Below are positions 1 through 64,000 of a DNA stretch of 64,000 nt, piece by piece (the first letter of the stretch is position 1; every line of letters starts with the position of its first letter). This DNA comes from Lentisphaerota bacterium. GTDB lineage: Bacteria > Verrucomicrobiota > Lentisphaeria > Victivallales > Victivallaceae. The notes below the pieces were generated by a model. It was given only the letters and a program-made list of their open reading frames with translations, had not been told where the DNA came from and made no database searches. Where the stretch lies: positions 2,693-66,692 of the forward strand of contig SUWH01000015.1 in NCBI GenBank assembly GCA_015061605.1. Reading direction: 5' to 3'. The translations under genes were made by a program, and so were the position numbers.

Positions 1-876
1 ATTGGAAACCGCCACATTGCGGATGATACCGTCACCTACTCCGAGGCGGACGCCGCAATGACCGCCCATGAGAACACAGTTGGTAATGACGATATTTTCG
101 CATATACCCGGCGCATTTTTCAGCCGTTTGGTTCCTGCCGCCCGCACCGCGATAACATCGTCCGCTGAACGGATGATGCAATCGGAAACTGTAACATTGG
201 CACAGCAGTCAATATCGATGCCGTCGCCGTTCCATGCGGTGCTGGGCAGATTGGAAACGCGTATGCCCCGGATGCTCACATCGCGGCAGCCGTGGAGAAA
301 GCACGCCCAATAGGGGGAATTTTTCAACGTCACGCCGCTGATATGTATATTTTTGCTTTCGCAGAAAAACAGCATTTGAGACGGCCGCCAGCCGGTGAAT
401 TCTTTACGGGTGCACTTTTCCGGATCGAAGAATGCCGGACGGTTGCCGTCGATGGTTCCTTCGCCGCGGATGACCACGTTTTCGACCTCCAGCGCGACGA
501 TAAGATGCGCTCCGGAAGCCTTTTCACTGACACTGGGGGCGTTCTGCGGACAGAAGTCGGGAGCGTTGTATTTGGTTTTATCCGGAGAACCGAGCAATAC
601 TGCGCCTGGAGCAAGTTCAAGTCCGCCGTTGGAACGCAGATAGAGCGTGCCGGAGACAAAGGTCCCGGCAGGGATATGGACTATGCCGCCGTCATCGATC
701 GCTTTCTGGATCGCAGCGGTGTTATCGGTCACACCGTCGCCGACGGCACCGTAATCAAGAATATTTTTCATCGCTGAACCTTTGATATCAGAATTTCCTT
801 TTACACTTGAACAGCCGGAGCTGATACCGATAATTGCAGTCAATATAACTGCGCTCACCAAACTTATTTTTTTCAT
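1..876 (-). CDS. Glycoside hydrolase family 28-like (polygalacturonase / pectate-lyase fold) lipoprotein; C-terminus runs off the window start
   Basis: Absent from the ORF track because it has no stop in the window. I translated the minus strand codon by codon from the ATG at 876-874 down to base 1 and found no stop. N-terminus MKKISLVSAVILTAIIGISSGCSS (lipobox). DYGAVGDGVTDNTAAIQKAIDDGG, then GH28-type motifs WNGDGIDID, RSADDVIAV and GGHCGVRLG. Confidence 0.8.
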   Translation of the reverse strand, partial: MKKISLVSAVILTAIIGISSGCSSVKGNSDIKGSAMKNILDYGAVGDGVTDNTAAIQKAIDDGGIVHIPAGTFVSGTLYLRSNGGLELAPGAVLLGSPDKTKYNAPDFCPQNAPSVSEKASGAHLIVALEVENVVIRGEGTIDGNRPAFFDPEKCTRKEFTGWRPSQMLFFCESKNIHISGVTLKNSPYWACFLHGCRDVSIRGIRVSNLPSTAWNGDGIDIDCCANVTVSDCIIRSADDVIAVRAAGTKRLKNAPGICENIVITNCVLMGGHCGVRLGVGDGIIRNVAVSN

Positions 877-896
877 CTGTAAATTCTTTTTAACTG

Positions 897-2798
897 TCAA
901 TAGGAGAATACCTGTCCCGGATCGGGTGAAACGATCGGAATGAGCGGCGCGCCGAAGCGGATGCTGTGATCTTCTTTACCCAACAGTTTGAGCTGCCACA
1001 CTTCGCCTTTGGAAGCATCGGAGCGGACTCCTTTCAAAATCACCGCACCCGGATTTTTGCTGCATTTGTCAACCACGGTTCCTGAAGCATTGCACAGTCG
1101 GGCAGTGACCCATTCGCCGGTTCCGGTACCCAGGACTTCAATTTTAAATTCCTTCACGCCCGGCTGGACATAAAAATACATCTTTTTCATGCCGCCGCGG
1201 AAAAGCGCGACCCGGTTCTGCACCAGAAATCCGAATCCGGCACAGTCGGAGCTGACATCGATAGTCTGACTGCTCCGGTTGATTTCCAGAATATAGAGTT
1301 TTTTGCCGTTGGATTTCAGTTTGCGGGTATAATTCAACTTGTCGACATTGAATTTCTCCACCAGAGTGTTGTTGGCAAGTTTGACCACCACCTGATAGTT
1401 GAATTTACGGTTGGGGCGCAGGGGGGTGACCTTGAAATTCACATCAAACTCTCCCGCTTTATCGGTGTAAAGCAAACAGGTCGCCGCCCCCCGGAAGCGC
1501 CAGATCTGTGGCTTGTTTTGGGAAACGGTGCCATTTTGCGGACGCAGTTTTTCAAATTCAACTTCAGCGAAATCGAACTTCTGCATTTCCTTGTCTTCCG
1601 GATGCTGTTTGCTCAATTTTGCCCAATCGATCTGGGAAACGTTTCCATCGTCAGCAATGACTTTGACATCGCCTTTGAGTTCATCCACACCGAATCCGGT
1701 GCGTTTCACCACCTTGAACATCGGATTTTTACCGGGATAAACGGTACAATTTTCAAAGTTCACTCCGGTCATGTTGGAAGCGACCCGGGCGTTATTGAAG
1801 GTCATCACGGCTCCGTTACCTTTGCGGTGGTCGAAAACGCAGTTGCGCAAAGTTACGGTCATACCGTCTTTCTGCTGTCCGGAGATGGTCAACGGGGAAG
1901 TCCGGTTGCCGTATACGGAACAGTTTTCAAACAGGATGCTGCCCAGCTGGACATTTCCTTTGGCATTGCTTCTGGCATTGGTACGCAGGCCGTAGCTGTT
2001 TCCGTAAACTTTACAGTTGCGGACAACGATGGAGACCGGAGTTTTCAGCCACGGCAAAAAAATGGAAATGCCGCCGGCGGAGTTGCCGTAGAATTCGCAA
2101 TTTTCGATAAGATTGTTGACCAGCATATCATTTTCGTTATTGGGTTCGAGGTCGATGCCGCACTGGGGCGCGGTGCCGGAAGTGTTGATGAATTTACAGT
2201 TGCGGATGATAAGATCGACCGCGCTGATAACGCTGAGACCCTGCCGGTGGTGATCATCGGAAATGATATTTTCAATCAGAACTTTACGGCACGGACCATT
2301 TTTTCCGCTGTTGGAAATATAAATGCCGTCGCCGCCGGAACTTTTGATGGTCAGGTCACGGATGACGATATTGTGACTGCCCCGGAAACTGATACAATGC
2401 CGCCATTCGGAGTGAAGATAATCCGGCTGTTTCTGATAATCTTTTTTGCGCATTTCAAGGAGAACTTTTCCTTCGCCGCGCAGCGTGACATTTTCCACAT
2501 TCCCCCCGGAAAACATACAATCAGCTTTGTGGCGGTAGCTTCCGGGGAGTGCCTTGACCTCCACGCCGTCGGCAAAAATAAGTTCCAGATTTGAACGCAG
2601 TTTGACCGGGGCGATGATCCACGGTTTACCGGTGTTGTCCACAATCACCTTTTTGGCTCCGGAATCGATCGCTTTCTGCAAACACGCTGTTGCATTTTCC
2701 GCATCGAAGCCGAAACTGCTTGCCTTGACACTTTCAACTGCGGCAAAACTCATCAGCGGACAGAGTGCCGCAGACAACAATATAAAAAACATTTTCAT
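897..2798 (-). CDS. Secreted right-handed parallel beta-helix repeat protein (pectate-lyase fold)
   Basis: ORF track gives 897..2858. I prefer the ATG at 2798, which starts MKMFFILLSAALCPLMSFAAV (signal peptide). FGFDAENATACLQKAIDSGAKKVIVDN is followed by repeated beta-helix turns (GGDGIYISN, RNCKFIN, ENCEFYGNS, RNCKVYGNS, ENCSVYGN, RNCVFD, ENCTVY). Confidence 0.75.
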   Translation of the reverse strand: MKMFFILLSAALCPLMSFAAVESVKASSFGFDAENATACLQKAIDSGAKKVIVDNTGKPWIIAPVKLRSNLELIFADGVEVKALPGSYRHKADCMFSGGNVENVTLRGEGKVLLEMRKKDYQKQPDYLHSEWRHCISFRGSHNIVIRDLTIKSSGGDGIYISNSGKNGPCRKVLIENIISDDHHRQGLSVISAVDLIIRNCKFINTSGTAPQCGIDLEPNNENDMLVNNLIENCEFYGNSAGGISIFLPWLKTPVSIVVRNCKVYGNSYGLRTNARSNAKGNVQLGSILFENCSVYGNRTSPLTISGQQKDGMTVTLRNCVFDHRKGNGAVMTFNNARVASNMTGVNFENCTVYPGKNPMFKVVKRTGFGVDELKGDVKVIADDGNVSQIDWAKLSKQHPEDKEMQKFDFAEVEFEKLRPQNGTVSQNKPQIWRFRGAATCLLYTDKAGEFDVNFKVTPLRPNRKFNYQVVVKLANNTLVEKFNVDKLNYTRKLKSNGKKLYILEINRSSQTIDVSSDCAGFGFLVQNRVALFRGGMKKMYFYVQPGVKEFKIEVLGTGTGEWVTARLCNASGTVVDKCSKNPGAVILKGVRSDASKGEVWQLKLLGKEDHSIRFGAPLIPIVSPDPGQVFSY

Positions 2799-2821
2799 TA
2801 TAAACATCTCTTTCTTATCTA

Positions 2822-3802
2822 TCAAAATTTTGCTCCGGGGCCGCTCCAATGTTTCCATACTGCGATGGCGGCGGTACTCTTGGTTCCGTGGTTGTTCATG
2901 GAACGGTCGTAGCGGGTCGAAACGACGGAACCATCCGGAAAGAGCAGATTGACATTGCGGTTATGGAAACCGTACGGTAACTTGGTATCATGATAAAGTT
3001 CATGAACCAGCGGATATTTGTAGCGGATGACATCTTTCAACTTTCCGGAGTTGAGAATGATTTTATCAGTGTAGATCTTATCAGAGTCACTGTATCCTTT
3101 GTAACTGCTCCGGGCATTATAGGGATTGTTGTAAACGTATGTGCTGTACAAACTATCATCCTTGGTGCGTCCTTCCCAGGAGTAATTAGTGGCCATGGAA
3201 TTTTTTTCCCAGCCGCCGAACATCGTTTCAGCTTCCATGCAGTAGAAAACTGCCGGTTTGTATTTAAGCACATCCGCAACCACATTGCCTGATTTGTTAA
3301 GCCGTGTCCTGCCCATGCCGCTTACTTTTAAGTAACCGAGTCCGCACAACTGATCTTCGCGGACGAGCCAACGGCCATTTTGCCTTTTCCATTCGCCGCC
3401 ATCGCGGACATTGGTGTGCGGAAAGAATTCATCGTTGTCCGAAAGATATTCCTGTGCCGCCAGTCCAATCTGTTTCAAGTTGTTGGAACACGCTGCCGCC
3501 TTACCTCTGGAACGGGCGTTCTGCAATGCCGGAAGCAGTATCGCCGCCAATATGGCGATGATGGCGATGACAACCAGCAGTTCGATAAGAGTGAAATGGG
3601 CGTGTGCGGGGGACAAGGAAAACTTTTTTTCACGGGAAAAAAAGTTTTCCCTTTCCCCCGCGCCCCCTTTCTCTTTCAAAAAAAGCGGAGTATTTTGCTT
3701 CTCCCGTTGGTCGCAGCGTTTGAAGAAACACAGTGATGAGACAGCAGTATTAACTGGCAGTTCGATCAATGTGAAGTTCCGGTTTTTTAATTTTTTACTC
3801 AT
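2822..3802 (-). CDS. Prepilin-type N-terminal cleavage/methylation-domain protein with H-X9-DG C-terminal motif, carrying an unusual 5' extension
   Basis: Contains [29 protein letters not shown] (aa 70-97) and C-terminal [15 protein letters not shown] (H-X9-DG). AAGGAGA RBS lies before the ATG at 3802. The first 69 aa hold a second, truncated FTLIEL motif and a palindrome-encoded linker (see findings). No internal ATG precedes the full motif. Confidence 0.8.
3607..3660. repeat. Long perfect palindrome/hairpin inside the 5' part of the pilin-like CDS
   Basis: Inner stem 3617-3631 (GGAAAACTTTTTTTC) pairs with 3636-3650 (GAAAAAAAGTTTTCC): 15 bp with a 4-nt loop. Outer stem 3607-3613 (CGGGGGA) pairs with 3654-3660 (TCCCCCG). 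The two are separated by a 3x3 internal loop. Confidence 0.85.
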
Positions 3803-3841
3803 AAAACCTGTCTCCTTATTTATTGAAAGTCTATTTTGATT

Positions 3842-4957
3842 TCATTCTGCAGGTTTCAAATCATCATTGAGAATTCCCGGCAGGGTGAATTCTCTGCCGT
3901 CAATACCAAGTTTCAAATCTTTTCCGGAAACTCCCGGCAGGGCGATTTTGTGCAGTTCACCCGGTTTCAATGCGGGAACGGTATACTTTCTGCCGTTGAT
4001 GCTCCACTCCGTTTGAGCGGCGGGGACAGCAGATTCGATTTCGAGAACTCCGTTTCTGAAATCGACTCCGTAATATCCGCAAATTTCCCGCACCGAGGTC
4101 AGCGACGGGAAGAAGAATAACTGAAATTTTCTGCAGAAACTCTTTTTCGCATCGAGTCTTTGCGCCGGTGCAAGGATCTCCATAGTGTGCAGAGTGGCGG
4201 ATTTATGGGTGTACAAAACCATCTTTCCGGTATTCGGTTCGTCGATTTTCAAAACCGCCGTGCCGGGAGTGTTGACTGCGGTTTTGGCTATCCACGGTCT
4301 CAAGGCGGCAAAAAACATATTGCGGTTGCCTTCATGAAGTTCGGAGAGGATACCGTCGGCTTTGACTTCGACCATACCCAATTTCCCGATACGGGAAACG
4401 TTGGAACGCGCCGGAACCAGCACCGGATCGACTTTGTCACTCAACGCCAGTACCGCATTGAACCACAGCGAATAATTGCCGCTGAAGTTCTGGCTGTTGA
4501 CGAGAACGATTTCGCCGTCCAGTACCGTACTTTCCTGCCTTAAATGCAAATTCTGGGTCAGCGCAAGCTCCATACCGCCGGTAATGGGGGCGAACATCGT
4601 AAGCTTGCATCCGTCATCCGGAGTTGCAGTCAAACTTTTTACCTGCATGGCATCGGTGATTTTACGGTTGCTTTCCCAGACCCGGCACCGGAAGCCGTTC
4701 CGCGAAGCAAAGACCCGCGTCGGAAGCAGATCGACCTTTTCCACCCGGTAGTTCAGGGGACCGATGAGGGAACGTTTCTGCGCCGGATATTCCCATTTGA
4801 TCAGAGAGCCGTTGAGTTCCGGAGCGAAAGATAGTTTGATCAAACCATTGTCCAGCGTCACCGTATCCGGAGCTCCGGAGGTGCGGCTGACCCGGTTTTC
4901 TGCGGCGGCAGTAACCGCCAGCAGCAGCGCCGGAAGAATAAACCATAACTTTTTCAT
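3842..4957 (-). CDS. Secreted hypothetical protein
   Basis: ORF track gives 3842..4972. The ATG at 4957 (MKKLWFILPALLLAVTAAAE signal peptide) is preceded by GTGAGGA with 8-nt spacing. In operon with flanking glycan genes. No family recognised. Confidence 0.7.
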   Translation of the reverse strand: MKKLWFILPALLLAVTAAAENRVSRTSGAPDTVTLDNGLIKLSFAPELNGSLIKWEYPAQKRSLIGPLNYRVEKVDLLPTRVFASRNGFRCRVWESNRKITDAMQVKSLTATPDDGCKLTMFAPITGGMELALTQNLHLRQESTVLDGEIVLVNSQNFSGNYSLWFNAVLALSDKVDPVLVPARSNVSRIGKLGMVEVKADGILSELHEGNRNMFFAALRPWIAKTAVNTPGTAVLKIDEPNTGKMVLYTHKSATLHTMEILAPAQRLDAKKSFCRKFQLFFFPSLTSVREICGYYGVDFRNGVLEIESAVPAAQTEWSINGRKYTVPALKPGELHKIALPGVSGKDLKLGIDGREFTLPGILNDDLKPAE

Positions 4958-4968
4958 AAACGGCATCC

Positions 4969-7761
4969 TCACTCAAAAAAAGGTTTGTAGGGCAGCAGCA
5001 TACCGGTGGCCTTAAAGTGTCTGACCTGCTCTTTATAGAAGCCCATCGTTCCGCTTTTGCCCATCGGAATCGCGGAGGGATAATGTTTATCCATGCGGTA
5101 GAAAAGCTTTTTGATCAGCTGATCCATCACGGTCGCAGTTGGCGCGGTGACGGTGAGAGAACCGTTTTTATCCATGGTGATTTCCGCCGGATATTTTTTG
5201 TCCAGAAGTACGGTCACTACACCTTTGCCGGAAGCATTTGCACGATCGACTTTGGTAAATCCCGGAGCGATGAGTTTGTTTTTGGAGCAGTAGGTGAAAT
5301 ATTCATCGAAACGGGAGGCGAACTCCGCTGCTTTGCCGGGAGCGAAGAGCTTGAAGATACATTTTTTATTTTTGCCGGTGAATTTGAAGCTGTCAAACTG
5401 CGCATCGGTGAGTTTGAAATACTTGGAAACGTAAACGGTTTTTATCACAGAATTTTTGCCGAATTTTACTTCAGCGGTACGGTTGCCGCGGCCGGCGGGA
5501 GTAAAAGCGATTTTTTTGCCGTCGACCGAAATTTCCTGCAGGACAAAATCGTAAATGTTCCGTACTGCCAGCGCGGAGGTAAAGGAGTTGTCCGCATCAA
5601 GTTTCACAGTGAATTCCTGTTTGTCCAGAGCTTTATTGGAATATACTTCCGCTTTAAATTCTGCCGGAGCAGTCAACAGCGAACACGCCGTTTCAAACAG
5701 CACTGGAGTACGCGCCGGGAGCGTGATGTCAAAGCTCATGGAACCGTTTTTGATCTTATTGACCGTCTGACCGCGATTACGCATCTTGCGCACCATCAGC
5801 TGAATGTGGCTGCGGTTTCCGGCAAGGGAACGGCTGTCGACGGTAACTGTACCGCCGGAAGGTTCTTCTGAACTGTTGCCGAAGAAGAGGAAGCTGTTTT
5901 CATCTCTGCCATAACAGGCAAGATAAGGAGAATAAAGCCCGGTCGAAAGTGAAAGCGGAATTTCGATCTGCCATCCGGCGCGGACAAGTTCGTGCGCTTC
6001 GGGCTGGGCGTAGACGATTTTCGGCACACCGTACATAACGGCACGGGTGTTGTTCAAGCCGTATTTGAATTGATTGAGCAGCACATAGTCGCCGAGTTTG
6101 CCCATGGTGTCCATCATCTGCGCTTTGGTCTGATTTCTCCACGCCGGAACCAGATTGGGATACAAGTAGCCGTGTTTATGTACGGAACCGGGGCGCGGAC
6201 CGATCCACCAGCGGTAGATGGGCAGCATTTTGGCAAGTTCGCTGCGGTCAACGTAACTGCGTTCCATCAGAGTGTAGTCGCCTTTAAGTGTGCCGTTCAC
6301 CCAGCAGGTAATGGGAATATCCGATTTGATCTGATGGATTTTATCCACCACATCGTTGATGGCAACACTCAGGTCGATAAAGATGCCCTTTTCGTCCCAG
6401 GCGCGGCCGGGAACGGACTTTTTGATCACCGGACCGCGGTAGAATACTCCACCGCTGCCGCAATCCAGCGCAAAACCGGGAAGTTTGAGTTCTTCCGTGA
6501 GTTTCGCCATATCTTCGTGCAGAACTTTGGCAAAACTGGTATTGTAGGAAAAGGCGCGGATTTCCTTGTCATGGTGGGTACTCCAGCGGCCGTTCCAGAT
6601 GATGGTACCGGATTGGAGATCGTAGTTGTTGACGGCATCGGGGTAATTTTTCGTCAGAAGATCGTATTCGGCAAATCCGCCGCCGCCGGTGTTGTAGAAC
6701 ATCCATCCGGCACGGCGGCCGTATTTGAGAAAGCGCTCTTTGCGCAGTTTGAGAAATTCGTCCCGGGACATGTTGTCAAAGGAAAACTTGATGCCGCCCA
6801 TGCGGGGGGAACCGCTCTTTTGGAATGCGATAAGCGGGCGGTAATCCCAGAATTCCGGACGGCAGTAGATATCGCCGCTGCGCTTGTAGGGGCAGTATGC
6901 CCATTCCAGAGTGATATACATGCGGCGGGCAAGTTCAAAGTCCGGTTCTGTCCACCAGGTCAGATAGTGAGCCTGATTTCCCCAGACGTAAGGGTTCTCC
7001 TGACCGCCGTTGACAGCCCAGCATTCGGGGAATGAGTCGTAATACTGCTGGATGATCCCTTCCGGGATGCCGTATTTGGCCTGCGCGGCACCTGCGGTAA
7101 AAGTAAATTCGACCTTCTGTCCGGGATCGGCGACAAAACGCTGGGCGAAACTCAAGATTTTTTTCTGCGGATCATAGGCGGCACAGTTGAAGCTGACCGG
7201 ATCATAAACGACGTGGCCGAGGTAAATCGTGTGGCGTTTACCCGCGACAGCCGCCAGCGGGAACGGTTGCCGTGATGAGGCGATGTGTTTTAACAGCCGC
7301 CCTTTGATGCCGCTGCGGATCATGGGTTCTTTGCCGATATCAAGCGAAACGTTATCTCCACCCCAGAACTTTTCCGGAGCTTGAGAGAGGAGAGCTTTCA
7401 AAGTGATTTCCGGCCACAACTGTTTTTTGCCGGTGTTGACAAAATTTCCTTTGCCGAGTATCACCCGGTTTTTGGCGGAAAAATTCAGAAGTATTTTGCA
7501 GTTGGGATAAACATACTCTGCGGTGATCACATTATCTTTTTCGGTAAAGGAAACCTTTCCGGCTTTGAAAAATTTTTTGCTTTTACCGTCAAAACAGGTT
7601 AGATCAAGATCGGCACTCTGCCATTCCGGAGTCTCCTGAACATTTTTCAAAACCAATTTATTGTTTTCGATGTGCAGCGCTGCTGAATTGGTCTGTACTG
7701 CACCGTGTACTGCTGCAGTCGTCAGCAACAGTAAAATAAGATTGAACCATTTCATTTTCAA
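4969..7761 (-). CDS. Large secreted hypothetical protein (putative glycan-active enzyme, family not recognised)
   Basis: 930-aa ORF with signal peptide MKMKWFNLILLLLTTAAVHGA. It sits in a co-directional, tightly packed operon. Confidence 0.75.
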   Translation of the reverse strand: MKMKWFNLILLLLTTAAVHGAVQTNSAALHIENNKLVLKNVQETPEWQSADLDLTCFDGKSKKFFKAGKVSFTEKDNVITAEYVYPNCKILLNFSAKNRVILGKGNFVNTGKKQLWPEITLKALLSQAPEKFWGGDNVSLDIGKEPMIRSGIKGRLLKHIASSRQPFPLAAVAGKRHTIYLGHVVYDPVSFNCAAYDPQKKILSFAQRFVADPGQKVEFTFTAGAAQAKYGIPEGIIQQYYDSFPECWAVNGGQENPYVWGNQAHYLTWWTEPDFELARRMYITLEWAYCPYKRSGDIYCRPEFWDYRPLIAFQKSGSPRMGGIKFSFDNMSRDEFLKLRKERFLKYGRRAGWMFYNTGGGGFAEYDLLTKNYPDAVNNYDLQSGTIIWNGRWSTHHDKEIRAFSYNTSFAKVLHEDMAKLTEELKLPGFALDCGSGGVFYRGPVIKKSVPGRAWDEKGIFIDLSVAINDVVDKIHQIKSDIPITCWVNGTLKGDYTLMERSYVDRSELAKMLPIYRWWIGPRPGSVHKHGYLYPNLVPAWRNQTKAQMMDTMGKLGDYVLLNQFKYGLNNTRAVMYGVPKIVYAQPEAHELVRAGWQIEIPLSLSTGLYSPYLACYGRDENSFLFFGNSSEEPSGGTVTVDSRSLAGNRSHIQLMVRKMRNRGQTVNKIKNGSMSFDITLPARTPVLFETACSLLTAPAEFKAEVYSNKALDKQEFTVKLDADNSFTSALAVRNIYDFVLQEISVDGKKIAFTPAGRGNRTAEVKFGKNSVIKTVYVSKYFKLTDAQFDSFKFTGKNKKCIFKLFAPGKAAEFASRFDEYFTYCSKNKLIAPGFTKVDRANASGKGVVTVLLDKKYPAEITMDKNGSLTVTAPTATVMDQLIKKLFYRMDKHYPSAIPMGKSGTMGFYKEQVRHFKATGMLLPYKPFFE

Positions 7762-7779
7762 TATCTCCTGCTGTTTTAT

Positions 7780-8430
7780 TTATTGCAAAATCCACCGTTT
7801 TTTGTCGATTTTCCATCTTTTGTCCTCCTGTGGCCCGATGAGTCCCAGCGTATCGTGGTTCAGCCACTCAACGTGACCGTCGACAAAAACAAAGTTGCTG
7901 CCGTTGTTATGGCGTGGCGCGTAGTCATCTTTCCAGCAGACGGAGGTCGGGCGCAGGCGGACAAACTTGGAGTCGCCGAAATAGATGACGTAGGCGGGGT
8001 TGCTGATTTTGGAAATGCGGTAATCGCCGGTGGTCATCTTTTTCCGGGCCTTGCCGACATCTCCGAGGAAGTAGTTCATGCCGTAACTGACCGATTTCAA
8101 ACTGTACGCAATGGGCAGAAGATCGGGGACATCGAGCATTTTTGCGCCTTTTTTCTCATCCTGCGGACAGTAGAATATCTGCGTATTGTTGCCGATGTAG
8201 GGCAGCAGACGGTTCGGCCAGAACATCGAATGTTTTTTTACCGATTGCACCACGGGGGGGATGACTCCGTCGTGATCGTTTTCATACTGCTGAGCGGCAC
8301 GGCGCAGACTTTTCAGATTGTCGGTGCACTTAACATTGAATCTCTTTGATCCGGATGCCGCAGTTACTCCGGTGAATACCACCAAGAGCAAAAGGGCGGC
8401 AACAACTGCAAGTTCTTTAAAATTTCTCAT
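7780..8430 (-). CDS. H-X9-DG domain protein with a hydrophobic N-terminus but no FTLIELL motif
   Basis: C-terminal [17 protein letters not shown] matches H-X9-DG. N-terminal anchor [21 protein letters not shown] start/stop overlap with the upstream pilin-like gene. Confidence 0.75.
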
Positions 8431-9185
8431 AACTTTGCCCAGGGCTTGGTTTCACCGTAGCCGGTCGGAATTATTTTGCGGCGGAGATATGTGAATTTGG
8501 TGGATTCACTTTCGTTGGCGACCTGCCACTGATATTTATTCTGATAACTTGCCACGTGTCCGTCCGGGTGAACAGCATTGAAGCTGCTTTTATTGCCGTG
8601 ACGGAACGCCAGACCGTCATAAGATTTTCCGGCGGCGGCGTTGATGAAGTAGTTACTGCGGTAGATGTAATAGGATTCCGAATCGGCAAACGCAATATAA
8701 TGAGAGGGATGTTTCAATTTGGAAAGTTTTGGACTCAGCCATCCCGTCGGCTGATGCCACATCCCGAGAAGTTCATCATTGTGAGCGTAGCTTACGGAAC
8801 GGATATTATATCCATCTTTCAACCCTTTTTGTCTTCCGTTGTCCGGACGGGAGGGACAGCCGTTGAAGGACAAACCGGCTTTCCAGGTTTTTGCAGAAGC
8901 AGTTCCGATGGCGCGGCGCGGCCAAGCGGTGTCGGCGTGCCATTCAACGCGCCCGGCTCCTTCAACTACGTTGACGGTCGCTTGCGGCAAAGCGTAACCG
9001 TCAAAAGTATCGCTGTATAAATCAAGAACTGTGCCCCACTGTTTAAGATTGCTCTGACAGCTGGCACTGCGGCCGCGTTCCCGCGCACTTTGCAGCGCGG
9101 GCAGAAGTATCGCCGCCAATATGGCGATAATTGCGATGACAACGAGAAGTTCGATCAATGTGAAGTCAAAACGTTTTATTTTCAT
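8427..9185 (-). CDS. Prepilin-type N-terminal cleavage/methylation-domain, H-X9-DG protein
   Basis: [39 protein letters not shown]; [18 protein letters not shown] near the C-terminus; AAGGAG RBS upstream. Confidence 0.9.
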
Positions 9186-9209
9186 AATAACTGCTCCTTG
9201 CGTTATAAA

Positions 9210-11078
9210 TCAGTCAACACCGATCGTTTTGCGATTGATTTTGTACTCTTCTTTAACGTGATGCTTGATCCATTCGTCAGTATAGGGAGAAACGCGGCGG
9301 CTGGCAGTCTTGGGGCTGACGTTGTAGATTTTTACCAGTTCCAGCATCGCTTTTTCGGTGACATCATTGGTATTGTTGTTATTGTGAGCCAATTCAAAAT
9401 CGATCAGGGCGCGCAGGTAGATCAGGCGCCAGCGCCAACTGTTTTTTGCCCATGCCGGAAGTTCGGCATCAAGTTTTTTCGCCAGTGCAAAGGCGGTCGT
9501 GGTATCGCCCCAGACCTTGCCTTTTTTGCGCCAGACCGGTTTATCTTTCAGCAATTCAAAAAGATCGCTGATTTTTTCATTGACTTTTTCGACCCAGACC
9601 AAGCCGGGGTGGTTTTCTTCGAGCAGATCGAGCAGGCGTTTGAAGTCGGGCAGGGATGTTTCCGGCACTCCGAGTTCATAATTGGCATACTCTTCAATGG
9701 TGGTTGCAATTTCGTTGGTGCCGGTGGCAAACATATCGGCATAGAGGAATTTGTTGATATCTTCAAAGATACCTTCCGAATAGAGGATGCCGCCGGAGGA
9801 AATATGAGAAACTTCACCGTAAAGCCGCGAAAAACGCTTTAAAAGCGGGGTCGCTCCGAAGCCGCCCCACGGGGCGCGGCCCCACATGCTGATTTCGGGG
9901 AAAGTGACCAGTTCGACTTTTCCCGGAAGCGGATTATTGAGCGGGTGTTTCGGGAAACTGCTGTGGCTGTCCGCCATAATGCTGTCGAGGAAATCGGCTT
10001 CACCGTTATTGATCTTTTTATAGAGAGTTTCCCATTCACCGATATTGTCATATTTGTCGAATTCCCAGGTGACCCACATGATTTTGGCATCGGGCCAGTA
10101 TTCTTTGATTACGGGGACGAGCCGTTTGGCAAGTTTGAACATACCGTTCACACCGTACGGAAAGCAGTTTTTGCAGCCGCAACCGCCCTGATCGTAAGAC
10201 CAGAACTGAACGGTTTTGACCTTGACATCTTTAAGATTTTCACAGTCAGCCCGGTATTTTTTTTCAAGATAATCCAGACCGGCTGGATTGCTGGTGCAGA
10301 TCTCCGTGCCGGAAAAACTGTGACCGGTGTCGGTCGCCCGGAGTTCTTTCGGGGAGTCGGCATAACCGAAGTTGCCGACACCGTGACAGAAATCCATGCC
10401 GAGTTCAGAGGCATAGGTGATCAGCCGTTTGCGGCGGATGAGCGCGGCAGTATGTTCCGGAGAACCGGCGATTTTTGCAGCGGAACCGAGGCCGAGTTTA
10501 AGGTAATTGTAACCGAGCAGGGCGAGGTCTTCAAGATACTCTTCCATGAATTCAACGGGGGAAACTTCATAAACGTTGTAGAAGTGGCTGGCAATGTAGA
10601 CACAGCGGAAACTCTTGGCGGGATTCCAGCTGCCGCGCCAGTTGCCGGGAGTGAAGATACCATCGGCATAATTTCCGTTACGCAGAAGTTTGCCCGCCGC
10701 ATAAAGGAATGCCGCCCCGTTGCCGCAGTCAAGCTGTAAGTTTTTTGAATTGAATGAGCCGGAAAGGCGGAACTCCTCCGGTTTGCAGCGGGAATTGCGG
10801 ACAACCTTGATCACGTAATCTTTATCGGCAGTGATATTGCGTTTTTTCAATCTGGCTTCAAAAATCCGCAATGCGTGTTTCTCCAGAGTGCCCGGAGCAA
10901 ACTCAAATTGAAAAATTCCCTGTTTCATAATATTTTCCTTTTTTACAGTGTTTGTTTTGACGATTTCTGAAGCTTTTGCTTGAGTGGAATGCGGGAACGC
11001 TGCCATTATCGCTGTTACCATGAGCAATTTGGTAATAGTGAAACTTTTTTTACGGTGATGCAAGATCAAACTCTTCAT
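9210..11078 (-). CDS. Hypothetical glycan-locus enzyme with CxCxxC motif and a degenerate pilin-like N-terminal anchor
   Basis: 622-aa ORF with AAAGGAAAA before the ATG at 11078. N-terminus KKSFTITKLLMVTAIMAAF. SYDQGGCGCKNCFPYG resembles the GYCRCKRC motif in the DUF4838-like protein at 32658. Confidence 0.7.
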   Translation of the reverse strand: MKSLILHHRKKSFTITKLLMVTAIMAAFPHSTQAKASEIVKTNTVKKENIMKQGIFQFEFAPGTLEKHALRIFEARLKKRNITADKDYVIKVVRNSRCKPEEFRLSGSFNSKNLQLDCGNGAAFLYAAGKLLRNGNYADGIFTPGNWRGSWNPAKSFRCVYIASHFYNVYEVSPVEFMEEYLEDLALLGYNYLKLGLGSAAKIAGSPEHTAALIRRKRLITYASELGMDFCHGVGNFGYADSPKELRATDTGHSFSGTEICTSNPAGLDYLEKKYRADCENLKDVKVKTVQFWSYDQGGCGCKNCFPYGVNGMFKLAKRLVPVIKEYWPDAKIMWVTWEFDKYDNIGEWETLYKKINNGEADFLDSIMADSHSSFPKHPLNNPLPGKVELVTFPEISMWGRAPWGGFGATPLLKRFSRLYGEVSHISSGGILYSEGIFEDINKFLYADMFATGTNEIATTIEEYANYELGVPETSLPDFKRLLDLLEENHPGLVWVEKVNEKISDLFELLKDKPVWRKKGKVWGDTTTAFALAKKLDAELPAWAKNSWRWRLIYLRALIDFELAHNNNNTNDVTEKAMLELVKIYNVSPKTASRRVSPYTDEWIKHHVKEEYKINRKTIGVD

Positions 11079-11131
11079 TGCAGATTTTCCTTTATTTTAA
11101 TATGTGAAAAGTTATCTTGGTTCAAATAAAC

Positions 11132-12148
11132 TCATCTGTTTTTTTTAAAGGTTTCGTTATAAATTACTTCGGATATCCACGGGGTGCGCGGTTCGATGGG
11201 AGTTCCGTATTCAATGGCATCCAGAAGCATATTCACCAGCATTTTTCCTCCCTGTTCCCAGCACGGGTCGATCGTGGTCAATCTGTTATCCGGAAAATCT
11301 TCCAGCGTTTGAGCCAGATTGTCAAATCCGACCACATAAATATCTTTTCCCGGTTCGACTCCGTGAGCTTTCAAGGTATCGCAAATCCCCAGAGCCACCA
11401 GATCGGAGCTGCACCAGAGCAGTTTGTATTTTACCAGTTGGTCGATGATCTTTTCCGCGCCCTCTCTTGCGCTGTCGCGGTGAAGGAGGAAATTTTCTTT
11501 TTTATCCGATATCTGAATATTTCCGATCGTCACCCCTTCAGGAGCGGCAGATCGCAGATCACGCCATTTTCCCGGGACAAATCCGCGCCAGATAAATGCG
11601 GTATCATTCCAATATTTCTGCGGCAGGTTCTGCCACAATTCACGGTACGCCGGTTTTATATCCCGGTAAAGCACCGGAAGTTCGTGAGGGGGCGTATCGT
11701 ACGGATCATAGAGTATTGCCGGAATATTCTTACTGGAAAGAAGCTGTTTGAATTCTTCATTGCGGTTGGAGTTGTTGATTATATAGGCGTCTGCCACAGA
11801 AGAGTTGACTTGATCGATGAATGAAGCACTGTTTTTATCCGGATTGAGCATCACCGGAGTATAACCGCGCACCATCGCCGCATCAGCTATCGCATTGGAA
11901 AAAGCCGCCGCAAACAAACTGAATGACCGGTGCGGAGCCCTTGCGGTAATGAATCCGATTTTAAAGGTTTTGCCGGTTGAAAAAGATCTGCCGATCATCG
12001 ACGGATGATAGTTGTGTTCTTTGCAGAAGTTGAAAATACGTTCTTTCGTATCCGCTTTTACCATATCGGAAAAACGCGGATCAAAGGCGCGTGAGACCGT
12101 CGCTTTGGACAATCCAAGTTTATTTGCTATAAAAGTCAGACTTGCCAT
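11132..12148 (-). CDS. LacI-family transcriptional regulator
   Basis: ORF track gives 11132..12229. I prefer the ATG at 12148 (MASLTFIANKLGLSKATVSRAF, a LacI-type HTH) followed by a periplasmic-binding-protein-like domain. It heads the minus-strand locus. Confidence 0.85.
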   Translation of the reverse strand: MASLTFIANKLGLSKATVSRAFDPRFSDMVKADTKERIFNFCKEHNYHPSMIGRSFSTGKTFKIGFITARAPHRSFSLFAAAFSNAIADAAMVRGYTPVMLNPDKNSASFIDQVNSSVADAYIINNSNRNEEFKQLLSSKNIPAILYDPYDTPPHELPVLYRDIKPAYRELWQNLPQKYWNDTAFIWRGFVPGKWRDLRSAAPEGVTIGNIQISDKKENFLLHRDSAREGAEKIIDQLVKYKLLWCSSDLVALGICDTLKAHGVEPGKDIYVVGFDNLAQTLEDFPDNRLTTIDPCWEQGGKMLVNMLLDAIEYGTPIEPRTPWISEVIYNETFKKNR

Positions 12149-12308
12149 TCCAGATTTTACTCCGTTTTCTTTCCGGTTTATTACCAAAATGAAACTTGTT
12201 ACATTTTTCAGCAAAAAAAATGAAAACAAAATTTCCGGCGACCTTTACCAATATAGCACGGAGTTTTTTATTTGTCAAGCCGTGTTCCGGAGATTTGCAT
12301 AAAAATCA

Positions 12309-12432
12309 CACAGCTGTCTCATAAAAAAAACAACGGACGAGGCGGGCAAAGCAAGGCGCGGGATTGTCCGCAATGCGCTGCCGCAGTAAAGATTTTCACA
12401 AGAAATGAGACAATAATATTTTTTCTGCTGTG
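12309..12432. mobile_element. Short (about 124 bp) variant of the MITE family seen at 36027 and 50411
   Basis: The left end CACAGCTGTCTCAT (12309-12322) is identical to the left end of copy A. The internal 43 nt or so (12340-12383) match the core of copies A and B only in the opposite orientation. The right end is degenerate (...GCTGTG) and abuts CCACAG, giving the palindrome CTGTGGCCACAG. Confidence 0.55.
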
Positions 12433-12630
12433 GCCACAGCAGTTGCCGCCGGACATTTAAGCGGCTGTCCATGAAGTCATAAAACATTTCAACTACAGTT
12501 TCAATAAAATCTCCTTTTGTTTTTTTTTGGCATCAAAAGAGATATTTTGTCTATGTCTTTTAATCCGCTGCAGTGTATATTATGCAGCAGATTCTTTCGG
12601 TAGACAACGATTTTTCATAAGGAGTGAAAG

Positions 12631-13821
12631 ATGACTGAAAACGGAACCAAAAAAGTCAGGATCGGAGTGATCGGAACAGGCAATATGGGCAGTGCACACT
12701 GCCAAAGCGTTTGTACAACTGAAAATGCCGAGCTGACCGCTGTCTGCGATATCGACAAAAAAAAATTCGCTAATATCCCGGCGGAAGTGAGGGATAAGGT
12801 CTGCAAATACACTTCGCCCGAACTCTTCTTTGCCCAGGCTCCGGTGGATGCCGTCATTATTTCGGTACCGCATTACGACCATGTTCCTCTGGCAATACAG
12901 GCTCTGCGTGCCGGAAAGCATATTCTGGTGGAGAAACCCATCGCTCCTGCCATCGGTATGGCCAGAATGCTTATTGAGGAGGGAAAAAAATATCCGCACC
13001 TTGTTCAAAGTGCCATGCTTCAACTCCGTACGATGGAAGCTTTCTGTAAAATCCGGGAACTTCTTGCATCCGGTGAACTGGGACGTCTCATGCGGATCAA
13101 CTGGATCGTTACCACCTGGTTCCGTTCTCAATATTACTATGATTCGGGAGACTGGCGCGCCTCCTGGCGCGGAGAGGGTGGCGGTGTGCTGACCAATCAG
13201 TGCCCCCATCAGCTCGATTTGCTCCAATGGCTTTTCGGTCTGCCTTCAAAAGTCAAAGCTGCGGTCGCGATCGGCAAATATCACGATATCGAAGTGGAAG
13301 ATGAGGTCAATGCTTATATGGAGTTCCCCAATGGAGCGACGGGGATATTCGTTACTTCCACAGCCGAGGCGCCGGGGACCAACCGTTTGGAGATCGCAGG
13401 AACCAAAGGTCGGCTCATCTATGAAAACAAGGAAATCAAATTCACCCGCAACGAAGTCCCAAGCGATAAGTTTTTGAAAAATGTCAAAAATATTTTCGGA
13501 GTTCCCAAAAGCGAGGATGTACAGCTGCCCGAAATCAACGGGATCACCGGAGCAAGACATTTTCTGCTCATTCAGAATTTTGTCAATGCCATTCTCAACG
13601 GAGAAAAACTGGTCGCTCCGCTGCACGAGGCCGTCAACGGTCTGGAATTGGGCAACGCCATGCTTTATTCCGGTTTAAAGGATAAAACAGTAACGCTGCC
13701 GTTGGATTCAGATGCCTATGCAGAGATGCTTTCAGATCTTGTCGCCAATTCGCGTTATGTCAAGAAAAAAATCAACGAAACCTCCGGAACAGCAGCAGAT
13801 TTGAACGCATCTTTTTCATGA
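12631..13821 (+). CDS. Gfo/Idh/MocA-family NAD(P)-dependent oxidoreductase
   Basis: KKVRIGVIGTGNMGSAHC Rossmann N-terminus; EKP motif (ILVEKPIA); AAGGAG RBS. Confidence 0.9.
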   Translation: MTENGTKKVRIGVIGTGNMGSAHCQSVCTTENAELTAVCDIDKKKFANIPAEVRDKVCKYTSPELFFAQAPVDAVIISVPHYDHVPLAIQALRAGKHILVEKPIAPAIGMARMLIEEGKKYPHLVQSAMLQLRTMEAFCKIRELLASGELGRLMRINWIVTTWFRSQYYYDSGDWRASWRGEGGGVLTNQCPHQLDLLQWLFGLPSKVKAAVAIGKYHDIEVEDEVNAYMEFPNGATGIFVTSTAEAPGTNRLEIAGTKGRLIYENKEIKFTRNEVPSDKFLKNVKNIFGVPKSEDVQLPEINGITGARHFLLIQNFVNAILNGEKLVAPLHEAVNGLELGNAMLYSGLKDKTVTLPLDSDAYAEMLSDLVANSRYVKKKINETSGTAADLNASFS

Positions 13822-13900
13822 GGAAGATGGCTCTATGATCAAAGTATCGATTTTCAGAAAGATAAATTAAAATCATCAACAGCAAAAAAAGGAGACTCTT

Positions 13901-14845
13901 ATGTTTTTGACCGGATTTGCAGATGAAGCAGGCAGAGATCTGGAAAGTCAGATCAGAGCAACTCTTGAACTCAAGTGGAACCATATCGATATCAGACTCA
14001 TCGGAGACACCTTTTTCGGCATGCTTCCGGAAGCTGAATTTGAACATCTCTGTGCCCGGCTGTCTGAAAACAATATTACCGTCAATTGTTACGGCAGCAG
14101 CATCGCCAACGGAGAGACATTGCTTTTTTCCCGGGAGCATTACGAAAGATCACGGCAGGATCTTATTCAGGCGATTCCCCGGATGAAAAAACTGGGTATC
14201 CCGATGCTCCGCGGAATGAGTTTCCGCCGGGCAAAAGGAGATCCGGACACTCCGGAAATACGGAAATATGTCTTTGAAAAAGTGAACGAATTCGTAGATA
14301 TCTGTGCCGACAACGGTATTATTTACGCACATGAAAACTGCTGCAACTACGGCGGTTGTTCCTTTGAACACACTTTGCGTCTGCTGGATAATATCCGGCA
14401 CAAAGAAGCGTTCACTCTTATTTTTGATACCGGCAATACCGTAGGTGCCATGGACCGGCGGGGGTGCGACTACAGCCGGCGGCAGTCCTCATGGGAATTT
14501 TACCGGAATATCCGTGATTTCGTCTCTTATGTCCATATCAAGGATGGAACTGCATTTGTGCTGCCTGACGGCACGGTACAGCCCCCTGAATATTGCTTCC
14601 CGGGCGACGGCGAAGGTGATGTAAGAGCCATTCTGCTCGATCTGCTGCGGCGGAACTACGATGGCGGTTTCTGCATGGAACCGCACATGATCATGCCGCC
14701 CAAGGTGGAACTTGGCGAAGCGGAGAAGAAGGCCTGGGCAGAAAAACGCTATAAAACTTATATCGGTTTTGCCAGACGGTTTGAGAAATTGCTGGCTTCC
14801 TGCCGTGAACAGATCGAAGCGGAAAAACAAGGAATTCTCTTATGA
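13901..14845 (+). CDS. Sugar phosphate isomerase/epimerase (xylose-isomerase-like TIM barrel)
   Basis: 314 aa with AAGGAG RBS. The overall pattern (MFLTGFADEAG..., HENCCNYGG, HIKDG, GFCMEPH) is typical of AP-endonuclease-2 / xylose-isomerase-fold proteins. Confidence 0.8.
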   Translation: MFLTGFADEAGRDLESQIRATLELKWNHIDIRLIGDTFFGMLPEAEFEHLCARLSENNITVNCYGSSIANGETLLFSREHYERSRQDLIQAIPRMKKLGIPMLRGMSFRRAKGDPDTPEIRKYVFEKVNEFVDICADNGIIYAHENCCNYGGCSFEHTLRLLDNIRHKEAFTLIFDTGNTVGAMDRRGCDYSRRQSSWEFYRNIRDFVSYVHIKDGTAFVLPDGTVQPPEYCFPGDGEGDVRAILLDLLRRNYDGGFCMEPHMIMPPKVELGEAEKKAWAEKRYKTYIGFARRFEKLLASCREQIEAEKQGILL

Positions 14846-15978
14846 ATGACCGGATGATCAATGTCGCTGTCATCGGCTGCGGCCGGCGCGCAAGAAACGT
14901 AGTGGGACATCTGCTGGAGTGCGGCGGAGAAAAAGTACGGATCACTGCATTGTTCGACACTGACCGTCAGAATCTCGTTCAGGCGCAAAAGAGTTGGAAC
15001 GCCGGTCATGCCGTTGTTTGTACCGATGTCAATTCATGTATCAACGTTCCCGGCGTGGAGTGGGTCATGATATTCACTCCCAATGCCTGTCATAAAGAAG
15101 CCATCCTCGCTGCATTCAAAGCCGGCAAGCATGTTTTTGCTGAAAAGCCTCTTGCTACCACCTTGGATGATTGCCAGGAGATCTACAAGACCTGGCGGAG
15201 TTCCGGCTGTCATTTTATGACCGGTTTTGTACTGCGTTATTCCAAACTTTACCGCAAAGTGAAAGAGCTGCTTGATAACAATACTGTTGGCAGACTTGTC
15301 AGTATGGATGCCAATGAAAATATCCGCCCTTCACACGGTGCCTACATCGTGAACAGCTGGCGCGGCAAAAAGGCATTGGGCGGTCCTTACATTCTGGAAA
15401 AGTGCTGCCATGATCTGGATCTGTTGATCTGGTATGCCGGAGCACTGCCTTCCAAAGTTGCGGCATTTGCTTCACTGGACTTTTTCGTTCCCGGAAACGC
15501 CGGGCTTATGAAGAGCCTGCCTGCGGATACTTTCACTCACTGGGACGGTTATACCGACCGGGAGGGCAATCCCTTTGTTTCCCCCAAGGATATCAAAGAT
15601 ACTTATGTTTCCATTTTAAAATTCCGCAATGGCATCAAGGCACAGTTTCAGGCGACCATATCCAACGAGATCCCGGAAAGAAAAATATATTTCTCCTGTA
15701 CTGAAGGAACTGTTCTGGTGGAACTTTATTCCTCTGTTGTCACATGGCAGCGCATCGGAGAAGAGCGGCATACGCTCTATTTCGGCGCCGATGCCCACGG
15801 CGGCGGCGATAATTACATCATGAAAGAATTCATGGAATGTGCAGTCGGGGGGAAAGAACCGTTTTCCAGCGGCTCCGAAGGATTGGAGAGCGCAGTTACG
15901 GCTCTCGCGATCGATCAGGCTGCCGAAGAGGAAACGGTCATCGATATGGAGCCCGTCTGGCAAAAGCTCGAACGGTGA
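14842..15978 (+). CDS. Gfo/Idh/MocA-family oxidoreductase
   Basis: INVAVIGCGRRARN; HVFAEKPLA; ATGA overlap with the upstream gene. Confidence 0.9.
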   Translation: MNDRMINVAVIGCGRRARNVVGHLLECGGEKVRITALFDTDRQNLVQAQKSWNAGHAVVCTDVNSCINVPGVEWVMIFTPNACHKEAILAAFKAGKHVFAEKPLATTLDDCQEIYKTWRSSGCHFMTGFVLRYSKLYRKVKELLDNNTVGRLVSMDANENIRPSHGAYIVNSWRGKKALGGPYILEKCCHDLDLLIWYAGALPSKVAAFASLDFFVPGNAGLMKSLPADTFTHWDGYTDREGNPFVSPKDIKDTYVSILKFRNGIKAQFQATISNEIPERKIYFSCTEGTVLVELYSSVVTWQRIGEERHTLYFGADAHGGGDNYIMKEFMECAVGGKEPFSSGSEGLESAVTALAIDQAAEEETVIDMEPVWQKLER

Positions 15979-16011
15979 AGCTGTATAAAATAACCATAAA
16001 GGAATTTTACA

Positions 16012-17331
16012 ATGCCTTTTTTAAAAATCGTCATGGTAGGCGGCGGCAGTTACAACTGGCTGCCGACATTATTGGGAGATCTGGTTCAGACTCCGGAACT
16101 GCGTAACAGCGAAATATGGCTTCTCGATCCGTTGACAGATGCCGCCAATGAATTGAAAGCTGCTATTGAAAAAGCCAATAACAACTCTCCTGACTACCGG
16201 TTTATTGTAACCGCCAAAGAAGATGAGGCATTCAAGGATGCCGACTTTGTGGTCATTACCATTTCCACCGGCGGACTTGAAGCTATGAGGTATGATATTG
16301 CCATACCCGAAAAGTATGGAATATTCCAAACCGTAGGTGATTCAGCAGGGCCCGGCGGCTGGTCACGGACGATCCGCAACTACAAGGTATTCCGGGATAT
16401 GGTCGAAAAGATCGAAAGACTTTCTCCCAATGCCATGATCCTCAACTACACCAATCCGATGGCAGGGTTGACCGGAGTCATCTCCCGCCACTGCGGTCTG
16501 CGGAATGTGGGGCTCTGTCACGGACTTTTCAGTGTTTACTGGGCGATGCAGCGGATTTTCGGCTGTGAGGAAAAAGATATACGGGTGAACTTCGCCGGAG
16601 TCAATCATTTTTTCTGGGTCACCGGCATGAATATCTGTGGCAAAGACGGTCTTGCGATGCTCCGGGAAAAAATGCAGAACCGATCTCTGGATGAATTGAT
16701 CACAAACGGAAACGATATCGTTCCCGATCACAAAGGTGAAAAACATCTGCTGGTGGAGGAACTCTTCAAAAAATATGGAGCTCTCACCTACTTTGAAGAC
16801 AGACATACCAGCGAATATCTGCCCGGGATTCTCAATAATCAAGAGGAGATGCAGCGCTTGCAGCTGATCCGTACCACCATCGAAACCCGCTATGAAAAGG
16901 TGAAAAAAAACCGGGCTTACACATTAAAAATGATTTCGGGAGAAAGAGGACTTTTCAAGCGGAGCAGAGAGACTGCGGTCGATATCATCCGCGCCGCCGC
17001 CTGCGGTGAAACCTTTACCGATATTATGAATTTGGAGAATATCGGACAGGTCTCCAACCTGCCCATGGGGGCTGTCGTGGAAACCATGGGGTGCATCCGG
17101 GACGGTGTGCCTGAACCGATTGCCTACGGCGCATTGCCGGACGATCTGGCGGCACTGACTGCGCCGCATTGCGTGGTTCAGAAACTCACGGTGGATGCTC
17201 TGGTCACCGGGAACAGGAAAATGCTGCTTGAGGCCCTGCTTCACGATCCGGTCTGTGCATTTCTGAAGCCGGAAAAAATCATTGCCATGGGGAACGAACT
17301 TCTTGAGGCAAACAAGGAATTTCTTCCGTAA
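16012..17331 (+). CDS. Glycoside hydrolase family 4 (NAD+/Mn2+-dependent glycosidase)
   Basis: KIVMVGGGSYNWLPTLLGDL, LNYTNPM, VGLCHG and AGVNHFFW are GH4 hallmark motifs. Confidence 0.9.
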   Translation: MPFLKIVMVGGGSYNWLPTLLGDLVQTPELRNSEIWLLDPLTDAANELKAAIEKANNNSPDYRFIVTAKEDEAFKDADFVVITISTGGLEAMRYDIAIPEKYGIFQTVGDSAGPGGWSRTIRNYKVFRDMVEKIERLSPNAMILNYTNPMAGLTGVISRHCGLRNVGLCHGLFSVYWAMQRIFGCEEKDIRVNFAGVNHFFWVTGMNICGKDGLAMLREKMQNRSLDELITNGNDIVPDHKGEKHLLVEELFKKYGALTYFEDRHTSEYLPGILNNQEEMQRLQLIRTTIETRYEKVKKNRAYTLKMISGERGLFKRSRETAVDIIRAAACGETFTDIMNLENIGQVSNLPMGAVVETMGCIRDGVPEPIAYGALPDDLAALTAPHCVVQKLTVDALVTGNRKMLLEALLHDPVCAFLKPEKIIAMGNELLEANKEFLP

Positions 17332-17426
17332 ATATGAGCTCTGAATGAAACCGGATGTCCGGAGATTTTTCAGATATTCAGTACGGCGCACCATCCTGCC
17401 ATACGCGCTGATCTGTCCGGCATCCG

Positions 17427-18269
17427 TCACTCTTTCAAGTCAGAGACATTTGATTGTTTGCGGTAATATTCCGGTGCAATGCCGACCAGTTGTTTGAAAC
17501 GCCTGGAAAAATGATAAGGGTCTTCGTATCCGAGACGGGCGGCGATGGCGACAACTGACATATCTGAACTTTTCAACAGTTCTGCTGCATAACGGATTTT
17601 CATGGCATCCACATATTTTTTTGGAGTGGTTCCGGTATCCCGCAGAAAATTCAACCGTAATTGATTTTTGCTGCATTGGCATATTTCAGCCATCTCATTG
17701 AGTGTCCAATTTTTGGTCGGGGTCTCTCCGATCAATTTCAACAGATTGTCAAGTGAACTGCCGGACTTATTTTCATCCTCTTCCAGATAAAGCTTCATCA
17801 GCACTTCCTGCAGCAGGAAATTGGCATGCAGCCGTTTTTTTATCGAAGGCATCTGCATAAGTTCGACAATGGGACGCAACACCCGGGTCGTTCCCAGATT
17901 GAAAACTCCGCTTCTGATGATTCCCGCTTTGAAAAACATATCCGCAACCGGACCGGAAAACTTCACGGAATCCTCAAAAAACATATAGTCACCGTAACTG
18001 CCGTAACGATTGACCACACCGGGAGTCACAACGATGCAACTTCCGGGACGGAGAAGCTGTTCTTTCTGATTTTCAAATTTGATTTTCCCGCTGCCGCGGT
18101 AGAGGTGTGAGATGGAATAAAAATCGAAACTCCGTTCTTTCATCGTATCAAAAGCATTGAAATGCGGCTTGTTTGTGGAAAAAGCCATGCCGATCCACAA
18201 CCCATAGGCGAGTTCTTCTGCGCTGAAGTCCCGACGCGGGAAACGGTAGATTCGTGTTTTTGATGTCAT
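17427..18269 (-). CDS. AraC-family transcriptional regulator
   Basis: N-terminal cupin-like sensing domain. C-terminal double HTH (WTLNEMAEICQCSKNQLRLNF ... IAARLGYEDPYHFSRRFKQLVG). Confidence 0.9.
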   Translation of the reverse strand: MTSKTRIYRFPRRDFSAEELAYGLWIGMAFSTNKPHFNAFDTMKERSFDFYSISHLYRGSGKIKFENQKEQLLRPGSCIVVTPGVVNRYGSYGDYMFFEDSVKFSGPVADMFFKAGIIRSGVFNLGTTRVLRPIVELMQMPSIKKRLHANFLLQEVLMKLYLEEDENKSGSSLDNLLKLIGETPTKNWTLNEMAEICQCSKNQLRLNFLRDTGTTPKKYVDAMKIRYAAELLKSSDMSVVAIAARLGYEDPYHFSRRFKQLVGIAPEYYRKQSNVSDLKE

Positions 18270-18400
18270 TTATTTTCTCTCCGGAGTTGCGATGTCTATA
18301 CTATACTTGCAGGGGGTTCATAAGTCAAGTCAGTTTTTCACAGATATTACACTATGCGGTACACTTCAGCAGTTAAAAAATAAAGGTATGTTTTTTTGGC

Positions 18401-18423
18401 ATGGATAAATTGATTTTATCCAT
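18401..18423. promoter_or_regulatory. Candidate operator: palindrome ATGGATAAA-N5-TTTATCCAT abutting the -35 region of the TPR-gene promoter
   Basis: 9-bp perfect inverted arms. An identical copy lies at 20677-20699 in front of the paralogous gene. A TATAAT at 18446-18451 is itself bracketed by AACTGTT...AACAGTT. Confidence 0.5.
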
Positions 18424-18486
18424 GTTCAAAGGAACTGTTATATAGTATAATATCAACAGTTCCAATAACAGAAAGGGGAAAATATC

Positions 18487-19338
18487 ATGAAAAATTTTGC
18501 AATTGCAATCATGACAGTTTGTTCATTCTTTTTGACCGCTGCTGAACTCTTTCCTGAAGCATTTCAGCGCATCGGACGGATGAAGAATCCCGCTGAAGCT
18601 GAAAAAGCTTATGCGGAATTGGCAAACACAGCCGGTGAAGCGGTTCAGAAAGATGCCGCATTCCATGCCGCCGCACAAAAGGCGGTCAAAGCTAAAAACT
18701 TTGAAAATGCCGAAACTTACATCGCATCCATTACCGACACCGGGCTCCGGGCTTTTGCAACTATGGAAATGCGCTTTGCCCGCCGTCAGTTCAAACAGCT
18801 GGTTACAGAAAGCAAAGACTTCCAACTGGAACAGTGGCGTAAAGACTTGATCCCGGAAGCAGCTTATATGCGCGCCTACAGTTACGCCTTGATGAAAAAC
18901 CGGACCGCTGCGGAAAAAGATATCAACACCGCTTTCAATTCCATAACCGATCCGGCAGCGAAATACCGGATGGCGCATAAACTTTCCAGTATTTACAGTG
19001 ATTTAATCCATGACGATGCCGCTGAAATCGCTTTGCTTCAGGTCGTACTGCCCAATACCAAATTACCGGCGGTGGAACATTTTTACCGTCAGCGTATAGT
19101 TTGCCGCTATGCTTATTTGCTCGGAAAAACCGGAAAAGTTGATGAGGGCATCAAGTTCATGACAGAATACAAAGGGGATAAAGCTACCAGCCGGATTTTC
19201 AGAATCAAACAGACCCTCGGTGATCTTTATGCCATGAAAGGCGATAAGGCAAGTGCCTTGAAGTTTTATCAGGAAGCGCAGAAAATCTATCCGCCGTGGG
19301 CAAAATCGCTTGAACGGTCGATCAAGGCACTTCAATAA
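18487..19338 (+). CDS. Secreted TPR-like repeat protein (paralog 1)
   Basis: Signal peptide MKNFAIAIMTVCSFFLTAAE. Helical-repeat composition with C-terminal GDLYAMKGDKASALKFYQEAQKIYP (TPR-like). Paralog at 20758. Confidence 0.8.
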   Translation: MKNFAIAIMTVCSFFLTAAELFPEAFQRIGRMKNPAEAEKAYAELANTAGEAVQKDAAFHAAAQKAVKAKNFENAETYIASITDTGLRAFATMEMRFARRQFKQLVTESKDFQLEQWRKDLIPEAAYMRAYSYALMKNRTAAEKDINTAFNSITDPAAKYRMAHKLSSIYSDLIHDDAAEIALLQVVLPNTKLPAVEHFYRQRIVCRYAYLLGKTGKVDEGIKFMTEYKGDKATSRIFRIKQTLGDLYAMKGDKASALKFYQEAQKIYPPWAKSLERSIKALQ

Positions 19339-19380
19339 GAGAGTTCGGCTCAACACATTCAAAACGTGTAAAACAATACG

Positions 19381-20658
19381 ATGAAAAAATCATTTTGGAT
19401 CCTTTTGCTTTGCCTGTCAAGTGCTTTCGTTTTTGGAGATGCCCGTATTATGAACCGCGAAAAACCGGCGTGGATATCCGTTGAATCCAGTTGCAAATCA
19501 CATTTGGTTCGTGTCAATGAACCCTTTGAATTCATCATCAATTCAAACCGGAAACAGAAATTAAAAGTAATAATTTCACAGGATGGCGAAGCTGTCTTAA
19601 AGAATTTGACCGTGACCCCTCCTGCTGCGGTTACCGTTTCTTTGCCGTATCCGGGATTTGTCCGCTGTTCGGTCACTTCAGATGATCCGGCTGTCCCGGA
19701 GGTATTGTGCGGCGTCGGAGTAGATCCGGATCAACTGCGTCCTCTGCTTCCGGAACCGGAAGATTTCGACGAATTCTGGGCCGACACCAAAAAGGAACTG
19801 GCAAAGATCCCGGCGGATTTCAAAATGACCCCAACCGGTTCGGATAAAAAGTTCCGCTACTACCGGATCAGTTGTGCAAATTTGAATGGACAGAGAGCGT
19901 ATGCAATGCTTTCTCTGCCGGTTGACAGTACAAAAAAAATGCCGCTTCTGGTGAGATTTGCCGGAGGAGATGCTTACATAAGTGAAAGTGCGGTTTCCGT
20001 ATCTGAAAAGGAAAATTCCGGTTTTGAATGTGCCAAACTCTGTTTCCAACTTCCGCCGTATCCACCTGTAAAAAAGCAGGCGGATGCCAAAGCAAGACAT
20101 GAAAAATTCATGAAAAAACTCGGTCTTAAAAGATACCCGCATTTCGGGATCGAAGATCGCAATCGCTTCTATGCCCGAAGCGCCGTTGCCGGTGCGAGCA
20201 GACTGCTGGAGGAAGTTTTGAAACAGCCGGGGGTCGATCCGGACCGGGTCGGATATTGCGGTTCCAGTCATGGTGGCGGTCTGGGCTTGTTACTGGCAGC
20301 TTTTTCTGACAAAATCAAGGCGGCATACTGCGGCGTGCCGAACTTTGGCGACCGGGGCGGTTTCCTGACCGGACGGCACACCCCGGATTCCAACTCACCG
20401 GAATATCGCAGCAATTTGGATACCTTGCTTTACTTCGACACATCGTATGCTGCCAGACGCATCAGGATCCCGGTTATGATCAGCGTTGGTTTTACAGATA
20501 TTTACTGTCCTCCTTCAGCGGTCTATACCATTTACAACGAACTTAAAGGACCTAAAATCATTTTCAATAAAATTTTGCACGGGCATGCCGGCGGACCTCC
20601 GGAATGTCAGCCGATGATCGATATATGGCTTTCCAAGCAGCTGTCAGAAGAAAAATAA
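19381..20658 (+). CDS. Acetyl-xylan-esterase (AXE1/CE7-like) alpha/beta hydrolase, secreted
   Basis: PEDFDEFWADTKKEL (AXE1 N-terminal signature), GSSHGG nucleophile elbow, signal peptide. Confidence 0.75.
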   Translation: MKKSFWILLLCLSSAFVFGDARIMNREKPAWISVESSCKSHLVRVNEPFEFIINSNRKQKLKVIISQDGEAVLKNLTVTPPAAVTVSLPYPGFVRCSVTSDDPAVPEVLCGVGVDPDQLRPLLPEPEDFDEFWADTKKELAKIPADFKMTPTGSDKKFRYYRISCANLNGQRAYAMLSLPVDSTKKMPLLVRFAGGDAYISESAVSVSEKENSGFECAKLCFQLPPYPPVKKQADAKARHEKFMKKLGLKRYPHFGIEDRNRFYARSAVAGASRLLEEVLKQPGVDPDRVGYCGSSHGGGLGLLLAAFSDKIKAAYCGVPNFGDRGGFLTGRHTPDSNSPEYRSNLDTLLYFDTSYAARRIRIPVMISVGFTDIYCPPSAVYTIYNELKGPKIIFNKILHGHAGGPPECQPMIDIWLSKQLSEEK

Positions 20659-20676
20659 GGGAATGGGTTTTTTGGC

Positions 20677-20699
20677 ATGGATAAATTGATTTTATCCAT
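20677..20699. promoter_or_regulatory. Second copy of the ATGGATAAA-N5-TTTATCCAT palindrome
   Basis: Identical 23 bp to 18401-18423, in the same position relative to the paralogous TPR gene. Confidence 0.5.
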
Positions 20700-20757
20700 G
20701 TTCAAAGTAACTGTTGTATAGTATACTATCTGCTGTTCAAAACAGAAAGGGAAAAAT

Positions 20758-21609
20758 ATGAAAAAATTTTCAGTTGCAATTGCGGCAGTTTGTTCACTTT
20801 TTCTGACTGCGGCGGAACTCTTTCCTGAAGCATTTCAACGCATCGGACGGATGAAGAATCCCGCTGAAGCGGAAAAGGCTTATGCGGAACTGGCAAAAAC
20901 GGTCAAAAAAGCGGTTCAGAAAGATGCCGCATTCCATGCCGCCGCGCAAAAAGCGGTCAAGGCGAAAAACTTTGAAAATGCCGAAACTTACATCGCATTC
21001 ATTACCGATACCGACCTCCGGGCGTTTGCAGCCATGGAAATGCGATTTGCCCGCCGTCAGTTCAAACAACTGACCATAGAAAGCAAAGACTTCCAACTGG
21101 AACAGTGGCGGGAAGATCTGATCCCGGAAGCAGCTTATATGCGCGCCTACAGTTACGCCTTTATGAAGAACCGGACTGCTGCGGAAAAAGATATCAACAC
21201 CGCGTTCAATTCCATGATCGCTCCGGCGCCCAAATACCGGATGGCGCATAAACTTTCCAATATTTACAGTGAATTCATCCATGATGATGCCGCTGAAATC
21301 GCCTTGCTCCAGGTCGTAATGCCTTATACGCAATATTCGACGGTGGAACATTTTTACCGTCAGCGTATAGTTTGCCGGTATGCTTATTTGCTCGGAAAAA
21401 CCGGAAAAGTTGATGAAGGCATCAAAATCCTGACTGAATACAAGGGAGATAAAGCCACCAGCCGGATTTTCAGAATCAAGCAGACCATTGGTGATCTTTA
21501 TGCCATGAAAGGCGATAAGGCAAGTGCCTTGAAGTTTTATCAGGAAGCGCAGAAAATCTATCCGCCGTGGGCAAAGTCGCTGGAACGTTCAATAAAGGCT
21601 CTTCAGTAA
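20758..21609 (+). CDS. Secreted TPR-like repeat protein (paralog 2)
   Basis: Same length (283 aa) as 18487..19338 and collinear with it; most positions are identical by eye. Confidence 0.8.
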   Translation: MKKFSVAIAAVCSLFLTAAELFPEAFQRIGRMKNPAEAEKAYAELAKTVKKAVQKDAAFHAAAQKAVKAKNFENAETYIAFITDTDLRAFAAMEMRFARRQFKQLTIESKDFQLEQWREDLIPEAAYMRAYSYAFMKNRTAAEKDINTAFNSMIAPAPKYRMAHKLSNIYSEFIHDDAAEIALLQVVMPYTQYSTVEHFYRQRIVCRYAYLLGKTGKVDEGIKILTEYKGDKATSRIFRIKQTIGDLYAMKGDKASALKFYQEAQKIYPPWAKSLERSIKALQ

Positions 21610-21653
21610 CACGATCCTGATCAACAAACCGTAAAATTTAGAGGAACAGTACA

Positions 21654-24098
21654 ATGAAAAAATTATTCGGGGTAATTTTACTTTGTTTGTCAAGTATTTT
21701 GGCATTTGCTGATGCCCGTATCGTTGATAATGGTAAAGCCGTTGCCGAAATCATCCTTGCCCGGACGCAGGACAAAAGCGTGTCAACTGCAGCAGCTGAA
21801 CTTCAAAAGTATATTCAGATGATGACCGGAGCAAAACTCCCCATTCTTTCCGAACCCAGCGGTAAAGCGGTCACCCGGATCTTTGTCGGAGAAAGCCCCG
21901 CAACCGGTAAATTGGGATTTTCGCTCAAAGATGTGAAGCATGACGGATTCCGCATCAGTGTCCGCGGCAACGATATCATCATCGCCGGTAATGACATCAA
22001 CTGGTATGGCAAATACAAGCTGCACCGCGGTGTTCTTGATGGAGTGGAAAAAAAATGGTTCAAATTTACCGGACGCAAATGGCGTTCTCCCATGTTCATG
22101 TACTGTATTGAAGAGATGGTCCGGTCCAAGCCAAAGCTGGAATTTCACCGTCAGGATGGCACAGGAACTCTCTATGGTATCTATCACTTCCTTGAACTTT
22201 TCGGATTCAGATGGTATTTCTCCTTTACCGGTGCCGACCGTGATCTGGGCAAGGTCATCCCGCAGCTCAAAAATATGACACTGAAAGATATGGAAATCAA
22301 AAGGGAACCGCTTTTCGCGCAGCGTATTTTCCCCTACTACACCTCTGACAGTGAAAATTCTCTGTGGGTAAAATCCATGGGAGTCGGTCAGGCGGAACTC
22401 TTTGCGCCCATCCATCTTACCGGACGTATGCTCGATTACCGGGAAGACCCCGAACTTGCCGGAATCGTCGGCGGTAAAGTCGATTGGACCGCGCCGCGTC
22501 TTTCCGGAGAAAAATTCCGCAGTGAATTCATGCACTACCTCGACTGTTTCAACCGCTTCTATCCGGTCCGGTTTGACTTCACCTCCTTCGGTTCTCCGGA
22601 CGGTTGGGGAAATATAGATGACCGGGATGTTGCCCGCTGGGATCGCAAACACCGCGGCGCCTACGGACGCTTCAGCGACTACTACTGGGATTTTCTGCTG
22701 GATATCAGAAAACGCTACAACAGTAAATATCCTTTCGGCTCCTCCCAGCGTAAGCACGTCTACGCCTATACCGGAACCCGCCGCATACCGGAAATTCTGG
22801 AGAAAAAAGGCGCCATGGTTCCGGATGATTTCACTGTATTCTTCTGCTATGCTTCCGACAAGATGCACCTTCCAGGCATGGATTACCGTCCTCAGTTCAG
22901 AGAGTGGCAGGCACGGATAAAATCTCCCCGCCAGCTTATCGCCTACGACTATTACTATGAGCATACCAGATACAAAGGTGAAAGACCTCCGGTCCCCTAT
23001 ATTTTCACCGGACTTCTCAAACAGGAATTTGCAGAACTTTACGGCAAATGCGATGGCTGGCTGCTGGAAGGAATGGTCGCCAACCGCACGAAAAATGGTT
23101 TTGACGGTTTCTACCGTCCTGCTATCAATTCACCCATGTTCTATCTGCGGAACCGTATGAGCTGGGATCGCAACTGTGATCCGGTAAAGGAACTTGAGGA
23201 TATGTGCCGCCGCTACTACGGTCCTGGTGCCAAAGAGATGATGGAACTTTACACCGAAGCCGAAAAGGTTTGGATGCGTCCCGTTGCCCGTGCCGTCACA
23301 ATGAACTCCGGCTACATCAAAAAGGATGACGTTCCCCGATTCTTCGCTCTGCTTGAAAAAGCAAAAGCCAAGGTCGCAAAAGACTCCATTTTCGCCCGCC
23401 GCATCGGCAAACTGGAACAGGAAATGCTGCCTTTGAAGGATGTTTTCAAGCAAATGGAAAGAAAAGGTCCTCTGGTGCGGGCAACGATATTCACTGATGA
23501 TGCTCAGCCCGAAGTGAACGGCGACCTGGAAAAACCCTTCTGGAAGTGGCGTTCCCGCAAGCCGCCCGTACGTCAGGAACTGCGGGATATGCACACAGCA
23601 AAATATCCTGAACATATCGCCACATTCGCCGATTTCCGTTACAAAGGTGATGTCCTCTATATCGCCATCGAGTGTCTGGAACCTAAAATGCAGAATCTCA
23701 AAATCGTTGCCCGGGAAGATGACAGTCAGTCGATCTGGGCCGGTGATATGCTGGAGATCGCTCTTGAGACCGTCAACGGCCGACGGCCGACGATCAATGT
23801 GGACCCTGACGGTCACGTATTCGACCGTGATCCCAATATGCCCGATGCAGCTGATCTGCCCCATTTTTACAAAGTAAAAAAATGTGCCGTCAAAAAGCTG
23901 AAAGACCGCTGGTGCGTCGAGATCGCCATTGATTTCGCTGAACTGGGCTGTACCCGTCCCAACCGCTCCACGCCTTGCGGGGTCCAGATTTCGCGACAAC
24001 GCATGGCTGGAAACAAACCGGAGTTCTACATGCTTTCCCCCACCGGCTCCCGGTTCAGTGATCACTACGAAATGATGGGCAACATATTTGCACAGTAA
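21654..24098 (+). CDS. DUF4838-like secreted glycan-active protein with C-terminal CBM9-like region
   Basis: N-terminus ARIVDNGKAVAEIILA...AAAELQKYIQMMTGAKLPI...IFVGES is characteristic of DUF4838/GH20b-like proteins. 814 aa with a signal peptide. Confidence 0.7.
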   Translation: MKKLFGVILLCLSSILAFADARIVDNGKAVAEIILARTQDKSVSTAAAELQKYIQMMTGAKLPILSEPSGKAVTRIFVGESPATGKLGFSLKDVKHDGFRISVRGNDIIIAGNDINWYGKYKLHRGVLDGVEKKWFKFTGRKWRSPMFMYCIEEMVRSKPKLEFHRQDGTGTLYGIYHFLELFGFRWYFSFTGADRDLGKVIPQLKNMTLKDMEIKREPLFAQRIFPYYTSDSENSLWVKSMGVGQAELFAPIHLTGRMLDYREDPELAGIVGGKVDWTAPRLSGEKFRSEFMHYLDCFNRFYPVRFDFTSFGSPDGWGNIDDRDVARWDRKHRGAYGRFSDYYWDFLLDIRKRYNSKYPFGSSQRKHVYAYTGTRRIPEILEKKGAMVPDDFTVFFCYASDKMHLPGMDYRPQFREWQARIKSPRQLIAYDYYYEHTRYKGERPPVPYIFTGLLKQEFAELYGKCDGWLLEGMVANRTKNGFDGFYRPAINSPMFYLRNRMSWDRNCDPVKELEDMCRRYYGPGAKEMMELYTEAEKVWMRPVARAVTMNSGYIKKDDVPRFFALLEKAKAKVAKDSIFARRIGKLEQEMLPLKDVFKQMERKGPLVRATIFTDDAQPEVNGDLEKPFWKWRSRKPPVRQELRDMHTAKYPEHIATFADFRYKGDVLYIAIECLEPKMQNLKIVAREDDSQSIWAGDMLEIALETVNGRRPTINVDPDGHVFDRDPNMPDAADLPHFYKVKKCAVKKLKDRWCVEIAIDFAELGCTRPNRSTPCGVQISRQRMAGNKPEFYMLSPTGSRFSDHYEMMGNIFAQ

Positions 24099-24123
24099 AC
24101 CGCAGAAAGGAATTTTTATAAAA

Positions 24124-24981
24124 ATGTCCAACCAATCATTGATGGGGTTTTTCGCCCATGCCGACGATATAGAGTTCGCAATCGGCGGAACCTGTCTTAA
24201 ATATGTGGAAAAAGGCTACAAGGTGGATTATATCATGTCCACCAATAACATGTCCGGAGTGTACCATAAAGTCGAAAACGACGGTTCCATTTCCCGGATA
24301 CCCTATTGCCCGCAGAAAATGGAACCCATCCGGAAGCAGGAAGCTGCTGCCGGTGCGGCATGTCTGGGCAGCGTCCCGCTGCATCTGGATTACCCGCAGC
24401 GTCACTACTATGCTGACGGCGAACAGAAAAAGAAGATTTCCATCGGTTACGGGATGCCGGCACCGCAAGGTGTCGATTGTTCTCTGCCTAATATCATGAT
24501 CGCCCATGAATACAAGGAAGAGGTCACCAAAGTAGCGGATCTGATCCTCGAACGGGATCCGGAAGTGATTTTCACTCACAGCTATTTCAGTGACTCTCCG
24601 GAACATTACGCCACGGCACTTCTCGCTGCCAAAGGATACGCTCAGGCCGTAAAACGGGGATATGCCGGTGATCTTTTCTTCATCAATGAGGTTTGCGAGA
24701 GTTCTTTCTTTTTGCGCAATCATATCCAGTGGGATTCATTTATCGACATCAGCGGCTACCGTCAGAAGCAATTTGACTTGATCCGCTGCCACATTTCCAT
24801 GGTTCCGTTTCCGGAACGGATGGATTATCTGGATTATACCCCGATGTGCGGCGTAAAAGATGCGGAAATCTTTTCCCGGTTCCGTTTCGGCTCCGGAAAA
24901 ATACCGAATGCACGTGGTGAACTGTCGCAGGAACTGCTGGATAATTACATTCAGGGACGCTGGTTCGATCCGGGGCTCTGA
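24124..24981 (+). CDS. PIG-L / LmbE-family deacetylase
   Basis: The ATG at 24124 follows AAAGGA. MGFFAHADDIEFAIGGT matches the AHPDDE-type zinc motif. Confidence 0.8.
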   Translation: MSNQSLMGFFAHADDIEFAIGGTCLKYVEKGYKVDYIMSTNNMSGVYHKVENDGSISRIPYCPQKMEPIRKQEAAAGAACLGSVPLHLDYPQRHYYADGEQKKKISIGYGMPAPQGVDCSLPNIMIAHEYKEEVTKVADLILERDPEVIFTHSYFSDSPEHYATALLAAKGYAQAVKRGYAGDLFFINEVCESSFFLRNHIQWDSFIDISGYRQKQFDLIRCHISMVPFPERMDYLDYTPMCGVKDAEIFSRFRFGSGKIPNARGELSQELLDNYIQGRWFDPGL

Positions 24982-25111
24982 ATGTCGCAATAAAGGAGTA
25001 TCAACTGATAAACAAAAACAGTGAACAGAATCGGCTTTGCGTCCGGATCAATTTTTACGGTTGAACGTCTGTTAAAAAAGTTGTTGTTAAGAGTATTATA
25101 AGGAGGAAAAG

Positions 25112-25855
25112 ATGGCTGATTTGGATAAAATCATAAAGAAACGTAATTTTACGCTTATCGAACTTCTGGTTGTAATTGCGATCATTGCCATTCTGGCGGC
25201 AATTCTGCTTCCTGCGCTGCAAAGTGCCCGTGAAAGAGGCAGAACTACACAGTGTCTCAACAATCATAAGACCTTTGGTGCTGCAAATTCCATGTATCAG
25301 CAGGATAACGATGGTTACTTTATGGCGTACTGGACAGGCGACGGAGGCTCTTTCGGCGGACCAACGCATGCAATGGCAAAGTATATCAACATCCCGGAAA
25401 AGCCTGTGAAATTGCCTCTGGGGGCTATATTGAAAGGCGGAACAAGAAGTCCGTATGCCTGTCCATCTTTCCATAAACCGGAAGGAGCATTTTATATGAC
25501 GGTGGGAATCAATACGGCATGGGGGGCCGCACAGGGATTGGAGTACGACAGCTACAAAGAAAAATATGCCAAACTCAAAAGAGGCGCTTACACAAGTTCA
25601 AAATTTATGGTTTTCGGCGATGCCATGAATACAACCAGCTATGATTATGGTGCTGCCGGAGCCACTTACTGGAACAATCTGTCGCTCAATCACAATGGCG
25701 GATGGGTGCTTTGCTATGGAGACGGTCACGCCGGAACGATCAAACGTTGTGAATATATTCAGGATAAGAGTTATATCCAAGCCGCAGGCGAGACCTCTTT
25801 TAAAAATAATGTGATCTTAAAAAATCAAGCCGCCAAAGATATTTTTTTGATTTAA
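25112..25855 (+). CDS. Prepilin-type N-terminal cleavage/methylation-domain, H-X9-DG protein
   Basis: [36 protein letters not shown]; [17 protein letters not shown]; AAGGAGG RBS. Confidence 0.9.
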
Positions 25856-25886
25856 AGATCAATGAATTAATGAAAAGCAAAATATC

Positions 25887-27746
25887 ATGAACGACACCCC
25901 GGTTTTCTCTTTCCCCAATGAATTGATCGCCATTCGCGGTTCAATGCTCTACGATCATTATCTGCGACGGAGTGCTGCCGCAGACAGAAAGCGTGCCCGG
26001 AAACTCGCCGGTATCAAAACTGTGAAAGATGCACAGGCGTATATCGCAGAAATCAAAGACAAACTTCGTCTCTCTTTCGGTGAAATGCCGCCGGTCCAAC
26101 CGATTTTACCCATGGTGACGGGAACTGTTGAAACGGGTAAACTGCGCATTGAAAAAATTGTTTTTCAAAGTCGTCCCGGTTTCTTCGTAACAGCACTTTT
26201 CTATCATGGCAAAAATGTCGCTGCCCCCGTCCCGGGAGTGCTTTTTCTCTGCGGCCACAACACCGAAGGCAAACATCATCCGACTTATCAGCGTATTCCC
26301 CAGAGTCTGGCACTCCGGGGAATGGGCGTTTTAGTGGTCGATCCCTATGGTCAGGGCGAAAGGCAGGAAGGGGAGCTCGAATGTACTGCGGCTCACAATG
26401 CTTTCGGTTTCCGGTTGGGGCTGCTGGGGGAATATTTGGGTGCATGGCGGGTACATGATGCGCTGACAGCTCTGGAATATCTGAAAAGCCGAACGGAAAT
26501 CGATTCCCGTCGCCTTTGTGTCACCGGATGTTCCGGCGGCGGTACTCTCACGGCATTCACCGCCGCTTTTGCCAAAGATCCGCTGATTGCCGCTCCGGTT
26601 TGTTCGATGACCCGTCACCATGCCAATCTGGAAGGGGAGATTTGTGCCGATAACGAACAGAATCCGCCCCGCTTCAGAGAGTTGGGACTGGATGAAAACG
26701 ATCTGCTTATCGCCGGTGCTCCGGCACCCCGGTTTTTCGGAGTACAGGATAATGACTTTTTCAATCCGGAGGCGACCGGTGCCATGTACCGGGAACTGAA
26801 AAAATTCTATTCTGTTTTCGGGAAAGCTGATCAGGTGCGGTTTGCTTTGGGAGAGGGAGCCCATGGATACCCGGTTTACCATCAGCAGAAAGTAGGAGAA
26901 TTTTTCTCCGAAATGACCGGAGCATCTCCCATCGGCAGCGATGATGATATCGAAATTCAGGAACAGGACGCTCTATTCTGTACTCCGGGCGGGCGGGTCT
27001 GGGATTTGGACGGGGCTCTTTCTGCCGGAGAAATACTTCAGCAGTTGTCCGCTCAAAAAATCCGGCCGTCAGTGGAACAGTTCTGCAAAATGATCATACC
27101 GGAAACACCGCGCCGGGAGCCGGAGTTCAGAACGGGATTCAAACAGTATATTGCTCCCCGCAAACTTTACGGCAGCCGTTTCCAGCTGAATACCGGACCG
27201 GGAATCACCATCACGTTAAAAGAGATCGGACCGGCACCGAATACCCGGCTTGTCTGTACAAAAGAAGTGGTGGCGGCAGTAGCACAGGATGACGGCTTGA
27301 CCGAATATCCGGAACTCTGTTCCAATGAGCAGCAGAAAGCTTTCATAATTGAACCCAGAGGAACCGGGGAATCCCGCCCCTGCCGCATGGAAAATGACCT
27401 GAATATCATTTTGCCGGGACTTTACGGTTCATGGGAACTGATGTTCGGCGGCAGTGTCGTCTCTGCCCGGAGCAAAGATATTCTTTCCGCGCTCCTGCTG
27501 TTGAAAAAACACGGAGCCGAAAAGGTCATTCTCAAAGCCTCCGGCATGGCGTGTATCCCTGCCGCGGTTGCCGCATTGTGTGCCCCGCTGGAAGTGGAAA
27601 AAGAGTTTTCCGACATTCCCATAACTATGCAGCGATTCATCGCGGATTGGAGTTTGAAAATACCGCCGTATTTTTATCCGTTCGGTCTTTTGTGCTGCGG
27701 AGATTTGGATCATCTGGGACTTACATCAGAGGTTCGTCCTGATTGA
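25887..27746 (+). CDS. Alpha/beta hydrolase (acetyl-esterase / dienelactone-hydrolase-like)
   Basis: VLFLCGHN...; GCSGGG nucleophile elbow in VTGCSGGGTLTAF. 619 aa with no signal peptide. Confidence 0.7.
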   Translation: MNDTPVFSFPNELIAIRGSMLYDHYLRRSAAADRKRARKLAGIKTVKDAQAYIAEIKDKLRLSFGEMPPVQPILPMVTGTVETGKLRIEKIVFQSRPGFFVTALFYHGKNVAAPVPGVLFLCGHNTEGKHHPTYQRIPQSLALRGMGVLVVDPYGQGERQEGELECTAAHNAFGFRLGLLGEYLGAWRVHDALTALEYLKSRTEIDSRRLCVTGCSGGGTLTAFTAAFAKDPLIAAPVCSMTRHHANLEGEICADNEQNPPRFRELGLDENDLLIAGAPAPRFFGVQDNDFFNPEATGAMYRELKKFYSVFGKADQVRFALGEGAHGYPVYHQQKVGEFFSEMTGASPIGSDDDIEIQEQDALFCTPGGRVWDLDGALSAGEILQQLSAQKIRPSVEQFCKMIIPETPRREPEFRTGFKQYIAPRKLYGSRFQLNTGPGITITLKEIGPAPNTRLVCTKEVVAAVAQDDGLTEYPELCSNEQQKAFIIEPRGTGESRPCRMENDLNIILPGLYGSWELMFGGSVVSARSKDILSALLLLKKHGAEKVILKASGMACIPAAVAALCAPLEVEKEFSDIPITMQRFIADWSLKIPPYFYPFGLLCCGDLDHLGLTSEVRPD

Positions 27747-28185
27747 AATTGAACGCAAGTTCATTTTTTATCATGTTCATGATAAGAGTCGTCTGGGTTC
27801 TGACCACCCCGGGAATGTTTCCCAGACGAATGATAAGATTATTCAATCCGGAAGTATCTTTTACGACCGCACGGATAATGTAACTTGTATTGCCCGCCAC
27901 ATCAAAGACATCCAGCACATCGGGCAATTCTGCCAGCTTGCTGCCGATTTCAATGTGGCCCGCCTTTTCGACGGTGGTAACTGAGATCAGCACATTCATA
28001 TTCAGTCCGATTTTGCCGTGAGCGATCCTGCAGGCATACCCACTGATGACCCCGGTTTCTTCCAATCGTCTCAGGCGTTTCAACGCCGCCGAAGGTACCA
28101 GATTGATACGTTGAGCAAGTTCCTTGTTGCTGATCCGTCCGTTGTTCTGCAGACAGCTTAATATTTTACGGTCAATTTCATCCAT
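27721..28185 (-). CDS. Lrp/AsnC-family transcriptional regulator
   Basis: MDEIDRKILSCLQNNGRISNKELAQRINLVPSAALKRLRRLEETGVI. The ATG at 28185 lies 7 nt after AAAGGAGA; the ORF track starts earlier, at 28236. Confidence 0.9.
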   Translation of the reverse strand: MDEIDRKILSCLQNNGRISNKELAQRINLVPSAALKRLRRLEETGVISGYACRIAHGKIGLNMNVLISVTTVEKAGHIEIGSKLAELPDVLDVFDVAGNTSYIIRAVVKDTSGLNNLIIRLGNIPGVVRTQTTLIMNMIKNELAFNFNQDEPLM

Positions 28186-28394
28186 TTTCATTCTCCTTTC
28201 AATATGTAATATAATCCGGACTCCGGATTTTTGCAATATCTATACAGAATAAAATTCTGATTTTTATGTAATTTTTTCACTTTTTATTCTCTTTTATATC
28301 GCTTTTACAGTTGTTTATTTCAAAAATTTGTTTTTTTGTTGAATATAAATTTCAAGTTGATATATTAACAGAAAAACAAATCGGAGAACTGACT

Positions 28395-30263
28395 ATGAAT
28401 TTTACTTCGCCTTATCCGGAAATAACCGGAGATACAGAGAAGCTGAGACATAACGCGGAAATCCTCACTGAACTTGCCGCCAATCGCGGAGTGGAGATCG
28501 CCGGAGTGGTGAAGTGCTGCTGCGGAGCTCCTGAAGTTGCACATGCTTTCACCGCAGGAGGTTGTCTCCAAATCGCCGACTCACGCATTCAAAATTTGCG
28601 CCGCCTCCGGCAGTGCGGGATCAATTGTCCACTATGGCTGCTGCGCATTCCGATGCCAAGTGAAGCCGAAGAAACTGTAAGGTATGCGGATTTGAGTCTC
28701 AATTCTTCCGGAGAGGTGTTGGAACTGCTTTCTCAAGCAGCGGTAAAAGCCGGCAAAATACATCAGGTCCTGCTGATGACTGATCTTGGTGACCGCCGGG
28801 AAGGTGTCCAACCCGGCGAACTGGAAAATTTATTCCGGTATGCGGAATCACTCCCCGGGATCTATCCCGCCGGGATCGGTACCAATCTGACCTGCTACGG
28901 AGGGATCATCCCGGATGAGGAAAACATGGGACTGCTGGTCGAACTTGCCCGGAAACTGGAACGGGATCTGAAGCGGAAACTGCGCTATGTGTCAGCGGGC
29001 AACAGCAGTGCTTTGAAAATGCTGCTGGAAGGCAGACTGCCGGCCGGTTTGAATCATCTCCGTTGCGGAGAATCACTTCTACTGGGCAGGGAAACCTGCA
29101 ACGGCGGGAAGATCCCCAATATGTTTTATGACGCATTCACACTTACTGCGGAAGTAATTGAAAGCACTGTAAAGCCCTCTTTCCCCGCCGGAACGATGCA
29201 GTTGAATGCATTCGGAGAAAAGCCGCAGATACCTGATTTGGGGATACGCAACCATCTGCTGCTGGGTATAGGCAGAGCGGATGTCAATTGTGACGGGATC
29301 ACTCCCCGCCGGGAAGGTATCCGTATTCTGGGGGCGAGTTCAGATCATCTTATCGCAGATGTCGAAGATTGCTCCTTGCATTTTAATGTCGGAGATACGC
29401 TGGATTTTGATTTGGAATACAGCAGTCTGCTGTCCGGAATGATTTCTCCGTATGTCAGCAAGAGGTGGCTTTCACCGGAGGAGACCCCGGATTTCAAGGG
29501 ATGGAAGATCCTCCGGACTCCTTTTTCATCAGATGAAGCTTTCAGTTCTTTTTGCCGTCTCCCGGCAGACCCGTTATTTTCAGCCTTTGCCCATCCCTGC
29601 GGCACATGTGATTCCCTTTCCTCGGTTGCGCCTGAAGTAAAAAACTGTCTGGAACAGCAAATACGTCCGCTGCTCTGGGGTGGTTCTCACCGGGTCGCAT
29701 TGGAGCTGGCGAGAGGACTTCCGTCCGGCGCGCACCGCTGCGGATGGATAATGTTTTCTGCTTACAGTGATTTTAACACCGGAGAATCCGGAGCGATCAC
29801 TCCGGAAGGCATGACCCTTTCGGCCATTTGCGGCAAAACAGTAATTTCTGAAACGCTGGAACACCCGATCCCGGAGAGGAATGTGGTTTTGATAGGAGTC
29901 CGCAGTATCGAACCACAGGAAAGATCACGCCTTCAGCATTCCGACATCCAGGTCTTTACCATGGAAGAGATCGACCGTTACTGTATATCAGAGATCATGG
30001 AACGGGCGCTGAAATATTTGAATGGGGTAAATTCTCTGGTCGTTGATTTTTCCATGAGTGTCCTTGATCCGGAATACACAACTTCGCAAGATGTTCCACC
30101 CTGCGGTCTTACCTTGCGGGAAGGTTTTTGTGCGTTGGAAATCCTCTCTGATTCCGGAAAACTTACCGGTGCAGCTCTGACCGAGATCCCCGATAACGAA
30201 ACTGCACAAAAAAATGCCGCAGCCTTGACCCGGTCTCTGCTCGGCAATAAAATTCTGCGTTGA
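28395..30263 (+). CDS. Fusion protein: alanine/ornithine-racemase-fold PLP enzyme (N) + degenerate arginase/agmatinase-fold domain (C)
   Basis: The ATG at 28395 lies 7 nt after GGAGA. The N-terminal half (IAGVVKCCCGAPEV with the PLP Lys; GTNLTCYGG; GESLLLG) looks like ornithine-racemase/YhfX-type enzymes. The C-terminal half aligns by eye to arginase motifs but with substitutions: GGSHR (GGDHS), SAYSDFNT (DAHxDxNT), DFSMSVLDP (SxDxDxxDP). Confidence 0.75.
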   Translation: MNFTSPYPEITGDTEKLRHNAEILTELAANRGVEIAGVVKCCCGAPEVAHAFTAGGCLQIADSRIQNLRRLRQCGINCPLWLLRIPMPSEAEETVRYADLSLNSSGEVLELLSQAAVKAGKIHQVLLMTDLGDRREGVQPGELENLFRYAESLPGIYPAGIGTNLTCYGGIIPDEENMGLLVELARKLERDLKRKLRYVSAGNSSALKMLLEGRLPAGLNHLRCGESLLLGRETCNGGKIPNMFYDAFTLTAEVIESTVKPSFPAGTMQLNAFGEKPQIPDLGIRNHLLLGIGRADVNCDGITPRREGIRILGASSDHLIADVEDCSLHFNVGDTLDFDLEYSSLLSGMISPYVSKRWLSPEETPDFKGWKILRTPFSSDEAFSSFCRLPADPLFSAFAHPCGTCDSLSSVAPEVKNCLEQQIRPLLWGGSHRVALELARGLPSGAHRCGWIMFSAYSDFNTGESGAITPEGMTLSAICGKTVISETLEHPIPERNVVLIGVRSIEPQERSRLQHSDIQVFTMEEIDRYCISEIMERALKYLNGVNSLVVDFSMSVLDPEYTTSQDVPPCGLTLREGFCALEILSDSGKLTGAALTEIPDNETAQKNAAALTRSLLGNKILR

Positions 30264-30298
30264 AAATAACGTTTATCACCAATTTAAGGAAGTAAAAC

Positions 30299-31240
30299 AT
30301 GAAAAACATAACTGGATTTATTCTTGGATTTCTGGCCACGGCAGCGTGGGGAAGTTTTTATATCGCAGGACGCTGGCTCTTCGGGGAAGAAGGCGAAATA
30401 AATTCCTGGCTGTTCAATTTTCTGCGCTTCGGGATGGCGACGGCGGCTCTTTCTCCGCTGCTGCTGTTTCCCGGCAACCGTCAACTGATAAAAAAAGCGT
30501 TGCATTCAGACTGGAAAAGTTTTCTGCTGATCTCATTGGTCGGAATAGTTATGGAAAGCATCTTGATATTCGGCTCGTTGAATTATACCACTGCTGCCCG
30601 GAGTTCGTTGATGGCAAACTGTTCTCCCATCGCCACCGTGATCCTGTCATATCTGCTGCTGAAACAGAAAACTCCCGGTCTGGGGATTCTGGGAATGATC
30701 ATTGGATTCAGCGGCATTGTGCTGGCCGGTTTTGCTCCCGGCGGAGACATTTATGCCGATACCGGCTTGTATTCTCTGCTCGGAGACGGGATGGCGCTCG
30801 GGTCTGGCTTCTGCTGGGCGTTTTTCACCGTTTACGGAGCAAATGTTTCCCAAAAATACGGAGGACCGGTTTGCATGTTCATCAGTTTTCTTTTTGGAAC
30901 GCTTCTGATGGTGCCGCTTTTGTTTTTCACTGTCAGCATTGCTGACTGGCAGGAATTCAGACCGCAATTATGGGCGGGAACGATTTACACCGGAGTAATC
31001 ACTCTGGCGTGGGCAAACGCCTGCTGGTACGCCGCGCTGCGCTATTTGAAACCCAATGTTCTCGGTGCATTCGGCTACCTTTCTGCCGCCATTACATTCA
31101 CCCTCTCGCTGATCGTGCTGAAAGAAAAATTTTCTGTCCTGTTTATTGTTTCCATCGTCTTGATCCTGTTTGGAATGGCCCTGCTGATGAGCAATCCGGC
31201 AAAAGGCGGATCTGCTTCAGAATCCCAAAAATGTCCATAA
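30299..31240 (+). CDS. DMT-superfamily (EamA-like) transporter
   Basis: 313 aa, about 10 hydrophobic segments, two EamA-like halves, AAGGAAG RBS. Confidence 0.85.
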   Translation: MKNITGFILGFLATAAWGSFYIAGRWLFGEEGEINSWLFNFLRFGMATAALSPLLLFPGNRQLIKKALHSDWKSFLLISLVGIVMESILIFGSLNYTTAARSSLMANCSPIATVILSYLLLKQKTPGLGILGMIIGFSGIVLAGFAPGGDIYADTGLYSLLGDGMALGSGFCWAFFTVYGANVSQKYGGPVCMFISFLFGTLLMVPLLFFTVSIADWQEFRPQLWAGTIYTGVITLAWANACWYAALRYLKPNVLGAFGYLSAAITFTLSLIVLKEKFSVLFIVSIVLILFGMALLMSNPAKGGSASESQKCP

Positions 31241-31332
31241 CCAAAAGGCAGACCGGAGAAAACGTTACTTACTGACTTCAGCGGAAAAACGATTTCTTAC
31301 GATACTCTTATCTTTTTTGAGTCAACTTCATC

Positions 31333-31360
31333 TTGAGTTTTTATCAAAATCGCCTATAAT
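31333..31360 (+). promoter_or_regulatory. Sigma70-like promoter for the Cys-rich lipoprotein gene
   Basis: TTGAGT (31333-31338), 16 nt, TATAAT (31355-31360). It is followed by a 9-bp-stem hairpin/inverted repeat GTGATGGCA-TGG-TGCCGTCAC (31373-31393) in the 5' UTR. Confidence 0.4.
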
Positions 31361-31417
31361 TATTTGTGAGAAGTGATGGCATGGTGCCGTCACCAGCAAA
31401 AAAGAGGAGATTTTGCT

Positions 31418-31822
31418 ATGAAAAAAACTCTCATGTTGTCGGCATTGACTCTCGCCATTGCCGGAGGTATCACCGGATGCGCCAACTGCGGCAGCTGCAG
31501 TAACTGCGACGAAGTGATGGAAGTCGAAGCCATGGAAGTCATCACCTGTCCGGCTTGCAAACAGAAAATCAAATGCAAGAAACATCACACCCACACTAAA
31601 GAATGCAAAAATACAACTGCATGCTGTGACCAGAGTGACAACAAAGATGCTTCTGCCACCAAAGCTGAAACCGCAAACTGCGGCGAATGCGGCAAGGAAA
31701 ACAAAGATGGTGACACCACCACCAAAGCTGAAACCGCAAACTGCGGCGAATGCGGCAAGGAAAACAAAGATGGTCAGGAAAGTCAACCCCGGACCACCGC
31801 CTCTGTCCGCAAGGTAAAATAA
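31418..31822 (+). CDS. Small Cys-rich lipoprotein with tandem repeat (possible metal-binding)
   Basis: The ATG at 31418 follows GAGGAG. Lipobox LAIAGGITGC. CxxC motifs (CANCGSCSNC, CPAC, CGEC twice). 21-aa repeat TKAETANCGECGKENKDG. Confidence 0.7.
   Translation: MKKTLMLSALTLAIAGGITGCANCGSCSNCDEVMEVEAMEVITCPACKQKIKCKKHHTHTKECKNTTACCDQSDNKDASATKAETANCGECGKENKDGDTTTKAETANCGECGKENKDGQESQPRTTASVRKVK
31658..31776 (+). repeat. Two copies of a 63-bp tandem repeat inside the Cys-rich lipoprotein gene
   Basis: ACCAAAGCTGAAACCGCAAACTGCGGCGAATGCGGCAAGGAAAACAAAGATGGT occurs at 31658 and again at 31721 with no mismatch that I can see. Confidence 0.85.
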
Positions 31823-31905
31823 TATTTCAATGTCCCGGCGACGGTATATTTTATGTACTGCTGTATCGCCGCCGGCAAATTGAATCAACATGGAGAAAAC
31901 AACTT

Positions 31906-32481
31906 ATGCAATCACTTCGTGGCAGTTGTACCGAACGAAATCTTCTGCAGAGTTTTGCCGGTGAATCCCAGGCCAGAAACCGTTACACCTATTTTGCTTC
32001 GCGCGCCAGGAAAGAGGGTTTTATGCAGATTTCCGCCATCTTTTCTGAAACCGCCGATCAGGAAAAAGAACACGCCGAACGATTTTTCAAATTCCTTGAA
32101 GGCGGAATGTTGACCGTCAATGCCGAATTTCCCGCCGGGGTCATCGGCACTACCGCCGCCAACCTCGCCGCCGCTGCCGACGGTGAATACGATGAATGGC
32201 ACCGCCTTTATCCCGGATTTGCCGAAATCGCCCGGCAGGAGGGCTATTCCGCCATCGCCGATGTCTTTGATGCGATCTGCGTTTCCGAACGTCACCACGA
32301 AAGACGTTACCGTGAATTTCTGAAAAATGTCGAAGCAAACACCGTTTTCACCCGGCCAAAACCGGTCGTCTGGAAGTGCCGCAACTGCGGTTATCTGCAT
32401 ACCGGAACCGATGCTCCGGGCGCCTGTCCGGCGTGCGCTCATGACCGCGCATATTTTGAATTATATCATTCTGAATGGTAA
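31906..32481 (+). CDS. rbr: Rubrerythrin
   Basis: The ATG at 31906 lies 8 nt after GGAGAA. TERNLLQSFAGESQARNRYTYFA...EKEHAERF (diiron four-helix bundle) plus C-terminal rubredoxin-like CRNCGY...CPACAH. Confidence 0.9.
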   Translation: MQSLRGSCTERNLLQSFAGESQARNRYTYFASRARKEGFMQISAIFSETADQEKEHAERFFKFLEGGMLTVNAEFPAGVIGTTAANLAAAADGEYDEWHRLYPGFAEIARQEGYSAIADVFDAICVSERHHERRYREFLKNVEANTVFTRPKPVVWKCRNCGYLHTGTDAPGACPACAHDRAYFELYHSEW

Positions 32482-32558
32482 TCAGCTACTCCCTGTGGGG
32501 GTTCCTGTCCGGCAGGGAGAAACTTACTTCTGTCAAAGCAAAACTAATTTTGATAAAA

Positions 32559-32599
32559 TAACATACATCTTTGATAAAATAACGTACACATTCAGATTG
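32559..32599 (+). promoter_or_regulatory. Two direct 20-bp repeats with 21-bp period upstream of the DUF4838-like gene
   Basis: TTTGATAAAATAACATACAT (32559-32578) and TTTGATAAAATAACGTACAC (32580-32599). A TATATTATAAT -10-like stretch follows about 25 nt downstream. Confidence 0.45.
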
Positions 32600-32657
32600 T
32601 ATATCTCCACTTTACTGTATATATTATAATCGTGTAACAGTAATTTGGAGGTTTTTT

Positions 32658-35540
32658 ATGAAATTGAAATCACTTTTTTTCACCCTGCTGCTGATTCTGT
32701 CGGTGACTTTGAGCGCAAAACCGCTTACTCTGGTCAAAAACGGTAAAGCAACAAGCACCATCGTCATCGCAGACGATGCAAGTGAAGTTGCAAAAACTGC
32801 CGCCGCAGAACTGGCAAAACATCTGGAACAGATTTCCGGAGCCGAACTCCCGATCGTAACTGAATCCAAAAATCCCGCCGGAACCAAAATCTATGTCGGG
32901 GCGACAAAAGCCGCCGCCGCTGCCGGATTAAGCCCGGACAAATTCCTTGAAGAAGCTTGGCAGATCAAAGCCGTCAACGGCAATCTTTTTATTGCCGGCG
33001 GTGAAAACAACGGTAAAATTTTCTATTCAAAATATGCAAAAAATGTTCCGGTAAAAAAATCTCAAGTTGCCTGGAACAATAACGGCTTCTACCGTCTGAC
33101 CCGCCGCGGTCCGATCTATGCCGTCGTCAAATTTTTGGATAAAGAACTCGGTGTCCGCTGGCTTTGGCCCGGAAAGCTCGGAACCGTTATCCCCAAAAAA
33201 TCCACCATCACCATCCCGGAAAACTATTCTCTTGCCGGCGCCCCCGCTTTCCTTTACCGCCAATACCGCATCGGCGGCGTTGTCAATGGCTATCTGCGGA
33301 ACTATTACAAATTTTCCGACGACATAAAAACGCTTTCTTTCACCGATGAGGCCCTCAAGAGCTATTATACTGACCTGACCCGTTTCCTGCTCATTCATCA
33401 GGAAGGTGATTCCCGTGCCGTCCCCGCCGCGGCATCGCACATCGATGGAGTTTCACGGAAACTGCTCAAGAAAAATCCGGCGATGTTCGCTATGCGTGAA
33501 GACGGTAAACGTACCTATTTCCACGGTCAGAGCCGCATCCGCTGGTGCCCCTCGTCTCCTGATGTGGAAAAATATTATCTTGATACCTGGGACGGAGGCG
33601 AATGGATCGGTATCGGCGAAGGTGATACCCGCGGGTACTGCCGCTGCAAACGCTGTATGGCTCTGGACAAACCGCAACCCAAAGGTTTCGCCGGTTATTC
33701 CACGACCAACCGTTACATCGATCTCGCCCGGCGCGTGCGTGAAAAAGCCTTGAAACGCAATCCGGATGTAAAAATCGCGATCCTGATGTATATGGACTAC
33801 ATCATGCCGCCGACCAATGCAACAGACCTTTCATGGATGTACGGCAAATTCGTGCCCTACGGTTCCGGAATGGACTGCAACTACCCGATGAAAGAATCCA
33901 GCCACAAACTTATCATGCAAACCTGGGACAACTGGGGCAAAACCGGCATCAAAATGAACTACCGTCCGAACTATCTCCTGACCGGCTATGCCATTCCTGC
34001 CCTCGACATCCGCCAGAGTGGAGAAATGCTCCGGCACGCTGCCGCCAACGGAATGTGCGGTTTTGACTACGATTCTCTGCGCGGCAACTGGGCGACCAAA
34101 GGTCCGATGCTTTATATGCATTTGCGTCTGGGAACTGATCCGGATATGAGCATCGCGCAGATCATGAAAGAATATTACAGCGCATTCGGTCCGGCGGCAA
34201 AGCTGATCGAAGAATATTTCAATTACTGGATCGACTATACCGCAAATGTGATCAAAGGCGGCGGGGTCGGTTTTATGGCGGCGCACACCGCAGCAGAATA
34301 CTATACCCCGGAAGTTTTCAACAAACCTGCCCGAATTCTGGAAGAAGCTCTCAAAATCGCGGAGAAATCTTCTGACAAAATCTACGCGGAACGGGTCAAA
34401 TTCATTCAGCTCGGACTCCGTCACGGCAAGCTCTGTGTTGAATTCAGTCATCTTTTCAAGAACAACAAATTCACCCCGGCCCGCGAGAAACTCAATGAGA
34501 TCATCGCTTTCCGTAAACAGTACGGTAAAACCGGGTTCGTCGATCTGGTAAATATCACAATGACTGAAGCCCGCGGCTACAAAACCATCGGCAACTTTAT
34601 GAAAGGAAAGTTCCTTCATCTGGACAACCCCGGACTTACCGCAAAAAAAGTTGATAAAAAGAGTTTCCATAAGCTTACGCTCCGCCCCAGCAAGTGGGCT
34701 CTTTCCATCAGCAAAGGCAAAAAAAGCGGTACTGCAGTGCGGAAATATTTTTCCGGAAACAACAACCACTTTGTCGAAGGTCACTTTACTGTCAAAGCAA
34801 AACTGAACAAAGTTACCAACAAAGTATCCATCTCTTTCGATGACAGAGAATATATTCTGCTCGGTACGAATGTCGCCAATAAGACTTTCAACATCACCAA
34901 ATATATCAAGGGAAAAAATCTCTTCTATTTGCGGTTTGATGCCGAAAGGACTCCCGGATCTGATATCAAAACCTCTCCGATGACGATGACGACTTACAGC
35001 TTGAATTATGCCCTCGCCAACCCGGAAGAGCAGAAAGCACGCCCCAAGGTCGATATGAGTGGAGACTGGCGGGATTTCAATCCGCAATGGGGATTCCGCA
35101 AAGACATCTTTGAAAAAGGTCTATCCAAGACTGATATGATGCCGGAAACTTTCGATATTGCCAAATGGATCAAAGTGCCCGTCCCCTCACGGTTGGATGC
35201 CACCCCCATCGGTCAATACTGCGGTTATGGTTTCTACGGATCAAAATTTACCATCCCGGCAGACTGGGCAGCGCGTGATGTTCACTTCCTCTTCCATGCG
35301 GTCGATGAACAGGCGTGGGTATATGTCAACGGCAAACAGGTGGGCGAACATTCAGAAAAATCCGAAAAGGTCGATTTCGGTGTCCTCTGGGATGAACCGT
35401 TCATCGTCAAAGTCAAAGCGGAATATCTGCGACCTGGCAAAGAAAATGTCATCGTGGTAAGGATACACAACCTCAAAGGTGCATCCGGCATCTGGAAAAA
35501 AGTCCAGTTCCGTCCGGTCGATGCATCGGCATATCTTTGA
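32658..35540 (+). CDS. DUF4838-like secreted protein with C-terminal galactose-binding-like (GH2-N-like) domain
   Basis: LTLVKNGKATSTIVIADDASEVAKTAAAELAKHLEQISGAELPIV...IYVGAT; GYCRCKRCMALD; C-terminal FHAVDEQAWVYVNGKQVGEH. Signal peptide present. Confidence 0.75.
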   Translation: MKLKSLFFTLLLILSVTLSAKPLTLVKNGKATSTIVIADDASEVAKTAAAELAKHLEQISGAELPIVTESKNPAGTKIYVGATKAAAAAGLSPDKFLEEAWQIKAVNGNLFIAGGENNGKIFYSKYAKNVPVKKSQVAWNNNGFYRLTRRGPIYAVVKFLDKELGVRWLWPGKLGTVIPKKSTITIPENYSLAGAPAFLYRQYRIGGVVNGYLRNYYKFSDDIKTLSFTDEALKSYYTDLTRFLLIHQEGDSRAVPAAASHIDGVSRKLLKKNPAMFAMREDGKRTYFHGQSRIRWCPSSPDVEKYYLDTWDGGEWIGIGEGDTRGYCRCKRCMALDKPQPKGFAGYSTTNRYIDLARRVREKALKRNPDVKIAILMYMDYIMPPTNATDLSWMYGKFVPYGSGMDCNYPMKESSHKLIMQTWDNWGKTGIKMNYRPNYLLTGYAIPALDIRQSGEMLRHAAANGMCGFDYDSLRGNWATKGPMLYMHLRLGTDPDMSIAQIMKEYYSAFGPAAKLIEEYFNYWIDYTANVIKGGGVGFMAAHTAAEYYTPEVFNKPARILEEALKIAEKSSDKIYAERVKFIQLGLRHGKLCVEFSHLFKNNKFTPAREKLNEIIAFRKQYGKTGFVDLVNITMTEARGYKTIGNFMKGKFLHLDNPGLTAKKVDKKSFHKLTLRPSKWALSISKGKKSGTAVRKYFSGNNNHFVEGHFTVKAKLNKVTNKVSISFDDREYILLGTNVANKTFNITKYIKGKNLFYLRFDAERTPGSDIKTSPMTMTTYSLNYALANPEEQKARPKVDMSGDWRDFNPQWGFRKDIFEKGLSKTDMMPETFDIAKWIKVPVPSRLDATPIGQYCGYGFYGSKFTIPADWAARDVHFLFHAVDEQAWVYVNGKQVGEHSEKSEKVDFGVLWDEPFIVKVKAEYLRPGKENVIVVRIHNLKGASGIWKKVQFRPVDASAYL

Positions 35541-35559
35541 TTTAGAAACCGGAGTGCCC

Positions 35560-35980
35560 CAGAGCATATTTCCGGTGGGAGCGGTATTCAATATGCCGGG
35601 AGCGAAGCTGCCGTCACGTTTCAAAGAGAGGCTGAATTCATCCGGTGGAGAGAGGCTGTCAGAAATATGTTTCCAATCCGGAAATCTGTAAAAATTGTGA
35701 ATTCCGGAATCAATGTACCAAAAGCAGAAATTATACAAAAGTTGTAACCCGTCATATTTGGGAAAAACACAAGGAACAGATAACCCGAAACCGATATTTG
35801 GAACAAGGTAAAAAGATATACGCCCGGCGAAAAGAAACAGTTGAGCGAAGTTTTGCCGATGCAAAACAGCTGCACAGACACCGATACGCAAGATTCAGAG
35901 GATTAAAAAGAGTCACCGGACAATGCCTCTTGGCGGCAGCGTGTCAAAATCTCAAGAAAATCGTTTTTGCAGTGGCATAA
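35560..35980 (+). pseudogene. Truncated, frameshifted C-terminal remnant of an IS1182/IS5-superfamily DDE transposase
   Basis: 35645..35980 reads ...NPEICKNCEFRNQCTKSRNYTKVVTRHIWE...RRKETVERSFADAKQLHRHRYARFRGLKRVTGQCLLAAACQNLKKI, the typical C-terminal end of IS1182-type transposases. An upstream piece (MPGAKLPSRFKERLNSSG) is in another frame. No N-terminal catalytic part is present, and the remnant starts right after the stop at 35540. Confidence 0.7.
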
Positions 35981-36026
35981 GAGTGCTTTTTTCTCATTTT
36001 TTGATCACATTTTAACGGTTTACGAC

Positions 36027-36309
36027 CACAGCTGTCTCATAAAAAACAACCGACGGCGGCGCATTGCGGGCAATCTCGCGCCTTGCTTCGCTCGCCGCTC
36101 GGGTCGAGTACAATCGTACACTCCTCTCGCTTCTCGCTTGCAAAACCCGACCTTGCCTCGCACTGCATCCGCCGACTGGAAACAGGCAGTTTCGAGCGCA
36201 ACTGCTTCGGGCAGGAAAATCTGCCAAAATCACTTTTTCAAAAATCAAAATTCTCTCGCTTGAATGCAGAGGGAATACCCGCTTTTTGAAAAATTATGGG
36301 ATATCTGTG
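36027..36309. mobile_element. 283-bp MITE (copy A) with imperfect terminal inverted repeats and 9-bp target-site duplication
   Basis: Ends are CACAGCTGTCTCATAA... and ...TTATGGGATATCTGTG, 13 of 16 complementary. Identical GTTTACGAC lies at 36018-36026 and 36310-36318. No plausible ORF. The central 190 nt or so are nearly identical to copy B. Confidence 0.75.
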
Positions 36310-36364
36310 GTTTACGACAAAATTTTTTAAATTTTCCAGAGAATCACAGATAAAATCTGCTTTT

Positions 36365-36420
36365 CGTAAAAAGATAAAACCGCGTATTTTGATGTGTTTC
36401 AAAAAATACACGGTTTTATC
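36365..36420 (-). terminator. Rho-independent terminator of the GH20 operon
   Basis: 18-bp stem (36373-36390 with 36403-36420, one mismatch), 12-nt loop, followed on the minus strand by CTTTTTAC. It lies about 75 nt after the stop at 36493. Confidence 0.7.
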
Positions 36421-36492
36421 AACAGTCTGAATAACTTTTAACAAAAGTTATCAACTTTTCACAAAATCCGGGACATCAGCTTTCAATTATAC

Positions 36493-38358
36493 TTAATGAT
36501 TGGCAGTTGCCATAGCGACCCGGTCGTATCTGCCGACCGAGAGGAAGCCGTTGATGTCGGGCAGGGGTTCTTCCAGTTCGGCGATGGAGTCGATGGTGCC
36601 GTCAAGAAACTCTTTTATCCGCAAGGCGGTTTCTTCCAACCGGACGGCAACACCGGCGTTGCGGATCTGGATGCACTCCATCCCCTGCGGCCGGGCGGCG
36701 GCAAGCCATTGTTTGCGGAATTCGGCTTCAAAGGTGTGTAATGCGGCAACTGCCGCCGGGATGGCTGCATAGGCAATATTATGCAGTTTTGTGCGATCTT
36801 TGACGGCATAGGCGGCAAGCAGCGCTTCCCGGATGGCGAGTTTCTGCCGGACGGCGTTGATCAGAGAAATGGCAAAACTGAAACTCCCGGCTTCATTGCT
36901 GTCACAGAATTCCGGCAGTTTTTCAAGAAGTTCATCATATTGCCTCAAAGTCCTGCTGACGAAGTCCGGAACCATCTGGATACAGGTTCCGTATCCGATA
37001 CCGGAAAGCGGATCATCCCAGAGCAATGTTACCGGATTTATCACCGGTGAAGCCTCCTGAACCAGTTCATATCCCATGGGAATGGTCATTCTGCCCGCCA
37101 GAATAACGGCATCGTAATCGGCATGACACACGGCGGCAAAACGCTTGGAAGTAAGCTTCTTATCATCGACACCGTAGCAGAGGTCGCACGCCAGGACGAT
37201 ACCCGCCAGACCTGAATCATAACAGCAGTAAGCGCCGTTGTCCTTCCACATGGTGAAAAAGATCTCTCTGACCTTTTCCTGCTGACAGGCGGCAATGCAG
37301 GGGCGGATGGTGCGTTCACTCTGCCACGGATCGTACCACCAGCGGTACCAGGTCCAGAGGCCGGAACCCATAAGGATATTTCTGCCGAGTTTCCGGTGAC
37401 ACCGGATCATTTTTGCGTAAAATTCCGCATCACGGTTGTAGTAATCCCAGTAGACCAGTGAAACGGATTCCGGGATCTCATCAGCGGTATCTATGGGGAA
37501 TTCTGCATTCGGGTTGTAGTATCCGCCGCCGGCGTGGGTGAAGAACATATCCGACCAGATCATCGGCTTGAGACCTCTTTCAGCAGCGAGTACCTCCACT
37601 TTTTTAAGGTGTGCGGTCATGATTTCCCAGGTTGGTTTTCTGCCGTTCAGGGTAAGATATTTGCCTCTTCCGAGGTCGTGGGCTTCATCCATACCGATGT
37701 GGATGCGGCGGCTGGAAAGAGCCTGACTCCAGAAATCAAACATTTTTTCAATGAGTTTATAAGTCGCATCTGCGCCGACTAAAAGACAGTTTTCTGTATC
37801 TTTTACCTTATTGTATGCGGGCCACTGCAGCACCTGTGCCATGTGGGCAAGGGTCTGGATACAGCCGACAAGTTCGATGCCCAGAGAAATCGCATAACGG
37901 TCGAGTTCCTGCAATTCAGCCATGGTGTAGCCGCCGCGTCCGAAACCGAAAAACGGTTCATCCTCCATCTTGTAGGTATCTTCGGCGTAGATGAAGACGA
38001 TATTTCCGCCGGAAAGTGCCAGACGGCGCAGCCATTTTTTGAAGTGTTCAACAGTCATTACCATGTTGCGTGAAACATCGACCATGATACCCACGGTTTC
38101 AAATGTTGCCTTGTTTTCGCCCTGCAATCCGGACAGAACCATACCGATACCGCGGGCGGCGGCGGCGACGGAAGAGTAGGAAATGAGCGCTTTTCCATCT
38201 TTACTTGCGACATTGACATACAAAGTGTCGCTTTCGACTTTTTTAAACGACAATATTGTGCCGTTACCGCTTTCAGAAATCGGGTATTCACTGCTCAAAG
38301 TTTCCAGCAAAGGAAACAACTCTTCCGGGGTGTTATTGCGTTGCCAAATCAGTTTCAT
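36493..38358 (-). CDS. Glycoside hydrolase family 20 (beta-N-acetylhexosaminidase-like)
   Basis: GIMVDVSRNMVMTVEHFKKWLRRLA..., RRIHIGMDEAHDLGRG (the GH20 HxGxDE catalytic region). No signal peptide. Confidence 0.8.
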   Translation of the reverse strand: MKLIWQRNNTPEELFPLLETLSSEYPISESGNGTILSFKKVESDTLYVNVASKDGKALISYSSVAAAARGIGMVLSGLQGENKATFETVGIMVDVSRNMVMTVEHFKKWLRRLALSGGNIVFIYAEDTYKMEDEPFFGFGRGGYTMAELQELDRYAISLGIELVGCIQTLAHMAQVLQWPAYNKVKDTENCLLVGADATYKLIEKMFDFWSQALSSRRIHIGMDEAHDLGRGKYLTLNGRKPTWEIMTAHLKKVEVLAAERGLKPMIWSDMFFTHAGGGYYNPNAEFPIDTADEIPESVSLVYWDYYNRDAEFYAKMIRCHRKLGRNILMGSGLWTWYRWWYDPWQSERTIRPCIAACQQEKVREIFFTMWKDNGAYCCYDSGLAGIVLACDLCYGVDDKKLTSKRFAAVCHADYDAVILAGRMTIPMGYELVQEASPVINPVTLLWDDPLSGIGYGTCIQMVPDFVSRTLRQYDELLEKLPEFCDSNEAGSFSFAISLINAVRQKLAIREALLAAYAVKDRTKLHNIAYAAIPAAVAALHTFEAEFRKQWLAAARPQGMECIQIRNAGVAVRLEETALRIKEFLDGTIDSIAELEEPLPDINGFLSVGRYDRVAMATANH

Positions 38359-38438
38359 AAATATTTTCTCTTTTTTTTTGATGGTTTCAGCTTAAAATAA
38401 TACCTGCGGGGCGATTATGCAAGTTATTTTGCCGGTAA

Positions 38439-39677
38439 TTACCGGATAATTTCCGGATTTATCCATAATTTTATTTTTTCGGTGAAATTTTTATCCAGAG
38501 TTATCTCCACCTCATAATGTCCCGGATTCAGTTTCTGACATGGCAGCGGAAGGAAACCTTCGCCAATGCCCTGATGGAAAATCGTACTTTCTGCTGCGAT
38601 TTTTTTATCGGCATCAATTATTTTTATATCCAGTCGGTGTTTGTTGCCCGGAGTGAAAATTCTGGAATAGATGGCGTAACTTTCTCCGGCAGTGATGACC
38701 GGATGAGTTTCGTTGAGTTCCAGCGGGCGGTTGAAACGCAGAGTCGTTTCGTAAAGGTCACATACTGTATTGCCGTCACCCCGGAAGATTACCCGGAGCG
38801 GGAAAAAACCGGCTTCCGGCTGGAGCCAGTCAAAGATAGTTTCGACGGTCGCTTTTGCCGGAATTTTCACCGGGACAACTTTGCGGATGCATTCCACTCC
38901 GGCGGAGTTTGCGGTGCGGAGTTCCAGTTTCCCGGAAAGCTCTTTATCTGAAATCGAGGAAATTTTCAGACTTATCCGGTTTTTTCCTTCCTGCGGTGTG
39001 GAGTTTATTGCAGCTGCACTCAACATCGGTGCAGCAATATTCAAGTTGGTGAAATCCAGATAATTTTCCACCTTGTGCAGCTGCTTGGTGGTTCGGGGAG
39101 AAAGGACGAAACGTCCGGCAGGAGAGATAAAGCGCATCCGGGAAATATTGATCTTTACATCACGCTCGTTTCCGGGGGTGATGCCGAGGCTTTTCCACGG
39201 GATGGCGAAGTTGACGGTGTAGCCGTTTTCGCGGTATTCTACGGAATGGTTCCAATAGACGTTCCACTCCGATGGACGTGGAAATGCCGGATTATTGCTG
39301 CACATATCCGCTGTCTGATTGTGAATATCCACGACCAGATGGAAATATGCCGGAGCCATTTTGCTTGAAGAGATGAAAAGTTCCACACATTCATTGCCCC
39401 AGACCGGTGCATCGTGGCGGGTGTAGCGTACCGCCTGTTTGGCTTCGGTCATATTGGGTTCGGCACAATCGACTTTGACATAGAGTCTGGAGTCATCGCA
39501 GCCGAGTTTTGCTGAAGTCGGAATATCCGGCTTTTCATTGGTCTGCCAGCGGATGAAATCGCGTGCCGGAATTTTTTCCCATGCGGCGGAACTGCCGTCA
39601 ATTCGCGGTAAAGTTTCGGCGGCGCAAAGGGAAAATACCATAAGAGACAATGCGGCAAAATGCAGATATTTATTCAT
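38439..39677 (-). CDS. Secreted protein with CBM9-like N-terminal domain
   Basis: The ATG at 39677 lies 8 nt after AAAGGAG; the track start at 39683 is a TTG. MNKYLHFAALSLMVFSLCAAE signal peptide. DGSSAAWEKIPARDF...SRLYVKVDCAEP...WGNECVELFIS resembles family-9 carbohydrate-binding modules. Confidence 0.65.
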   Translation of the reverse strand: MNKYLHFAALSLMVFSLCAAETLPRIDGSSAAWEKIPARDFIRWQTNEKPDIPTSAKLGCDDSRLYVKVDCAEPNMTEAKQAVRYTRHDAPVWGNECVELFISSSKMAPAYFHLVVDIHNQTADMCSNNPAFPRPSEWNVYWNHSVEYRENGYTVNFAIPWKSLGITPGNERDVKINISRMRFISPAGRFVLSPRTTKQLHKVENYLDFTNLNIAAPMLSAAAINSTPQEGKNRISLKISSISDKELSGKLELRTANSAGVECIRKVVPVKIPAKATVETIFDWLQPEAGFFPLRVIFRGDGNTVCDLYETTLRFNRPLELNETHPVITAGESYAIYSRIFTPGNKHRLDIKIIDADKKIAAESTIFHQGIGEGFLPLPCQKLNPGHYEVEITLDKNFTEKIKLWINPEIIR

Positions 39678-39679
39678 AG

Positions 39680-42082
39680 TCAAAACTCCTTTCCTTCCAG
39701 TTTCAGTATGGCGGCAGCAGCGGCACGGCGCAGCTGATCGGCAGTGTCATTGTCAAAATTCTTTTTTTGCAGCAGCCCGTCTTTGCCGTTGTTGACCTGA
39801 TCAAGGAACGGAATACGGTCAAGTATCGCCTGCATGGTTTTCTGCGCTTCGTCTGCTCCGGAAATGTTGCCGTTTTTCCGGGCGCGTTCAATGGCGCATT
39901 TGAGGGCGTACATATATTTGTAATCGGTTATGCCTTCGCGGATACCCTCATACATCAGAGTGAAAATACTTGGGCACTGACCGGGGGCTGGTTTGGCGGC
40001 GCTGGGGTAGGTCATAAGGTAGACTTTGCCCGATTTAAAGTGATCGACCGGATAGTCACCGATCTGGTAGGTGTAGGAAAGGTGTCCGGTAACCCCGAGT
40101 TTGAAACTCAGAAATCCCGCCTGCAGCCGGTTGGGCATCAAACCGCCTTCCTGACCGTTGTAACATCCGCCGCCCAGATACCAGTATTTTATGTTGCGTT
40201 TTTTGCCGATGGCGGCAAGTTTACTGCAGGTATCGGCGTTGTCGCCAATGAAAATATTGCTGGAAATGTCTATAACTTCTGACATCGCATCAACATAGTT
40301 GGGCGCATAGACGTTTGAGATGCTTTTGAATCCGGCAGCTTTGGCAAGTTTGTGCTGGGCGATGGCAGATTTGAAAAGCTGCGGGCGCAAATGGGGTTCG
40401 TCATGTCCCATGAAATACCAGTTGTTGTAGTTGTCACCGCCATGTTTTTTCACCCAGTGGTCAATATCTTTGAGCCGCTGGGTGAAACCGGCACAGATGG
40501 CGGGATTCTCAAACCACGGATCATCTTTTTTCAAGGTTATACCGAGTTTTTTTGCCGCTTTCATTTCGGACATTGAACCGTAAATGATCAGCGGTCCGTC
40601 CATTTTGGCAAGTTTGCGCAATTTCTGGATATGGGCGATATTGTCTTCATCGCCGCCGGAAAGATGATGGTGAAGTCCGGTTATGCCGTAGTCCCGCATA
40701 TCTTTCAAGTAGGCGACCTTGGATTCCAGGGGGTAATGACGGCGCTGACCGTAGTGGATACCGCTGTACATCGACCAGCTCATGTTTTCCGGGGTGGGCA
40801 GCGTGAAAGGGAGGACTTTCAATTTCAGCGGCATGAACAGTTTATTTTTACCGCAATCGACTTCGATTTTTCCGGTGTAAAGACCGGGAGTGCAATTTTT
40901 GGCGAGGCGGGTCTGAAGCCAGAAAATGCGGTTGCCGGAAGCGCGGGGAGTTGAAGCAGTAAGTTCCAGAATTTTTTCCGGCATATTGGTGTAGTTGCTC
41001 GTCCCCATCGGATAGTCGTGAAATTCCACGAAAGAGAGTTTTACTGCCGCTGCCGGAATGATATTTTTACCGTGTTTCAAATCGGTTATTTTAATATTTC
41101 CGGTGGTATCTACGGTGTTGTGTACAGCAAAGTGCCAGACTGCATAATCACCGGGGGTGGAGAATGTTTCCACACTTTTTATCTCTTCAAACGGTTGCGG
41201 GATACTTTCCTGATAGATTTTTCGCGGCGGGCGCTTGAAGGCAACCGGAAAACTGAAAATCCGCTTCGGTTCGGGAAGCGGATTTCGGGGTTCAAATACG
41301 ACGGTTCGGGAACCGATTTTTCTGGTCTTTTCTGCTGCCGGCGGTGTCTGCTTATCCAGATGGAGCGATTTGAGTTCCAATGTTCCAACGGTTCCAATGG
41401 CGATGGAAACGCTGCTGCTTTCGGCCAGAAATTCACAGCTTATGGTCTGTTCCGTTCCGGGGGTGACGGTTACTTTGCGTTCAACGCGCGGACGCTTTTT
41501 GCCGACCCGCTGGGAACAGCTCACAATTACGGCAGTATCTTTGCTCGCGGAACATCTGATATCGACTTTGTACCATTGTCCGGCGGTAAGTCCGCTGTAC
41601 CGGGCATAAATACTGCCTTTTTTGCCGATGGGGGTTATTGTGGTATTGCCATCGGCATTCTTTGCCGCATTCACATCTACAATAGTCCAGGAGAGCATTT
41701 TGGTTCCCTGTGCGTTGATGGTGTCAAAGATGGCATGACCGGCTTTAGCTCCGGGATTACCTTTTGCGGTGAAACGGTAAGTTCCGGGAGCGGGGAGCAT
41801 CAGCGGATGATTCTTATTGAATTTGTTGAGCGAAAATACGGCTTTTTCGGCTTGGAACACCTTTATTTCAGCTAAGCGCGACGTGTCGCCGGCAAAACGG
41901 ATACGCAAACGCTTGCCGCATACTTCGTGCAATTGGTCATAGTTCCACGCCGCTTCTCCGGTGGAACTTATCCACCAGGAACGTTTCAGCGGCAGTTCAA
42001 ACTTTTCGGAATAGAGCGCGGGTGCGGCGTAAAGCGCCGTTACTGCGTTCAGCAGCAGAAAGAGTGTGAAGAATTTTTTCAT
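39680..42082 (-). CDS. Secreted putative glycoside hydrolase (DUF4091 / GH123-like)
   Basis: 800 aa with a signal peptide and AAGGAG RBS. WYFMGHDEP resembles the Asp-Glu catalytic pair region of GH123/DUF4091 proteins. This call is tentative. Confidence 0.5.
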   Translation of the reverse strand: MKKFFTLFLLLNAVTALYAAPALYSEKFELPLKRSWWISSTGEAAWNYDQLHEVCGKRLRIRFAGDTSRLAEIKVFQAEKAVFSLNKFNKNHPLMLPAPGTYRFTAKGNPGAKAGHAIFDTINAQGTKMLSWTIVDVNAAKNADGNTTITPIGKKGSIYARYSGLTAGQWYKVDIRCSASKDTAVIVSCSQRVGKKRPRVERKVTVTPGTEQTISCEFLAESSSVSIAIGTVGTLELKSLHLDKQTPPAAEKTRKIGSRTVVFEPRNPLPEPKRIFSFPVAFKRPPRKIYQESIPQPFEEIKSVETFSTPGDYAVWHFAVHNTVDTTGNIKITDLKHGKNIIPAAAVKLSFVEFHDYPMGTSNYTNMPEKILELTASTPRASGNRIFWLQTRLAKNCTPGLYTGKIEVDCGKNKLFMPLKLKVLPFTLPTPENMSWSMYSGIHYGQRRHYPLESKVAYLKDMRDYGITGLHHHLSGGDEDNIAHIQKLRKLAKMDGPLIIYGSMSEMKAAKKLGITLKKDDPWFENPAICAGFTQRLKDIDHWVKKHGGDNYNNWYFMGHDEPHLRPQLFKSAIAQHKLAKAAGFKSISNVYAPNYVDAMSEVIDISSNIFIGDNADTCSKLAAIGKKRNIKYWYLGGGCYNGQEGGLMPNRLQAGFLSFKLGVTGHLSYTYQIGDYPVDHFKSGKVYLMTYPSAAKPAPGQCPSIFTLMYEGIREGITDYKYMYALKCAIERARKNGNISGADEAQKTMQAILDRIPFLDQVNNGKDGLLQKKNFDNDTADQLRRAAAAAILKLEGKEF

Positions 42083-43773
42083 ATTATCTCCTTGTGTTGG
42101 TTTAATTTATTCAGTACATATTGTACAGCGGAAACAGCTTCTTGAGAGCGCTCCTGGATCTTTTCCAATTCTTCCAGAGCTTCGTGGATTTTTATGCAGG
42201 CGGTATTGTAATCGACTTTGCCGATCTCGCTCACCAGCCGGGTGCCGCGATCCATAAGTTTTTTATTGGAAAGATTCACCCAGCTCATCCAGTTGCCGGT
42301 CACTCTGCCCATGACCGCCATACTGCCGGTGGAGATGGTGTTGAGAGTCAATTTTACTGCCATGTGCCACATCAACTGCAAGGGTGAATCTGCAATATCG
42401 CAGATGATATTGAAGTCGCCTGCCGGTTCTCTGCTGAACGCCAGATGGCGCCGGTCGGCGAAGTTTCCGGAAATATTCCGGAATGCCGCTTCCAGAGCCG
42501 GATTTTTACCGCTGCCGATGGTGATAAGTACTGCGCCGTCATTTCCGGAAGCGGTCCGGTCACCGGGGGATTCGTTACCGATCTCAAAACGCAGCAGATC
42601 ATCATTTGCAATACGCGGGGGAGCATTGCAGATGGAATCCGGGCAATCCATCGCCTCGTAATCGGCTTTCTGCCAATTCAGACAGCGCAAATTGCGGTGC
42701 ATTACGCGGTACCAGGTCTCCGCAGTTGAAAATCCGGGATTTTTTACAAATGCCCACGGGCGCGGAGAAACGGCATCATCATTGCGCCGGAAGGGGGGCA
42801 GCATAAAAGTCGGGGAACGCTCGGTGGTGTCGGTGAATATATCCAGCATATAATCATCGGCGAAGTAGGTGACCAGAGCCTTTTTCTTATAAAGAGTTGT
42901 TTCATAGACGATGTAATCTGCCATCGCCTGAACGTTATCCGGAGTTTCCAGTTGATCAAGAAGTTTTTCAAATGCCGGAGCGTAATCAGGGATGTCAGTT
43001 CCGGTGAGGCGGCACATGATCGTTTCCAGTGCGGCACCGGCGATCAATTGTTCAGAAGTGGTTGCCTGCATCCGGGTGGAACCTGCCAGTGCCATCGGGC
43101 CGCAGGAAAGGTCAAGCACGCAGACGCGCGGATCGCGGATCGCTTTGCGCGAACGTTCGAGGTGTTCGGCAAGAAGATTGGCGGGATTGTTGAACATCAG
43201 AAAGACCTGACAGTTGCGGTCAAGAGCTTCAAAAACCGTTCCGAGTACGGAGGAGGTTTCGCCGCCTTCGGTGATGGCGACCAGCATATCATTTTCATTC
43301 ATCTCAAGTTCCTGCACCTGACGCCGTCCGAAAATCTGATAATCTTCAAAGAATTCGACCGATTTCACCAGTGCGAAGTCGCCGCCGGTCATGATGCTGA
43401 AAACCTGATCGTAATATGGTTTTGAAGCAGGATTTTCGTCACAGCACTTGCGCCACATCGATTCCAGAAGAATACTCAAACGCCCGGTCGCACCGCAGCC
43501 GGAAAAGACGATCCTGCCTCCGTTGCGTATGGTGTTTTCTCCGGTTTTGACCAATCTGTCGTATTCGTTTGAAGCAAACATCTTTTTTGCCATCGCTTCA
43601 ACATTGCGGTCAACGCTCTGGAGGTTACGGACACCGCCGGGGACGGAGGAGGCAAATTCCTTATCCATATTTACGGTCAGCGGAGAAGATTGTTCAGTGG
43701 GGAGAAAGCCCAGATGGAACTGTTTTTCATTTTCGATAAAGTGCATCGCTTTTTCAAGTGCGGTTTTGCTCAT
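42079..43773 (-). CDS. Double-SIS-domain protein related to MurNAc-6-P etherase (MurQ) / glucokinase regulatory protein (GKRP)
   Basis: HLGFLPTEQSSPLT and RIVFSGCGATGRLS are MurQ/GKRP-type N-terminal SIS motifs. At 564 aa it is nearly twice the length of MurQ. Confidence 0.7.
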   Translation of the reverse strand: MSKTALEKAMHFIENEKQFHLGFLPTEQSSPLTVNMDKEFASSVPGGVRNLQSVDRNVEAMAKKMFASNEYDRLVKTGENTIRNGGRIVFSGCGATGRLSILLESMWRKCCDENPASKPYYDQVFSIMTGGDFALVKSVEFFEDYQIFGRRQVQELEMNENDMLVAITEGGETSSVLGTVFEALDRNCQVFLMFNNPANLLAEHLERSRKAIRDPRVCVLDLSCGPMALAGSTRMQATTSEQLIAGAALETIMCRLTGTDIPDYAPAFEKLLDQLETPDNVQAMADYIVYETTLYKKKALVTYFADDYMLDIFTDTTERSPTFMLPPFRRNDDAVSPRPWAFVKNPGFSTAETWYRVMHRNLRCLNWQKADYEAMDCPDSICNAPPRIANDDLLRFEIGNESPGDRTASGNDGAVLITIGSGKNPALEAAFRNISGNFADRRHLAFSREPAGDFNIICDIADSPLQLMWHMAVKLTLNTISTGSMAVMGRVTGNWMSWVNLSNKKLMDRGTRLVSEIGKVDYNTACIKIHEALEELEKIQERSQEAVSAVQYVLNKLNQHKEII

Positions 43774-43789
43774 GATAAAATATCCTTGA

Positions 43790-45919
43790 TTAGAGTTTGA
43801 ATTTTACAAATTCTGCCGGAGCCAGTGTCCTGATTTCAGTTTTGCCGCTGTAATGCACTTCCACCTGATGCGGGCGGTCGAAGTCAATATTCAACAGGCA
43901 GACGCTCTTATCTTCCGGGAAAAAGGAACAGCAGGTATATTGCGGGAGTTCGCCGTTTTCTGTCACTTTCACCGTCGGGGTGGTCTGTGACGCAAAATAG
44001 CGGTAAAGCTCGGTTATCATGCCTTCCGGAACGGTCATTGCGCCGGGGCCCTCGTCAATATCCATTTCAGAAGGGAAGTTCCAACAGTTGATGAATATGA
44101 CCTTTCCTTTGCCCAGAGGACGTTCAAGGATGACGGGGTGGCTGCATTCATCTTCTGTGACCAGGGCTTTTACCTTTGGATCGGTGATTTCGATTTCACC
44201 GAGCTTGATGTTGAATATTCCGCGGCGGCGGGAAAGTGCAAAACCGCTGCCGCTCGTATTGGCATTGATCGACCAGTAGACATTGCGCGGGTAGACGGCG
44301 TTGACCTTTACGCCGCACAATTCGGAAATATCACCGTTATTGATCAGATCATCAGGGCAGAGTTCATGGATTTTCCGGTCAATTCCGGTGCAGAGCTGCG
44401 GCAGTCCGATGATCAATGTTCCGCCGTTGCGGACATATTCGATCATCAGCTGATAGTGTTCGGGAACGGCACTGTTCCAGCCGGGGAAGATCATCAGCTG
44501 ATACTGCTTCAATTTTCCCGCATCGGGCAGGGCGCCGGCAAAACTTATGATATCAAAGTTACCGTAGGGGGAGGCGGAGAGGAATTGGTTTTTTTCTCCG
44601 CCCAGCACGTCGGGGAAGGGGGTGAAAATATTCTGTATCATCTCCCACGATCTTTCCGGAACGCCGCAGTAATACTCCGGATTCTCTGCTGCGGCTTCAA
44701 CTGCGCCGCCCAGCGGAACGGCGGTCATGGCGCGCGGGGCGGCAGCAAGATCATATCTGCCTTTGAAAATGGCGATTTTTGCCTCCGGTTGACCGGCGGG
44801 GGCGGGATTTTCTTTCAAAAAGGCGTAGAACTCTTTCAACACTTTGCGGTAGTTCTGCACCACGGGTGAAGAACGTTTGATATTGGCAAGTTTCTCATCC
44901 AGAGTCGGTATGAGGTCTGTGTAGAGTTCCGGAGAGGTTTCGCGGATGCCTCCGGGGGCGATCACCCGGGGAGTGGAAAGCATCGGCGCGTCGGGAGCCA
45001 TCTGTGAACGGGCGGTGCCGTGGCCGCTTTCGTTGATGATCATTTTGGCTCCGTGCATGTATTTGAGGAAGAATGCCGCTTTGAGCAGCGGGAACTTGCG
45101 CGGATTGGCAAAGGATATCCAGGAATAGTGTTCATGGGCGACGTGTGAACCCCAGAATTCCAGATCGTACTGCCGCATCAGACCCCGGCTCAAGGCTGAA
45201 GAGACGGTCAGATTCCGGAAGGCAAAATCTTCACATACCGGCACATCAACTCCAGCCGCGATCTCATAGTCAACATAAAATGAAGCACTGGTGGTAAGGG
45301 TTCTGCCCCAACCGTTGCGGCGGCGGTATTCGACAGCTTCGCGTACTTTCCGGATGAAGGTTTCGGCGATTTCCTGCAAATTTTTCGCTTGGGGGACATT
45401 CATCACATTTCTTTCACCGAAGTTATATCCCATGTAGTTGGGATAAGCGGTCAAATTTTTTGTGTGCTCCAGTACGCCGTCGGAGTAGAGGATGACTGCT
45501 CCGGCGTCGGTCTTTTTTATCTTCTCCAGCAGGGCAGTCATCCACGCACCGTAACGGGTGGATCTGTATTCAGCAAAATCAGGACCGTTGTCAAAGCTCA
45601 GGTTTTTCAGATTCTTCCAGTCCGGCTGCGGTTCGGGGATACCGAGTTCGCCCAACTGATAATTCCGCCACATCGCCAGCGGAGTTTTGGCAAAGTTGCC
45701 GATCGGCAGGACGAAGTTACCGAGTTCCTCTTTTACGAAGTCATCGAATTCCTCATCCATGGTGAAATTCTCCGGCTCCCAGCGGGTATGGATAAGCCCG
45801 GAGCGGGTCAGGTGAAACTTTTGATTGTCATGCAGCGCCGGACCGAACCACATCCCGCAATCAGGAAGTTTGAATTTTAAAGAAGTTTTCTCCATTTTGC
45901 ACTTCTCTTGAGCAATCAT
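43790..45919 (-). CDS. Cytoplasmic hypothetical protein (709 aa) of the glycan locus
   Basis: Long ORF with an ATGA overlap with the upstream gene. No signal peptide and no family recognised. Confidence 0.7.
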
Positions 45920-46563
45920 AATTTTCCCGGGAACCGGTATTCGTAACCTTCACTTCCGGCGTGTACTGAATCCAATGCTGAAATGATGTAATTCTGGATC
46001 GCTCCATCCGGACGGCACCAGTTGGTCGTATTACCATGACTGCGCAGAGATACCCATTTATCGCTTTTTTTGTTGCTCGCTATATCTCCAAACAAATGAA
46101 GCGTATATTTGTCTTTGGGAAAACGCTGAAGCGAACGGTAATCGCCGATCCTGCCAATATGTTTCTGGAAGTAACTGGTTGTTCCTTCTGCCCATGAGAC
46201 ATTGGCTGGACAGTTGAGAAAAGCTCCTTTTTGCAGCGGGTCAATGACCGGGCAATATTTCAATGTCACCAGAAGTCCCAGTCCGGGGCCCAGACCGGTA
46301 CCGTTCCATTTGCTCCAGTCAAAATGTATGGCAGTCGGATAGTTGTTGAGAGAATAGCCCGGCGGCACCCAGCGTTTATTGTCGTTGGAATATTGGTAGA
46401 CTGCCTGATATATTTGTTTTTGGCGGACGATGCAGTTGGCTATTTTGCCGCGTTCTCTGGCGCTCTGCAGTGCCGGAAGCAGTATGGCTGCGAGAATAGC
46501 GATGATGGCAATTACCACAAGCAGTTCGATCAACGTAAATAATTGTTGCTTGAAAAATTTCAT
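45916..46563 (-). CDS. Prepilin-type N-terminal cleavage/methylation-domain, H-X9-DG protein
   Basis: [40 protein letters not shown]; [16 protein letters not shown]. Confidence 0.9.
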
Positions 46564-47543
46564 TTCGCCGTTCCTTTCTGTTTTTTGTTGTATATTTGCT
46601 GTAATAAAACAGTCATTGATTTTTCCGACAATTCCTTTTCAATATCATTGCTGCTGGTGTCCACGCAGTAGTCGTACAACTCGCCGGGGATGCGCATGGC
46701 TATGGCGGCGGGAACGACCACATCCGGACGCTTGAAATCCGGATTCAGCTGGCAATACTTTTGAAAACCTTTCCAGTAATCGCAAACCAGAATCACTGCA
46801 TCCGGGATTTCCTTTGAAAAACAGCTGTTCAATGCCTGAAAGCCGTCGGCATCATCATGAAGTATCCGGCAGGATAAACCATTCTGAGCTGCCGCATCCT
46901 GTACGCCATCTATAACTTCCCGGTTGGCGCGCAACGCAGGTCTGCCAGCCACCACGGCGATCTTCTGCCACGGATGGTTCCGGAAGAAATCGGCATAGCG
47001 CCGGGCGGTTACTTCCCGCAAATTGATTTCTGCCCGCGGGTGTTCCTCCGGAATATCGTAATTTCCTTTGACCACATAGGGGATGCGGTGCCGTTTAAGA
47101 TAGTTCAAGTCCGGACTTTGGATTTTTCCGGTGATGATGATACCATCGAAATTATTGTGCCTTTCATACCACTCTTTCAAGGTGAAATCCTCTTCAAAAT
47201 TACTGCCGAGGATGAGATTGAAACCGTTTTTCATGGCAATGTCCCGGAGTAAACCCAACGGTTGGGTGGATATCAGCGGATTGCTTTCTGAAATGAATAT
47301 CCCGATGCGGTGAAACAAGCCGCTTTCCTGATGCAAATTGACATATGTACCGCTGCCGTGGACGGAGTAAATATAGTTGCTTTTGGCGAGGATTTGCAAT
47401 GCAGAAGCGACGACCTGCCGTCCGACACCGTATTTTGCTGCCAGTTCACGGATGCTCTCAAGTTTGCCGCTTTCCGGATATTCACCATTACGGATCCTGG
47501 TGATCATTTTCAGGGCAAGTTGTTGATAATTCAACTTTTTCAT
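46560..47543 (-). CDS. GntR-type HTH regulator fused to a LacI/PBP-type sugar-binding domain
   Basis: [43 protein letters not shown] (GntR winged helix), followed by a periplasmic-binding-protein-like domain. Confidence 0.85.
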
Positions 47544-47592
47544 GATAGTATCTTTTTTGCAGATATGACACTTTTTTCTTTTTATGACAGTA

Positions 47593-47620
47593 AATATAGC
47601 ATAAAAAAAAGGCTTGTCAA
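47593..47620 (-). promoter_or_regulatory. Sigma70-like promoter of the GntR-headed operon
   Basis: On the minus strand: TTGACA (47620-47615), 16 nt, TATATT (47598-47593). It lies about 50 nt upstream of the ATG at 47543. Confidence 0.45.
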
Positions 47621-47626
47621 GAGTTT

Positions 47627-49843
47627 TTATAAGCTTTTCAGAATAATTTTTTCATCTTTTTGCAGCGGTATGAGAATTCTGTTTGAGGCAATCGCTTTGG
47701 CATGGTCCGGCAGGTGCCATTTTTTTACCGGAGGCGGCAGCTGCAATTTCAACAGATTATCTCTGGTGGCGCGGATATCAATTCTGGAGCATTTACCTGC
47801 CGCGAAGCTGAAACTGACCCGGAAACCGCCGGGAGCGGGCATATCTTTAACTTTACAGATTTTCCAGGTTTCCGGAATCCCGGAACCGACATAAAGTGTT
47901 CCCCGTCTGGCATGTACAAGCATATCCTGTATTGCAGTGACCGCTCCCATTGCGGCATCCATCTGCATGATTTCATCATGGCTGTATGAACCCATCAGAG
48001 AAAATGCGGCAAAACTGGTGTTGTGGCGGGAGTTGCCGCCTGGATTGGTGAAGTTGCGATTGAAAAGTTCCAGCATCAGTTCTGCCGCTTTTCCGCCATT
48101 GAACCGGGTGTGAAGCATTGCCGCCCATGGCATGCTCCATCCTGCCCATTGTCCCATGCCGTTGACGATCCACCGCTGTTTGGTGTTGTAAATGATCTGC
48201 CGCCACTGCGGAGCTTCAATGTCGATGGTATCAAAAGGAACTAACGCGGCAAGATGGGAATGGTGGCGGTGACTTTCTTTGAGGATCAATCCGTCCCACA
48301 GTGCGATTTCTCCGCCGGATTTCTGCCAGAGTTCATGAGGAGCATCCGGGGCATCTTCTTTTTGCATGATGCTCGCTTTGGGAAGTTTTTCCAGAACTTC
48401 CTGCCAGAAAGTCTTGACCGGTTTGCCAAGTATGGCTGCGGCACTGAGCAGATTTTCCGCCAGCCGGTGGATCGCTGCCAACTGAAAACTTGCATTGACT
48501 CCCCAGGCATCCATCGCTCCGCCCCGGTATTCCGGCGAGATGCTGAACGGCAGCTGCATTGTACCGTCAGCATTGAATTTGATCATTTTTTCAAAGACAT
48601 TCATCACTCCGTCCATAAATTCAAAGACGGTGTCGCGCAGATATTCCATGTCGCTGAAGTAATCGCAGTAGTCATACATCATTTGTGCCACCCATGCCGC
48701 GCAGGCATGATCGACGGTTCCGGTCCAGAATCCGCCCCGGCAGCGTCCCCGGTCATCGGTGGCGTGCGGCAGCATTATACCATCGCTGATCCCGACGAAA
48801 TATTCGGCATTCCGGCGCAACTCCGGGAGCATGTTGGAAATCATTTTGAACAGCGGCTTTAAATTTTCCGGACAATTTGCACGGAATGCGGGCCAGTAAC
48901 ACATTTCAACATTGATATTGAAATGATAATCTCCCGACCACGGCGGGAAGTCGTTGTCTTCGATCCACGGGCCCTGAAGTCCTGCCGGATGTCCGGATGC
49001 GTCGGTCATTGAACCGAATTTATAGAGTCCATAGCGGTAAAGTTCTTCCAATACCGGGTTGTCGAGGCGGGTTTCCGGTATATTCTGCCAATATTTTTTC
49101 CACCAGAGCCGGTTGCTTTTTTCCACGGTCTTCCATTTGAAATCCGGCATGTTGAGCAACCGTTCTTTCAAAAATTCCGTTTTTTTATCCCGGTCAAAGT
49201 AAATTGAAAGCAGATCATTGCGGTATCCGGCGGCTATTCCGTATGCCGGGTCGGCGGGGAGTTCGTTGATAAAACCGGATCTTCGGTCATTTTTGAATCT
49301 TTGCGGCGCCGGGATCCCGGCTTCAGTAAGTTTTCCGCAACTTAATGAAACCGAGTCCAGAACTTTGAATGAAGCAATGTCAGAGCAGCGCATGCCCAAA
49401 CTGCCTTTGCGTATCATATCCAGAATGATCGTTCCGGAACGTTTTTCTTTACCGCAGAGGTAATTTATTTCCAGACGGGCGTTGGATAAATTGAGTTGAA
49501 AATCGCTTAACCGACAATTCCTTTTCAACTTCACCTCGATACGTCCGGCAGGTACGATCACGGGGGGAGATTCCAAACCTTGACGGCGCTTGTGCGGATT
49601 GTGAAAAAGCCGGTGCATTTTTTCAATATCTTTTGAAAGCACGGTGTTGCGAATATTGTGTAAGCTGTGTTCCGTGGTCCATGTTACACCGCCCCGGTGA
49701 TCCCACAATGCTGAACTTCCCAGAGAAATGTTCAGCGTGTTTTTGCCGCCCCAGACCAGCACTCCAAGATAGCTGTTGCCTAAAACTGCTCCGTCCTGGA
49801 TATGGTGCAGCGGAAAATTCCTGCTTACAATATAATCGTCCAT
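47627..49843 (-). CDS. Glycoside hydrolase family 95-like (alpha-L-fucosidase/galactosidase-type six-hairpin enzyme)
   Basis: I prefer the ATG at 49843 (MDDYIVS). LGNSYLGVLVWGG...LWDHRGG and GLQGPWIEDNDFPPWSGDYHFNINVEMCYWP match the GH95 LQGxW...NINxxMxYW pattern. Confidence 0.75.
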   Translation of the reverse strand: MDDYIVSRNFPLHHIQDGAVLGNSYLGVLVWGGKNTLNISLGSSALWDHRGGVTWTTEHSLHNIRNTVLSKDIEKMHRLFHNPHKRRQGLESPPVIVPAGRIEVKLKRNCRLSDFQLNLSNARLEINYLCGKEKRSGTIILDMIRKGSLGMRCSDIASFKVLDSVSLSCGKLTEAGIPAPQRFKNDRRSGFINELPADPAYGIAAGYRNDLLSIYFDRDKKTEFLKERLLNMPDFKWKTVEKSNRLWWKKYWQNIPETRLDNPVLEELYRYGLYKFGSMTDASGHPAGLQGPWIEDNDFPPWSGDYHFNINVEMCYWPAFRANCPENLKPLFKMISNMLPELRRNAEYFVGISDGIMLPHATDDRGRCRGGFWTGTVDHACAAWVAQMMYDYCDYFSDMEYLRDTVFEFMDGVMNVFEKMIKFNADGTMQLPFSISPEYRGGAMDAWGVNASFQLAAIHRLAENLLSAAAILGKPVKTFWQEVLEKLPKASIMQKEDAPDAPHELWQKSGGEIALWDGLILKESHRHHSHLAALVPFDTIDIEAPQWRQIIYNTKQRWIVNGMGQWAGWSMPWAAMLHTRFNGGKAAELMLELFNRNFTNPGGNSRHNTSFAAFSLMGSYSHDEIMQMDAAMGAVTAIQDMLVHARRGTLYVGSGIPETWKICKVKDMPAPGGFRVSFSFAAGKCSRIDIRATRDNLLKLQLPPPVKKWHLPDHAKAIASNRILIPLQKDEKIILKSL

Positions 49844-49926
49844 AGTATGAATCTCTTTTATGATACTTAAAATACCGCAAGTTCCCTGATTTGTCAAGCT
49901 CCGGCAGAAAATGTGCCGACAAATTT

Positions 49927-50424
49927 TTACTTGTTGCTGAAGTTATCTTTCAGTTTCAAATGAAACGGTTGGGATACTTTCGACTGTTTTCCTGATTTGT
50001 CGCGGTAGATGATAAAGGCATAGAAGTCGGTATCGGCAAGGAATCCGGTGACCAGAGTTCCGGATTTACGGATGTTTTTTCCCAGACATATTGCCTGAGA
50101 ACCGTCTTTATTCAAACTCAGATAGATGTCGTAACTTACCACCTGCGGCATCTCTTTGAAGTAAAACAATCCGCGGCTTCCGTCATACAGATAATCCGGA
50201 TGTTTCACCTCCGTGATTTCAGATGCCGGGAGTGTGCCGGTTTTATCCAAAGCTTTTATAATGTTGAAAGTGTCATTTTGCACCGGCAGTACCGGCATGA
50301 TTGAATCCGGCTGCAACTGCATCATCTCTTTTGAAGCGTATTCAGCGTAGAGACTGCCGAGGATGACCGGTTTTTCTTCAACTTTTTCCAGCGTGTTGAC
50401 ATATTTCACGCACAGCTGTCCCAT
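49927..50424 (-). CDS. Hypothetical protein; its annotated ATG lies inside the MITE terminal repeat
   Basis: 165-aa ORF. The first five codons (ATGGGACAGCTGTGC) come from the end of MITE copy B. An in-frame GTG at 50409-50407 is the first codon outside the element. Confidence 0.5.
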   Translation of the reverse strand: MGQLCVKYVNTLEKVEEKPVILGSLYAEYASKEMMQLQPDSIMPVLPVQNDTFNIIKALDKTGTLPASEITEVKHPDYLYDGSRGLFYFKEMPQVVSYDIYLSLNKDGSQAICLGKNIRKSGTLVTGFLADTDFYAFIIYRDKSGKQSKVSQPFHLKLKDNFSNK

Positions 50425-50693
50425 AAAATAAGAAAAACATCTGCTCTCTCAAGTTTTTCAGCGAAAGAAAATTGAATTTTGAAAAAGTGATTTTGGCAGA
50501 TTTTCCTGCCCGAAGCAGTTGCGCTCGAAACTGCCTGTTTCCAGTCGGCGGATGCAGTGCGAGGCAAGGTCGGGTTTTGCAAGCGAGAAGCGAGGGGAGT
50601 GTACGATTGTACTCGACCCGAGCGGCGAGCGAAGCAAGGCGCGAGATTGCCCGCAATGCGCCGCCGTCCGTTGTTTTTTGTGAGATGTCTGTG
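50411..50693. mobile_element. 283-bp MITE (copy B), inverted relative to copy A
   Basis: The reverse complement aligns end to end with 36027-36309. The core is nearly identical and the roughly 70 nt at one end are diverged. Ends are CACAGCTGTCCCAT... and ...GAGATGTCTGTG. A solo 12-nt end, GGGATATCTGTG (50701-50712), follows 7 nt later. Confidence 0.75.
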
Positions 50694-50742
50694 GTTTTAC
50701 GGGATATCTGTGACTCAATATGGTTATTTTTCGGGGAAGAAG

Positions 50743-50770
50743 TTGACAAATCAACTTTGTGTGCTATATT
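50743..50770 (+). promoter_or_regulatory. Sigma70-like promoter of the NifX-like gene
   Basis: TTGACA (50743-50748), 16 nt, TATATT (50765-50770). It lies 40 nt upstream of the ATG at 50810. Confidence 0.45.
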
Positions 50771-50809
50771 TCAAGTGAGTTCATGACAGTTGTTACAGAG
50801 AGGTGAAAT

Positions 50810-51250
50810 ATGAAAATTGCAGTTACTTGTGAAAATGATCAGGTCTTTCAGCATTTCGGTCATACGCCGGGATTTGCGGTATTTGAAGCTGTTGACGGGA
50901 AAATAACTTCGGAAAAAATGCTTCCCAGCGGTAATTCCGGACACGGCGCGCTCGCCACGCTGCTCGCCTTTGAACAGGTCGAAGTCCTCATTTGCGGCGG
51001 TATCGGCGGCGGCGCGATCAACGCGCTCGGTAATGCCGGGATCAAAGTAATCGGCGGAGCTTCCGGCAATGTCCGGGAAGTCGCTGAAGCTTTTGTCAAC
51101 GGGACGCTTCAAGTCAGAGCCGATTTCCACTGCAACCACCATCACGGTGAACACACTTGCGGCAGTCACTCCCATGAAGATGGGCACACTTGCGGCAGTC
51201 ACTCCCATGAAGATGGGCACACTTGCGGCAGTCACGGCTGCAAACACTGA
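50810..51250 (+). CDS. NifB/NifX-family (dinitrogenase Fe-Mo cofactor domain) protein with His/Cys-rich C-terminal repeat tail
   Basis: MKIAVTCENDQVFQHFGHTPGFAVFE...VLICGGIGGGAINALGNAGIKV is the NifX/NifB-C fold signature. The tail is HCNHHHGEHTCGSHSHEDGHTCGSHSHEDGHTCGSHGCKH. GAGAGGTGA RBS. Confidence 0.85.
   Translation: MKIAVTCENDQVFQHFGHTPGFAVFEAVDGKITSEKMLPSGNSGHGALATLLAFEQVEVLICGGIGGGAINALGNAGIKVIGGASGNVREVAEAFVNGTLQVRADFHCNHHHGEHTCGSHSHEDGHTCGSHSHEDGHTCGSHGCKH
51152..51235 (+). repeat. About 2.5 perfect copies of a 33-bp tandem repeat (encodes HTCGSHSHEDG)
   Basis: CACACTTGCGGCAGTCACTCCCATGAAGATGGG occurs at 51152 and 51185, with a partial third copy from 51218. Confidence 0.9.
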
Positions 51251-51269
51251 AAAATTTTTCAAAGTACCC

Positions 51270-51297
51270 TTGAAAAATCATTTTTTTGCATTATATT
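51270..51297 (+). promoter_or_regulatory. Sigma70-like promoter of the aroF-pheA leader
   Basis: TTGAAA (51270-51275), 16 nt, TATATT (51292-51297). It lies about 30 nt upstream of the leader ORF. Confidence 0.45.
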
Positions 51298-51328
51298 AGA
51301 TGCAAACAACAAAATAAAAGGATTCAAT

Positions 51329-51412
51329 ATGTCTTTGTTTACCGGCAAATTTTTTAACTTTATCAGCTTCTATTATTACTTTAGAGGCGGGGTTTGCCGT
51401 GCAATGATTTGA
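51329..51412 (+). CDS. Candidate Phe/Tyr-rich attenuation leader peptide (27 aa)
   Basis: Too short for the ORF track. AAAGGA lies 6 nt upstream of the ATG at 51329. The ORF reads MSLFTGKFFNFISFYYYFRGGVCRAMI, then TGA at 51410. There are 6 Phe and 3 Tyr in the first 18 codons. Confidence 0.6.
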   Translation: MSLFTGKFFNFISFYYYFRGGVCRAMI

Positions 51413-51437
51413 TGCTTTTGATGATTTTGAACAGCAA

Positions 51438-51476
51438 ACTCCGTAACGAAAATTCACGTTGCGGAGTTTTTTTTTG
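51438..51476 (+). terminator. Intrinsic terminator (attenuator) between the leader ORF and aroF
   Basis: ACTCCGTAACG (51438-51448) pairs with CGTTGCGGAGT (51457-51467): 11 bp including one G-U, 8-nt loop, then a run of 9 T. The terminator ends 37 nt before the aroF ATG. Confidence 0.75.
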
Positions 51477-51512
51477 ACAATAATTTGATTTTTATATAGG
51501 AGTAAAGAAAAA

Positions 51513-52529
51513 ATGGTAATCATCCTGAAAGACAATGCCGATCCCCGGCAGCTCGAGGCCCTCAAAAAATGGGTCGAAACTCAAAATGTCCATGTCCATC
51601 AGAGTCAGGGGTCCCATCAGACCATCCTCGGTCTGGTCGGTGACACTGTCCACATCGATATCGACATGATCAAACAGCTGGAGATCGTCGAAGATGTCCG
51701 CCGCATTCAGGAGCCGTTCAAAAGTGCCAACCGCAAATTTCATCCGCTGGATACGGTGATCGATGTCAACGGCCATTTGGTCGGTGACGGCAATCTCTGC
51801 GTCATTGCCGGTCCGTGTTCCATTGAAAGTGAAACCCAGATCATGACTGTGGCGCGCAGTGTGAAAAAATCCGGAGCCTCCATGCTTCGCGGCGGAGCAT
51901 TCAAACCCCGTACCTCTCCGTACAGCTTTCAGGGAATGCGCGATGAAGGTATCAAACTGCTGCTGCAGGCAGGCAAAGAGACCGGTCTGCCGGTGGTGAC
52001 GGAAGTCATGGATATTTCCCAGCTCAATCTCTTTGCTGAAGTCGATGTGATTCAGGTCGGAGCGCGCAATATGCAGAACTTTGAACTGCTCAAAGAGCTT
52101 GGACATTGCAATAAACCGATTCTGCTCAAGCGCGGCTTGTGCGCCACATTTCAGGAGTTGCTGATGAGTGCCGAGTACATCCTTGCCAACGGCAATGATA
52201 AAGTTATCCTCTGCGAACGCGGCATCCGCACTTTTGAAGACTACACCCGCAACACGCTGGATATTTCCATGATCCCGGCAATGAAAGAGCTTTCACATCT
52301 GCCGGTCATCATCGACCCCAGTCATGCCGCCGGTATGGCGCGATTTGTTGCGCCGCTTTCCCGTGCCGCAGTCGCCGCCGGGACCGACGGTCTGATCATC
52401 GAAGTCCACAACGACCCGGCGCGCGCCCGCTGTGACGGGCCGCAGTCGCTGACGATGGAGGCGTTTGACCATCTGATGAAAGATCTTACCCGCTTCCACG
52501 AGCTGGCAAAAGAGTGCAAAATGAAATAA
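51513..52529 (+). CDS. aroF: 3-deoxy-7-phosphoheptulonate (DAHP) synthase, type I-beta, with N-terminal ferredoxin-like regulatory domain
   Basis: LCVIAGPCSIESETQIM...LRGGAFKPRTSPYSFQG...; about 70-aa N-terminal extension (MVIILKDNADPRQLEALKKWVE...) as in Thermotoga-type enzymes. Confidence 0.9.
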   Translation: MVIILKDNADPRQLEALKKWVETQNVHVHQSQGSHQTILGLVGDTVHIDIDMIKQLEIVEDVRRIQEPFKSANRKFHPLDTVIDVNGHLVGDGNLCVIAGPCSIESETQIMTVARSVKKSGASMLRGGAFKPRTSPYSFQGMRDEGIKLLLQAGKETGLPVVTEVMDISQLNLFAEVDVIQVGARNMQNFELLKELGHCNKPILLKRGLCATFQELLMSAEYILANGNDKVILCERGIRTFEDYTRNTLDISMIPAMKELSHLPVIIDPSHAAGMARFVAPLSRAAVAAGTDGLIIEVHNDPARARCDGPQSLTMEAFDHLMKDLTRFHELAKECKMK

Positions 52530-52565
52530 GATAAACAACATATATAACATATTTGGAAAAATACT

Positions 52566-53705
52566 ATGAGTATCGAAAAATGCCGCAATGAGATCGATCG
52601 TATCGACAGTGAAATCCTGGAACTATTCCATCAGCGTATGGGAGTGGTTTCAGAGATCGCCAAATTGAAAAAAGCTTCCCACGCTTCCGTATTGAACCGG
52701 GCGCGGGAACGGGAGATTTTGCACCGGGTTTTCAACAACAGTGAAAACAAGCTCGGCAAATATTCGGTCAACCTTTTCACCACTCTGATGGAGCTTTCCC
52801 GGGCGTATCAGCGTGAACAGAACTCTCCAGACCGCGGAATGCGCGATGAACTGGATGTCATCCGCGCCAACACTCCCGCCCGGTTCCCCGAAAGTGCGGT
52901 TGTCGCCTGCATGGGAATGGAAGGAACCTATGGTCAGATCGCCTGCGACAGACTTTTCAAAGTTGCCAACATCATCTATTTCAAAAACTTTGCCGGAGTA
53001 TGCAAGGCGGTTTCCGACGGTCTGTGCGAATATGGTGTGCTGCCGGTCGACAACACCACCAGCGGTACGGTCGATGGTGTTTATGAACTTATGCAGCAGG
53101 GAAACTTCCACATTGTCCGCAGTATCAATCAGCAGGTTTCAAGCGTTCTGCTTGCACCGCGCGGCGTGAAGCTCAAAGATGTGAAAGAAATTTATTCCCA
53201 TCCCCAGCCATTCAAACAGTGTTCGGAATTTCTCAAAAACCTCGAAGGGGTCAAATTGACTGTGGCGGACAGTACAGCCACTGCCGCCGCTATGGCTGCT
53301 GACAGCGGCAGAAATGATGTGGCGGCGATCGCTTCACGCAACTGCCGTGATCTCTGCAATCTGGAAATCATTTCCGACAACATCCAGAACAGCGACTACA
53401 ACTACACCCGCTTCGTCTGCATTTCCCGCATCCCGCAGATTTTCCCCGGTGCGAACAAGATCAGTTTGATTGCGGTACTTTCCCACCGTCCCGGTGCGCT
53501 GCATTCGGTGCTGTCCAAGTTCTCCGCCCTCGGGCTGAACCTCACCAAACTGGAAAGCCGTCCCATTCCCGGCAGAAAGTTTGAATATATGTTCTACTTC
53601 GATTTTGAAGCTTCGGTCGCCGATCCGGGGATCGCTGAACTTCTGGGCGAACTGCGCAATGAAACCGAGAAATTTGTCTTCCTCGGCAACTATTCCGAAA
53701 TCTGA
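52566..53705 (+). CDS. pheA: Bifunctional chorismate mutase / prephenate dehydratase
   Basis: CM_2 helix bundle (CRNEIDRIDSEILELFHQRM), PDT domain (ACMGMEGTYGQIA..., NYTRFVCIS) and ACT domain (LTKLESRPIPG). Confidence 0.9.
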   Translation: MSIEKCRNEIDRIDSEILELFHQRMGVVSEIAKLKKASHASVLNRAREREILHRVFNNSENKLGKYSVNLFTTLMELSRAYQREQNSPDRGMRDELDVIRANTPARFPESAVVACMGMEGTYGQIACDRLFKVANIIYFKNFAGVCKAVSDGLCEYGVLPVDNTTSGTVDGVYELMQQGNFHIVRSINQQVSSVLLAPRGVKLKDVKEIYSHPQPFKQCSEFLKNLEGVKLTVADSTATAAAMAADSGRNDVAAIASRNCRDLCNLEIISDNIQNSDYNYTRFVCISRIPQIFPGANKISLIAVLSHRPGALHSVLSKFSALGLNLTKLESRPIPGRKFEYMFYFDFEASVADPGIAELLGELRNETEKFVFLGNYSEI

Positions 53706-53724
53706 TCTCCGGAAAACATCGACG

Positions 53725-53757
53725 GCGTTGTCTGCACAAGACAGCGCTGTTTTTTTT
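53725..53757 (+). terminator. Rho-independent terminator after pheA
   Basis: GCGTTGTCT (53725-53733) pairs with AGACAGCGC (53739-53747): 9 bp with one G-U, 5-nt loop, then TGTTTTTTTT. Confidence 0.7.
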
Positions 53758-53877
53758 ATGCAAAAAATCGCTGAAAAATTATTTTTCTGCCTTGAAATGC
53801 CTCTGCCCGGTGCTATATTTTACAGCAAGCAATAAAAACCTTAAATAAAAATTTTTCAAAAAGGCAATTGCAGAAAA

Positions 53878-55668
53878 ATGCAACGATTCAACAGTGAACC
53901 GGATCGGGATAAGGTTCTCGACGGTTACGAAAAACAATCGTTCGACAAAGTCTGGGCGCTGCTGCGTCCTTACCGGTCGATGCTCTTCGGCTCGATGGCA
54001 ACTCTCATTCTTTTCAACATGGTTGGTCTTACCATGCCGTGGATGTTGAAACTTGCTATCGACCGCATTCTTCCCAACGCTGATTTCATACTTTACTGGG
54101 TGGTCGCCGGTGTGATGCTCATATTTTATCTGATGCGTTCCATGCTGCGCTACATCGCCTGTTATACCATCGACTATATGGGAGTGCGGGTGATGATAGA
54201 TTTGCGGCAGAAAGTTTTCAGCCATCTGCAGAGTCTTTCACTGCGTTTCTACGAAGAGTACCGTACCGGTAAACTCATCAGCAACGTTATCAGCGATGTC
54301 GCAATGCTTCAGATGCTGCTGCGGACACTCACGACTCTTGGCGAACAGCTTTTCCAACTCTGCCTGATCGCCGGACTGCTGCTGCTTATCAACTGGAAAC
54401 TCGGACTTATGGTTTTTCTTACCATCCCGATACATTATATCAACTTTCACTATTTCCGCAAGGAGATGAAAAAAGATTCCATGGTTATCCAGGAGAAAAT
54501 GTCAGAGATCTCCGCCAATCTGTCCGAAACTTTGAGCGGGGTGAAAGTGGTTAAATCTTTTGCCAAAGAGCATAGCGAATGCCGTAAATTTTTCCAGAAT
54601 CTGCGCCCGCTTGCCGATATGCAGATGCGGTTGACCGTAGATTCGGTCGGATTGTGGGCGGTGTTTGATACCATCACGCTTTTTACCTATCTGTCAATAA
54701 TCGGAACCGGTATCCTTTTTATCAAGGACAATACGATCACTATCGGTGAATTTGTCGCCTTTTACACCTATGTCGGTATGATGCTCAATCCGATCAATGC
54801 GCTTTCCGGTATGTCGATAACCTTTGCTCAAGGCATGGTCGGTGCCAGCAGGATCATCAAACTGCTCAATACCATTCCGGAGATCCGCGAAGTGCCGAAT
54901 GCAACTCATGTGGGACTGTTGAGCGGTAAGATCGACTTTAAAAATGTCACATTCAGCTATGAACAGGAAAAAGGTGCCACTATTGACAACTTTTCTCTCA
55001 GCATCCGTCCCGGGCAGAAGGTCGCACTGGTCGGCCCCAGCGGTTCGGGAAAATCCACCATCAGTAATCTTCTGCTGCGCTTTTATGATGTCTGCGGCGG
55101 TTCGATCCGGGTCGATGATTACGATATACGCAGACTGAATTTGAATACCTACCGCGACAACATAGGTATTGTTTTGCAGGAACCGTTTCTCTTTTCCGGA
55201 ACCATACGGGACAATATTGCCTATGCAGTCAAACGGGAGGTTTCCGATGATGAAATTTTCGCCGCCGCCAAAATGGCAAATGTGGAAGAGTTCGTTTCCC
55301 AGCTGCCCGACGGTTACGATACTGTTATCGGCGAAAACGGTGCGAGTCTTTCCGGCGGTCAGAAACAGCGCCTTGCCATCGCCCGTGCCGTGCTGAAAAA
55401 TCCGTCGATCCTGATCCTCGATGAAGCCACCAGCGCGTTGGATACCGTTTCTGAATATCTGGTACAGGATGCTCTGGATAAACTTATGCGCGACAAGACC
55501 ACCATTATCATTGCCCACCGCCTGTCAACCATCAAAAATGCCGATGTTATAGTTGTGCTGGATAAAGGAAAGATCGTCCAGCAGGGACGGCATGATGACC
55601 TGATGTCACAACCGGGAACTTACCGGGAACTTTATCAGACCCAGACTAAAATGAACAGGGGGCATTGA
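53878..55668 (+). CDS. ABC exporter, fused permease/ATPase (MsbA-like)
   Basis: Six-TM exporter domain followed by Walker A GPSGSGKST, signature LSGGQKQR and Walker B ILILDEATS. Confidence 0.9.
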   Translation: MQRFNSEPDRDKVLDGYEKQSFDKVWALLRPYRSMLFGSMATLILFNMVGLTMPWMLKLAIDRILPNADFILYWVVAGVMLIFYLMRSMLRYIACYTIDYMGVRVMIDLRQKVFSHLQSLSLRFYEEYRTGKLISNVISDVAMLQMLLRTLTTLGEQLFQLCLIAGLLLLINWKLGLMVFLTIPIHYINFHYFRKEMKKDSMVIQEKMSEISANLSETLSGVKVVKSFAKEHSECRKFFQNLRPLADMQMRLTVDSVGLWAVFDTITLFTYLSIIGTGILFIKDNTITIGEFVAFYTYVGMMLNPINALSGMSITFAQGMVGASRIIKLLNTIPEIREVPNATHVGLLSGKIDFKNVTFSYEQEKGATIDNFSLSIRPGQKVALVGPSGSGKSTISNLLLRFYDVCGGSIRVDDYDIRRLNLNTYRDNIGIVLQEPFLFSGTIRDNIAYAVKREVSDDEIFAAAKMANVEEFVSQLPDGYDTVIGENGASLSGGQKQRLAIARAVLKNPSILILDEATSALDTVSEYLVQDALDKLMRDKTTIIIAHRLSTIKNADVIVVLDKGKIVQQGRHDDLMSQPGTYRELYQTQTKMNRGH

Positions 55669-56861
55669 CCGTGAAAAGTGTAAAGAAAAATCTGCTGTCA
55701 GGACACTCTTCGGTGCGTAACCGGTTCAAGGTTTTCCGGCGTATCATCGCCGCAATACTTACTCTCGTAGTGATCATTGTGCTGATAATGTGTTTCGGAA
55801 GCATGAATGATACGGTCGAAGGAAACGGTACCGTGGTCGGTATCCGCGAATATGATTTAAAAACTCTGGTCAGTGCCAAAACGGTGAAAATCTATCACCA
55901 TGAGGGCGAAGAGGTCAAACAGGGCGATCTGCTGGTCGAATTTGATTCCCGGGATCAGATGGATAAAATCGCCATGCTCAAACATGAATTGGAAGAACTG
56001 CTTCATGAGCAGGAGGTAAAAGAACAAGCGCTCAAAATCCTGCGCAAAGACCCGCTGCCGGATTATTTCCGTCATACCAAATTGCAGTTGGAAGAGGCTA
56101 AAGAGCGCTTCGCCCGTAATGAACACGAACTAAAGGTGTATGCCGATCTTTTTGCCCGCAAGGCAATCACCCGCAGAGAATATCTCAAAGTGGAACTCGA
56201 CCACCTCAACAGCAATATGACATTGAAACGGTTGAGTGAAGACTGGAAAAAACTTCAATCCGGTATGGCAAAGGATATTTTGAATAAGGCAGTCAAAGAA
56301 CTTGAACTGCTCAAAAAACGCATTGAAGGTAAACGTAAAGAGATAACTGTTGCGACCAAACAGTTGGAGGACTTCAAACTCTTTGCTCCCGATCACGGCG
56401 TTCTGACCGATATCCCGCCCCGCCCGGGCGGCTTCTATGAGCGCGGCGAAGTGGTGGTGAAATTTTCTGCCAACCAGAATAAAAAAGTTATTGCGCTTAT
56501 CGATGAGAAGCAGATATTCAAGGTCATTCCCGGGCAGCCGGTGCGCATTTACTGTCAGCAGTACAACTATCTGGATTACGGATTTTTCAGCGGCCGGGTG
56601 ACCGATATTTATCAGCTGCCGGTGAAGCAGAACGGGGCAAATTATTATCCGGTACGGATCGTTCTGTCAGATGAACAGTATCCGTTGCGTTTCGGCGCCG
56701 GTTGTGAAGTCACCATCGTGACCGGCCGCGACCGGATCATATTTGTGCTTCTCGGATTGCGCGGCAAAGGTTTCTGGGAGCGCCGCCGCCAGCATCTGGA
56801 ACTGGTCAAGGAAAATCTGAAAGCGAAACGTCCGACGGTGATAATCGAAAAAACACGATGA
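55665..56861 (+). CDS. HlyD-family membrane-fusion / secretion adaptor protein
   Basis: N-terminal TM segment, long coiled-coil (EELLHEQEVKEQALKIL...), and C-terminal beta-barrel region (GQPVRIY...GRVTDIY). The TTG start overlaps the ABC gene stop; a GTG at 55671 is an alternative start. Confidence 0.8.
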   Translation: MTVKSVKKNLLSGHSSVRNRFKVFRRIIAAILTLVVIIVLIMCFGSMNDTVEGNGTVVGIREYDLKTLVSAKTVKIYHHEGEEVKQGDLLVEFDSRDQMDKIAMLKHELEELLHEQEVKEQALKILRKDPLPDYFRHTKLQLEEAKERFARNEHELKVYADLFARKAITRREYLKVELDHLNSNMTLKRLSEDWKKLQSGMAKDILNKAVKELELLKKRIEGKRKEITVATKQLEDFKLFAPDHGVLTDIPPRPGGFYERGEVVVKFSANQNKKVIALIDEKQIFKVIPGQPVRIYCQQYNYLDYGFFSGRVTDIYQLPVKQNGANYYPVRIVLSDEQYPLRFGAGCEVTIVTGRDRIIFVLLGLRGKGFWERRRQHLELVKENLKAKRPTVIIEKTR

Positions 56862-56866
56862 TTTTT

Positions 56867-57523
56867 TTAATCGGCCGTGATCGAATTGAGGGCATCTTCG
56901 ATGGTCTTGCGCCATTTTTCGATGCCTTCAGCATCCAGATCCGGGGGGACGGAGATCGGTTCGCCGATTATCATGGTGAGTTTCGCCCCCGGTTTCGGGA
57001 TCTGGAAACCGTCCCAGCTTTTGAATTGCCAGTAGCGTGAAGCATTGAGCGCGACCGGCAGAACCGGCGCGCCGCTCTTGCTGGCGAGCATGACCGGACC
57101 GGGCTTCAAAACATAGCGCGGTCCGCGCGGACCGTCCGGAGTGAAGACCACATTCTTTTTTTCATTGATGGCGTGGATCGCTCCTAAAAGCGCATTCGCT
57201 CCGCGTTTGCTGGATGAACCGCGCAAACTTCCGATACCGAACTGCCTGATAAAATCGGCAATATATTGACCGTCCCGCGATGCACTGACCACCGCCATGG
57301 TGCATTCTCTTATCGGGCGCGGCACAGCGGGGGCGAAAAAGAGCAGCCGGTTGTGCCATGCCAGTCCGATAACGCCGCGGGCGGTGTTGACGGCATCATG
57401 TTTATCGATCAATTCAAAGCGGAAAAAACATTTGAATATGAATTTTACCAACAGCGCCGGCAGAATGTATATCCAGTCGGGAAGTTTCTTTATTTCGCGG
57501 AATTTCTTTTTTAACGTACCCAT
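56867..57523 (-). CDS. DUF374 / lysophospholipid-acyltransferase-superfamily protein
   Basis: GLAWHNRLLFF...VSASRDGQYIADFIRQFG...RGSSSKRGANAL...VFTPDGPRGPRY is the DUF374 pattern. Confidence 0.8.
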   Translation of the reverse strand: MGTLKKKFREIKKLPDWIYILPALLVKFIFKCFFRFELIDKHDAVNTARGVIGLAWHNRLLFFAPAVPRPIRECTMAVVSASRDGQYIADFIRQFGIGSLRGSSSKRGANALLGAIHAINEKKNVVFTPDGPRGPRYVLKPGPVMLASKSGAPVLPVALNASRYWQFKSWDGFQIPKPGAKLTMIIGEPISVPPDLDAEGIEKWRKTIEDALNSITAD

Positions 57524-57525
57524 TT

Positions 57526-58161
57526 TTACCTCGTTTTAAGGGCATATTTACAGATTTGACTCAACGGACATTGTGTACAGCGCGGTGAACGTGCCGGACA
57601 GATCTTGCGGCCGTGAGTGATAAGCAAATGCGAGAAATTGCACCATAATTCCGGTGGAACTTTGGCGCAGACGGCTTTTTCTATTGCTTCCGGTGAATCG
57701 CTTTTTACCATCCCGATGCGGTTGAGCAGACGTTTGACGTGGGTATCGACCGGAAAGCCGGGGATGTTGAATGCATTGCCCAGAATGACATTGGCACTTT
57801 TTCTGCCGATACCGGGTAAAGTGGTCAACTCCTCCATCGTCTGCGGCACGATATGATCATACGCTTCGACGATGCGCTGTGCGGCAAGCTGCAGATTGCG
57901 GCTTTTGGCATTGGATAATCCGCATGGATGGATCATTTCTTCAATGGTTTCCACCGGCAGAGCCGCCATTTTTTCTGCCGTCGGAGCGAGGGCAAAAAGT
58001 TTTTCCGTTACCATATTCACCCGTTCATCTTTGCACTGGGCGGAAAGCATCACCGCCGCCAGAAGCTGAAACGGAGATTCATGCTTCAACGGGCAGACAC
58101 ATTCGCCGTAGAGTGCAAAGAGTTGATCGTAGATGAATTGAAAACGTTCTTTTATTGTCAT
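57526..58161 (-). CDS. nth: Endonuclease III
   Basis: The ATG at 58161 starts MTIKERF. HhH-GPD motif LPGIGRKSANVILG, VDTHVKR, and the C-terminal 4Fe-4S cluster CxxxxxxCxxCxxxxxC (CPARSPRCTQCPLSQIC). Confidence 0.9.
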   Translation of the reverse strand: MTIKERFQFIYDQLFALYGECVCPLKHESPFQLLAAVMLSAQCKDERVNMVTEKLFALAPTAEKMAALPVETIEEMIHPCGLSNAKSRNLQLAAQRIVEAYDHIVPQTMEELTTLPGIGRKSANVILGNAFNIPGFPVDTHVKRLLNRIGMVKSDSPEAIEKAVCAKVPPELWCNFSHLLITHGRKICPARSPRCTQCPLSQICKYALKTR

Positions 58162-58163
58162 AC

Positions 58164-59024
58164 TTATTCCTGACACATTTGGGCAAAACGGCAACCGCGC
58201 TCCATCGCATCGGCAAGGAAGCGGCGTATTTCATCGGTATGGTCGGAGCTTTCCGGATCGTAGAAAGGAGTCCGGCGGCAGTTGAGTTCAAAATTCAGCG
58301 GATTGGTGTAGGAGGATTTTTTCAGTACGCCGGCCAGCCATTTCCAGTCGAAACTTCCGGTAAAGGGGTTCTGGTGGAGATCGCCGGAACCGTCATTATC
58401 GTGCAAGTGGAGCGCGATGATGCGCGAAGCGTACTTTTCGCTTTCCTCATAGTGGGTGCGTTTGACAATGTTGCAGTGGCCGGAGTCGAAGCAGAAGCCG
58501 ATGCGGTCAGCGGGGTATTCATCCAACAGCGCGGAAAGGATCTCCCAGTTGCCGTGGGGGAGGTTTTCCAGAGCGATCTTTGCATCATATTTTTCCAGCA
58601 GCGGGAGCAGTTCATCCAGTGAACGGCGGACACTTTCCCCCTGTTTGCGAACCAGTCCGACCCGGGCGGCATCATCTTCCACCCGGATACGGGGCGGGTG
58701 CATGATAAGGGTGCCGTCACCCTCAAGCTCTTTGAGCATGAGCAAGCGGTTTACAGTCAATTCGACACCGGCTTTGCGGCGGTACTCTTCGAGGGCGTAC
58801 CAGCATTTTTCTTTGCCGTCGGTACCGTGGACATCCTGCAATTGAAGCTGGAATGATTTCAGCCATGCTTTGATCTGATCGAGTTCCGGTTTGGTGTAGA
58901 TAAAGTCGGTGTTCCAGTGGTGACACCACATGATGCGGCGGAAACCGGCTTCGGAAGCCAGTTTCAAATAGAGTTCGGGGGAGTTGATATCCTCAAAAAA
59001 ATCGGTGTTGATAGCGATGTTCAT
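58164..59024 (-). CDS. Sugar phosphate isomerase/epimerase (xylose-isomerase-like TIM barrel)
   Basis: 286 aa. ALENLPHGN, FCFDSGHCN and LHLHDNDGSGDLH are typical metal-ligand regions of this fold. Confidence 0.8.
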   Translation of the reverse strand: MNIAINTDFFEDINSPELYLKLASEAGFRRIMWCHHWNTDFIYTKPELDQIKAWLKSFQLQLQDVHGTDGKEKCWYALEEYRRKAGVELTVNRLLMLKELEGDGTLIMHPPRIRVEDDAARVGLVRKQGESVRRSLDELLPLLEKYDAKIALENLPHGNWEILSALLDEYPADRIGFCFDSGHCNIVKRTHYEESEKYASRIIALHLHDNDGSGDLHQNPFTGSFDWKWLAGVLKKSSYTNPLNFELNCRRTPFYDPESSDHTDEIRRFLADAMERGCRFAQMCQE

Positions 59025-59028
59025 TTTT

Positions 59029-59931
59029 TCACCTTATTTTCATAAAACTTTCTTTTTTCTCAACCGGTGCCGGTTTGGTATCGGGTTTTTTCAAACTGGG
59101 GGGCAGACCTTCGCGTTTGAAATATCCGAGAAGCGAAGCGGTTTGCTGATTGTAGATGAAAATAAGAAATTCATTGTTGCCGAAAACAAATTCATTGGCG
59201 GGATTTGCCGGCAGTTCAAATTTGTGTTTGGCGGCAAAATTTCTGATCTGTTCCATCGTGGCATTGCATTCGGCGCGGGAGTGGCTGGCACGGGTGCCGT
59301 AGATGTGGATATTTTTTGCGCCTTCGGGGACGAGCCATTCGATGATCTGTTTTTCGACCAGCGGCATTTTTTTGAAATCGACCACTTCCACATTGTAGTC
59401 ATATTTGAATGGATAAAGTCCGAGTAGCTGCCGGACGGTGCTCAACATGACAAATTGACAGATCAACGCCAGAAGCAGCCATAAACGAGCTTTGCGGGAT
59501 ACCCGCTGCGGAGCAAGTGCCATCCCGGCAAGCGCAAAAAACGCAAGGATGATTCCAGCATATTTTGCCACGTTATCCGCCAGCAGCCGGAGGGGATCGG
59601 TGCAGAAAATCACTGCCGTAAGGATGATGAGCAGCGCGCCGCCGTAAAGCAATCCGTTGAGCAACCCCACGAAAAGCGCCGCCGGACGGGGCAAAGTAAC
59701 CTCTTCAGGGACGGCGACCACTTTTGCATAGATCCTTTTGCCGATAAAGGGGATGACCAGCAGTACGAAGCCTACCTGAAGCGTGGTCCACGGTATGACC
59801 GGGTTGGGAGTGTCTCCCTGCAAGCGGGAGATGAGCATTACAGAAAAGATGTAAAGACACGCTGCGGCAAACAGGCTCAAGGTCAGAAACATCAGATAAT
59901 TGGTAACTTTATTGAACGAAAAATTCTGCAT
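59029..59931 (-). CDS. Integral membrane hypothetical protein with C-terminal soluble domain
   Basis: The ATG at 59931 starts MQNFSFNK. About 5 hydrophobic segments. No family recognised. Confidence 0.65.
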   Translation of the reverse strand: MQNFSFNKVTNYLMFLTLSLFAAACLYIFSVMLISRLQGDTPNPVIPWTTLQVGFVLLVIPFIGKRIYAKVVAVPEEVTLPRPAALFVGLLNGLLYGGALLIILTAVIFCTDPLRLLADNVAKYAGIILAFFALAGMALAPQRVSRKARLWLLLALICQFVMLSTVRQLLGLYPFKYDYNVEVVDFKKMPLVEKQIIEWLVPEGAKNIHIYGTRASHSRAECNATMEQIRNFAAKHKFELPANPANEFVFGNNEFLIFIYNQQTASLLGYFKREGLPPSLKKPDTKPAPVEKKESFMKIR

Positions 59932-60010
59932 GACAAAAATCCTGATAATGATGCAAATTACATATTTTGTTAAATATAGCACACAAAGTAATAAAATTCC
60001 ACTTTTCAGC

Positions 60011-60039
60011 TTGAGTTAATCCGGTATAAATGGTATATT
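60011..60039 (+). promoter_or_regulatory. Sigma70-like promoter of the amidohydrolase / thiamine pyrophosphokinase pair
   Basis: TTGAGT (60011-60016), 17 nt, TATATT (60034-60039). Confidence 0.4.
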
Positions 60040-60061
60040 ATACAAAATGAGGATTTGAAAA

Positions 60062-60856
60062 TTGAAATACATCGATGTTCACGCACATATTTTCCCGGAT
60101 AAGATCGCGGAAAAGGTTATAACCACGCTGGAAGAGTACTACAACTTCTCCTGGCAGGGCAATGGTACGGTAAGCGATCTGCTTGCCGGCATGGAAAGTG
60201 CCAACGTTGAAAAAGCGGTGGTCTTTTCCTGTGCGACCAAACCTGAACAGGTCGCTCCTGCCAATGAGTTCCTCAAAGTTGTCAAAGCGGCGTACCCGGA
60301 AAAATTTTATGCTTTCGGAACCATCCACCCCGACCATCCGGATGTGCTGGGAATGCTCAAATCGATCCGGGAAAGTAATTTGCAGGGGATAAAACTGCAT
60401 CCGGATTTTCAGCAAATTTATATCGACGAACCGGCGATGATGAGGATCTATGAGCAGTTGGACGGCACTCTGCCGCTGATGATCCACATGGGGGACACAC
60501 GGACCGATTTTTCCAGTCCGTACCGTTTGGCGCGGGTGCTGGAAAAGTTTCCGCAGCTGAAAATAATCGCCGCTCACTTCGGCGGATACAGCGAATGGGA
60601 TCAGGTGTGGAAACATCTTATCGGCAGGGAGGTTTATTTTGATACTTCCAGCAGTATTTTCAAACTCGGCGCAGACAACGCGGCAAAGATCGTCCGCGCT
60701 CACGGCGTTGAAAAGATACTGTTTGCCAGCGATTATCCGGCAGTACGCCCGGAACAGGCGATTTCCGATGTGTTGGCGATGAAACTTACTGAAAAAGAAA
60801 ATGAACAGATATTTTACCTTAATGCCCGGAGGATATTGAATAATGATCAATCGTGA
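60062..60856 (+). CDS. Metal-dependent amidohydrolase (amidohydrolase-2 / TIM-barrel)
   Basis: TTG start lies 8 nt after GAGGA. YIDVHAHIFPD (HxH metal motif), IKLHPDFQ, MIHMGD, ASDYP. Confidence 0.8.
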   Translation: MKYIDVHAHIFPDKIAEKVITTLEEYYNFSWQGNGTVSDLLAGMESANVEKAVVFSCATKPEQVAPANEFLKVVKAAYPEKFYAFGTIHPDHPDVLGMLKSIRESNLQGIKLHPDFQQIYIDEPAMMRIYEQLDGTLPLMIHMGDTRTDFSSPYRLARVLEKFPQLKIIAAHFGGYSEWDQVWKHLIGREVYFDTSSSIFKLGADNAAKIVRAHGVEKILFASDYPAVRPEQAISDVLAMKLTEKENEQIFYLNARRILNNDQS

Positions 60857-61478
60857 TTGTGAAACCGTTATTCTGGCGGATGGAGCGTTCCCGGAAAACG
60901 GCGCGGTGCTGGATATTTTGAAACGGGCAAAGATCATCATCTGCTGTGACGGGGCGGCGGATTCGCTGCTTGCTCACGGGATGATCCCGGATTTTGTGGT
61001 CGGTGATCTGGACAGCGTTTCCAATGATGTACTGGTGCGTTTCCCCGAAAAACTGGTGAAAGTAAGTGAACAGGAGACCAACGACCTTGCCAAATGTTTC
61101 CGGTTTGCCAGGGAAAAGGGTTTTGTCATTACCCACTTGCTCGGGGCATCCGGCAAAAGAGAAGATCATCTGCTGGGGAATCTGGCGCAGTTTGCGGAAT
61201 TTTCCAAAGATTTTCCGGGGATGCTGCTGGTCACCGATCACGGACACTTCGCCGCCGTAACGGAACAGGCGGAATTTACCGGATTGAATGTTGGCACGCA
61301 AATATCTTTTTTCAGCTTTGATCCTCACAGCCGGGTTACGGCGACCGGGGTTAAGTATCCGCTTTGCGACCGGGAGCTGCACTGGTGGTATGAAGCCACG
61401 CTCAATACGGTGAGTGAAAGCACTGTAACCATCCACAGCACCGGAAGTATGCCGCTTTTAGTCTATTTTGCCCGGTAA
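60843..61478 (+). CDS. Thiamine pyrophosphokinase
   Basis: IIICCDGAADSLLAHGMIPDFVVGDLDS and SEQETNDLAKC...GASGKREDH are TPK catalytic-domain motifs. Confidence 0.85.
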   Translation: MINRDCETVILADGAFPENGAVLDILKRAKIIICCDGAADSLLAHGMIPDFVVGDLDSVSNDVLVRFPEKLVKVSEQETNDLAKCFRFAREKGFVITHLLGASGKREDHLLGNLAQFAEFSKDFPGMLLVTDHGHFAAVTEQAEFTGLNVGTQISFFSFDPHSRVTATGVKYPLCDRELHWWYEATLNTVSESTVTIHSTGSMPLLVYFAR

Positions 61479-61877
61479 CTGGAACATCCCGGATAAAAAG
61501 TTGTTGAACCTCTCGCTTACAAAGTAACAGTAGAGAGTATCTGGATTGCCGGGAGAAAACTCCAAATACACATCATTGGTGTCAAAGCAGTTTCCGGAAA
61601 GTTTTTTGATCTTTTTGCCCCGCAAGATCAAAGGGTTCCATTGATTTTTTCCGTAAAAAATATTTTGCGGTGGCGAAAATGATTGTTTTTCAAAGAATTT
61701 CTGTGCCGTTTCATTGCCGTAAATCGCTCCGTCAGGTGCAATTTCAAGCAATCCCGGCGACCAGATGACCTCTTTGACCAATTCCGGCGGGGCGTGATAA
61801 CCGCAAAAGGCAATCGCCGCAAGTGCCAAGCAGAGTAATATCAGCGCAACTGCCGGAATAAGTAAAAGTTTTTTCAT
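61458..61877 (-). CDS. Small membrane-anchored hypothetical protein
   Basis: The ATG at 61877 (MKKLLLIPAVALILLCLALAAIAF) overlaps the stop of the upstream gene (ATGA). The ORF track starts earlier, at 61961. Confidence 0.6.
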   Translation of the reverse strand: MKKLLLIPAVALILLCLALAAIAFCGYHAPPELVKEVIWSPGLLEIAPDGAIYGNETAQKFFEKQSFSPPQNIFYGKNQWNPLILRGKKIKKLSGNCFDTNDVYLEFSPGNPDTLYCYFVSERFNNFLSGMFQLPGKID

Positions 61878-62509
61878 TTGTTTTCTCCATTTTTTTCGCT
61901 TTGCATGGGCGTTTGGCGCGGACCTTGATGCCAGCGGGTTTTGACATTGCGTTTTTGCCAATAGGCTCTTTTTACCTTGAAAAATGCTTCACGGGCATTC
62001 GGTGTATAATCATATTCCTGTCCGATCACGGCGGAATTGAGTAAATCTCCAATTGGTCCTCCGGTCATCCAGATATAATATCGGTTACCTGTCAGTGCAG
62101 TTACCGGATCGGATATTGAAGCATAATCTTTATCTATTTCAAAGTAAACCACTTCCGAGTTATTATATGTCCGGTAATCCGGAGTGTATGTTTCCAAAGG
62201 CGAGTCAATGTGCTGGCAAATGACAAATTTATCTCCGGTCATCAAAAAGTTTTTAACGGAATAAATCACTTCATACCAGTCATAACGCATAACCACATTC
62301 CTTATTGCGGTTCTGCAAGTGGCGTGTTCACTCTTTACCAGATGACACATAACGACATCGCAATTATCCCGGGCAACAACTTCATTGAATACCGCCGCAG
62401 TCTGTTCCACCGTTGCGGTTGGAATACACTCTTCTTCCTCGAAAACAGCACAACCAAACAGCAGCAGACAACCGTAAATTGCGGCAAATGTAAGATAGAG
62501 TTTTTTCAT
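61874..62509 (-). CDS. Hypothetical lipoprotein
   Basis: MKKLYLTFAAIYGCLLLFGCAVFEEEEC (lipobox LLFGC). ATGA overlap with the Fic gene stop. Confidence 0.7.
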   Translation of the reverse strand: MKKLYLTFAAIYGCLLLFGCAVFEEEECIPTATVEQTAAVFNEVVARDNCDVVMCHLVKSEHATCRTAIRNVVMRYDWYEVIYSVKNFLMTGDKFVICQHIDSPLETYTPDYRTYNNSEVVYFEIDKDYASISDPVTALTGNRYYIWMTGGPIGDLLNSAVIGQEYDYTPNAREAFFKVKRAYWQKRNVKTRWHQGPRQTPMQSEKNGENK

Positions 62510-63450
62510 TTGGCAAAGTATCCCCCATTTTTAGGGGCTCCACGGAATTCTATCAAGCCGCTCTGCCGCAACTGCCGCAAATAACGTTCTATTGTCGGAC
62601 GGCTCTTTTGCATTTGCTTCATCAAATCAGGTACCCGCAGACCGGGCTGACTTTTCAGAACCAGTAAAAGTTTTTCACAATCAGGAGTTAATGCAGTTGT
62701 CTGAACAGATGCAGTTTCATTGTCCAACAAACGGAGCAAATCCCGCAAAGTATCGATTTCGCGGTCAATAATAAAGTCAATAAACTTTGCCGGAGTCCGG
62801 TGTGCCGCCTCCAGAAGCGTGATATATTCCGGACGCAAAATCGGCGGGATAATCGCCACCGGATAACCGTGCCGGATCAATATCAAATTCATTAACAGCC
62901 GTGCAACTCTGCCGTTGCCGTCAACAAAAGGATGGATGAAAACAAATCGCTTGTGTACTTCTGCCGCAAGTTTTACCGGATGAATATTTTTTTCATTTTC
63001 ATTCAGCCACCTGATAAATTCATCCATTAAAACTGCTGTTTTTTCCGGGGGCGGCAATGGATAACGACTGCCGCTGATAAAGACTTTCACACGGCGGAAC
63101 TTTCCTGCCTGTTCCGGATTTATCCGCTTATAAAAAAGCTCATGCAGCTTAAGAATATCGGCAACGCTCAAATCTTTATCTACCGCCACAGCATGGATAT
63201 AGTCGTATGCTTCGGCGTGACCAAGTGCTTCATAAACATCGTGCAAAGGTCTGCCTTGAACCGTCAGCCCATCTTCAATAATTACTTTGGTTTCCGATTC
63301 AGTAAGGCTGTTGCCTTCAAGTGCATTGCTTGACCAGGTCAAACCGACCCGGTAGTAGTTGCGCAAAGAAGTCAACGTTTCCGGTGGAAAAGGCCGGAAA
63401 TTATCCAGTTTACTTTTCAGAGCATCGCACAAAGCGGTTTTGTCCATCAT
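62506..63450 (-). CDS. Fic/DOC-family protein (AMPylase-type) with N-terminal inhibitory motif and C-terminal winged-helix domain
   Basis: HPFVDGNGRVARLLMN matches the Fic motif HxFx(D/E)GNGRxxR. SNALEG matches the (S/T)xxxE(G/N) auto-inhibitory motif. The C-terminus SRPTIERYLRQLRQSGLIEFRG is wHTH-like. Confidence 0.9.
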   Translation of the reverse strand: MMDKTALCDALKSKLDNFRPFPPETLTSLRNYYRVGLTWSSNALEGNSLTESETKVIIEDGLTVQGRPLHDVYEALGHAEAYDYIHAVAVDKDLSVADILKLHELFYKRINPEQAGKFRRVKVFISGSRYPLPPPEKTAVLMDEFIRWLNENEKNIHPVKLAAEVHKRFVFIHPFVDGNGRVARLLMNLILIRHGYPVAIIPPILRPEYITLLEAAHRTPAKFIDFIIDREIDTLRDLLRLLDNETASVQTTALTPDCEKLLLVLKSQPGLRVPDLMKQMQKSRPTIERYLRQLRQSGLIEFRGAPKNGGYFAK

Positions 63451-63498
63451 TTTACTCCATCATTTTACTCCATCATTACTCCATCATTACTCCATCAT
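63451..63498 (-). repeat. Four tandem copies (13, 13, 11, 11 nt) of the Fic RBS/start unit ATGATGGAGTA(AA)
   Basis: The plus strand reads TTTACTCCATCAT twice, then TACTCCATCAT twice, directly abutting the Fic start (GTCCATCAT). An inverted copy, TGATGGAGTAAT, lies at 63517-63528. Confidence 0.9.
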
Positions 63499-63505
63499 TA
63501 CTGAT

Positions 63506-63534
63506 AATATAACTGGTGATGGAGTAATTTTCAA
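63506..63534 (-). promoter_or_regulatory. Sigma70-like promoter of the Fic operon, with a repeat-unit copy in its spacer
   Basis: On the minus strand: TTGAAA (63534-63529), 17 nt, TATATT (63511-63506). The spacer is ATTACTCCATCACCAGT, which carries the inverted repeat unit. Confidence 0.5.
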
Positions 63535-63562
63535 ATCGGGGAACTGCCGGTTTACAAAATTT

Positions 63563-63706
63563 TTAATTCTCCGGTGAGGTTGTCAGACTGCGGACAAGTT
63601 TGACCGGGTTTGCCGCAGTAATACACTCTTCTTCCTCGAAAACAGCACAGCCGAACAGCAGCAGACAACCGTAAATTGCGGCAAATGCAAGTGAAAAATA
63701 TTTCAT
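63563..63706 (-). pseudogene. 47-codon fragment duplicating the 5' end of the lipoprotein gene at 61874..62509
   Basis: Reads MKYFSLAFAAIYGCLLLFGCAVFEEEECITAANPVKLVRSLTTSPEN then stop. Nucleotides 63596-63690 or so are nearly identical to 62400-62494 or so. Its ATG overlaps the stop of the upstream ORF (ATGA). Confidence 0.6.
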
Positions 63707-64000
63707 TTTTCGCCGCCTGTTTTCTCTCTTTTGAAGTATTTTACTTCACTTGCTTTTTGTTCTCTGGCCCATTGATTTCGCAAAGAAATTGATATTTCTT
63801 TTAAATTTCTGCTTTGAATACCAATTTGGAACTTCACCTTTTCTGAAGACAAAAAAGAAGAAAAATCACTTATGATCTCATTGAATTGCGAACCATCAAA
63901 CTCATAACCGGTAAAAGTCAGTTCGTTTGGCATCATTCCATGAATGTGTGCTTTAATATACCACTTGAGTTTGCCGCGCTCCCAAACGTAGTGCCATGGC
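63703..64000 (-). CDS. Hypothetical protein, probably 5'-partial at the window end
   Basis: ORF track gives 63703..63936. My translation stays open in frame upstream of that ATG to base 64000 (...PWHYVWERGKLKWYIKAHIHGMMPNEL...). Only a weak RBS precedes 63936, so the true start may lie outside the window. Confidence 0.45.
   Translation of the reverse strand, partial: PWHYVWERGKLKWYIKAHIHGMMPNELTFTGYEFDGSQFNEIISDFSSFLSSEKVKFQIGIQSRNLKEISISLRNQWAREQKASEVKYFKREKTGGEK

Follow-up and report, generated by a model that had tools for sequence, protein, structure and literature searches.

The window, which is the whole stretch of 64,000 nucleotides that was analysed, originates from a gut Lentisphaerota bacterium of the family Victivallaceae. 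It contains a gene encoding a PLP racemase fused to a domain with the arginase fold, positioned between a divergently oriented regulator gene and a transporter gene. The locus is organized as follows.

27721–28185, minus strand: gene of an Lrp/AsnC-family transcriptional regulator, 154 residues from ATG 28185, divergent to the fusion gene
28186–28394, no strand assigned: divergent intergenic (regulatory) region with promoter-like hexamers on both strands and an inverted repeat
28395–30263, plus strand: fusion gene encoding a 622-residue protein (P0004)
28395–29465, plus strand: Orr/OrnR-type fold-III PLP racemase domain, residues 1–357, delimited by NCBIfam and Pfam
29478–30263, plus strand: arginase-fold domain without the binuclear Mn site (C-domain), residues ~362–622 and the stop codon
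30299–31240, plus strand: gene of an EamA/DMT-superfamily transporter, 313 residues, two EamA repeats

The open frame of the fusion gene extends over positions 28311–30263, and its plausible start is ATG 28395, which is also the start in orthologues with 86% identity. A start at TTG 28311 was rejected; ATG 28395 is preferred because it is preceded by a conserved GGAGA-type motif and because the orthologues have their N-termini at this position. The intergenic region has a mean column identity of 92% with two other species of the genus, for comparison with a dS of 0.63–0.81 at the synonymous sites of the adjoining gene, and its inverted repeat has arms of 15 nucleotides (28326–28340 and 28367–28381). 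An alternative upstream start of the Lrp/AsnC gene, TTG 28236, is possible. An Rfam scan of the window gave no match. Terminator and promoter scans at the locus did not rise above background and have been left out of the evidence on operon structure. The fusion and EamA genes, located on the same strand with a gap of 35 base pairs, are probably co-transcribed.

The regulator has a complete Lrp/AsnC architecture, with an N-terminal AsnC-type helix-turn-helix (HTH_24/HTH_AsnC-type, PF13404, E 5e-17) and a C-terminal RAM effector domain (AsnC_trans_reg, PF01037, E 4e-14); its NCBIfam Lrp score of 82.8 bits is below the equivalog cut-off. Orthologous Lrp/AsnC genes adjoin the fusion gene in the window and in loci L018, L019, and L021. 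The transporter matches EamA (PF00892, E 3e-37) in two stretches, which correspond to two tandem repeats with ~10 transmembrane helices; it scores 59.8 bits against TIGR00950 (carboxylate/amino acid/amine transporter), below the cut-off of 230. An EamA orthologue is located directly 3' of the fusion gene in L018, L020, L021, and L022, and the pairing is kept in all five Lentisphaerota loci with downstream DNA, from different Victivallales families. The preliminary description of this DNA had identified both neighbours, as the Pfam domains bear out, and had linked the fusion to the transporter, which agrees with the conserved pairing. Export, as proposed earlier for D-amino acids, is only one of two directions in which the transporter may work, the other being uptake and salvage; both fit. 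Other clades pair the fusion with different transporters, of the NhaC-type, SBP_bac_3, and ABC kinds.

The N-terminal half of the fusion matches Pfam Ala_racemase_N (PF01168, residues 13–229, E 7e-29), and the NCBIfam model racem_Orr (NF040742) spans residues 7–357 with 385.7 bits. This is below the curated cut-off of 480 bits, which is also missed by the operon-embedded stand-alone Orr of L023 (468.7 bits) and the operon-embedded fusion of L025 (449.6 bits). In Foldseek comparisons of the AlphaFold2 model, the racemase fold matches alanine racemases with TM scores of 0.72–0.76, and a sequence search of the PDB brought up no solved structure closely related to the racemase half (best E ~0.02, to alanine racemases and YhfX). 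The key residues, verified at the codon level, are Lys40 (28512–28514), Arg135, Cys167-Tyr168 (28893–28898), Asn203, and Arg223. Residues K40, R135, C167, and R223 are present in 84–85 of 85 fusions and in all 70 stand-alone Orr proteins. In OrnR of Salmonella, Lys36 and Cys164 form the acid-base pair, the lysine carries the Schiff base, two arginines bind PLP, the C164A mutant is inactive, and a tyrosine directly follows the catalytic cysteine (PMC13397332). The window protein shares with Orr of Acetoanaerobium sticklandii and OrnR (STM2358) of Salmonella the fold-III architecture with a full-length NF040742 match, the Lys/Cys pair within the motif GTNL(T/S)C(Y/F), and the PLP-binding arginines. 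It is apparently an active PLP racemase of the Orr/OrnR type, to judge from its sequence, and its substrate is most likely ornithine. The basic-amino-acid racemase of the preliminary description is thus sharpened to the Orr/OrnR type, as relatives of the fusion fill the orr slot of ornithine-fermentation operons and the Cys/Lys pair is invariant.

Unlike Orr and OrnR, the window protein carries an additional arginase-derived C-terminal domain of 260 residues, and its gene lies outside any fermentation operon and has no D-ornithine/lysine decarboxylase gene beside it, its partners being the EamA and Lrp genes. No OraE or OrtB equivalog (NF040743 and NF040741) was found in its own 88.7%-complete genome, nor were D-ornithine-consuming genes found beside the fusion in the window. 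Because the genome is incomplete, these enzymes are considered not found rather than absent. The same 88.7%-complete genome yielded only one gene with the Orn/DAP-decarboxylase fold and no second arginase-family gene. It is rather doubtful that the racemase acts on lysine, arginine, 2,4-diaminobutyrate, or a broad range of substrates, and that the Victivallales unit is unrelated to ornithine. The sub-threshold racem_Orr score, the ornithine-fermentation genes not found in the 88.7%-complete genome, and the overlapping specificities of racemases from the OrnR superfamily (PMC13397332) would fit such a substrate. So would the fusions of Mesorhizobium, which adjoin a DAO-type oxidoreductase and aminotransferases rather than an ornithine operon. 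Furthermore, the specificity could have shifted because the clade of the window protein branches apart from the operon-embedded fusions in a FastTree phylogeny. However, the entire length of the racemase domain shows 45–50% identity to bona fide Orr, all 66 family-invariant racemase positions are common to the window fusion and the operon-embedded fusions, and the fusion partner is an arginase, an enzyme that yields ornithine. OrnR of Salmonella, moreover, has no activity on lysine (PMC13397332).

The C-terminal half matches Pfam Arginase (PF00491, residues 406–610, E 1e-23) and NCBIfam rocF_arginase (TIGR01229, residues 409–619), the latter with 103.3 bits, below the RocF equivalog cut-off of 227.6. 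The AlphaFold2 model of the fusion has a mean pLDDT of 90.4, and Foldseek superposes the C-domain on the arginase of Bacillus subtilis (6nfp) with a TM score of 0.78 on the target over ~290 columns. Profiles and model therefore agree with the racemase–arginase fusion and the C-terminal arginase fold described earlier; the domain lengths of ~370 and ~250 residues given at that time have to be corrected to ~357 and ~260. The motifs are collinear with those of RocF from B. subtilis and Thermus thermophilus, whereas the N-terminal β-α unit is ~30 residues shorter than in fusions with an intact arginase domain.

The ligand positions were read from a HMMER alignment to the arginases of T. thermophilus (2ef4) and B. 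subtilis and are given in human ARG1 numbering. The motif GGDHS is changed to GGSHR, in which H432 (H101) is kept; DAHxD is changed to SAYSD, in which S455 (D124) and Y457 (H126) are replacements and D459 (D128) is kept; and SxDxDxxDP is changed to DFSMSVLDP, with S553 (D232) and S555 (D234) as replacements. The six Mn-ligand positions thus read H, S, Y, D, S, S, with two kept and four replaced, exactly as had been aligned by eye. The proton-shuttle and catalytic His141 is replaced by a glutamate (E471). Substrate-binding residues N461 (N130), E509 (E186), and E597 (E277), with codons checked, are kept; D183 is replaced by Glu (E506), S137 by Ala, and N139 by Thr. Since it has the arginase fold without the binuclear Mn site, the C-domain is a pseudo-arginase in the canonical sense, consistent with the pseudoenzyme proposed earlier, and it is expected not to hydrolyse arginine. 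Some metal binding may persist, because His101 and Asp128 remain.

A known pseudo-arginase has likewise kept the arginase fold after losing metal coordination, and it serves an active enzyme as a partner in assembly (PMC11271267). The pseudo-arginase of the window differs in being covalently fused to a PLP racemase, an enzyme of unrelated fold and chemistry, and in having no active arginase paralogue as its partner. That the C-domain has remained catalytic, as an altered mononuclear or metal-free hydrolase of a guanidino or amidino compound, is very unlikely. The equivalents of His101, Asp128, Glu186, and Glu277 are retained, the domain is under purifying selection, and the HSYDSS ligand pattern is itself conserved, being kept in every orthologue with at least 72% C-domain identity. 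By contrast, the bridging ligands of both metal sites (D124 and D232) and H141 are lost, and residues at these positions differ considerably between clades, as would not be expected if the family had a new active site in common. In addition, arginase-fold proteins without the ligands have been described as metal-free pseudoenzymes (PMC11271267).

The C-domain changes at about three times the rate of the racemase half, with a dN/dS of 0.18 versus 0.057 and an identity to the closest orthologue of 79% versus 92%. This would fit a decaying relic without function, an explanation that is already disfavoured and most improbable: the dN/dS is far below 1, so that the domain is under purifying selection, its complete fold is confidently predicted, and it has been kept across phyla at 25–30% identity together with a conserved interface.

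The family-conserved residues of the C-domain are not those of the metal site but lie in the predicted trimer interface, which contains nine of the 18 conserved positions (2.1 expected, p = 3.5e-5). Among them are R575 and E576, which correspond to R255 and E256 of human ARG1 and are invariant in the family. R255/E256 and the motif GGLTxRE are conserved throughout the ureohydrolases, also for structural reasons. The model of three copies reached an ipSAE of 0.93, compared with 0.00 for the best control, on a scale whose calibration used two copies rather than three (among proteins of solved structure, 20 of 30 pairs and one of 23 single chains attained the mark). Three runs of the trimer model share at least 95% of contacts, with a partner pLDDT of 90. 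The prediction resembles the solved trimers of arginases and may merely reproduce that likeness. The C-domain probably still forms trimers, as the models and the conserved interface suggest, which fits the earlier proposal of an oligomerisation module.

The other function proposed earlier, ligand binding, is left possible by the retention of positions N130, D/E183, E186, and E277 in the clade of the window protein. It can tentatively be suggested that the C-domain is mainly an allosteric sensor: its former substrate pocket would take up L-arginine or L-ornithine without hydrolysing them, and the domain would adjust racemase activity. This role could coexist with that of a scaffold. The clade and its Lentisphaerota relatives keep these residues, which recognise the guanidinium and the amino-acid moiety of arginine, together with H101 and D128, while the other metal ligands are lost. 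The sigmoid kinetics of OrnR in the D-to-L direction indicate that this type of enzyme is amenable to cooperative control (PMC13397332). However, positions S137, N139, and H141 vary within the clade, and other clades of the family have lost even N130, D183, and E277 and yet keep the interface residues.

The fusion is not a one-off, as had been assumed, but belongs to a large family with few intact arginase domains and an apparent orr-rocF origin. A search for the same architecture and neighbourhood, as suggested in the preliminary description, found the fusion in Lentisphaerota, Spirochaetes, Clostridia-like bacteria, and delta- and alpha-proteobacteria including cultured Mesorhizobium, with the EamA pairing in Lentisphaerota. 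A homology search with the C-domain region alone gave seven closest relatives. A C-domain profile run against a representative library yielded, among the top 150 matches, at least 15 new fusion clusters at 50% identity in addition to three representatives known already, a lower bound on the family size from matches that mix fusions, fragments, and true arginases. No more than three of the six Mn ligands are kept in 68 of 77 distinct fusions.

The orr slot that follows ord-ortA-ortB-oraS-oraE-(GlmL-like) is filled by a homologous fusion in Spirochaetes, Eubacteriales, delta-proteobacteria, Rhodobacterales, and Acholeplasmataceae. Every preceding gene of these ord-ortAB-oraSE operons scores above its NCBIfam equivalog cut-off, except for the small oraS, which had no match at the threshold used. 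In L023, this end of the operon is made up of separate genes, one for Orr and, directly after it, one for a true RocF (320 bits). Two fusions, P0132 and P0016, pass the RocF cut-off with 233–235 bits. They have the same architecture as the window protein, which is 36% identical to P0132 over its full length; however, they keep five to six of the six ligands, and P0132 has all six as well as all the substrate residues. These intact fusions and the unfused pair of L023 look like the forms from which the window protein arose, and the family seems to have begun as a two-enzyme fusion of arginase and ornithine racemase. With its long branches, the FastTree phylogeny does not establish a single origin of the fusion and requires at least three changes between fused and stand-alone forms.

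The best reading, which is considered probable, is that the window protein is an Orr/OrnR-type ornithine racemase, the C-domain of which is a fused RocF turned into a pseudo-arginase oligomerisation module, and that it forms a unit with EamA and Lrp/AsnC. The orr and rocF genes would once have been neighbours at the end of an anaerobic ornithine-degradation operon, with the arginase supplying L-ornithine to the racemase, and would then have fused to encode a bifunctional enzyme. The binuclear Mn site would have been lost after the fusion in most lineages, that of the Victivallaceae among them. It is proposed that selection has preserved the C-domain for its ability to fold and to form trimers through the conserved interface of arginase subunits. 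The trimer would join the dimeric racemase into a larger assembly, presumably a hexamer, and L-arginine or L-ornithine may remain an effector that the domain binds. The Victivallales gene would have left the fermentation operon for a two-gene unit with the EamA transporter, which may move the substrate or product of the racemase across the membrane, under putative control of the divergent Lrp/AsnC regulator in response to an amino acid.

An extension of this reading, unlikely as a whole, is that the pseudo-arginase is a hexamer-forming regulator that senses arginine or ornithine and gates a racemase of D-ornithine export or salvage through EamA. If it is true, gut Victivallales operate a regulated D-ornithine exchange system, and the family documents how the second active site of a bifunctional enzyme has repeatedly been turned into a scaffold or an allosteric domain. 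The locus is a candidate unit for the transport and racemisation of D-ornithine, or of a basic D-amino acid, in a gut lineage from which none has been described. A series of stages, from neighbouring orr and rocF through a bifunctional fusion to repeated loss of one active site with the interface kept, seems to survive in present-day sequences.

A literature search on ornithine racemase, arginase pseudoenzymes, and ureohydrolases found no paper describing a racemase–arginase fusion. New here are the breadth of the family, its position in the orr slot, the one locus with orr and rocF still separate, the few fusions with a full arginase, the counts of ligand loss, the conservation of the interface, and the purifying selection of the C-domain. 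Such fusions now carry the names ‘arginase family protein’ or ‘alanine racemase’, and reconstructions of the metabolism of gut Victivallales, spirochaetes, and rhizobia would go wrong if these proteins were counted as arginases. The fusion also bears on the assembly and regulation of OrnR-type racemases with cooperative kinetics, and cultured carriers make its biochemistry testable. These carriers include several Mesorhizobium isolates and Aminobacter aganoensis DSM 7051. A metagenome-assembled genome of Victivallis vadensis also carries the fusion.

The fusion gene of the window encodes the 622-residue-long protein P0004, in which a half of the ornithine racemase (Orr/OrnR) type is followed by a C-terminal domain with the arginase fold. 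Pfam, NCBIfam, the AlphaFold2 model, and Foldseek agree on the PLP racemase fold joined to an arginase fold that the preliminary description had read from the sequence, and domain annotation places an Lrp/AsnC regulator upstream and an EamA transporter downstream, where it had put them.

Genes of the three-gene unit and domains of P0004.
27721..28185, minus strand: Lrp/AsnC regulator with HTH and RAM domains, divergent, upstream of the fusion gene
28395..30263, plus strand: fusion gene of P0004, 622 aa; open frame 28311..30263, plausible start ATG at 28395
P0004 residues 13–229: Ala_racemase_N (Pfam, E 7e-29)
P0004 residues 7–357: racem_Orr, full length of the model (NCBIfam, 385.7 bits, cut-off 480)
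P0004 residues 406–610: Arginase (Pfam, E 1e-23)
P0004 residues 409–619: rocF_arginase (NCBIfam, 103.3 bits, cut-off 227.6)
30299..31240, plus strand: EamA/DMT transporter with two repeats, 35 bp past the fusion stop codon

The model of P0004, calculated with 50 family members as input, has a mean pLDDT of 90.4, and its pTM of 0.66 leaves the relative orientation of the racemase and arginase domains uncertain. The C-terminal part matches B. subtilis arginase 6nfp with a TM of 0.78 on the target over approximately 290 columns, and the N-terminal part matches alanine racemases with TM up to 0.76. The surrounding genes encode glycoside hydrolases and prepilin-type N-methylation proteins with no tie to amino-acid metabolism; therefore, the Lrp, fusion, and EamA genes are a discrete unit. 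Two open reading frames among these DUF4838, GH20, GH2-like, CBM9, and prepilin-type genes, 21654–24098 (plus strand, 814 aa) and 9210–11078 (minus strand, 622 aa), have zero Pfam matches at E ≤ 1e-5.

The acid-base pair of OrnR-type racemases is Lys/Cys (Lys36/Cys164 in Salmonella OrnR) where alanine racemase has Lys/Tyr, and PLP is bound by two arginines (Phillips et al., PMC13397332). The C164A mutant of Salmonella OrnR is inactive, and the catalytic cysteine, usually followed by tyrosine, is present in 945 of the 945 family members surveyed (PMC13397332). The racemase half of P0004, which is 45–50% identical to stand-alone Orr proteins, has the same Lys/Cys pair and PLP arginines. The respective residues, K40, C167-Y168, R135, and R223, are at positions invariant or nearly so among 85 fusions and 70 stand-alone Orr proteins, and by this measure the racemase half looks active.

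The positions of the arginase active site were read by aligning P0004 with HMMER against two solved arginases, from T. thermophilus and B. subtilis, and the codons were verified. Four of the six Mn ligands are replaced, the same result as had been obtained by aligning the motifs by eye.

Arginase positions (human ARG1 numbering) and their equivalents in P0004.
H101, Mn ligand: H432, kept
D124, Mn ligand: S455
H126, Mn ligand: Y457
D128, Mn ligand: D459, kept
D232, Mn ligand: S553
D234, Mn ligand: S555
H141, proton shuttle: E471
N130, substrate recognition: N461, kept
D183, substrate recognition: E506
E186, substrate recognition: E509, kept
E277, substrate recognition: E597, kept
R255/E256, subunit interface: R575/E576, kept

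Because both bridging aspartates are lost, the domain should be unable to form the binuclear Mn cluster, judging from established arginase chemistry.

The C-terminal domain is more relaxed than the racemase half and clearly under purifying selection, with dN/dS values against 86%-identical orthologues of 0.18 and 0.057, respectively. Residues R575, E576, E582, G617, and I620 are invariant across the family, and P425, G429, G450, N496, G501, R503, E509, T522, D527, G530, E533, G571, and A580 are at least 90% conserved. When residues 362–622 were modeled as three copies, the ipSAE was 0.93, and the highest-scoring of the three controls had 0.00. The mark for this score was calibrated on two-copy rather than three-copy models; 20 of 30 proteins with solved pair structures reached it, as did 1 of 23 whose solved structure is a single chain. 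Three runs share at least 95% of the contacts, and the partner pLDDT is 90; the pass of the trimer model may reflect likeness to solved arginase trimers. Nine of the 18 conserved positions, R575 and E576 among them, are located in the predicted interface, where 2.1 are expected (hypergeometric p = 3.5e-5). The equivalent residues R255 and E256 form an inter-subunit salt bridge required for the trimerization of mammalian arginase. The enrichment argues that it is the modeled subunit interface, rather than the metal site, that is under constraint in the domain. OrnR is a dimer or tetramer with cooperative kinetics (PMC13397332), and a trimerizing C-terminal domain would therefore be expected to produce a hexamer built of three racemase dimers. 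The MetCb subunit of metformin hydrolase, which has a metal-free arginase fold and is kept as an assembly partner (PMC11271267), is a precedent for such an assembly module.

A sequence search identified dozens of 90%-identity clusters that share the PF01168 and PF00491 architecture, their proteins 585–703 aa long and 33–86% identical to P0004. In the databases they are named 'arginase family protein', 'alanine racemase', or 'predicted amino acid racemase/arginase family enzyme'. A scan of one genome per species, with the C-terminal domain alone as the first row of the alignment so that stand-alone Orr fails confirmation, provided 43 fusion loci. The carriers include Victivallaceae, Victivallales, and Lentisphaeria, the lineage of the window, Victivallis vadensis, and, beyond Lentisphaerota, Eubacteriales, Spirochaetes, delta-proteobacteria, Acholeplasmataceae, Rhodobacterales, and many cultured Hyphomicrobiales (Mesorhizobium, Aminobacter, Labrys, Borborobacter). 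Within the genus of the window, the gene was found in just 2 of the 24 other genomes searched and is therefore accessory there. In the Victivallales MAG OY787460.1 (8.6 Mb; loci L010 and L012), a 661-aa fusion with EamA downstream coexists with an unfused Orr-like gene of 422 aa (43% identity) outside any ornithine operon.

Loss of the Mn site is widespread. Among 77 distinct full-length fusions, 0, 1, 2, 3, 4, 5, and 6 ligands are retained in 1, 28, 31, 8, 2, 4, and 3 proteins, respectively; 68 retain at most three, and the replacements differ from clade to clade. Around the clade of the window the retained ligands form a series: P0132 (six), P0016 (five), P0027/31 (four), P0014/15 (three), the group of the window (two), and P0017–24 (one). 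P0132, from the representative library and 36% identical to P0004 over its full length, has all six ligands together with N130, D183, E186, R255, E256, and E277; its set of arginine-binding residues is complete. The RocF arginase scores of P0132 (233.4 bits) and P0016 (234.8 bits) exceed the cut-off of 227.6, whereas P0004 at 103.3 bits falls below it. On their sequences, P0132 and P0016 are candidate truly bifunctional arginase/ornithine racemases; both are metagenomic and 656–657 aa long. The clade of P0037/38/43 (670 aa; delta-proteobacterial locus L030) kept six ligands and lost N130, D183, and E277, and may be a ureohydrolase acting on a non-arginine substrate. Its fusion in L030 is positioned inside an ornithine operon. 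The best matches of the C-terminal domain profile also include short proteins without a racemase (P0125–P0128, P0135, P0145; 195–379 aa; 0–3 ligands), which may be either gene pieces truncated on short contigs or pseudo-arginases that exist on their own.

Neighboring genes were clustered over the 43 loci and representatives annotated, which resulted in three main contexts. The first, seen in Spirochaetes, Eubacteriales, delta-proteobacteria, Rhodobacterales, and Acholeplasmataceae, places the fusion after ord-ortA-ortB-oraS-oraE-(GlmL-like Or-4), in the exact position of orr in the anaerobic ornithine-degradation operon. At one such locus (L025), Ord (536 bits), OrtA (128), OrtB (842), OraE (1373), and Or-4 (685) all score above the respective equivalog cut-offs; for the small gene at the oraS site, which has zero NCBIfam matches at E ≤ 1e-10, the assignment is by size and location only. 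In an uncultured Eubacteriales MAG (L023; CAYYRM010000015.1, 8686–10669), the operon ord-ortAB-oraSE-Or4 ends in two separate genes, one for Orr (353 aa, 468.7 bits) and, immediately after it, one for a true RocF arginase (299 aa, 320 bits); this is the unfused state. Locus L032 is similar, with one gene between. The contexts point to ornithine as the substrate and to an apparent origin of the fusion from orr-rocF. A FastTree phylogeny of the racemase domain calls for three or more changes between the fused and stand-alone states, and no single fusion event is claimed.

In Hyphomicrobiales, a DAO-type FAD oxidoreductase precedes the fusion, with aminotransferases and an ABC transporter around, which suggests a catabolic route of racemase and D-amino-acid dehydrogenase. 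At L039:7455–10594 and the other Mesorhizobium loci L035, L038, L042, L044, and L048, a degenerate fusion is directly downstream of the oxidoreductase with a 2-bp gap. At loci L048 and L024, an unfused arginase-family gene whose site is intact lies close by. The third context, in Lentisphaerota, comprises the window and L018–L022; in each of the five loci with downstream DNA, which include other families of the order, the gene after the fusion is an EamA orthologue, and an Lrp gene is adjacent in four. In other clades the fusion is paired with an NhaC-type transporter or an amino-acid-binding protein.

The preliminary description knew of no characterized fusion of this kind, and the PMC and bioRxiv literature searched contains no description of one; the 2025 OrnR paper (PMC13397332) mentions neither arginase nor a fusion. 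The OrnR-type racemase, pseudo-arginase, Lrp, and EamA components are each already known. What is new is the fused combination, its apparent orr-rocF origin, and the finding that the Mn site was lost repeatedly while the interface stayed.

The source genome (2.56 Mb, 88.7% complete) has an ordinary alanine racemase-like gene at another locus, and no second arginase-family gene was found in it. Because no OraE or OrtB equivalog and just one Orn/DAP-decarboxylase-fold gene were found, neither known sink of D-ornithine, fermentation or DOKDC-type decarboxylation, was identified in this assembly. It is plausible that a D-amino acid (D-ornithine) is made for export via the attached transporter; import of the D-form, followed by conversion into the L-form, is also plausible.

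The 209-bp intergenic region 28186–28394 between the divergent Lrp and fusion genes has a mean column identity of 92% across three species of the genus, and the dS of the adjoining gene is 0.63–0.81. The identity fits the idea of a conserved region with operator and promoter for the Lrp regulator. Within the region, which may be an Lrp operator, a 15-nt inverted repeat (28326–28340 and 28367–28381) brackets promoter-like hexamers at 28339–28366.

Follow-up and report, generated by a model that had tools for sequence, protein, structure and literature searches.

A probable Phe/Tyr attenuator of aroF-pheA in Lentisphaeria belongs to a leader family common in gut Clostridia

Introduction

Most documented cases of ribosome-mediated attenuation, a textbook mechanism, come from Proteobacteria and Actinobacteria. 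For the Escherichia coli pheL-pheA and pheST systems the mechanism has been summarized (PMC11802643, PMC3082878). Here we describe a leader upstream of bicistronic aroF-pheA in a gut bacterium of the Lentisphaeria (PVC), found in a window of 64,000 nucleotides (64 kb), the whole stretch of DNA that was analyzed. Like E. coli pheL-pheA (RF01859), the leader has a short ORF rich in codons for Phe, 1:2, 2:3 and 3:4 hairpins and an intrinsic terminator, and the genes it would control include one for chorismate mutase/prephenate dehydratase. Unlike pheL, it mixes Phe and Tyr codons, its first downstream gene encodes DAHP synthase, and its host belongs to the Lentisphaeria rather than the γ-proteobacteria. 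No homology between the two is detectable with the Rfam Phe_leader model (RF01859), which scores the window leader at 14.6 bits (E = 8.3), below its gathering threshold of 55. E. coli trpL likewise has four segments, with control codons located at region 1 or close by, a shared region 2 and a 3:4 terminator. However, trpL senses Trp and its region 2 lies just past the stop codon, whereas here the control codons are for Phe and Tyr and region 2 lies within the ORF, 13-24 nt before the stop.

Going by published description, the closest functional precedent is aroR of Corynebacterium glutamicum, a leader with the sequence F-Y-F that attenuates the DAHP synthase aroF operon and reportedly responds when Phe is limiting (Neshat et al. 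2014, as described in PMC11802643 and PMC4046766). The aroR leader has three control codons in an actinobacterial host while the window leader has nine, and the description does not state whether the C. glutamicum AroF is of the ferredoxin-like (FXD) type found here. Another system that we could compare by published description only is uORFC-13-1 from Acholeplasma and environmental sequences, a predicted uORF with Phe codons and an intrinsic terminator that is found exclusively before aroF; its 24 representatives are said to have "at least one phenylalanine", and the class is a prediction only (Brewer et al. 2021, PMC8632094).

In Firmicutes, the usual tRNA-sensing attenuators of aromatic amino acid genes are T-box leaders (PMC2494555), and a leader peptide in this group was still a notable finding in 2010 (Naville and Gautheret, PMC2965389). 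As in a T-box, the antiterminator described here would form when charged tRNA is low, with the difference that sensing would proceed via translation of the mini-ORF. In the literature searched, the only attenuator candidate from PVC bacteria is Chlamydia TrpL, which is atypical and unvalidated (PMC7755916), and we found no description of the present leader in either Clostridia or PVC bacteria.

Results

The two genes of the operon are encoded on the plus strand. The first, aroF (51513-52529, ribosome binding site AGGAG at 51498-51502), codes for a type I-beta DAHP synthase with an N-terminal FXD domain, based on Pfam matches to DAHP_synth_1 (9.7e-79) and DAHP_snth_FXD (2.6e-20). The second, pheA (52566-53705), begins 36 nt past aroF and codes for a chorismate mutase/prephenate dehydratase (P-protein) with CM_2 and PDT domains and an ACT match just under the cut-off. 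Both gene assignments, as well as the extra N-terminal domain of the DAHP synthase, had been made in a first-pass annotation of the sequence and agree with the Pfam results. The products of the operon serve the synthesis of the same amino acids whose codons pack the leader. A terminator at 53721-53761 (plus strand) ends the two-gene operon, and a promoter-like site is present 3' of it at 53792-53819. The gene upstream of the leader encodes a Nitro_FeMo-Co-family (NifX-like) protein and has its stop at 51250.

Between that stop and aroF lies a σ70-type promoter on the plus strand, TTGAAA (-35) and TATATT (-10) separated by 16 nt, at 51270-51297 (10/12 matches in our scan), from which transcription would start near 51304, about 7 nt past the -10 box. 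The leader ORF (51329-51412), placed between this promoter and aroF, consists of 27 codons reading MSLFTGKFFNFISFYYYFRGGVCRAMI and a stop, and is preceded by a Shine-Dalgarno-like AAAGGA (51317-51322) located 6 nt upstream of its ATG. Nine Phe/Tyr control codons, six for Phe (F4, F8, F9, F11, F14, F18) and three for Tyr (Y15-17), fall within codons 4-18 (51338 to 51382). On both strands of the window, this is the sole mini-ORF with at least six aromatic residues in eight. A second credible attenuator was not found in the window, where other amino-acid-rich leader ORFs occur only inside coding regions.

Four segments of the leader can form three helices. Region 1, CGGCAAA (51343-51349), is extendable via a U-run to 51353, which takes in the F8 and F9 codons. 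Region 2, CGGGGTTTGCCG (51388-51399), spans leader codons 20-24; its bases 51393-51399 pair with region 1 and its bases 51388-51397 with region 3. Region 3, GCAAACTCCG (51434-51443), shares 8 nt with the 5' arm of the terminator. The antiterminator core (2:3) is a 10-bp helix of CGGGGTTTGC (51388-51397) with GCAAACTCCG, comprising nine Watson-Crick pairs and one G-U. The promoter, the ribosome binding site with its F/Y-rich ORF, and this pairing are all present where the first-pass annotation had placed them. That annotation had also reported an 11-bp terminator stem and a T-run ending at 51476. The terminator scan recovered the stem and the T9 between the ORF and aroF, but the intrinsic terminator (3:4, 51436-51475) has a stem of 13 pairs, six of them G-C (51436-51448 with 51457-51469), an 8-nt loop and a T9 at 51467-51475. 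Folding supported the claim of mutually exclusive helices and, in the minimum free energy structure, added a 1:2 helix that had been missed (CGGCAAA at 51343-51349 with TTTGCCG at 51393-51399), giving the leader a four-segment layout as in trp.

The 1:2, 2:3 and 3:4 hairpins are mutually exclusive and nearly isoenergetic at -18.0, -20.1 and -18.9 kcal/mol, respectively. The fold of the 181-nt leader has a z-score of -3.7, equaled by 0 of 200 shuffles, and pairing of the post-aromatic segment with its own terminator 5' arm reaches -20.7 kcal/mol (z = -3.4). When nascent RNA ending at 51444-51456 was folded free of a ribosome, 1:2 formed; with a ribosome footprint at Tyr15, 2:3 formed instead. 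In equilibrium folds of the full-length leader with footprints at F14-F18, 1:2 and the terminator still formed, so read-through would depend on kinetics and sterics. We do not count this result against an attenuator because the folding program permits closure of 1:2 around the stretch masked by the ribosome. Only the F8 and F9 codons fall in or beside region 1; the densest run of control codons, F14-Y15-Y16-Y17-F18 (51368-51382), falls outside it, in the stretch separating regions 1 and 2. Were the ribosome to stall at F18, it would extend to about 51392 and touch the start of region 2.

For comparison within Lentisphaeria, 13 aroF-pheA loci with AroF identities of 71-92% were obtained by exact-protein look-up. 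All 13 keep the mini-ORF, the terminator and the aroF-pheA pair although their upstream neighbors differ. The promoter is in place in 12-13 relatives, with TTGACA or TTGAAA about 17 nt from TATATT or TATTTT, and most relatives have a leader Shine-Dalgarno sequence (AAGGA or AGGA), which is weak or absent in two of them (L166 and L167). The sequence of the leader peptide drifts, while 5-12 aromatic codons are retained. In an alignment of ten Lentisphaeria leader sequences (A1), every indel in the ORF is 3, 6 or 9 nt long and the frame is kept. Variation in the ORF shows no third-position bias, with 16, 17 and 18 variable columns out of 27 at the first, second and third codon position, respectively; the case for translation of the mini-ORF thus rests on frame and composition rather than on purifying selection, and third-position bias was dropped as an argument for it. 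The ORF and the terminator are both missing from two Lentisphaerae loci, L009 and L081.

Covariation in the same alignment is consistent with the helices predicted for the window. The antiterminator 2:3 is 98% paired, compared to 22-49% for slid controls, and has three compensatory pairs (for example CG in seven sequences and UA in three). The terminator helix is 99% paired and the 1:2 helix 90% paired, the latter with three pairs changed on both sides. Position 51393, a T or a C, covaries with its region 3 partner in 10/10 sequences; its region 1 partner changes along with it only in L165, and that 1:2 pair (columns 39/89) is unpaired in six of the ten. The expectation that relatives would show a conserved F/Y-rich mini-ORF and covarying stems was thus borne out.

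Outside Lentisphaeria, leaders of this kind stand before FXD-type aroF genes in the majority of gut Clostridia. Among 78 genome loci, 60 have a mini-ORF with at least five F/Y/W residues in eight, compared with control counts of seven (reverse strand) and 6.75 (shuffles), an enrichment of about 9-fold; at six or more in eight, the count is 45 loci against one on the reverse strand and 0.7 in shuffles (about 60-fold). A strong terminator, a G+C-rich stem followed by a U-tract, lies before aroF in 56 of the 60 aromatic-ORF loci. Across the family, pairing between the post-aromatic segment and the terminator arm of the same leader averages -17.2 kcal/mol, compared with -12.5 ± 0.4 kcal/mol for permuted partners, and the observed mean was reached in 0 of 200 permutations.

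A covariance model (R1) built from 49 Clostridial leaders, with none from Lentisphaeria, matches the window once at E ≤ 1, on the plus strand at 51352-51475 (44.6 bits, E about 2.8e-5), and matches 12 other Lentisphaeria leaders at E < 0.05, with all of these E-values approximate owing to a shortened calibration. It also picks up 22 independent metagenome leaders, each lying immediately upstream of aroF. In these, the 2:3 helix, which lies outside the model, is 86% paired versus 28-51% for slid controls and has 13 compensatory cells. In a scan of metagenomes with AroF, the matches listed included no close relative, had a best identity of 70% and were from Clostridia-type loci only. In total, about 100 loci from two phyla share a conserved open frame rich in F/Y codons. 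The leader matches no family of Rfam 15: at gathering thresholds, the 64-kb window and 18 related loci gave zero families, and at E ≤ 10, positions 51200-51560 gave only chance-level matches.

Discussion

From its sequence, the element is very probably a classical ribosome-mediated transcription attenuator of aroF-pheA that would respond to Phe and Tyr. This architecture, already suggested by the first-pass annotation, is present in the window and conserved in relatives, where its helices covary, and aromatic mini-ORFs are enriched over controls in the wider family.

In the mechanism we propose, the anatomy rests on sequence or tool results while the dynamic steps are drawn by analogy with trpL and pheL. 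RNA polymerase would start near 51304, and a ribosome would load at AAAGGA and the ATG (51329) to make the 27-codon peptide. With Phe-tRNA and Tyr-tRNA plentiful, the ribosome would cover codons 20-24, and hence region 2, during synthesis of regions 3 and 4, and after its release region 1 would capture region 2. Region 3 would be free either way, allowing the 13-bp 3:4 hairpin and U9 to form and yielding a terminated leader RNA of about 170 nt. With charged tRNA-Phe or tRNA-Tyr scarce, the ribosome would likely stall in the F/Y tract on or beside region 1, leaving region 2 free to pair with region 3 as it emerges (-20.1 kcal/mol) and sequestering the 5' arm of the terminator. Polymerase would then read into aroF-pheA, a step with which the nascent-RNA folds are consistent. 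On this scheme, read-through would be expected to rise as the cognate charged tRNA runs short and to depend on translation of the leader. The domain content of the enzymes, the FXD domain of AroF and the sub-threshold ACT match of PheA, suggests that feedback at the enzyme level would be added, and two regulatory layers, the attenuator and the allosteric domain of AroF, are plausible.

As alternative helices are by themselves silent on what flips them, the switch could be real but set by a trans-acting factor, such as an RNA-binding protein, an uncharged tRNA or a metabolite, with the mini-ORF incidental. The poor conservation of the leader peptide and the lack of third-position bias would fit that explanation. 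However, the conserved feature is an F/Y-rich open frame with in-frame indels, enriched about 9- to 60-fold, and upstream of region 2 there is neither a conserved structured aptamer nor repeated protein-binding triplets. Moreover, neither a T-box (RF00230) nor a riboswitch is found at Rfam gathering thresholds in the window and the 18 related loci, Clostridial ones included, or at E ≤ 10 in 51200-51560. Given the above, control by a trans-acting factor appears very improbable.

A leader of this kind might also act mainly on aroF translation or on mRNA stability rather than through premature termination, as erm-type leader peptides control translation and the terminator is only 38 nt from the aroF ATG. 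Yet the 3:4 hairpin is followed by U9, the canonical G+C-rich stem and U-tract recur in 56/60 family members, and the aroF ribosome binding site lies outside all helices, making an effect mainly on translation or stability highly unlikely. That the mini-ORF is an independent gene for a small peptide, which its hydrophobicity might suggest, or that the hairpin is the terminator of the upstream NifX-like gene, for which our scan found no terminator between its stop and the leader promoter, is scarcely credible, as the leader accompanies aroF while upstream genes differ in every relative, the composition but not the sequence of the peptide is conserved, region 2 is complementary to its own terminator arm locus by locus, and the ORF and terminator are absent together in L009 and L081.

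The leader belongs to a family that is widespread, common to Lentisphaeria and gut Clostridia, and not a PVC invention. The first-pass annotation had held that a clean example in a PVC genome would be notable; the window does present a clean four-segment Phe/Tyr attenuator architecture in Lentisphaeria, but the family to which it belongs is commonest in gut Clostridia. There, control of DAHP synthase operons of the FXD type appears to lie predominantly with the F/Y leader, although T-boxes are usually assumed. For annotators the family is a new cis-regulatory one, and for experimenters it offers a compact switch supported by covariation.

In a crude tree, the Lentisphaeria AroF clade nests within Clostridial sequences. 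Together with the abundance of the family in gut Clostridia and the match of a model built from Clostridia only, this nesting makes co-transfer likelier than independent evolution, and the leader was probably transferred between phyla with aroF, perhaps a case in which gene and attenuator moved jointly. More tentatively, and with the balance tilted somewhat against it, aroF and its leader may have passed as one regulatory cassette out of gut Clostridia on two or more occasions, reaching Victivallales-type Lentisphaeria once in the clade of the window and separately in L018, with the Tyr:Phe ratio of the leader then retuned to the downstream gene. If so, leader codon composition would amount to an evolvable "dial" that tunes sensing to a given branch, and the PVC superphylum would have in this family its first clear classical attenuator. 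The median Tyr fraction of the leader is 0.48 before aroF-tyrA, 0.33 before aroF-pheA and 0.25 before aroF-aroB.

A Phe/Tyr leader upstream of aroF-pheA

The Phe/Tyr leader preceding aroF-pheA is real, and its features fit ribosome-mediated attenuation. On the forward strand, a consensus scan recovered a TTGAAA-16-TATATT promoter (51270-97) and a terminator-like hairpin (51436-51469; 13 pairs, 8-nt loop) with a T-run at 51467-51475. Between them, sequence reading places an SD-like AAAGGA (51317-22) 6 nt 5' of a 27-codon leader ORF, MSLFTGKFFNFISFYYYFRGGVCRAMI (ATG 51329 to TGA 51410-12), with Phe at codons 4, 8, 9, 11, 14 and 18 and Tyr at 15-17. Near the ORF's 3' end, CGGGGTTTGC (51388-97) can pair with GCAAACTCCG (51434-43) through nine Watson-Crick pairs and one G-U. 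According to Pfam, the downstream genes are aroF (51513-52529, + strand; DAHP_synth_1 with an N-terminal ferredoxin-like DAHP_snth_FXD domain) and pheA (52566-53705, + strand; CM_2 and PDT, with an ACT match slightly below cut-off). The first-pass annotation had described the promoter, the SD and Phe/Tyr-rich ORF, the pairing, the hairpin with its T-run and a DAHP synthase followed by a chorismate mutase/prephenate dehydratase, and all were found again here. A second terminator (53721-53751, + strand) and a fresh promoter-like site 3' of it (53792-53819, + strand) bound what is predicted to be a two-gene operon. The spacer forming the antiterminator loop contains an imperfect 9-nt repeat, ATGATTTTG (51404-51430, 3.1 copies), probably inconsequential as the spacer is not conserved among relatives.

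Three competing helices

The minimum free energy fold of 51300-51480 (-47.9 kcal/mol, z = -3.7; equalled by 0 of 200 shuffles) combines the terminator with a helix between CGGCAAA (51343-49) and TTTGCCG (51393-99), whose CGGCAAA strand can be extended across the U-run encoding F8 and F9. Folding thus bore out the mutually exclusive structures anticipated by the first-pass annotation and added this 1:2 (anti-antiterminator) helix, which it had not seen. Given the position of the 1:2 helix, region 2 (51388-99) is common to 1:2 and the 2:3 antiterminator, while region 3 is common to 2:3 and the 3:4 terminator. In these folds the leader is a trp-type layout with four segments. Folded separately, the hairpins are nearly isoenergetic (1:2, -18.0; 2:3, -20.1; 3:4, -18.9 kcal/mol). 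A free nascent transcript with its 3' end at 51444-51456 folds as 1:2, and the same transcript carrying a 28-nt ribosome footprint with Tyr15 in the A site folds as 2:3. Equilibrium folding does not decide between 2:3 and 3:4.

Sequence and comparison provide a promoter-like site, an SD, an ORF, codon bias, three competing helices, a terminator, conservation and covariation. By analogy with trpL/pheL, a ribosome well supplied with Phe-tRNA and Tyr-tRNA would traverse codons 20-24 (region 2) as the polymerase makes regions 3 and 4; upon its release region 1 would capture region 2, and the 3:4 hairpin with its U9 would then terminate a transcript of ~170 nt. When charged tRNA is scarce, a ribosome stalled within codons 8-18 would block region 1, region 2 would pair with the emerging region 3, and the polymerase would continue into aroF-pheA. 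The weak points of this model are that the YYY run is located between regions 1 and 2, that a stall at F18 would contact the 5' edge of region 2, and that the SD of certain relatives is poor. The attenuator reading nevertheless holds on architecture, conservation and covariation, with a putative response to Phe and Tyr.

Conservation and covariation in Lentisphaeria

The closest AroF proteins, 69-100% identical, are metagenomic sequences of gut and rumen origin, the named ones being Lentisphaeria, and the top genome matches are Victivallaceae and Victivallales MAGs. Exact-protein look-ups yielded 13 distinct Lentisphaeria loci (71-92% AroF identity), to which a genome scan added L001 (74%) and L003 (70%). 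All have different upstream neighbours, pheA 3' of aroF, and a ~300-nt gap 5' of aroF that always holds a TTGACA, ~17 nt, TATATT-like promoter, an F/Y-rich mini-ORF (e.g., MSLFFGSFFNFFSFYYYFRSGACRAMI, MTNYYGKFFYLFSFFYFRGGACRADF, MNLNSFSFRFYFYFDFAFYFTKRS...) and a terminator with U-run ~40 nt 5' of aroF; an AAGGA-type SD is usual, though poor in some.

A ten-sequence leader alignment confirmed the expected conserved F/Y-rich mini-ORF and covarying stems. ORF indels are all 3, 6 or 9 nt, and the length of the post-stop spacer is free to vary. The 2:3 helix is paired in 98% of cells, versus 22-49% when its 3' partner is slid 1-3 columns, and both sides changed in three of its ten pairs (columns 89/150, CG in 7 and UA in 3; next two pairs, UA in 9 and CG in 1). 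The terminator is 99% paired, and the 1:2 helix 90%, with three double-change pairs. All ten sequences show covariation of window position 51393 (T/C) with its partner in region 3 (e.g., window TTTGC/GCAAA, L165 CTTGC/GCAAG, L169 CCCG/CGGG). L165 is the one sequence whose region-1 partner also covaries (CGGCAAA to CGGCAAG); the other sequences with C at 51393 have lost this 1:2 pair.

In two Lentisphaerae loci, L009 (~350-680) and L081 (~270-608), with AroF ~70% identical, leader ORF and terminator are both absent; their common G+C-rich upstream region, TTGAAATATCG...GTGCTATTTTATCTACGGATATTTAT, points to either attenuator loss or other control. In L175 (1-4011) and L176, two Lentisphaeria loci with 74% AroF identity, a 342-aa DAHP synthase without FXD lies directly 3' of trpA and is followed by the F/Y leader, FXD-aroF, pheA and aroB. 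Such an order suggests that the DAHP synthase isoenzymes are partitioned, one being trp-linked and the other Phe/Tyr-attenuated.

A wider family, mainly in gut Clostridia

The best 80 genome matches to the window AroF are mostly gut Clostridia at 60-70% identity (Oscillospiraceae, Acutalibacteraceae, Lachnospiraceae, Christensenellaceae and others). Of these loci, 78 have 300 nt or more of upstream sequence; within this set, 60 have a mini-ORF with at least 5/8 F/Y/W (reverse strand, 7; dinucleotide shuffles, 6.75) and 45 one with 6/8 (reverse strand, 1; shuffles, 0.7), typical peptides being MKxxxFAAEYFYFSFxxFFGKAY.... Of the 60, 56 also have a strong intrinsic terminator separating the mini-ORF from aroF. 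Pairing between the post-aromatic segment and the terminator 5' arm of the same leader averages -17.2 kcal/mol, versus -12.5 +/- 0.4 for segments permuted among loci (observed mean reached in 0/200 permutations). A like mini-ORF is present in 40 of 67 metagenome loci among the matches listed.

A covariance model of 49 leaders, all Clostridial, with just six terminator pairs as structure, matched the window once (51352-51475, + strand; 44.6 bits, E ~3e-5) and 12 further Lentisphaeria leaders at E<0.05, with no match to leaderless L009 and L081. It also found 22 independent metagenome leaders, all immediately 5' of aroF, in whose alignment the 2:3 helix, which lies outside the model, is 86% paired versus 28-51% when slid (13 compensatory cells) and the terminator 96% paired (26 compensatory cells). 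In Clostridial loci such as L015 (2857-2982) and L084 (2348-2478), the partner of region 2 (consensus GUUUUGCUGC) is the terminator's inner 5' arm and loop (GCAGUGAAAU), which explains why terminator loops of GAAA/UAAA type are conserved. In several Clostridial members the leader stop lies 20-40 nt 5' of region 2, and the geometry is therefore unlike that of the window.

Relation to known leaders

The closest functional precedents include the E. coli pheL-pheA and pheST leaders (PMC11802643, PMC3082878) and the C. glutamicum aroR leader, also before aroF, which contains F-Y-F codons and is reported to respond when Phe is limiting (PMC11802643, PMC4046766). Another, likened by description only, is uORFC-13-1, a predicted uORF motif 5' of aroF in Acholeplasma (PMC8632094). 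Assignment to Rfam Phe_leader was rejected (14.6 bits versus 55), as was a T-box; an Rfam 15 scan of the window and 18 family loci returned no family at gathering score. Within the PVC superphylum, we found a single related claim, for Chlamydia TrpL, an atypical, putative leader that its latest analysts call a poor attenuator (PMC7755916). We found no paper on such a leader in Clostridia or PVC bacteria in the literature searched, which does not prove novelty. The window leader is a thoroughly known type of regulator, here in a new phylum and an uncatalogued family.

Evolution and codon composition

In a neighbour-joining AroF tree, midpoint-rooted and without support values, the window's Lentisphaeria clade is monophyletic and nested within Clostridial sequences, and L018, from Victivallales, is placed separately beside a Ruminococcus sequence. 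In Clostridia and L018, the gene 3' of aroF is tyrA or aroB, not pheA. The median leader Tyr fraction, Y/(F+Y), is 0.48 before aroF-tyrA (62 distinct leaders), 0.33 before aroF-pheA (13 leaders from a single clade) and 0.25 before aroF-aroB (13 leaders), with phylogeny-uncorrected Mann-Whitney p = 1e-4 and 7e-6. The L018 leader (2759-2956), before aroF-tyrA, is Tyr-dominated (MNRNYWRYLYTYSYRFYF...; MNRNYWRYLYTYSYRFYFRTGSGIAVS has 6 Tyr, 2 Phe and 1 Trp); its antiterminator uses another register, GGTATCGCTG with CAGCGATACC, and the Clostridial covariance model gave no match to it. Tree, downstream genes and Tyr fractions are compatible with transfer of a leader-aroF cassette and subsequent retuning, and are suggestive only.

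Neighbouring genes

The Nitro_FeMo-Co-family gene at 50810-51250 carries at its 3' end a 33-nt tandem repeat (51152-51235; 2.5 copies) encoding a His/Cys-rich tail, HTCGSHSHEDG reiterated, which may be a metal-binding extension; the repeat's 100% identity suggests recent expansion. Prepilin-type N-methyl proteins are abundant in PVC genomes, and the protein with a prepilin-type N-terminal methylation motif at 45916-46563 (- strand) is consistent with the PVC taxonomic assignment.

What the first reader, a model, noticed from the sequence alone, without database searches (positions are those of the whole stretch)
63442..63534. Fic gene preceded by four tandem copies of its own RBS/start-codon unit, plus an inverted copy inside the promoter spacer
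Seen in sequence:
- On the coding (minus) strand the region reads ATGATGGAGTA | ATGATGGAGTA | ATGATGGAGTAAA | ATGATGGAGTAAA | ATGATGGACAAAACC (the Fic start).
- Each unit is a mini-ORF, ATG ATG GAG TAA (MME-stop). Each also contains GGAG, which acts as the Shine-Dalgarno for the next unit and lies 7 nt before the second Fic ATG.
- Unit lengths of 11 and 13 nt indicate slippage.
- An inverted copy (plus strand TGATGGAGTAAT, 63517-63528) occupies the 17-nt spacer of a TTGAAA/TATATT promoter. It can also pair with the array (63486-63497) as a 12-bp stem.
- The Fic protein ends in a winged-helix-like domain.

Inference, three non-exclusive readings:
- The units are iteron-like operators for autoregulation by the Fic wHTH domain.
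- They form a cascade of uORFs that throttles translation of a potentially toxic AMPylase.
- They are a slippage-prone tract that gives copy-number or phase variation.

I do not know of a described Fic locus with this arrangement.
Basis: partly seen in the sequence, partly recalled or inferred. Interest (0 to 1): 0.65.

Follow-up and report, generated by a model that had tools for sequence, protein, structure and literature searches.

The report
Self-operator array of a Fic enzyme
The repeats in front of this Fic (protein-AMPylating) gene are most likely binding sites for the enzyme's own DNA-binding tail, used to shut off its own promoter as shown for the Yersinia Fic protein CccR; this strain has 4 direct copies where relatives have 2, and related genes carry matching 3-site arrays, some inside their own coding sequence.

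Summary
On the minus strand, a TTGAAA-17-TATATT promoter holds an inverted TACTCCATCA in its spacer. Four direct ATGATGGAGTA(AA) units follow, then the Fic start ATGATGGAC.

The best reading is a negative autoregulatory operator for the C-terminal winged helix (wHTH) of this Fic.
- Every relative from 64 to 98% identity whose DNA I read keeps motif sites on its own promoter, though the neighbouring genes differ.
- The inverted pair always brackets the -10 box.
- In the 64-68% relatives the sites lie 26-29 nt upstream of a separate ribosome-binding site, which argues against the uORF reading.
- Distant relatives carry different motifs, and the motif changes together with the wHTH recognition helix.
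- Homologs without a wHTH lack such arrays.
- CccR gives experimental precedent: two 10-bp inverted repeats around -35/-10.

The four-copy state is a strain-specific expansion. Close relatives have two direct copies, spaced 11+13 nt or probably 13+13 nt. I found no 3-copy allele and could not test variation within a sample.

Unexpectedly, many family members carry three cognate sites inside their own ORF, in the inter-domain linker, or at the stop codon. I found no paper describing this.

Verdict: a new variant of a known kind. No binding or expression experiment was possible.

The parts
63529..63534 (-). -35 hexamer TTGAAA of the predicted Fic promoter
   Evidence: Consensus scan gives TTGAAA-17-TATATT, 10 of 12 matches. 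The hexamers are conserved in relatives as TTGAAA or TTGCAT.
63517..63526 (+). Site O_L: inverted copy of the 10-bp motif (TGATGGAGTA on the plus strand) inside the promoter spacer
   Evidence: A motif copy is present at the same place, 2-3 nt after the -35, in every relative from 64 to 98% identity whose upstream DNA was read. It is exact in most and has 1 mismatch in L173 and L174.
63506..63511 (-). -10 hexamer TATATT, at the centre of the inverted pair O_L / unit 1
   Evidence: (I2) shows 21-nt arms at 63486-63506 and 63508-63528.
63488..63498 (-). Direct unit 1 (ATGATGGAGTA), at about the predicted transcription start. It pairs with O_L at 29 bp centre to centre.
   Evidence: Relatives have GTGATGGAGTA here.
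63477..63487 (-). Direct unit 2 (ATGATGGAGTA, 11 nt). The extra 11-nt unit relative to the 2-copy alleles.
   Evidence: compared with L002, L005 and L006.
63464..63476 (-). Direct unit 3 (ATGATGGAGTAAA, 13 nt). The extra 13-nt unit relative to the 2-copy alleles.
   Evidence: Public contigs lack 24 or 22 nt here.
63451..63463 (-). Direct unit 4 (ATGATGGAGTAAA). Its GGAG is the likely Shine-Dalgarno sequence for Fic.
   Evidence: GGAG lies 4 and 7 nt before the two ATGs.
63442..63450 (-). Degenerate fifth copy ATGATGGAC holding both candidate Fic start codons. Homologs align best to the second ATG, at 63447.
   Evidence: P0001 and other close relatives are called from MDKT.
62506..63450 (-). 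Fic-wHTH gene (314 aa). Class II Fic with inhibitory motif SNALEG (63313-63330) and catalytic motif HPFVDGNGRVAR (62899-62934).
   Evidence: Pfam Fic E 1e-24. PADLOC SoFic model E 8e-36. PDB FICD E 3e-39. AF2 model and Foldseek. Coordinates.
62509..62682 (-). [quoted passage not shown] The predicted recognition helix RPTIERYLRQLRQ is at 62563-62601.
   Evidence: Pfam HTH_5/MarR hits. AF2 secondary structure: H255-266, H272-279, H283-295, then two strands. The helix type covaries with the DNA motif.
63610..63708 (-). Upstream copy of a 99-nt repeat (87% identical to 62413-62511). It encodes the lipoprotein-like signal peptide of a truncated 47-aa ORF. It is left-flank context for the Fic cassette, not part of the operator.
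   Evidence: (D1).
62413..62511 (-). Downstream copy of the 99-nt repeat. It is the 5' end of the full 211-aa lipoprotein-like gene, whose ATG overlaps the Fic stop (ATGA).
   Evidence: (D1).

Best explanation
The repeats are a composite operator for negative autoregulation of a Fic-wHTH enzyme by its own C-terminal winged-helix domain.

Shown by sequence: a sigma-70-type promoter (TTGAAA-17-TATATT) carries one 10-bp site, TACTCCATCA, in its spacer. The same site in the opposite orientation (TGATGGAGTA) starts about where transcription should start. The pair therefore brackets the -10 hexamer at 29 bp centre to centre.

Inferred: a Fic dimer with widely separated wHTH domains binds this pair, blocks RNA polymerase and keeps a potentially toxic AMPylase at a low, self-limited level.

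Further direct copies follow at 11-13-bp steps and run across the 5' UTR DNA to the start codon. They probably add cooperative or alternative binding positions. Relatives have three sites in all, one inverted and two direct. In this strain one 11-nt and one 13-nt unit were duplicated, giving five full sites and a 5' UTR 24 nt longer.

The mini-ORFs and the GGAG are by-products of the DNA motif. The last GGAG is simply used as the gene's Shine-Dalgarno sequence.

The promoter, operator and gene move together as one cassette between genomic contexts.
For: 1. Conservation with rearrangement.
- The motif is on the promoter of every relative whose upstream DNA I read.
- 97-98% identity (L002, L005, L006) and 83% identity (L003, L004, L007-L014): one inverted copy plus two direct copies.
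- 76% identity (L165, L166): the same layout, with different spacers and start codons.
- 64-68% identity (L167-L173, L175): one site in the spacer plus an 18-bp palindrome, or near-palindrome, TACTCCATC-GATGGAGTA directly after the -10. A separate GGAG and ATG lie 26-29 nt further on.

2. The cis element travels with the gene. In seven 83%-identity contexts, similarity covers only about 100 nt upstream, the ORF, and 20-40 nt downstream.

3. Specificity covariation.
- TGATGGAGTA goes with helix KSRPT[IV]ER.
- TGGCGGTGTAAA (Bacteroidales) goes with RSLRTTQR.
- TGGCGGTATAAA (Fibrobacter) goes with SLRTAQR.
- GAGGGAGTAAA goes with SVQ[TS]VER.
- TGATAGAGTAAA goes with SIPTVSR.
- GATACTGTAAA goes with SRPTIAR.
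- Sources.

4. Association with the domain. At least 3 copies of a 10-mer occur within 160 nt upstream in 38 of 46 wHTH-bearing loci. The figure is 2 of 89 for homologs without a wHTH.

5. The motif is confined to this promoter. All five exact 10-mers in the 64 kb are here.

6. Experimental precedent.
- CccR, a class II Fic with a wHTH, represses its own promoter. Its footprinted site is AGATAATCAT-N26-ATGATAATCT near -35/-10, and binding needs the dimer (PMC9755527).
- SoFic binds its own promoter DNA as a dimer.
- My AF2 model aligns over about 340 columns to CccR (7xux), SoFic (3eqx) and CbFic2 (8cil).

7. No RNA-level signal. The 5' UTR from the predicted start is unstructured (z +0.55) and has no Rfam match.
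Against: - No binding, footprint, reporter or transcription-start data exist for this protein.
- The metatranscriptome contigs run past the promoter, so they give no start site and could contain DNA.
- The covariation follows clades, so phylogeny confounds it.
- The half-site spacing (17-19 bp between 10-mers) differs from CccR (26 bp). The protein lacks the DUF4172 N-terminal domain of CccR, SoFic and CbFic2, so the dimer geometry is unknown.
- In other family members the cognate 3-site array lies inside the ORF or at the stop codon, with no copy at the promoter. Promoter occlusion therefore cannot be the only role of such sites in the family.
- Direct repeats are not what a simple two-fold symmetric dimer would prefer.
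Confidence: 0.75

Rival explanations
1. Translational device. The units are a cascade of mini-ORFs (AUG AUG GAG UAA), each with its own GGAG. They capture ribosomes and throttle or couple translation of a toxic AMPylase.
For: Every unit does contain GGAG, ATG(ATG) and TAA. The last stop lies 1 nt before the Fic ATG. In the 83% clade the second unit's ORF ends in a TGA that overlaps the Fic ATG. The predicted 5' UTR is unstructured, so these sites would be accessible.
Against: The same motif is conserved in the promoter spacer in inverted orientation, outside the predicted mRNA. In the 64-68% clade the sites lie 26-29 nt upstream of an independent ribosome-binding site and form a DNA palindrome. 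In L165 the second unit (TTGATGGAGTATTTG...) carries no stop of its own, unlike the window's units. In distant relatives, arrays of other motifs without an ATG take the same place. The coding features are therefore not what is conserved.
Confidence: 0.1
2. Contingency tract. The 11/13-nt units are kept because slippage changes copy number and so switches or tunes Fic expression between cells (phase or rheostat variation).
For: Length alleles exist among Fic genes 97-100% identical. These are 11+13 (L002, L005, L006, X6, X21, X29), a form 22 nt shorter than the window that is probably 13+13 (X8, X11, X22, X6), and 11+11+13+13 (window, L001, X1-X4). Several assemblies break inside the array.
Against: Only two copy numbers were seen in about 15 assemblies, with no 3-copy intermediate. 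The tract lies after the -10 and before the start codon, so copy number changes neither promoter spacing nor reading frame. The 83%, 76% and 64-68% clades keep exactly three sites without variation. Contig breaks are expected for any repeat longer than the assembler's word. Heterogeneity within a sample could not be tested, since only contigs were available.
Confidence: 0.12
3. The sites are bound by some other host regulator, not by the Fic protein itself.
For: No direct binding data exist. wHTH specificity cannot be read from sequence.
Against: Neighbouring genes differ between contexts, and only the Fic gene is constant next to the sites. The motif type changes together with the recognition helix of the Fic wHTH. 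Homologs without the wHTH lack arrays. No other exact site occurs in the 64 kb.
Confidence: 0.06
4. Docking platform rather than, or in addition to, a promoter operator. The array is a cis site that collects Fic molecules on the DNA of their own locus. There it controls their oligomeric state and AMPylation/deAMPylation activity, or blocks elongating RNA polymerase whichever promoter is used.
For: In many relatives the three cognate sites sit in the linker-coding part of the ORF or across the stop codon. No promoter copy was found there, and in one case the gene is operonic. Identical codons in all in-ORF copies indicate constraint at the DNA level. Site spacings are near multiples of a helical turn (11-12, 20-24, 33). 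DNA binding changes the activity of CbFic2, and dimerisation controls SoFic.
Against: In the window lineage all sites are on the promoter, where simple repression suffices. No experiment links DNA binding to activity in this subfamily. The in-ORF copies could be auxiliary operators for looping, as lac O2 is.
Confidence: 0.2

Closest known systems
CccR of Yersinia pseudotuberculosis (class II Fic toxin with C-terminal wHTH; PDB 7XUX; Nat Commun 2022, PMC9755527)
   Same: A Fic AMPylase with an N-terminal inhibitory motif and a C-terminal wHTH. Its operator is two 10-bp inverted repeats with an unusually long spacer, placed around -35/-10 of its own promoter. Negative autoregulation was shown by lacZ fusion, EMSA, DNase footprinting and ITC. 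My model aligns with 7xux over about 340 columns.
   Different: The spacer between half-sites is 17-19 bp here against 26 bp. Here, extra direct copies follow at 11-13 bp and reach the start codon, and their number differs between strains. The Fic core here is nearest to FICD and has no DUF4172 Pfam hit. CccR is a T6SS effector; nothing suggests secretion here. Binding is untested here.
SoFic (Shewanella oneidensis SO_4266; PDB 3EQX) and the SoFic single-gene anti-phage defence family
   Same: Class II Fic plus wHTH. The PADLOC SoFic model matches residues 40-304 at E 8e-36. SoFic binds its own promoter DNA as a dimer, within 100 bp of the start.
   Different: Sequence similarity to SoFic itself is weak (E 4e-8). 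SoFic's site has not been mapped at base resolution. EcSofic has a small downstream antitoxin, AS1, whereas here the downstream gene is a 211-aa lipoprotein-like ORF. Defence activity is untested.
Type II toxin-antitoxin operators (for example phd-doc, where Doc is a Fido-fold toxin)
   Same: A potentially toxic Fido-fold enzyme whose expression is limited by a DNA-binding module acting on repeated sites over its own promoter. Kinch et al. 2009 predicted this role for HTH-Fic fusions.
   Different: Here the inhibitory helix, the toxin and the DNA-binding domain are one polypeptide, with no separate antitoxin gene. Conditional cooperativity is not implied.
Iteron arrays of theta-replicating plasmids (wHTH Rep proteins binding direct repeats of about 20 bp at about 22-bp spacing next to rep)
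   Same: Formal resemblance only: direct repeats in helical phase next to, or upstream of, a gene for a wHTH protein. The Bacteroidales relatives have three repeats at 20-23 bp.
   Different: There is no Rep protein. No origin features were looked for. The loci are on MAG contigs of tens to hundreds of kb. No wHTH-bearing homolog was found on PLSDB plasmids. Units here are 11-13 bp.
Auxiliary intragenic operators and roadblocks (lac O2 inside lacZ; CcpA/CodY roadblock sites)
   Same: A model for the in-ORF and stop-codon arrays seen in relatives: cognate repressor sites inside the regulated gene. This comparison rests on my own knowledge of those systems.
   Different: Those are single sites for a separate regulator. 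Here three sites for the encoded protein's own domain are written into its own linker codons. That is not the arrangement in the window.

Membership tests
Fic/Fido AMPylase, class II | Catalytic motif HPFx[D/E]GN[G/K]R | tested here: met
   HPFVDGNGRVAR at residues 173-184. Pfam Fic E 1e-24, above the gathering score.
Fic/Fido AMPylase, class II | Inhibitory motif [S/T]xxxE[G/N] on a helix N-terminal to the Fic core, in the same chain | tested here: met
   SNALEG at residues 41-46. It is invariant in 61 homologs. The AF2 confidence for this segment is low.
Fic/Fido AMPylase, class II | AMP transfer to a protein target | not testable with these tools
   No biochemical assay was possible. The target is unknown.
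Fic-wHTH autorepressors (CccR / SoFic type) | [quoted passage not shown] | tested here: met
   HTH_5 E 6e-7 and MarR-type hits at residues 260-307. The AF2 model shows three helices plus a two-strand wing. Foldseek gives full-length alignments to 7xux, 3eqx and 8cil.
Fic-wHTH autorepressors (CccR / SoFic type) | Inverted 10-bp repeats with a long spacer on the gene's own -35/-10 region | tested here: met
   TACTCCATCA-N19-TGATGGAGTA brackets the -10. The arrangement is conserved in relatives.
Fic-wHTH autorepressors (CccR / SoFic type) | N-terminal DUF4172 or dimerisation-helix domain, as in SoFic, CbFic2 and CccR | tested here: not met
   No DUF4172 Pfam hit. The core is closest to FICD. N-terminal helices 3-15 and 22-40 exist in the model, but dimerisation was not assessed.
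Fic-wHTH autorepressors (CccR / SoFic type) | The protein binds the sites and represses its own transcription | not testable with these tools
   Only comparative support exists: motif-helix covariation and association with the presence of the wHTH.
SoFic anti-phage defence system | Match to the defence-system protein model | tested here: met
   PADLOC PDLC03963 SoFic, E 8.4e-36, residues 40-304. There is no curated cut-off.
SoFic anti-phage defence system | Protection against phage (abortive infection) | not testable with these tools
   No assay was possible. The neighbouring genes have no Pfam hits and show no defence-island signature.
Repeat-mediated phase variation (contingency locus) | The tract lies in the -35/-10 spacer or in the ORF, so copy number switches expression | tested here: not met
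   The units lie between the -10 and the start codon.
Repeat-mediated phase variation (contingency locus) | Copy number varies between and within populations | tested here: inconclusive
   Variation between strains: 2 versus 4 copies, and 11- versus 13-nt spacing. Variation within a sample was not testable, because only Logan contigs were available.
Regulatory uORF / leader peptide | The uORF (start, stop or peptide) is conserved in homologous leaders | tested here: not met
   The stop is missing from the second unit in L165. The sites are detached from the ribosome-binding site in the 64-68% clade. One conserved copy lies outside the mRNA.
Plasmid iterons | An adjacent Rep initiator and a plasmid replicon context | tested here: not met
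   The adjacent gene is Fic, not Rep. The loci are on MAG contigs of 17-322 kb. No wHTH-bearing homolog is present in PLSDB.

The most novel reading that the evidence does not exclude
The sites may be more than a promoter operator.

Across this Fic-wHTH family, each protein appears to carry a portable array of three cognate wHTH binding sites in helical phase. The motif co-evolves with the recognition helix. The array can sit on the promoter (as in this window), be written into the codons of the protein's own inter-domain linker (as GGVN, EGVN, DRVN, DTVN or DGV peptide triplets), or straddle the stop codon.

That would make it a self-addressed docking element. It could give promoter-independent autoregulation by roadblock or looping wherever the mobile gene lands. 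Alternatively it could park the AMPylase on its own locus in a controlled oligomeric state until a trigger such as phage infection releases it.

On this view the 2-to-4 expansion in the window strain changes docking capacity.
Probability: 0.25. Interest if true: 0.8.

Novelty: new variant of a known kind. Interest (0 to 1): 0.5.

Why it matters
Fic AMPylases are toxins, effectors and anti-phage defence proteins, and their activity must be held in check. Transcriptional self-repression by a fused wHTH has been shown for only one protein, CccR. Binding to own-promoter DNA has been shown for a second, SoFic.

This locus and its relatives extend that logic to a large FICD-like branch from gut bacteria. 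They provide about six natural pairs of motif and recognition helix, which makes the DNA-recognition code of the domain directly testable.

The comparison also shows natural alleles with 2 or 4 direct sites and with 11- or 13-bp spacing. These are ready-made material for measuring how operator multiplicity sets the level of a toxic enzyme.

The unexpected in-ORF and stop-codon arrays, if functional, would be an unusual case of a protein carrying its own binding sites inside its coding sequence.

Tried and rejected
- RNA-level explanations. The predicted 5' UTR folds no better than shuffles (z +0.55), and Rfam gives no match at E up to 1. The strong hairpin appears only if the promoter itself is transcribed (z -3.3). 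That is a trivial consequence of the inverted repeat.
- Regulon search. There are no further exact sites in the 64 kb. Three one-mismatch singles are at chance level.
- Transcription-start mapping from metatranscriptomes. The contigs run through the promoter, so they are uninformative.
- Heterogeneity at read level. All runs are held only as assembled contigs. Four of the runs tried gave no usable coverage.
- Plasmid or phage link. PLSDB holds only wHTH-less Fic cores, none covering 80% of the query. Phage collections were not searched.
- A broader repeat statistic over the whole gene plus flanks was too permissive. It flagged 22 of 97 wHTH-less controls, so I rely on the upstream-only test and on explicit motifs.
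- The first attempt at that script timed out.
- Assembly artefact was rejected, because independent assemblies reproduce the 4-copy form.
- The iteron/replicon reading was rejected (see membership test).
- Literature searches for the motifs, or for intragenic operators in Fic genes, found nothing relevant.
Full report
**1. What is in the sequence**

Read on the minus strand, 63534-63442 is TTGAAA | AT TACTCCATCA CCAGT | TATATT | ATCAGTA | ATGATGGAGTA | ATGATGGAGTA | ATGATGGAGTAAA | ATGATGGAGTAAA | ATGATGGAC....

- The hexamers score 10 of 12 against the sigma-70 consensus, with a 17-nt spacer.
- Tandem Repeats Finder reports 4.7 copies of period 11.
- The 11-mer with at most one mismatch occurs five times in 64 kb, all here. 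None of 100 shuffles reached five.
- All five exact copies of the 10-bp core TGATGGAGTA are here.
- The spacer copy is inverted. Together with unit 1 it forms a 21-nt-arm inverted repeat centred on the -10 box.
- The ORF 62506-63450 (minus strand) encodes 314 aa. [quoted passage not shown]
- The 4-copy sequence recurs in a JGI contig (L001) and in contigs of four public runs.

**2. Organism and protein**

The closest genomes are Lentisphaeria/Victivallaceae MAGs from ruminant gut.

- The Fic core is nearest, among solved structures, to human FICD (E 3e-39; TM 0.67-0.69).
- An AlphaFold model (pLDDT 80.9) shows a canonical wHTH with recognition helix RPTIERYLRQLRQ.
- The whole model aligns over about 340 columns with the wHTH-bearing Fic proteins SoFic (3eqx), CbFic2 (8cil) and CccR (7xux).
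- The PADLOC model of the SoFic defence protein matches at E 8e-36.

**3. Comparative anatomy of the promoter**

I read the DNA upstream of homologs at falling identity.

| Identity | Loci | Layout |
|---|---|---|
| 97-98% | L002, L005, L006 | Same promoter and inverted copy, but only two direct units: GTGATGGAGTA-ATGATGGAGTAAA-ATGATGGAC |
| 83% | twelve loci, different neighbours | TTGAAA-AA TACTCCATCA TGGGT-TATATT-AATCC-GTGATGGAGTA-ATGATGGAGTA-TTTTCT-ATGAGT |
| 76% | L165, L166 | Same plan. The second unit is TTGATGGAGTA, or the unit spacing is 12 nt |
| 64-68% | L167-L173, L175 | One site in the spacer, then directly after the -10 an 18-bp palindrome TACTCCATCGATGGAGTA (one mismatch in L175), then 26-29 nt with a separate GGAG and ATG |
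| 65% | L174 | A degenerate inverted pair around the -10, plus three good sites inside the ORF |

The 10-bp site and its position on the promoter are therefore conserved. Orientation, spacing, and the relation to the ribosome-binding site and start codon are not. Three sites in total is the norm. The window is the only case with five.

In the 83% clade, similarity between seven contexts covers only about 100 nt upstream, the ORF, and 20-40 nt downstream. The promoter, operator and gene therefore move as one cassette.

**4. Link to the wHTH**

More distant homologs (49-56% identity; Bacteroidales, Fibrobacter) have no TGATGGAGTA. They have three or four direct copies of TGGCGGTGTAAA (Fibrobacter: TGGCGGTATAAA) at 20-23-bp spacing upstream.

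The recognition helix changes with the motif:

| Motif | Recognition helix |
|---|---|
| TGATGGAGTA | KSRPT[IV]ER |
| TGGCGGTGTAAA | RSLRTTQR |
| TGGCGGTATAAA (Fibrobacter) | SLRTAQR |
| GATACTGTAAA | SRPTIAR |
| GAGGGAGTAAA | SVQ[TS]VER |
| TGATAGAGTAAA | SIPTVSR |

- In 120 homologous proteins, the linker peptide class sorts almost perfectly with helix type: 25 of 26, 24 of 24 and 3 of 3. The peptide class is a proxy for in-ORF sites.
- At least 3 copies of a 10-mer occur within 160 nt upstream in 38 of 46 distinct wHTH-bearing loci. The figure is 2 of 89 for homologs that end before the wHTH.

These associations follow clades and are not phylogenetically independent. Even so, they point the same way as the cassette argument: the binder is the Fic protein's own wHTH.

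**5. Precedent**

- CccR of Y. pseudotuberculosis, a class II Fic with a C-terminal HTH, represses its own promoter. DNase footprinting maps AGATAATCAT-N26-ATGATAATCT near -35/-10, and binding needs the dimer.
- SoFic binds its own promoter DNA as a dimer.
- DNA binding stimulates CbFic2.
- Kinch et al. predicted autoregulation for HTH-Fic fusions in 2009.

The window's inverted pair (10-bp half-sites with 19 bp between them, straddling the -10) is the same design.

**6. Mechanism proposed**

Shown: the site layout, its conservation, and its covariation with the helix.

Inferred: a Fic dimer binds O_L and unit 1 and occludes the -10 box and the transcription start. The further units, at roughly one helical turn, add cooperative or alternative positions. 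The result is negative feedback on a potentially toxic enzyme.

The GGAG of the last unit doubles as the Shine-Dalgarno sequence. Homologs align to the second ATG, at 63447.

**7. The other two readings**

*uORF cascade.* The ATG, GAG and TAA are part of the DNA motif. The conserved inverted copy lies outside the predicted mRNA. The 64-68% clade separates the sites from the ribosome-binding site, and in L165 the second unit has no stop of its own. A side effect on translation in this strain is possible but untested.

*Slippage.* Among 97-100% identical genes I found three forms:
- 11+13 (24 nt shorter): L002, L005, L006 and contigs in X6, X21 and X29.
- A form 22 nt shorter, best explained as 13+13: X8, X11, X22 and a second X6 contig.
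- 11+11+13+13: window, L001 and X1-X4.

The tract therefore does change by whole units and by the AA step. However, only two copy numbers were seen. The four-copy form may come from one cohort. The tract is not where copy number would flip a promoter or a reading frame. Heterogeneity within a sample could not be examined, because every run is held as contigs.

**8. Unexpected family-wide feature**

In several relatives the three cognate sites are not upstream.

- In L024, L034, L035 and L041 they start on the last codons and stop codon (GTGGCGGTGTAA) and continue downstream towards a convergent gene.
- In L022, L029 and L180-182 they lie in the linker between the Fic and wHTH domains and encode GGVN/GGVK.
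- In L028 and L036, GATACTGTAAAT x3 encodes DTVN.
- In L177, GAGGGAGTAAA x3 encodes EGVN.
- In L178, TGATAGAGTAAAT x2 plus ATGATGGAGTAAAC encodes DRVN/DGVN.
- In L174, GATGGAGTAA-type sites encode DGV.
- About half of 120 homologs show such peptide triplets.
- Codon choice is identical in all copies. GGC GGT GTA is used in all nine copies across three distant genes, with a per-gene probability of 10^-2.4 to 10^-4.8.
- The same DNA word occurs non-coding in other loci, so the constraint is on the DNA.
- Spacings are 11-12, 20-24 or 33 bp, near whole helical turns.

Literature searches found no description of this. It shows that promoter occlusion cannot be the whole story for the family. Roadblock, looping or docking roles are open. 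It does not change the reading for the window, where all sites are on the promoter.

**9. Verdict**

This is a real feature. It is most likely the autoregulatory operator of a Fic-wHTH enzyme, with a strain-specific expansion from two to four direct sites.

It is a new variant of a known kind. The new elements relative to the CccR type are the composite inverted-plus-direct layout, the natural alleles, and a different Fic subfamily.

Confidence in the operator reading is about 0.75. Nothing has been tested biochemically.

Noticed in passing
window 62413-62511 and 63610-63708: A 99-nt direct repeat (87% identical) flanks the Fic cassette. It encodes the lipoprotein-like signal peptide M..AAIYGCLLLFGCAVFEEEECI of a truncated 47-aa ORF upstream and of the full 211-aa ORF downstream. 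In public runs this stretch has 5-10 times the depth of its flanks, and many contigs break there. In L002, L005 and L006 the upstream remnant shares only its first ~28 nt. This suggests that the Fic cassette was inserted into, or recombined within, a multi-copy gene family.
   Followed up: partly
window 62506-62509; L001 224-4993: The Fic stop overlaps the start of the downstream gene (ATGA). The genes upstream and downstream in L001 form a chain of 4-nt overlaps. None of them has a Pfam hit. The Fic cassette, with its own promoter, appears to interrupt a tightly coupled operon.
   Followed up: partly
L019-L021, L023, L025-L027, L030-L033, L038-L040, L073, L085-L093; L017/L018: Bacteroidales and Fibrobacter Fic-wHTH genes (49-56% identity) carry 3-4 direct TGGCGGT[GA]TAAA repeats at 20-23-bp spacing. 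The arrays sit either about 25-70 or about 70-130 nt upstream of the start. In some, the repeat plus its flank reads TAAATTTG, like the Bacteroidetes -7 promoter box.
   Followed up: partly
L022 2185-2248; L029 1373-1415; L028/L036 linker; L174 1790-1831; L177, L178, L180-L182 linker: Three cognate DNA sites lie inside the ORF, in the Fic-wHTH linker. They are translated as GGVN, DTVN, DGV, EGVN or DRVN triplets, with identical codons in every copy. About half of 120 homologous proteins show such triplets.
   Followed up: partly
L034 3427-3478 (also L024, L035, L041): The three-site TGGCGGTGTAAA array begins on the last codons and stop codon of the Fic gene and extends downstream towards a convergent gene. 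It is therefore not upstream of any co-directional ORF.
   Followed up: partly
P0007 (318 aa): A mosaic protein. Its first ~35 residues, and the called N-terminal extension MEYFI, match the 76% lineage (L166-like). The rest matches the window lineage. This suggests recombination that swaps the promoter and N-terminal module between Fic cassettes.
   Followed up: no
L042-L164 (Bacillota and others): About 100 homologs of 240-262 aa end right after the Fic core, with no wHTH. They show no upstream repeat arrays. They served as the natural control set.
   Followed up: yes
L167-L172, 49-1185: In the 68% clade a second, different Fic gene (378 aa, Fic plus Fic-like_C) lies about 300 nt upstream of the Fic-wHTH gene on the same strand.
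   Followed up: no
window 62506-63450: Among solved structures, this bacterial Fic core is closest to human FICD/HYPE (34% identity over about 240 columns), not to bacterial Fic toxins.
   Followed up: no
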